Shown here piece after piece: positions 1 to 18,087 of a stretch of DNA of 18,087 bases (position 1 is the stretch's first letter; every line of letters begins with the position of its first letter). A program made the translations under genes and the position numbers. The stretch is taken from the NCBI GenBank assembly GCA_964012805.1, contig CAXGUD010000064.1, positions 1 to 18,087 on the forward strand, given 5' to 3'. Origin of the DNA: an uncultured Bacteriovoracaceae bacterium (GTDB lineage: Bacteria > Bdellovibrionota > Bacteriovoracia > Bacteriovoracales > Bacteriovoracaceae). Under the pieces are notes generated by a model that saw only the letters and a program-made list of their open reading frames with translations, made no database searches and was not told where the DNA came from.

Positions 1-1579
1 CTAGCACAAATTTGGCAGAATTTGCATACCTCATAAGGTTTTCAATAATTCCACAGACCTTTTCCGTAGCCTCAGATTGATAATTTATTTTTTTTTGTGT
101 TGGTAAATCTTCCATAACCCACTCTTCTGGCACTATTTCATCTAACTGTTTTTTTAAAGAAACAAGCTGATAAAGTTCCTTATCTAATTTTATTTTAAGG
201 TTTCTAAGCTCTTCTTTAAAAAAGCTTGAATTGTAAGTGTCAGATAAAGGTGAAATAAATTTTTCTAAAATCATTAATGATTCGTTAATGGAGTATTCAA
301 GGAATTTAGATATATTTTCATTCCCTTTTAATAAAAGAACTTCTTTTAAAAAGAAGTAACTTAACTGATCCATTTGGGTCTTTTTGTGAAAAGCCTCTGC
401 CTCTGAAAAGTCTTCAGCGATAATCATTAAGCGCTCAACTATATCATTTGAAGAACATAAGGGAGCATAAGATAATTTTAAAACCTTATCACTATTGGAT
501 TTAGGATTGAAAACTTTAACTCTTTTGGGAAGATTATCTTCTAAGGCCAAAAATTGAATTTTTGTTGTTCCAAAAATGAGGTCCAAGGTTGTTTTAAGTT
601 GAGTTAATTCCTGACTACCTCTTTTTAGACTTGAAAAAAGGAACTCAGAAACTCTTTTTCCTTGAATATCAAGCCCGAATATTTTTTCAGTATGATTAGA
701 GATAGGGCCATGAACTTTATAGTCCTTTTCAATTGAAAAAACTGCGTTTGTCATATTATCTAAATAATCAGTTACTTCTTTAGTCCGCTCCTTAACTTTT
801 TCTTCCAATTGAGAGTTAGATTCCTCTAATTCATAATTCATTTCAATGACTTTTTGAAAGTGAGAATTTGATTCCTCTTTTGATTTTTTCAAACTAAAAA
901 TCATTTCATTCATGGACTTTTCAACGACGGTAAACTCATTTATATCGCCTTTTTTAAACCCCAAATTTAAAACTTCCATATTTTCAAAATTAGTTTGCTT
1001 GGCAAATTCAACCAGTTTTTTAAATGGTTTCATTAACATGATTCTAAAAATAAAAACAAATAACAAAAGAAAAAGAAAGGCCTTAATTAGCTCAACAATT
1101 AGGGTTGATACGACTGCTCCTTTTAAAAAGCGGTTGATCAAATATTTTTGAGATGATACCAGCTTGACATAACCAACGACTTCCTCATTTTTATCAGCGG
1201 ACTCTTCATCTTTGTGCTTTATAAGCTCAGTAACTTCAATAAGAGTTTCCTCATCCGCAATCTCTCCGGACTTAACCATAATCTTTTTTTCGTCATCAAA
1301 TAAAATGACTCTTTCAATTCCTGGTAATGTCGAGACCCCCTCAAGGATTGCAACTTGTTGTTCTTCATCTTCAGAGAACATAGCAACACTTAGTGTTTTC
1401 TCAAAAGACTTTTTATACGCCCTTAACTCCCTTTTTAAAATTTTTATTTGCTCATTGTAAAGTTGATTCCAGTGAAAGCTATGGATAAAAATAGCAACAA
1501 AAATATATATAGAGAAAATCGTAGCGATTAATTTAATTCCTATAGATTTTTTTAAAGGAAAGACTTCTTTCTTTTCCAT
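1..1579 (-). CDS. Membrane sensor protein (2 TM + periplasmic domain + HAMP-like + coiled coil + PAS-like), probable sensor kinase; 3' end lies outside the window
   Basis: Absent from the ORF track because it has no stop in the window. Manual translation from ATG at 1579 is open to base 2: MEKKEVFPLKKSIGIKLIATIFSIYIFVAIFIHSF (TM1)...VELIKAFLFLLLFVFIFRIMLMKPFKKLVEFAK (TM2/HAMP start)...NEFTVVEKSMNEM...LEEKVKERTKEVTDYLDNMTNAVFSIEKD...RYANSAKFVL. The PAS-like segment aligns by eye with the 14794-17523 kinase. Confidence 0.9.
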   Translation of the reverse strand, partial: MEKKEVFPLKKSIGIKLIATIFSIYIFVAIFIHSFHWNQLYNEQIKILKRELRAYKKSFEKTLSVAMFSEDEEQQVAILEGVSTLPGIERVILFDDEKKIMVKSGEIADEETLIEVTELIKHKDEESADKNEEVVGYVKLVSSQKYLINRFLKGAVVSTLIVELIKAFLFLLLFVFIFRIMLMKPFKKLVEFAKQTNFENMEVLNLGFKKGDINEFTVVEKSMNEMIFSLKKSKEESNSHFQKVIEMNYELEESNSQLEEKVKERTKEVTDYLDNMTNAVFSIEKDYKVHGPISNHTEKIFGLDIQGKRVSEFLFSSLKRGSQELTQLKTTLDLIFGTTKIQFLALEDNLPKRVKVFNPKSNSDKVLKLSYAPLCSSNDIVERLMIIAEDFSEAEAFHKKTQMDQLSYFFLKEVLLLKGNENISKFLEYSINESLMILEKFISPLSDTYNSSFFKEELRNLKIKLDKELYQLVSLKKQLDEIVPEEWVMEDLPTQKKINYQSEATEKVCGIIENLMRYANSAKFVL

Positions 1580-1912
1580 TTTTTTCTTTTTAAAAAAAGT
1601 TTAGTTTAATCAATAACTTAATCGGTTTTATGAGATCAACTTGTTAGTTTAATTAAGTTTTTTTTTACTCAAAAAAAGAACATAATTATGAAATTTTAAA
1701 GTCTCTTATGTCACTTTTTTTTAAAAAAAATTAGGTCCATTTAATTTATTTCTTTTTATCATTAATTGAACTAAACCCTTAATTTTTTACAAATAACTTC
1801 CTCACTCTATAAATAAAATTAAAGTTTTTTTACTGACATTTTCACTTAACTAATAAATTACCATTTATATTTCAAATAGTACCTGACGATAGAGATACAC
1901 TAACAGGAACTT

Positions 1913-4681
1913 ATGAAAACAAAAATTATTTTTTTTATTCAGTTATCACTTCTGGTATTTAACTTAGAAGCTACTCCTAGTGTTCCAAGAGCAGTCAATG
2001 GAGTTATTGACCTTTCAAACTATAATTTTGAAACAAGAGAAGCGGTTAAACTTTCTGGAGATTGGCGGTTTTTTTGGAAAAAATTTATAAATCCCTCATT
2101 ATCGGATAAGGAAAAAATTTTTAATGAAGGTGAGAATATTCAAGTACCAGGAAGTTGGACACAGTTAAAAAAAACAAAAAAGAAAACTCAAGGTTACGCC
2201 ACGTATATTTTAAAACTGAAGGGTATCAAAAAGGGAGAAGAGTTAGGAATCATAGCGGGAAGGATTTTTTCTAATTATAATCTTTTTTTAATTCAGAATA
2301 AAAAAGTAAAAAAAATATTCAGCTCTGGAATAACAGGCCCATCAAAAAAGAGCTCAACACCGCAATTACTCAAAGGAAAGAATTCATTTACTTCCGAAGG
2401 AAATGATATTTTGCTTGTCCTTCATGTTTCCAACTATCATTACAGAGAAGGTAAAGTTTTTTTAGATTTTAAAATTGGGAAAAAAGAAAAGGTTTTTAGA
2501 GAATTCTCTAAAACTGAATACCGAAAATATTTCTATGTGGGGTGGCTCTTTATTCTCTGCTTATACCACATTTCAATTTTTATCAAAAGGCCTAAAAATA
2601 AAGAACCTCTTTACTTCAGTCTTTTTTGTGGTTTTATTTTAATTAGACAAGTGACCGTGGCACATGACTTTTTTTGGATTTATGGTGTCCCTTCAACATT
2701 TTTATTTGAGCTTAATGCCAAGTTAGACTACTTTACATTAATTTATTCATTTCCGGTATTTGTTAGTTTTGTCTATTCACTTTATCCCTCAAAAATGATG
2801 ACTTTCCACAAATATATTTACCTTCCACCCATCTTATTTACTCCTATAATTGTCTTCTTTCCTGCGGAAGTTTTTTCCAAAACTTATTTTTTAATCACCG
2901 CTCAACTTTTTGTTCTAATAGGTTGTTCTATCCTTTTTATTTTAACTTTTCTTTTGGCCTACAAGAAGGAACGCTTCGCAAGACTTTTATTTATAAGCAT
3001 GAACTTTCTCATTTTTGGAGCCGTTTATGACATTTTAATCCAACAAGGTTACCTTCCGGCCCCTCAAATTTTGACACCAATGCTTGTGCTCTTTTCTTTT
3101 GCTCAAAGTTATATTATTGCAGTCAACTTTTCCACTGCTTTTGATAAATCTGAAAAACTAAGTGAAGAATTGTTTAACCTCAACAAGGACCTCGATTTAA
3201 AAGTCCAAAAAAGAACCGCCCAACTTAAAAAAGTTCAGGAAGAAAGGTCCCTTTTCTTCTCAAAATTAAGTCATGAATTAAAAACACCTCTTAATGTTAT
3301 TTTAGGCTTTTCAAACTTCATTATAGATTCAATGAATAAAGCCTATCTAGAAAAAAATCGAAAAAAATATTTGGAGTACTTGGATTCAATTAGATCTAGT
3401 GGTAAGTCTCTTTTAAGCTTAGTTAATGAAATTCATGATTTCACAAAATTGGACCTTTCCAGACTGCAAATTTTTAAAAAACCAATGGATTTGAACTTTT
3501 CTTTAAAGAATATCTCTAACTTTTACTTTCACAAATGCCAAGAAAAAGGAATCGTCTACTCCTCAGCACAAAAGACTTTAGATAATTTAATACACTTTGA
3601 TGAATTGAGGCTTAAACAAATTCTTGATAATTTTTTAACGAATGGGTTAAAGTTTACCTCGAAAGGGTCTCTTGAACTATCTTTTGACTATAAATATTCT
3701 GATAAAAGCCAGCAATTTATTGATATACACTTCAGGATTAAAGACACAGGTATCGGTATAAAGGAAGAAAAAATTCCTAACCTATTTGAAACATTTTCAC
3801 AAACACACGAGCTTACAACTTTTGAAGAGAGAGGGACAGGGTTAGGCCTTCATATTAGCAAAAAAATAATTGAAGTCTTAGGCGGCAGCGTAGAAGTCCA
3901 AAGCGTTTTTGGTAAAGGGACTCAATTTGATATATATTTTCCTAGAGTTAAAATAGTAATAGAAAAAAATTTGGATTATGACTTAACAGATGACTATACC
4001 TTTTTTGGTGATAAGATTCTTATCGCAGACGACTTCCCCGCAAACCTGTCCTTACTAGAAACTCTTTTTACTGATGCTAACTTAAAAATCGTTACGGCAA
4101 AAAATGGTGAAGAACTCTATGAAAAGGCGATTAAGCATCAACCATCGCTTATCATAACCGACTTCAGCATGCCTAAAGGTGATGGGTTGACAATTAAAAA
4201 TCATCTAAAGAAAAACGATAAGACAAAAGATATCCCTATAATCCTTTTAACGGCTTTTAACATCGATACGAAAACACGAAAAGAGTTTGATGCTGTCCTT
4301 TTCAAGCCTGTAGAAAAAAGCGACATTTTTGAAATTTGCTCTAGATTTTTAAGAAATAAGTCACATAAGAACATCGAAACCGACAAAGAAACCTTTAACT
4401 CCTCTAATTTTTACATTCCTGAAAATTGTGGAAAAATCGAATTTATTTATCTTCAGGATATTAAAAGACACTTTCAAAACTATTTAGAATTACAAAATAT
4501 AACCGACCTTGAGACATATTGTATAAAGCTGGAAGAAAAACTAGCGGATACAAAACTAAAAAACCTAACTCCATGGTTAGAACAGGTCCTAGTTGAGACT
4601 GAGAAGTTTAATATGGAACAAATAAAGGTCAATTTAAAAGAGGCCATCATAGAAATAAACAAGTACTTGGAAGAAAAATAA
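1913..4681 (+). CDS. Hybrid sensor histidine kinase/response regulator with 7TM-DISM-type input (extracellular domain + 7TM + HisKA + HATPase + REC)
   Basis: Signal peptide. Extracellular motifs LSGDWRFFW, VPGSW, GYATY. About 7 hydrophobic helices. H-box SHELKTPLNVILGF, N-box QILDNFLTNGLKFT, G1 DTGIGI, G2 GTGLGL. Receiver ILIADD...IITDFSMP...LLTA...FKP. AGGA RBS before the ATG. Confidence 0.93.
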   Translation: MKTKIIFFIQLSLLVFNLEATPSVPRAVNGVIDLSNYNFETREAVKLSGDWRFFWKKFINPSLSDKEKIFNEGENIQVPGSWTQLKKTKKKTQGYATYILKLKGIKKGEELGIIAGRIFSNYNLFLIQNKKVKKIFSSGITGPSKKSSTPQLLKGKNSFTSEGNDILLVLHVSNYHYREGKVFLDFKIGKKEKVFREFSKTEYRKYFYVGWLFILCLYHISIFIKRPKNKEPLYFSLFCGFILIRQVTVAHDFFWIYGVPSTFLFELNAKLDYFTLIYSFPVFVSFVYSLYPSKMMTFHKYIYLPPILFTPIIVFFPAEVFSKTYFLITAQLFVLIGCSILFILTFLLAYKKERFARLLFISMNFLIFGAVYDILIQQGYLPAPQILTPMLVLFSFAQSYIIAVNFSTAFDKSEKLSEELFNLNKDLDLKVQKRTAQLKKVQEERSLFFSKLSHELKTPLNVILGFSNFIIDSMNKAYLEKNRKKYLEYLDSIRSSGKSLLSLVNEIHDFTKLDLSRLQIFKKPMDLNFSLKNISNFYFHKCQEKGIVYSSAQKTLDNLIHFDELRLKQILDNFLTNGLKFTSKGSLELSFDYKYSDKSQQFIDIHFRIKDTGIGIKEEKIPNLFETFSQTHELTTFEERGTGLGLHISKKIIEVLGGSVEVQSVFGKGTQFDIYFPRVKIVIEKNLDYDLTDDYTFFGDKILIADDFPANLSLLETLFTDANLKIVTAKNGEELYEKAIKHQPSLIITDFSMPKGDGLTIKNHLKKNDKTKDIPIILLTAFNIDTKTRKEFDAVLFKPVEKSDIFEICSRFLRNKSHKNIETDKETFNSSNFYIPENCGKIEFIYLQDIKRHFQNYLELQNITDLETYCIKLEEKLADTKLKNLTPWLEQVLVETEKFNMEQIKVNLKEAIIEINKYLEEK

Positions 4682-4739
4682 ATTAACTAATATTGACCTT
4701 CATTAAAAAAAAATTGTCCCTTACTCTAGTTGAAAAACC

Positions 4740-5474
4740 TTATTCTTTGACAAAATTAGAAATAATTTTATTGTAAGATCCTTCTTTTTTAATTTGTATT
4801 AGGGCAGTGTTAAATCTTTTAATAACATTTGTTTTTTTCATAGATTTATGAAAGGCAATATAGGCTGCGTTTCTAGCAACTGGGGTATTTTTTTCTTTTA
4901 CCCTCGCTGCCCATTTCTTTTTTTCAAGAATCATTTTTGCTGAAACACTGTCCATCACAACCCCATCAACTCTTTCTTTTAGTAATAAGGTAAAACTTTG
5001 CTCTCCATTACTAGTTTCTATGACCCTAAAAGTCTTTTTATTTTTCTCTTTATCAAATTCAGTTCCATAGCTCCAGCCTCTCATTAAGGCCAAAACTTTA
5101 CCCTTTAAGTCTTTCAATGATTTAAACTCAAATGTTGAAGGCTTTTTAACAAAAAGAAGAAGCTCCTCTTGGTATATAGGACTTGAATAATCAAAAATCT
5201 TCATTCTTTCTGCATTTTTATAAATTCCGCCAACTCCCCATTTCCCTTTTTTTGCAAGCCGTATAACTCTGGCCCAGGGCTTGGGTTCTAGTGTAACGTT
5301 GACTTCCATTTTCTGAAAAATTTCATCCAAAAGCCTGGCATAAAGCCCTTGAATCTTTCCTTTGCTTTCATACATATAAGGAGGGTATGCGGCATCTAAA
5401 GCAATAACTTCGTTTGCATAAGAACTATAGGATAACAAAAAAAAGAAAGCCAAAATTAACCGAAGTTTAGTCAT
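4740..5474 (-). CDS. Family-3 (polar amino acid type) periplasmic substrate-binding protein
   Basis: Signal peptide ending SYA. Motifs AYPPY, PWARVI, YKNAER...FDYS, SLKDLKGK, RGWSYG, RVDG are typical of SBP_bac_3. Strong RBS AGGAGGAGG. No adjacent permease or ATPase gene. Confidence 0.88.
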   Translation of the reverse strand: MTKLRLILAFFFLLSYSSYANEVIALDAAYPPYMYESKGKIQGLYARLLDEIFQKMEVNVTLEPKPWARVIRLAKKGKWGVGGIYKNAERMKIFDYSSPIYQEELLLFVKKPSTFEFKSLKDLKGKVLALMRGWSYGTEFDKEKNKKTFRVIETSNGEQSFTLLLKERVDGVVMDSVSAKMILEKKKWAARVKEKNTPVARNAAYIAFHKSMKKTNVIKRFNTALIQIKKEGSYNKIISNFVKE

Positions 5475-5581
5475 ACCTCCTCCTTTTAATTATGCTTATT
5501 ATAACCCATAGTTTTTCTTAAATTGAAGCTTTGAAATTTTTCCAATTTTTTAGACTCTTAAAGTCAGGTAACGAAATTCAT

Positions 5582-5615
5582 AAAAAAAACCCTCACCTAA
5601 AAAAAGTGGTGAGGG
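5582..5615 (-). terminator. Rho-independent terminator of the 5646-6515 gene
   Basis: 8-bp stem CCCTCACC (5590-5597)/GGTGAGGG (5608-5615), followed on the minus strand by 8 U, 30 nt past the stop codon. Confidence 0.8.
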
Positions 5616-5645
5616 CATTATTTTTCAAGAATTATAAAAAGCTAC

Positions 5646-6515
5646 TTATGGAAAAGAGAAACCTTTCTTAAAGTGGTGAGTGATAGTATAGATAACAACA
5701 AAGCCATCGGACCTTTTCCCCTCGGATAAGGTTTCAGTCCAGTTTCCGTCCACAGAATCCATCTCTCCGTTATCAGCAGTAAACATTCCACCGAAAGCCG
5801 TGTAGCCAAAGTCCAAACCAAAAAGCTTAAAGCCACTGCTTACACCAGCTGCCATAGTTGTCGATTTACTTCCTGACGTTTTCATTTCAGTTGAGTCATA
5901 GATAGCTGCAATCGAATAGCTATCATTTAATTTGTAAAAAAGGGCCCCAAACATGGTGTTTCTGGTATCCTCTGCACCAGTTCCATAAATATTGTAACTC
6001 CACTCAAGCATTTCTTTAGTTGCATCACCTTCATTTTTCATCTTTTGGGACTCATAACTAAAGTAGCCGTTTAAACCATCGACTAATTTTCCAAGAGGAA
6101 TTATCGAACCTACACTCCAAAACATACCAGAGTAACTTGACCCAGTATCAACTTTAGTTGCATCGTACTTTTCATTGATTCCTTCCTCCACAACGCTAGT
6201 AGATGACTGGCCAACACTAATCTTTAAAACGGAAACTGGATGAATATCGAGCCTTAACTTATATCTTGTATTAAAAGCAAAAGAATAATCAACGCCTGCT
6301 CTAACATAACCATACATTGGATCTTTATCTTTCGCCCCTGGTTCAGGAACCTTTCCCCATAAACCCAAGCTGTAACCAGCGCTTAGGTTTGCTGATGGTA
6401 AACCGCTTCTTCCTGAAAACTTTATTGAAGCATCTGCAGCACTCTTAGCATAAATAGAGGGAGAGGCCATGGCCCCTAGCAAACACAAAGTTAACAATTT
6501 CTTTTTTAGATTCAT
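5646..6515 (-). CDS. Exported hypothetical protein, probable outer-membrane beta-barrel
   Basis: Start moved from 6569 to ATG 6515 (AAGGA RBS; MNLKKKLLTLCLLGAMASPSIYA signal peptide). Gly/aromatic-rich alternating strands (LSAGYSLG, GYVRAGVDY, GYFSYES, FGYTAFGG, VIYTITHHF). No family recognised. Confidence 0.7.
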   Translation of the reverse strand: MNLKKKLLTLCLLGAMASPSIYAKSAADASIKFSGRSGLPSANLSAGYSLGLWGKVPEPGAKDKDPMYGYVRAGVDYSFAFNTRYKLRLDIHPVSVLKISVGQSSTSVVEEGINEKYDATKVDTGSSYSGMFWSVGSIIPLGKLVDGLNGYFSYESQKMKNEGDATKEMLEWSYNIYGTGAEDTRNTMFGALFYKLNDSYSIAAIYDSTEMKTSGSKSTTMAAGVSSGFKLFGLDFGYTAFGGMFTADNGEMDSVDGNWTETLSEGKRSDGFVVIYTITHHFKKGFSFP

Positions 6516-6667
6516 AAAACAGTCCTTTTGTTTGTTATAACTAAGATCATTTACTTTTCTTAGAATCAACAGTTTTCATTTCGTCCCATAAACCTTTTTT
6601 CTTAACCTTAAATTCACTGAAATATTTTGATTTAGGCCTCTCTTTATTACTTGAGTACTTTGCTCGC

Positions 6668-6825
6668 CTCCTTTTTCCGTAACCAAAAAGGAGCAACTGC
6701 CTGATTAGGCAAAAAAAACTCTATTTTATGAGAGTTCATGAGGATAGGATGTGGTTCAGGAGCAGGATAGGTTTCCTCTCTCAGCTAGAAAAGGGAAATG
6801 GGGGAAAACCTCCCCCATTTTTTTT
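6668..6825 (+). ncRNA. Candidate structured small RNA with clustered AGGA motifs (tentative)
   Basis: Three hairpins, four AGGA motifs in 6741-6767, and a terminal hairpin followed by a + strand U-tract, with no + strand CDS present. Confidence 0.3.
6796..6825. terminator. Rho-independent terminator, possibly bidirectional
   Basis: AAATGGGGGA (6796-6805)/TCCCCCATTT (6811-6820) stem. T-run 6818-6825 on +; weaker UUUCCCUUUU tail on -. It lies just past the START gene stop at 6836. Confidence 0.8.
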
Positions 6826-6835
6826 ATCTTTGTGA

Positions 6836-7498
6836 TTAAGGCATGCTTACGTTTTGACCGCTGTACTTAGAAGCTTGCTTCTCTAAACGGTTAAGAGTAT
6901 TAACCGGCCAGCTTTTATAAATAATATTTGAAAACCAGTTTGGAATAAGACCTTTAGGGTCAATTCTGACTGAAACTGTTACCTCTGTCTTATTGTCTTC
7001 AAGATACTTCAGGTTATAAATGGCAAAAAGCAGATCCATTCTAACGCCAACACTATCTGCAGCCGGCTTTTTCCCATGGGTTGTCGACTTAAGAGTAACG
7101 ATAAGGTTTTTACCATCCCTTTCCGTTTGTGTTTTGACTACCTGGTCCCTATTAGTAATAGGCCACGGTGTATCGTACGCTTGATATGTTACACTTGAAT
7201 GAGGAACACCTAAACTTTTGGCATCCTCAAGGGGTTCTGAAATATAAAGTCTGTCTACCCACTCTTTCCTAAAATTAGGGTCTTTCTGACTAAGAACCCA
7301 ATAGATTTGTTTAATGCTCTTATTAAACACTTTTGTCCCACGGAAGGCCTTAAGAGACTCTCCAGCATAAGTCTTTGTAAAAAGGTTAACCCCTTTTTTC
7401 CCTCCAGCTGCGTCCCAGCCGTCTGAAGCCAAGCCTAGCTGGGAAAAGCTCAGTAAAAAAGCGATCAATAAAGTAACAAAGCCCTTTGTGATTCTCAT
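6836..7498 (-). CDS. Secreted START/SRPBCC-domain lipid-binding protein
   Basis: Signal peptide. START hallmarks: W..., PWPITNRD, and DPKGLIPNW before the C-terminal helix. AAGGA RBS. Confidence 0.85.
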   Translation of the reverse strand: MRITKGFVTLLIAFLLSFSQLGLASDGWDAAGGKKGVNLFTKTYAGESLKAFRGTKVFNKSIKQIYWVLSQKDPNFRKEWVDRLYISEPLEDAKSLGVPHSSVTYQAYDTPWPITNRDQVVKTQTERDGKNLIVTLKSTTHGKKPAADSVGVRMDLLFAIYNLKYLEDNKTEVTVSVRIDPKGLIPNWFSNIIYKSWPVNTLNRLEKQASKYSGQNVSMP

Positions 7499-7636
7499 TA
7501 AAAATCCTTTTGTTAAAAGTTTGCTTTTAATTTTATTTTAAATCTTATTAAAAATCCTGATTCTTTTAATTGGAATATTGAAACACTTATTGAAAAAGAA
7601 GAAAAGCTTTTCTTGCTTAATAAAAGTTAAAAAAAT

Positions 7637-8869
7637 TTAAAGGCTTTTACCCTCTGAAGCGTCCTGTCCATAAACTTCTATGAGAAGCTTATCAAACCAT
7701 AAAAGCCTTTTATATCCGAAATGTCCTCCCGAAGGAAGCATCATCAAATGATTTGTAGCAAGAAGCTTTGAATTCACTTCCTCGTTGATCATATCGTCAA
7801 TAGAAGATAGTATCCGGATATCCTTCCTCCCATTTTCGATGGCCCTAAAAATCCAATAGGAAAGCTTCCTTTCTTGACTGGACCTAAGGTCTTTAAAGCC
7901 CTTTGAATCAATGAGGCCAAGCGCATCTTGAAAAGTAAGCCCTTCTAAAAACTTTCTTGTTTCCGCTCTCCCCTCCGGGAGGCCTAAACTCTTAACACTA
8001 CTGTTATAAGAAAGGAGCATTCTTTCTAACTTCATTTTAAAACCAAAGTCCGCAAAAACGCCCAAAGACTTTTCTTTAATCCTTTGACCAACCTGATCAT
8101 TTTTTTCAAGTCTATTTATTTGAAAACTTGTCATAAGATAACTTGGAATATTCCCAAATGTTTTATCCTTTTTGGCCTCATCAAGTATGGAATCAAGTTT
8201 TTCAAAGGTTTTAACAAAATCAAAGGGTGGTGAATAAACATGAAGACCTTTATTAAACAAGGGGGCTTTTTCAGCGGAATCGAGGGCGTAAATTATGGAG
8301 CCTAAAAAGCCTCCATAGCTTTGCCCAAAAAGAGTAATATTCTGGTTCACTTTTCCTTGCTTCACTAATTCCTGGTGAACTTTTTTGATGGCCTCATAAT
8401 AGACCCTCCCTTGAGTTTTTAGGTCGAAAAATGGGAATTGAGGGGACCTTGAAATAGAGCAATCACAAATGAAGTTTTCGAAAGAAAGTACCCTATAACC
8501 TAAACGAATAAATCTTTTATGAAAGTTTTTTGTGATATTTGAGAAAAGCTTTGAAAAAGACCCCCCGATATATACAAGAAGGGGTCTTTTTTGTTGATCA
8601 CCATACTCCTCCCCCAAAAGGTAAGGAATTTCCCCAGTTTGAAAGTGAGAGCTAGGAATAAAGTATTTTCTTATTTTATTGTTTTGTTTTATGGGTTGAT
8701 CGTATTGAACTCTAGAGATGTGGGATTTAATCGATGTTATGTAGGGGTCTGTAAGCTCAGGGTTATACGTTTCTAAGAGAGCCCTTTCTTTCGCCTTCCA
8801 ACCTGAGGCACGAGTGGAATTTAAATTAAAAATACAAAAAAGGCACACTAGTAAAAATCTAATTTTCAT
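7637..8869 (-). CDS. Secreted alpha/beta-hydrolase (lipase/esterase-like)
   Basis: Signal peptide. Nucleophile elbow GQSYG, acid in SSIDD, His in GGHFG, in canonical Ser-Asp-His order. Confidence 0.78.
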   Translation of the reverse strand: MKIRFLLVCLFCIFNLNSTRASGWKAKERALLETYNPELTDPYITSIKSHISRVQYDQPIKQNNKIRKYFIPSSHFQTGEIPYLLGEEYGDQQKRPLLVYIGGSFSKLFSNITKNFHKRFIRLGYRVLSFENFICDCSISRSPQFPFFDLKTQGRVYYEAIKKVHQELVKQGKVNQNITLFGQSYGGFLGSIIYALDSAEKAPLFNKGLHVYSPPFDFVKTFEKLDSILDEAKKDKTFGNIPSYLMTSFQINRLEKNDQVGQRIKEKSLGVFADFGFKMKLERMLLSYNSSVKSLGLPEGRAETRKFLEGLTFQDALGLIDSKGFKDLRSSQERKLSYWIFRAIENGRKDIRILSSIDDMINEEVNSKLLATNHLMMLPSGGHFGYKRLLWFDKLLIEVYGQDASEGKSL

Positions 8870-9070
8870 AGTTTTCCCTTGTAAATTTCAAAAGGGATTT
8901 TTATCAATAATTCGATCACTCGGCAAGAGTATGCCAATTCAGTTTTTTGTTTTTGGGAATAAAGAGGTGAAACTGCAACACGAAGCAAAAAAAAAGATAG
9001 GCAGTGCCCAGTAAAGCCATTTTACAAGGAACCGCAGAGAAAACTAGTCCCCTTAGACGGACTTTATCCT

Positions 9071-9475
9071 TTATTTTTTGCCTTCCACCAATGCATTCAC
9101 GATACCGATAAAATGAGGAGCTTTTTCTTCTGAAACAGGTTTTATAAACCAGGCCCTTACACCGAGCTGTTTTCTCTTTTTATCCATAATATTTTCATGT
9201 TTTTTATCTGTAATAAACTCAGTGGTAAGCATTATCTTTGGTGCGTCCACGGCCATTTTATCGTTGGCCAGACGTTCCAACATTTCGATGCCTGTCATAT
9301 TTGGCATATTTAAATCTGTTATAATCAGATGGCAATCAGGATTCTTTTTTATGACCTCGATTCCCTCAACGCCATCACTGGCCTGTTCGACTACAAACCC
9401 TGCATTCACCAAATACCTTTGTAGAGTTTCCCGAACTAGGGGGTCATCGTCTATTGTTATTATTTTAAATGACAT
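9071..9475 (-). CDS. Single-domain CheY-like response regulator
   Basis: Start moved to ATG 9475 (AAGGGA RBS). Acidic pocket TIDDD, phosphoacceptor IITDLNMP, MLTTE, WFIKP. No output domain. Confidence 0.9.
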   Translation of the reverse strand: MSFKIITIDDDPLVRETLQRYLVNAGFVVEQASDGVEGIEVIKKNPDCHLIITDLNMPNMTGIEMLERLANDKMAVDAPKIMLTTEFITDKKHENIMDKKRKQLGVRAWFIKPVSEEKAPHFIGIVNALVEGKK

Positions 9476-9618
9476 AATTCCCTTTCTTTTCATCGGCAGT
9501 GCCAATGGCCTCAGCCATTGTTGAAACTTTTTTAATTAAATCACAAAGTTTTTGCTTTCAATAACCAATTTCAATTTTTAATTTTTAATCCCTTTTACTT
9601 TGTTTTTTTATAACCCGC

Positions 9619-10200
9619 TTAAAGCCTCTCCTCAATCATAAAAATTCGGTCTTGCCCCCAATACATTTCATCGCCTAAAAACATCGTTGGAGCTCCAAAA
9701 AGACCTTTCTCCACAGCTTCTCCCGTCCGTTTTTTAAGTTCGTCTTTAACTGACTGATCACTGGAAAGAGCATGGATTTTATTAAAGTTAAAGCCGCCTT
9801 TTTCAATAACTTCTTTAACCGTTTCCGGGTCTCCCATATTTTTTTTATCACGCCAGAATGCCCTGAAAAGAAGATCATTAAAATCGACAAAGCGCTTATC
9901 TCCCATCATCCCAACTGCTCCTCTCATTAAATTGAGAGTATTAATAGGAAAGTAAGGATTAAAATCGTAATCAAGACCATACCTTTTAGCGTAGCGTATA
10001 ATATCCTCAAACATATATTTCCCTTTCGCAGGTATATTTGCAGGAGCACTGTTTCCTATGGCCTTAAAAATTCCTCCTAAAAGGATGGGCCGGTAATCGA
10101 TTTTTAACTTCCCCTCTTCCTCCAACTGCCTCAATTTATAAAAGGCCAAGTAGCAAGTAGGGCTCCCAAAATCATAATAAAATTCTACTACTTTTGACAT
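9619..10200 (-). CDS. 2-hydroxychromene-2-carboxylate isomerase-like / GST-kappa (DsbA-fold) protein
   Basis: Start moved to ATG 10200 (GGGGAG RBS). Motifs FYYDFGSPTCYLA, PILLGGIF, FPINT, GLFGAPT, WGQDR are characteristic of the HCCA isomerase/GST-kappa family. Confidence 0.9.
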   Translation of the reverse strand: MSKVVEFYYDFGSPTCYLAFYKLRQLEEEGKLKIDYRPILLGGIFKAIGNSAPANIPAKGKYMFEDIIRYAKRYGLDYDFNPYFPINTLNLMRGAVGMMGDKRFVDFNDLLFRAFWRDKKNMGDPETVKEVIEKGGFNFNKIHALSSDQSVKDELKKRTGEAVEKGLFGAPTMFLGDEMYWGQDRIFMIEERL

Positions 10201-10210
10201 ATTCTCCCCT

Positions 10211-10936
10211 TTACCATTTTTCGCACCAAGGACGCAGGTCTGACTCGAAAGTCCAAGCATCAGGACTTTGAAGGTGTATTTGATAATAAAATTCCGCTAT
10301 AGAGTCTGGTTTAACAATATCATCTGTTTGCCTATTTGGTTTCATTTGAGGAAGAATTTGTCTTACAAATTCAGTGTCAACTGCTGCATCAATCACAACA
10401 TGGGCGACATGAACTCCCTGAGGCATAATTTCCCTGGCAAGACTCTGGGCCACAGCACGGAGGCCGCTTTTGGCGCTTGCAAAGGCTCCAAAGCCTGCGG
10501 CCCCTCTCAAACTGGCCGTCGCCCCTGTAAAGATGATTGTTCCTTTTTTTCGTGGGACTAAGTATTTCGCGGCTTCACGTCCCGTGAGAAAACCACCAAA
10601 GCAGGCCATTTCCCAGATTTTATAAAACTTCTTCGTTGGCGTTTCGGCAATTTTCATGGGGACGTTAGCACCCACATTAAAAACCACCACTTCAAGTGGC
10701 GCGATGTCGGCTTCAATTTTTGAAAAGAGGCCTATAATTTCATCTTCCTTACGAGCATCACACTTTATGGCCTAGGCCTTGTGGCCCTCTTTTTGAAGTT
10801 CGGAAATAACGTTTGCAATCTTTTCCGGATTCCTCCTAACACCTACCGTATTATAACCGGCCCTGGAAAACCTTTTTAAAATGGCCGAACCAATCGCATC
10901 TCCTGCTCCAACAATTAAAGCTGACCTCTCACTCAT
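10211..10936 (-). pseudogene. Short-chain dehydrogenase/reductase (atypical FxxxK subgroup) interrupted by one in-frame TAG at 10774-10772
   Basis: ATG 10936 with GAGGA RBS gives MSERSALIVGAGDAIGSAILKRFSRAGY...EGHKA*AIKCDARKEDE...LEVVVFNVGAN..., in frame with the 10211-10690 track ORF. 241 codons including the TAG. Gly-rich motif GAGDAIG, FTGATASLRG, AFASAK. Confidence 0.85.
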
Positions 10937-11246
10937 AAAGTTTCCTCAATCTAAAGCTGAAAGTGGGAAGAAAAAATATTTCACTTTTTGCTCTCTTCTC
11001 ACCTTTCAGAGAAGAGCACCAATGGAATTTTCTCATATTATTTTTATTTTTAGGATAGTTTCTTAGATATTTCTTTTTATAATTGAAATTGAAAGGGCCC
11101 TCATAACTTTTTTTAAAAGATTCTACTAAGTCTATTCCTTTTGAAAATACTTTCAATTGGACCAATTATTTTTCTCGTACTTTTGAAGAATGAATTGTAT
11201 TTCTTATGTCTTTCATGACAAAGACTTTCTCTTACAGGTGGTAGAA

Positions 11247-12419
11247 ATGGATATTGAAAAAATAAGAAACAATACTTTAGGTTGCAACCAAGTAGTCCAT
11301 TTTAATAATGCTGGCAGCTCCCTTCCACCAAACTGTGTCACAGAAACCGTCGTCAATTACCTTAAAGAGGAAGGTCAAAATGGTGGCTACGAATCTTTTG
11401 AAAAAGAACTTCCCCGTCTGGAGTATGTTTACGACCAAGTTTCTGGCCTTATTAATGCAGAGAGAGAAGAAATTGCTTTAATGGAAAGTGCCACAGTGGC
11501 ATGGAATTCCATTTTCTATTCCTTAGATTGGAAAAAAGGCCGAGTGGTTTTAACAGGTCAAACTGAATATGCCAGTAATTTCATTTCTTACCTCAAACTT
11601 AAAAAAGAAAGGGGAATCATTATTGAAGTCCTTCCTCAAAGTGAAGAAGGTGATGTATGCCTTAAGGCCCTTGAGGCAAGACTTCAAAAAGGCGGCGTGA
11701 CTTTAATTTCCCTTTCCCACATACCGACAAACGGTGGTCTCATTCAACCTGTGTCAAAAATTGGTCTCCTCGCCCAAAAATATAAGGTCCTTTTCCTTTT
11801 GGATGCGTGCCAAAGTGTAGGTCAATGTCCCATTGATGTCCAAAAAATTCAATGTGACTTTTTAACTGCGACTGGAAGAAAGTATTTAAGGGGTCCCAGG
11901 GGTACAGGCTTCCTCTACGTCAAAAAGAAACACTTTTCCTGGCTTAAACCTTTTACACTTGACCTCTATTCGGCGAACCTTACGTCCAAGGAAACTTACG
12001 AAATTAGAAAAGATGCGAGAATGTTTGAAACTTGGGAATCATCACCTGCTTTAAGATTAGGTCTTGGAAAGGCTTGTGATTACGCCCAAAAACAGGACAT
12101 TTCCAAAACCTTTGAAAGAATTCAAAAATTAGGTCACACACTTAGAAAAGAGTTAGAAAAAGTTGAAGATTGCCTGGTCCACGACATAGGAAAAGAAAAG
12201 GGAGGTATAGTTTCTTTTAGTTTGAAAGGTAAGAATCCAATCAAAGTCAAAGAGGAGCTCTCCAAAAGAAAGGTCAATACCTCAGTAAGCTATAAAACAT
12301 CAACATTTTGGGATATGGAAGAGCGTGGTTTAGGCGATATATTAAGGGCCTCTGTTCACTATTATAATACAGAAGAGGAAATCCTCTCCTTTATCAATAT
12401 TTTAAAGTGCCTTCCATAA
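11247..12419 (+). CDS. Class V PLP-dependent enzyme, probable EgtE-like hercynylcysteine sulfoxide C-S lyase
   Basis: Start moved to ATG 11247 (AGGTGG RBS; MDIEKIR). Motifs HFNNAGSS, DACQSVGQ, PLP-Lys in ATGRKYLRGPRGTG, RASVHYYNT. Lacks the SufS RxGHHCA / IscS SSGSAC catalytic Cys loop. Abuts egtD. The fold is secure; the EgtE role is contextual. Confidence 0.8.
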   Translation: MDIEKIRNNTLGCNQVVHFNNAGSSLPPNCVTETVVNYLKEEGQNGGYESFEKELPRLEYVYDQVSGLINAEREEIALMESATVAWNSIFYSLDWKKGRVVLTGQTEYASNFISYLKLKKERGIIIEVLPQSEEGDVCLKALEARLQKGGVTLISLSHIPTNGGLIQPVSKIGLLAQKYKVLFLLDACQSVGQCPIDVQKIQCDFLTATGRKYLRGPRGTGFLYVKKKHFSWLKPFTLDLYSANLTSKETYEIRKDARMFETWESSPALRLGLGKACDYAQKQDISKTFERIQKLGHTLRKELEKVEDCLVHDIGKEKGGIVSFSLKGKNPIKVKEELSKRKVNTSVSYKTSTFWDMEERGLGDILRASVHYYNTEEEILSFINILKCLP

Positions 12420-13391
12420 AGCGTTTAGAAAGTATCTTTTTGAATCCGTAAAATGATCAACAACTCCAAATTGGCATTTTTCAGACAACTCAACACTCTC
12501 CTGCGGAGTATACTTCCACGAATACTCCGTATGGATAGGTTCATGGGCCCTAAAGAAAAATGTCCTGTCATCCTCTTTAAAAAGAACTTTTTGATTTTTT
12601 GTGGAAATAAGATAACTCTCCATCGTTCCTTTAATTGGATCATAAGTTCCAAAATGCTTAAAAGATTCAAGGTTAAAATTGGAGCTTAGCTCCCTATTCA
12701 TTCTTTCCAATAAATTGAGATTAAACTGAGAAGTCAGTCCCTTGGAATCGTTATAGGCCTTCAAAAGAACCGAAATGTCTTTTTTTAAATCAAGCCCAAT
12801 AAAAAGAAAGTCATCAAGGTTTAAAGCATTTCTAATTTCTTTTAAAAAAAGTGTCGCCTGATCCTGAGGGAAGTTTCCTAGATTTGACCCCAGAAAAAGA
12901 ACGAGGTTCCTTCCCTTTTTATGTTCCCTAACCCATTTAAGCCCTGGTGAGTACTCCCCTACGACGCCAAAAGTTTTGAGTTCGGGGAAGTTTTGTTTGA
13001 GGTCATCGAGAAGACTTTTTATCGCAAAAGAGGAAATATCGATGGGGATATACTCAACATCCCTTTTCGATTTTAGGATTTCTTCGAGGAGAACCTTTGT
13101 CTTCTGCCCATCACCAGCTCCAAGCTCAATAATATTAATTTTTCCGTAGGCAGGAATTTTGGAGATAATGGACTCTTTATGGTTTGCAAAGATATTGTAT
13201 TCACACTTTGTAGGATAGTATTCATCAAGGTTTGTAATATCAGAAAAGATTTGACTTCCTTGATCGTCATAAAAAAACTTTGAAGGCAGGCTTTTTGGAC
13301 TTTTGGAAAGACCGTTGAACACCTCTTCTTTAAAAGCCGTCTTCTGATCGTCTTTTCCCTTTTCTTCAGAAAGGATAACCGTATTATTCAT
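12402..13391 (-). CDS. egtD: L-histidine N-alpha-methyltransferase (ergothioneine biosynthesis)
   Basis: Motifs KSLPSKFFYDDQGSQIF, EYYPTKCE, ELGAGDGQKT (SAM binding), FLGSNLGNF, AYNDSKG..FNLNLL, IHTEYSWKY. Starts 14 nt after the egtB stop, with AAGGA RBS. Confidence 0.95.
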   Translation of the reverse strand: MNNTVILSEEKGKDDQKTAFKEEVFNGLSKSPKSLPSKFFYDDQGSQIFSDITNLDEYYPTKCEYNIFANHKESIISKIPAYGKINIIELGAGDGQKTKVLLEEILKSKRDVEYIPIDISSFAIKSLLDDLKQNFPELKTFGVVGEYSPGLKWVREHKKGRNLVLFLGSNLGNFPQDQATLFLKEIRNALNLDDFLFIGLDLKKDISVLLKAYNDSKGLTSQFNLNLLERMNRELSSNFNLESFKHFGTYDPIKGTMESYLISTKNQKVLFKEDDRTFFFRAHEPIHTEYSWKYTPQESVELSEKCQFGVVDHFTDSKRYFLNALWKAL

Positions 13392-13405
13392 AAAGAAATG
13401 TCCTT

Positions 13406-14677
13406 TTAATGATCTTCAGCAAGCCTTATCCCGCCGAAACACCACCTCTTTTCGGGGCGATAAAAATTTCTATAGGTTTTTCTAATATGGTCCTTTGGAG
13501 TTGCCAGGCAACCACCTCTAAGCACCATCTGCCCACTCATAAACTTTCCATTGTATTCGCCCATAGGCCCTCCCAACCTCCTATAACCAGGGTAAGGAGA
13601 ATAACTCGAATCAGTCCACTCCCACGTGCTTCCAAAGAGGTCATAAAATGGCGGTTGGTTATTTACTGGAGGCGCTAGTTGAAAGTCCTCCCTTTCTAAA
13701 AAGTGACCTTCTATACTTTCACTCTCAGTTAAAGAAGCGGCCATCTCCCACTCCTTTTCCGTTGGAAGCCTTTTTCCTGACCACCGTGCATAGGCGGAAG
13801 CCTCAAAATAGGAAACATGGCACAAAGTTTGGTGAGGGTCAACAGTTTGAACACCTTGAAGACCAGCTACTAACCAATCCCCTTCTTTTTGAAACCAGTA
13901 AAGGGGTGCCTTAATCTTTTCACGGTTGATAAAATCCCAGCCATCGCTATGCCAAAAGTTAGGGTTTTCATAGCCACCCTCGCTCATAAACTCTAAAAAC
14001 TCTCCGTTAGTTACAGGATGCGTAGAGAGCTTAAAAGGATGAAGGTAGGCCTTGTGGAGAGGTCCTTCATTATCATAAGAAAAGTTATCCCCATCATTTC
14101 CGAAAGAATAAAGTCCTCCAGAAAGCGAATGGAGTTTTGGTCGACAAGGTCTAGAATGCTCAGAATCCTCACAGGAGGAAGGGGTTTTATTATTTTCCAA
14201 ATAAAAAGGGACCAGAGGGTTTTCGGCCAAAATATATTTAATATCCATGACTAGGAGCTCTTGATGCTGCTTTTCATGCTCAATGCCAAGAGTCGTCATT
14301 TTTTTAATATACTTAAAGTTTTCTTCCGGCGCCTTGTCAATAAGAGCAACCATTTTTTCATCAACTTCTTTTCTATACTCGTAAATCTCTTTAACTGTTG
14401 GTCTAGAAAGGTTTCCTCGTTCCCCTTGATTCCAGTGCTCCCCCAGAGATTTGTAATAAGAATTAAAGAGTGTGTGGAAAAGAGGGTGAAATGGTGTTGC
14501 TTCGTGCAGTATAAACTTTTCAAAAAACCATGTTGTGTGACCTAAGTGCCACTTCGGAGGGCTTACATCAGGGTGAGGCTGGACCACATAGTCTTCTACT
14601 TCCAAAGGAAGGCAAAGCTTAACGGATTGTTTCCGGGTCTTTAAAAAGTGTTCTATGAGAACCTTTTTATCTAACAT
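13406..14677 (-). CDS. egtB: Ergothioneine biosynthesis sulfoxide synthase (DinB + FGE-sulfatase-like domains)
   Basis: Iron-ligand His motifs SPPKWHLGHTTWFFE and EHEKQHQELL. NSYY and RGNLSRP. FGE-like HVSYFEA, RLPTEKEWE, WEWT, YNGKFM, RNFY, GIRLA. Confidence 0.95.
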   Translation of the reverse strand: MLDKKVLIEHFLKTRKQSVKLCLPLEVEDYVVQPHPDVSPPKWHLGHTTWFFEKFILHEATPFHPLFHTLFNSYYKSLGEHWNQGERGNLSRPTVKEIYEYRKEVDEKMVALIDKAPEENFKYIKKMTTLGIEHEKQHQELLVMDIKYILAENPLVPFYLENNKTPSSCEDSEHSRPCRPKLHSLSGGLYSFGNDGDNFSYDNEGPLHKAYLHPFKLSTHPVTNGEFLEFMSEGGYENPNFWHSDGWDFINREKIKAPLYWFQKEGDWLVAGLQGVQTVDPHQTLCHVSYFEASAYARWSGKRLPTEKEWEMAASLTESESIEGHFLEREDFQLAPPVNNQPPFYDLFGSTWEWTDSSYSPYPGYRRLGGPMGEYNGKFMSGQMVLRGGCLATPKDHIRKTYRNFYRPEKRWCFGGIRLAEDH

Positions 14678-14793
14678 TTAGTATTCTCTGTGTAAGGTAT
14701 CCTTAAGGGGATCACCCTAGAAAAGTGGGGGTCATAAGTAAATGAATGGTGAGTTAATCAAACAAAAAGCGGAAATAATGCATTGAAAAAAAT

Positions 14794-17523
14794 TTAACCG
14801 GTCTTTTTTTCAAAGTGAGGAAGAGAAATCATAAAGCTTGTTCCGATATTTTGACCTTCTTCAATAATAATTTTTCCCCCTAGGGATTCTATATTTTTTA
14901 TGACGACGTCCATCCCAATTCCTCTGCCTGAGGTTTCTGTCGTTTCGTCTTTAGTCGAAAAAGAAGGTCTAAAAATTAGGTGCTTAATTTCAGAAGAGTT
15001 CATTTCTTCTGCTTCATCTTCCGTTAAAATAGAGTTTGCAATGGCCCTTTTTAAAACCTTTTCTTCATTAATCCCTTTCCCATTGTCTTTAATATTTATT
15101 TTAATCTCTTCAAAGGTCTCTTTAATTGAGACATTGATGTCTCCCTTGGTTTCAATACCGTGATCTACACAATTGGTGAGGAGGTGAATAAAAGATTCTT
15201 TTAACATCGAAATGCTTTTTTCTGGAAGGTAGGAGTCATCACCAGAGACATTAAAAGTCACGGCCTTATCAAGTTTTTTAGCGGTATTGATGACAATATT
15301 TTGAAGGTCAATGGCCATCTTTTTGATATTAATATTGGACAACCTCTCAAGAGTTGAAATGATGGTTTCGTAATCTTTGGATTTAATAAGTTCTGTAACC
15401 TCTTTAACAGTGTCTGTAAGCACAGATTTTTGAACTTCTATTGTATCGCTGACATCATTGAAATCAGGATTATCAGGGTCGTAGATATCCCCATAAATTT
15501 CTTTAACAGTTTCTAGGGCATCGTCAAAAGAATTCTTTAAGGAAGCTCTTTGAATCTCAAAGTCTTCTTCAAAGCTCTTTTTATGAACACCCTCTTCGAA
15601 AAGAGTTATCATTTTACTTTCAATTTTATGAATGTCGCTTGCTAAAAAGTTAAGTCCATAAAGCCTTGAGAGGCCTTTTAACGTATGAACGGACCTAAGC
15701 ACAATGCCTCTATCTTTAAAGTGGTCTTTTAATTCTTTAAGTCTTGCATAGGATTCATAAAAACAATGGGTCAGTGAATCTCTAGAATTCGCTACAATAG
15801 ATTGAAGCTTTTCAATTTTAAGAGCGTTTTGCTGACGCTGCTTTTTGATGTCTGCTTCTAGTTTTTCTAATTCAGTCACATCCTCAATGATAAACATGAT
15901 CTTTTCGCAAAGACCATTGTCATAAATAGGACTCATCGATGCCTTAAGACTTTTCTTTTCATCTTCATCACCTTGGATTAAAAACCTCGTAGGGAATGTA
16001 TCTCCCACCATAAGCCATTGAAGGTCATCCGCATGGAAAACAATGCTAAAACCAAATTGTATAGAAGAATACTCATTATCTTCCGGGTCTAATTCTTTGT
16101 AAAGAGTGTTCCAAATAGATTTCCCTTCAATCTTTTCACCAAAAATTTTTTCACTAAATTGTGAAACAGGATCAATGATAATGCCATCAGGGTTTATGGC
16201 AAAAACGGCTTGGGCCATATTATTAATAAGAATTTCAATTTTTTCAACATACTCTCTTAGCTCTTTTGTTTTATCTTTTACCCTTCTCTCTAGTAATTGG
16301 TTAACATCAGCAAGCATCGCAGAGTGTTGTTGCGCGTCCTTTCTTAAATTATTAATTAAGCTTGCAAGACCCAAAGAAAAGAAAAGTATTTGAACAATAA
16401 TCGCCACATAAATGGCGTTATCGGAAAGAAAGTTAGTGGGTAAAAGCCCAAGCCCCTGACCAAGCTTAATAAAGCCTCCTGAAATAACAGCTAAAAAGCC
16501 ATAGGCAACATATTTTGAAGATTTATGCTTTCTTAGAAAGGACCCTACTCCCCACCAAGCACAAAGTCCTAGCGGTATACCAATGGTAAAAATAATAACC
16601 CTAATCCCAAACCAAAAAGGTAAAAAGAAAGCACAAATTGTATAAATTAAAGCTAATCCCAAGGAAACCCTAAAAAGAACGGTGTTGTACTTAGGTTGGC
16701 TTTTAATTTCCAGAAAATCGTAAAGGAAAAGTGTTAGGCCGCCACAGGCACCACCTAATCCTAAAAGCATTCCATGATTATTAAACCAGATGAGTGTTGG
16801 TAAAACATAAGCACCAAATCCGGTAATAGCGACAACAAGACAAAGAACTCCTAAAGTGAAAACTGTGTAATAGAGATATGAAACCATTCTTGTAGAAAAA
16901 TAAATGAGGGCATGATAAACGGCCATGATAATCATCACTCCATAAAGAACGGAGTAAAGAAACATCCCCTGGTCCCGGTTTTCGTTATAGGTCTTTTCGG
17001 AATAAATTTGCAAGGGGATTTGCATAGCCGCCGTATTTTTAATTTGTAAATAATAAGTTGAAGATTCTTTAGGATAAATTTTAAAAGGAAAAAAGCGGTG
17101 GCTTATTTTCTTTTTAGAAGCGGGTATTTGATCACCACTCACTTCTTTTACCCATTCACCCTTTAATTTTTGATAGAGAGTAATTTTATCTATGCCTGGA
17201 AATTCATAGATAAAGTAATAAAGGGAATTCTTTTCACTTTGATTTGTTACCGTAAACTTTACCCAAAACGTTGAAAAGGTAAAACCCATATTAGGTGAAT
17301 CTTTTTTAGTCGTTATATATTTTTGGGGATGGTTTCCTTTTAAAATATCATCAAAAGTTAAGTCACCTTTTTTATCTTCTAAAATAGAAAGATATTTTCC
17401 AATTTTAACGGATTTTGTTTTGTCATCTAATACAAGCGTTTTAGCATTTACAGAAAAGGATCCCAGCACAAAAAAAATGCTACAAATGATTAATTTTATA
17501 AGGGTAAAAATGCTTTTCCTCAT
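14794..17523 (-). CDS. 7TM-DISM receptor fused to PAS-like, HPt and CheA-type HATPase domains (no CheW domain)
   Basis: Likely start ATG 17523 (signal peptide ending VNA; RBS weak; track start is 17556). DISMED2-like ILEDKKGDLTFDDI, NMGFTFSTFWVKF, SGDQIP. 7 TM helices. HPt motif RSVHTLKGLSRLYG. CheA-type ATPase HLLTNCVDHGIE, DNGKGI, LIFRPSFST, SGRGIGMDVV. The protein ends right after the ATPase. Confidence 0.9.
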   Translation of the reverse strand: MRKSIFTLIKLIICSIFFVLGSFSVNAKTLVLDDKTKSVKIGKYLSILEDKKGDLTFDDILKGNHPQKYITTKKDSPNMGFTFSTFWVKFTVTNQSEKNSLYYFIYEFPGIDKITLYQKLKGEWVKEVSGDQIPASKKKISHRFFPFKIYPKESSTYYLQIKNTAAMQIPLQIYSEKTYNENRDQGMFLYSVLYGVMIIMAVYHALIYFSTRMVSYLYYTVFTLGVLCLVVAITGFGAYVLPTLIWFNNHGMLLGLGGACGGLTLFLYDFLEIKSQPKYNTVLFRVSLGLALIYTICAFFLPFWFGIRVIIFTIGIPLGLCAWWGVGSFLRKHKSSKYVAYGFLAVISGGFIKLGQGLGLLPTNFLSDNAIYVAIIVQILFFSLGLASLINNLRKDAQQHSAMLADVNQLLERRVKDKTKELREYVEKIEILINNMAQAVFAINPDGIIIDPVSQFSEKIFGEKIEGKSIWNTLYKELDPEDNEYSSIQFGFSIVFHADDLQWLMVGDTFPTRFLIQGDEDEKKSLKASMSPIYDNGLCEKIMFIIEDVTELEKLEADIKKQRQQNALKIEKLQSIVANSRDSLTHCFYESYARLKELKDHFKDRGIVLRSVHTLKGLSRLYGLNFLASDIHKIESKMITLFEEGVHKKSFEEDFEIQRASLKNSFDDALETVKEIYGDIYDPDNPDFNDVSDTIEVQKSVLTDTVKEVTELIKSKDYETIISTLERLSNINIKKMAIDLQNIVINTAKKLDKAVTFNVSGDDSYLPEKSISMLKESFIHLLTNCVDHGIETKGDINVSIKETFEEIKINIKDNGKGINEEKVLKRAIANSILTEDEAEEMNSSEIKHLIFRPSFSTKDETTETSGRGIGMDVVIKNIESLGGKIIIEEGQNIGTSFMISLPHFEKKTG

Positions 17524-17810
17524 ACTGACTTTTTCGGAATTTTCATCCAAAAACAAAATAAAATGAGGTGAATTTAGACCTAAAAAATTACTATATGATT
17601 AAATAGTTTTTATTTAAATTATTATAAAAACCTTAGGGATTTAAAAACCAATTTTTTTAAAAGTCATTGAGTAAGTAAATAAAAAAAGGTTATTAGTATA
17701 AGAAAAACGTACAAAACGCCCTTTCATAGTCCAAAAGGTTTATATAACTAGGCCTAACCTATTTTTTTAAGGGTTTAGAAAAGGTAAAAACTCGTAAAGA
17801 AAGCTTACTC

Positions 17811-17924
17811 TTAGTTTCTGCAGTAAGTATTCCAAGAAATGCATTTAGACTTTTTTGAAGAGCAACTGCTCATTCCCAAGCTTAGTATTAAAACTGACAA
17901 AACTAATATAACTTTGTTTTTCAT
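17811..17924 (-). CDS. Very small lipoprotein (37 aa)
   Basis: ATG 17924 preceded by GAGGGTGGAGAG (strong RBS). MKNK + hydrophobic core + lipobox-like MSS-C21. The 90-aa track ORF extends it upstream without support. Confidence 0.72.
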   Translation of the reverse strand: MKNKVILVLSVLILSLGMSSCSSKKSKCISWNTYCRN

Positions 17925-18087
17925 AACGCTCTCCACCCTCAATTGAGTCATGATTAAGCGCCAAAACAACTTATTAAAAACCGCTGTGATTTGACACTCA
18001 ACATTTAATTGCTTCATGTCACATACATCAAATTTTTTGAATGTGGAATAAAAAGCTTGCTGCTTTGAATAAAATACATTCAAATCC

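Follow-up and report, generated by a model that had tools for sequence, protein, structure and literature searches.

A membrane-sensor-fused, CheW-less CheA-type histidine kinase from an expanded family in a Bacteriovoracaceae bacterium

Nearly all that is understood about CheA-type histidine kinases concerns their place in receptor arrays, and a genome usually has only a few of them. The window analysed here, an 18,087-nucleotide stretch of DNA from an uncultured Bacteriovoracaceae bacterium (contig CAXGUD010000064.1 of assembly GCA_964012805.1), raises the question of how such a kinase could work when it carries a membrane sensor of its own and no CheW-like domain. The gene (14794..17523, on the minus strand like all features given below) encodes, by open reading frame and Pfam analysis, a sensor-fused, CheW-less CheA-type histidine kinase of the HKIII type. 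Its 909-residue frame opens with an ATG at 17523; a TTG further upstream would give 920 residues, and the start lies near the ATG in five of the six closest near-full-length homologues among the matches listed. In the reading that we consider probable, a helix followed by a PAS-like domain connects a DISMED2-7TM sensor with an HPt/ATPase module, which would resemble class III histidine kinases (HKIII), autophosphorylate at the predicted site His613 and pass the phosphate to co-expanded single-domain CheY-type regulators.

The N-terminus is hydrophobic in a hydropathy scan (residues 1-27, core 5-23; 17443..17523) and is likely a signal peptide with a putative cleavage site. It is followed by a 7TMR-DISMED2 extracytoplasmic sensor domain (residues 42-175; 16999..17400; PF07696, E 2.6e-30) and a 7TMR-DISM seven-transmembrane domain (residues 188-387; 16363..16962; PF07695, E 3e-33), which spans profile positions 3-203 of 205 and in which five hydropathy peaks above 1.6 are resolved. 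An AlphaFold2 model of residues 400-909, derived from a 70-row alignment (mean pLDDT 88.6, pTM 0.61), places a long helix, a PAS-like domain, a helix, the HPt, a loop, two short helices and the ATPase in this order. The long helix past the last transmembrane segment (residues 388-435; 16219..16362; modelled at 401-435) is likely a signalling helix with a predicted coiled coil. The PAS-like domain (residues 436-548; 15880..16218) forms a five-strand alpha/beta unit in the model; it is recognised by a local HMM and weakly by TIGR00229, and paralogues give PAS_9 matches. This domain, which separates the membrane region from the HPt, had been missed by the original prediction. A linker helix without His (residues 550-577; 15793..15876), assigned from model and sequence, leads to an HPt four-helix bundle of the CheA-P1 type (residues 581-677; 15493..15783), which is identified by Pfam, the model and fold comparison of a paralogue. 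Beyond two short helices (residues 699-727; 15343..15429) lies the CheA-type (P4) ATP-binding domain (residues 733-902; 14818..15327) with intact N, G1, F and G2 boxes. The protein ends with a seven-residue tail and the stop codon (14794..14817) and has no CheW-like P5.

The domain set that the original prediction had read from the letters alone is borne out by a Pfam scan: DISMED2, 7TM, HPt (under its cut-off) and a CheA-type ATPase are found, and CheW, HisKA and H-kinase_dim are all absent at E ≤ 0.1. The motifs NCVDHGIE, IFRPSFST, SGRGIGMDVV and HTLKG are likewise present, with the His613 codon at 15687-15685 as claimed; only the tail past SFMISLP had been counted one residue too long, at eight. 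A pattern search for an MCP-type methylation consensus, a weak test, gave no match in the window protein.

The kinase is one of many. The host genome (G000; 4.47 Mb in 130 contigs, 100% complete) contains 75 ORFs with a CheA-type ATPase in an iterated HMM search, 74 at 135 bits or more and one at 78, with the next score at 35. CheW and H-kinase_dim are present in only one of the 75, C58 (REC, HPt, H-kinase_dim, CheW), and a genome-wide search for CheW (PF01584) gives no more than two matches, each of them on C58. The other 74 ORFs lack CheW, retain the HPt His in 69 cases and share the PAS-like module, as detected by the local HMM, in 70. A 7TM-DISM match is found in 35 of them, 15 of which have DISMED2 as well, and ten give a mostly weak CHASE5 match; about seven are either fragmentary or truncated at a contig end. 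These kinases take up 4.7% of the genome and number 74 against 38 HisKA matches. Assembly redundancy was ruled out as the source of the copies, given nearest-paralogue ATPase identities of 39-75% (67 rows) and a contamination of 1.79%. No MCP was detected in the host genome, neither among 13 Pfam candidates nor by tblastn or HMM searches with the MCP domains of six relatives. With 74 such kinases and no detectable chemoreceptor, the bacterium therefore likely senses mostly via a normally rare kinase type.

Kinase matches in related genomes were counted by searching with a profile of the ATPase (E ≤ 1e-30), with canonical CheA included and at most 81 candidates scored per genome. The profile finds 74 matches in the host and 47 and 62 in the same-genus genomes G001 (72% complete) and G002 (68% complete), versus 0-10 in 22 other genomes of the family and 0-3 in 16 more distant ones. 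In a phylum survey the host gave 13 of 13 and the highest of 250 other genomes gave 7, a coarse test because 13 candidates were scored per genome. By these profile counts, the expansion spans the genus and is local. The kinase genes turn over: in G001, the closest homologue (52%) is flanked by genes that are adjacent in the host with no kinase between them, and a true orthologue pair reaches 94% identity. The host genome further encodes 18 related proteins without ATPase and phospho-acceptor His. A member of this ATPase-less sister family is found in the window itself (2..1579), cut by the contig end, with a weak CHASE5 sensor, the same PAS-like module and a His-less helical tail.

A subfamily of response regulators has expanded together with the kinases. 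There are 89 single-domain receivers in the host genome, 39 of them with the motif TTE. A profile of the TTE subfamily, built from the host genome and hence favouring close kin, counts 40 members in G000, 27 in G001 and 43 in G002, and 0-2 in 38 other genomes, including the 22 other genomes of the family (0-2). A TTE regulator lies within 600 bp of 12 of the 74 kinases (10 without two overlapping cases), versus a mean of 0.77 and a maximum of 5 in 2000 random placements. The best score of the profile outside the genus belongs to a regulator in the locus of a CheW-less kinase of G023, and the next-best scores to CheYs beside canonical CheA. In G002, a gene for a single-domain regulator, itself a weak match to the TTE profile, is oriented head-to-head with the closest homologues of the window kinase. 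CheX-like ORFs number 18 in the host and lie within 1.5 kb of five of the 74 kinases. Because the window gene has neither a regulator nor a CheX next to it, and 62 of the 74 kinases have no TTE regulator inside 600 bp, we infer the partner of the window kinase from the family. The original prediction needs correcting in that the window does contain a CheY-type gene, 5.3 kb downstream of the kinase (9071..9505). It encodes a single-domain regulator of the TTE subfamily, is likely not co-transcribed with the kinase and represents a candidate partner in trans.

Among the alternatives, the one that survives best is that the expanded kinases replace chemoreceptor arrays in flagellar steering, by CheY phosphorylation and FliM binding and with no arrays or receptor methylation. 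The host has nine flagellin-N matches, FliM, six classical CheY-like genes and CheX; besides the missing MCPs, its ORFs shorter than 600 residues give no CheR match over cut-off, and the host lacks the G002 che cluster at the corresponding site, which is contiguous. The next-best scores of the TTE regulators, which go to CheYs encoded next to CheA in other bacteria, point in the same direction. We nevertheless regard array replacement as unlikely. FliM is kept in six genomes of the family (94-99% complete) that lack both MCP and CheA-type kinase, so retention of the flagellar switch does not require such a kinase; G002, with its 62 kinase matches, still has the che cluster and two MCPs, and no adaptation module is evident. 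The host FliM has an N-terminal LSQDEVDALL motif, which we take to have a CheY-binding role; since all five parsed genomes among the six controls without kinases carry it too, the motif was rejected as an argument for flagellar control. Besides FliM, the host has flagellins and PilT. A broader version is an array-free network in the genus, in which some 70 fusions of receptor and CheA, often with a 7TM-DISM input, would feed about 40 CheY-type regulators; these would direct prey finding and flagellar or pilus motility independently of MCPs, CheW and methylation, the ATPase-less paralogues acting as modulating receptor subunits. This version appears doubtful to us as well.

For the window protein itself, we favour an active HKIII-like kinase over a receptor that is degenerate or has lost catalysis and would act only as scaffold, phosphatase or phosphate sink. 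The HPt score is low (Pfam Hpt at residues 590-644: E 6e-4, 20.4 bits, under the 24.6 cut-off), about 11 residues that follow DHGIE in CheA are missing from the ATPase, and the 18 ATPase-less, His-less relatives in the genome indicate that dead members exist. The protein nonetheless retains all residues of the N, G1, F and G2 boxes and, in its HPt, the H/K/E set also employed by CheA P1, and it has full-length homologues at 56-69% identity across the cytoplasmic part, which makes a dead receptor improbable. Across the 70-row alignment the ATPase boxes are near invariant, and the predicted phospho-acceptor His613 (15685..15687) is kept in 69 rows, as are Lys616 in 69, His632 in 56 and Glu635 in all 70. 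The remaining two near-invariant His are inside the N-box helix of the ATPase, and a conserved candidate phospho-His is found only in the HPt. A sequence search of the PDB with the HPt gave CheA3 P1 (3kyi) as its sole, weak match (E 0.07), and the HPt of a paralogue superposes on T. maritima CheA P1 (1tqg) with Z 14.6 and an rmsd of 2.0 over 100 residues. Catalysis and phosphotransfer are predicted for the window kinase.

The ATPase (Pfam HATPase_c at residues 775-902, E 9.4e-16) is of the CheA type. Searches of NCBIfam and the PDB with the kinase part give CheA as the best match, and the solved structures nearest to the ATPase are all CheA, at E 6.5e-29 versus 4e-4 for the first class I kinase. 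Fold searches with the AlphaFold2 model put CheA P4 and P3P4 on top among kinase domains. The ATPase aligns with the CheA structure 1i58 over 176 residues (Z 20.2, rmsd 3.0), and is 35% like T. maritima CheA P4 when the two structures are matched. With CheA P3P4 (4xiv) the superposition is partial (Z 20.4, rmsd 7.0, 210 aligned). Here the short helices 699-727, an element of about 30 residues without a Pfam H-kinase_dim match, partly overlap CheA P3 (rmsd 5.6-7.0) and may thus be a remnant of it, a shortened P3-like hairpin; the window kinase is therefore not a clean case of a protein without dimerisation domain. The spacing between the phospho-acceptor His and the N box is 171 residues, versus at least 206 in 81 canonical CheAs.

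A rooted tree was calculated from a 63-row subset of 51 CheA-type and 12 class I outgroup domains; ATPase fragments below 150 profile positions and two thirds of the CheW-bearing database proteins were left out, and matches from a generic-motif search, those listed being mostly canonical CheAs, served as tree background. All 51 CheA-type rows, including the window kinase, group apart from the class I outgroup (SH-aLRT 99), as the original prediction had anticipated. The 23 CheW-bearing CheAs are set apart by one branch (support 92-94), and the window kinase lies outside them. A FastTree analysis of 258 rows agrees, but puts five CheW-less rows from the database with the CheAs. AU tests reject trees in which the window kinase and its nearest paralogue are forced together with either of two CheA groups of the family (p-AU 0.041 and 0.010). 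The CheW-less rows do not form one supported clade after rooting (two changes). As judged from the ATPase sequences, the window kinase is placed outside the clade of CheW-bearing CheAs; given this placement and the AU rejections, it has CheA chemistry yet is not a CheA. A canonical CheA that was recently truncated, is fused to a sensor and continues to rely on CheW, or on the CheW-bearing CheA, in trans would fit the 35% likeness to T. maritima P4 and the one REC-HPt-dim-ATPase-CheW protein and one CheW that the host keeps, but is highly improbable in view of the tree and AU tests, the lack of a P5 surface for CheW binding, the ratio of 74 kinases to one CheW, and G001, in which 47 kinase matches are accompanied by no CheW match at 72% completeness. 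The original proposal that a receptor is built into a CheA-type kinase and makes an array unnecessary thus finds support in the CheA-type ATPase, the conserved candidate phospho-His confined to the HPt and the lack of a detectable MCP. The kinase is nevertheless not a CheA minus P5, as it falls outside the CheW-bearing clade.

Which known class does the kinase belong to? Wuichet and Zhulin are said to have been the first to name class III histidine kinases, in 2010. According to Adebali et al. (2017; J Bacteriol 199:e00218-17, PMID 28484044), HKIII reportedly have their own sensor and an HPt just before a CheA-type ATPase, lack a CheW domain and a dimerisation domain, and are found in a compact kinase-CheY-CheX operon, with a single-domain regulator and CheX as partners and pilT in the genome. 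The window kinase shares the N-terminal sensory domains and the HPt directly ahead of a CheA-type ATPase without CheW. A single-domain regulator partner is seen family-wide, the nearest one to the window gene being in trans at 5.3 kb; CheX is present in the genome, with none near the window gene, and so is pilT (TIGR01420 over cut-off, G000:C22). Unlike HKIII, the window gene is an orphan outside a compact operon, with 7TM-DISM input, 74 copies in one genome, 40 co-expanded regulators and no soluble MCP partner, and its family includes long two-HPt, hybrid and ATPase-less derivatives. By these class features, and with trees that hold no labelled HKIII reference sequence, the architecture likely fits HKIII. 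The receptor-fused, CheW-less design is already known as a named class, which PMC6501615 covers by citing Adebali et al. 2017, and the single gene is an ordinary member of it. Named close homologues come from Bdellovibrionota and Bacteriovoracales, among them a Pseudobacteriovorax protein with the same four Pfam domains. The original prediction, which knew of no experimental characterisation of this architecture, had allowed for database homologues; with a named class to match and 74 paralogues, the protein is not a one-off.

Compared with CheA (class II), as represented by the T. maritima structures 1b3q, 4xiv and 1tqg, the window kinase shares the P4-type ATPase and the P1-type HPt with its conserved His, but it lacks P2, a full P3 and P5 and carries its own sensor of DISMED2, 7TM and PAS-like domains. 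Berry, Andrianova and Zhulin (PMC10542144) define CheA as sensor-less and give CheW domains for 100% of 13,673 CheAs. Class I sensor kinases differ from the window kinase in their HisKA/DHp H-box, which it lacks, and in their ATPase, outside which its own falls. The Pseudomonas aeruginosa sensor kinases RetS and LadS have the DISMED2 and 7TM input of the window kinase. Unlike it, they are hybrid kinases of class I, in which HisKA and receiver domains are present. The DISMED2 domain of RetS senses mucin glycans, according to a preprint (bioRxiv 10.1101/2020.03.31.018614).

For the HKIII-like kinase that we favour, we propose the following mechanism. DISMED2 would bind an extracytoplasmic ligand, for which the analogy with RetS suggests a glycan as one possibility, and the 7TM bundle would shift the helix-PAS-helix stalk, which would probably hold a dimer together as it does in class I sensors. 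The stalk may govern how frequently HPt and ATPase encounter each other, in place of control by a receptor array, and the ligand at DISMED2 would in this way tune autophosphorylation of His613. The phosphate would then move from His613 to TTE CheY-type proteins encoded elsewhere, from which CheX could strip it. Phosphorylated CheY would bind protein targets, most plausibly of the motility or predation machinery. The window gene would thus represent one interchangeable sensor unit in a genus-wide many-to-many network.

In a flagellated bacterium without a detectable chemoreceptor, the CheW-less form outnumbers classical sensor kinases about 2:1 and has expanded alongside a single CheY subfamily, which suggests that CheA chemistry is able to serve as a cell's main sensory currency. 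The kinase class is known; its scale and context here were not found in the literature searched, which yielded nothing on the biochemistry of HKIII or an expansion like this one and covered few subscription journals, so that either may be in print. Dozens of natural kinase-regulator pairs could reveal how a membrane sensor switches P1 and P4 without P5, and may be useful for studying cis versus trans phosphorylation and specificity among many paralogues.

Of the other genes and signals in the window, the downstream egtB/egtD-like genes are absent beside the closest homologues, and a link to them was ruled out. A Toxin_trans match on the gene at 5646-6569 (E 0.09, no passing stretch) was taken as noise. 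A promoter scan gave no evidence of enrichment, with 13 sites versus 11.8 expected. Too few to count, two 151-nt contigs of one metatranscriptome match the ATPase region of the kinase.

Two kinase classes are united in a single chain at three loci of the genome under study (G000), where a CheA-type module forms the C-terminus of a class I hybrid kinase with HisKA, HATPase and REC domains (L033, contig C4:109627-113685; L072, C32:4814-8608; L073, C32:8612-12400). A second 7TM-DISM receptor, encoded in the window at 1913-4681 on the forward strand, is carried by a class I hybrid kinase with HisKA, HATPase and REC; both kinase classes thus use the same input.

In 22 long forms of the CheA-type kinase (L026, C3:15604-19101, and 21 others), ~380 additional residues separate the HPt from the ATPase. 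A second HPt with its His is present in 20 of the 22, and the second HPt is followed by an all-helical region that, as looked at in L026, has no Pfam match. The PAS-like module of the kinase family also occurs without a CheA-type ATPase in 25 ORFs of G000, examples of which are found at window 2-1579 (reverse strand), C12:37242-39740, C4:73974-76520, C4:76680-79187 and C24:17367-19904. Eighteen of the 25 share a helical tail lacking the HPt His; in an hhalign comparison with the long kinases, this tail matches the region formed by the end of HPt1 and HPt2 (probability 74.7, E 2.6e-5). These sister proteins are candidate pseudo-kinase receptors.

The signalling island L090 (C3:8000-27999) contains CheX, an HPt-like protein, a classical CheY-like gene and an HD protein, after which come a single-domain TTE regulator, a long kinase, a solute-binding protein and, last, two pairs of CheX and kinase. 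Another genome, G023, has a related locus of regulator and kinase (L171), which is adjoined by MCPs. The sole CheW-bearing CheA of G000 (L081, L089; C58:12280-15327) has a receiver domain at its N-terminus, and a CheW protein of 297 aa is encoded after it; no MCP was detected in this genome. Similar REC-CheAs are found in G023 and G004. Six near-complete genomes of the family (G003, G006, G008, G011, G014, G022) contain FliM and gave no match to MCP, CheW or CheA-type kinases; these bacteria are apparently flagellated without chemotaxis arrays.

Immediately downstream of the kinase gene (14794-17523), on the same reverse strand, lie egtB-like (DinB_2 and FGE-sulfatase) and egtD-like (Methyltransf_33) genes (window 12402-14677), which likely serve ergothioneine synthesis and on which an Aminotran_5 gene converges. 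Neighbourhood comparison showed that they are not kept next to the closest homologues of the kinase. Elsewhere in the window (9619-10690, reverse strand), a DSBA-like gene follows an ORF for a short-chain dehydrogenase; this dehydrogenase ORF spans only profile positions 81-192 and is possibly a split or mis-started gene.
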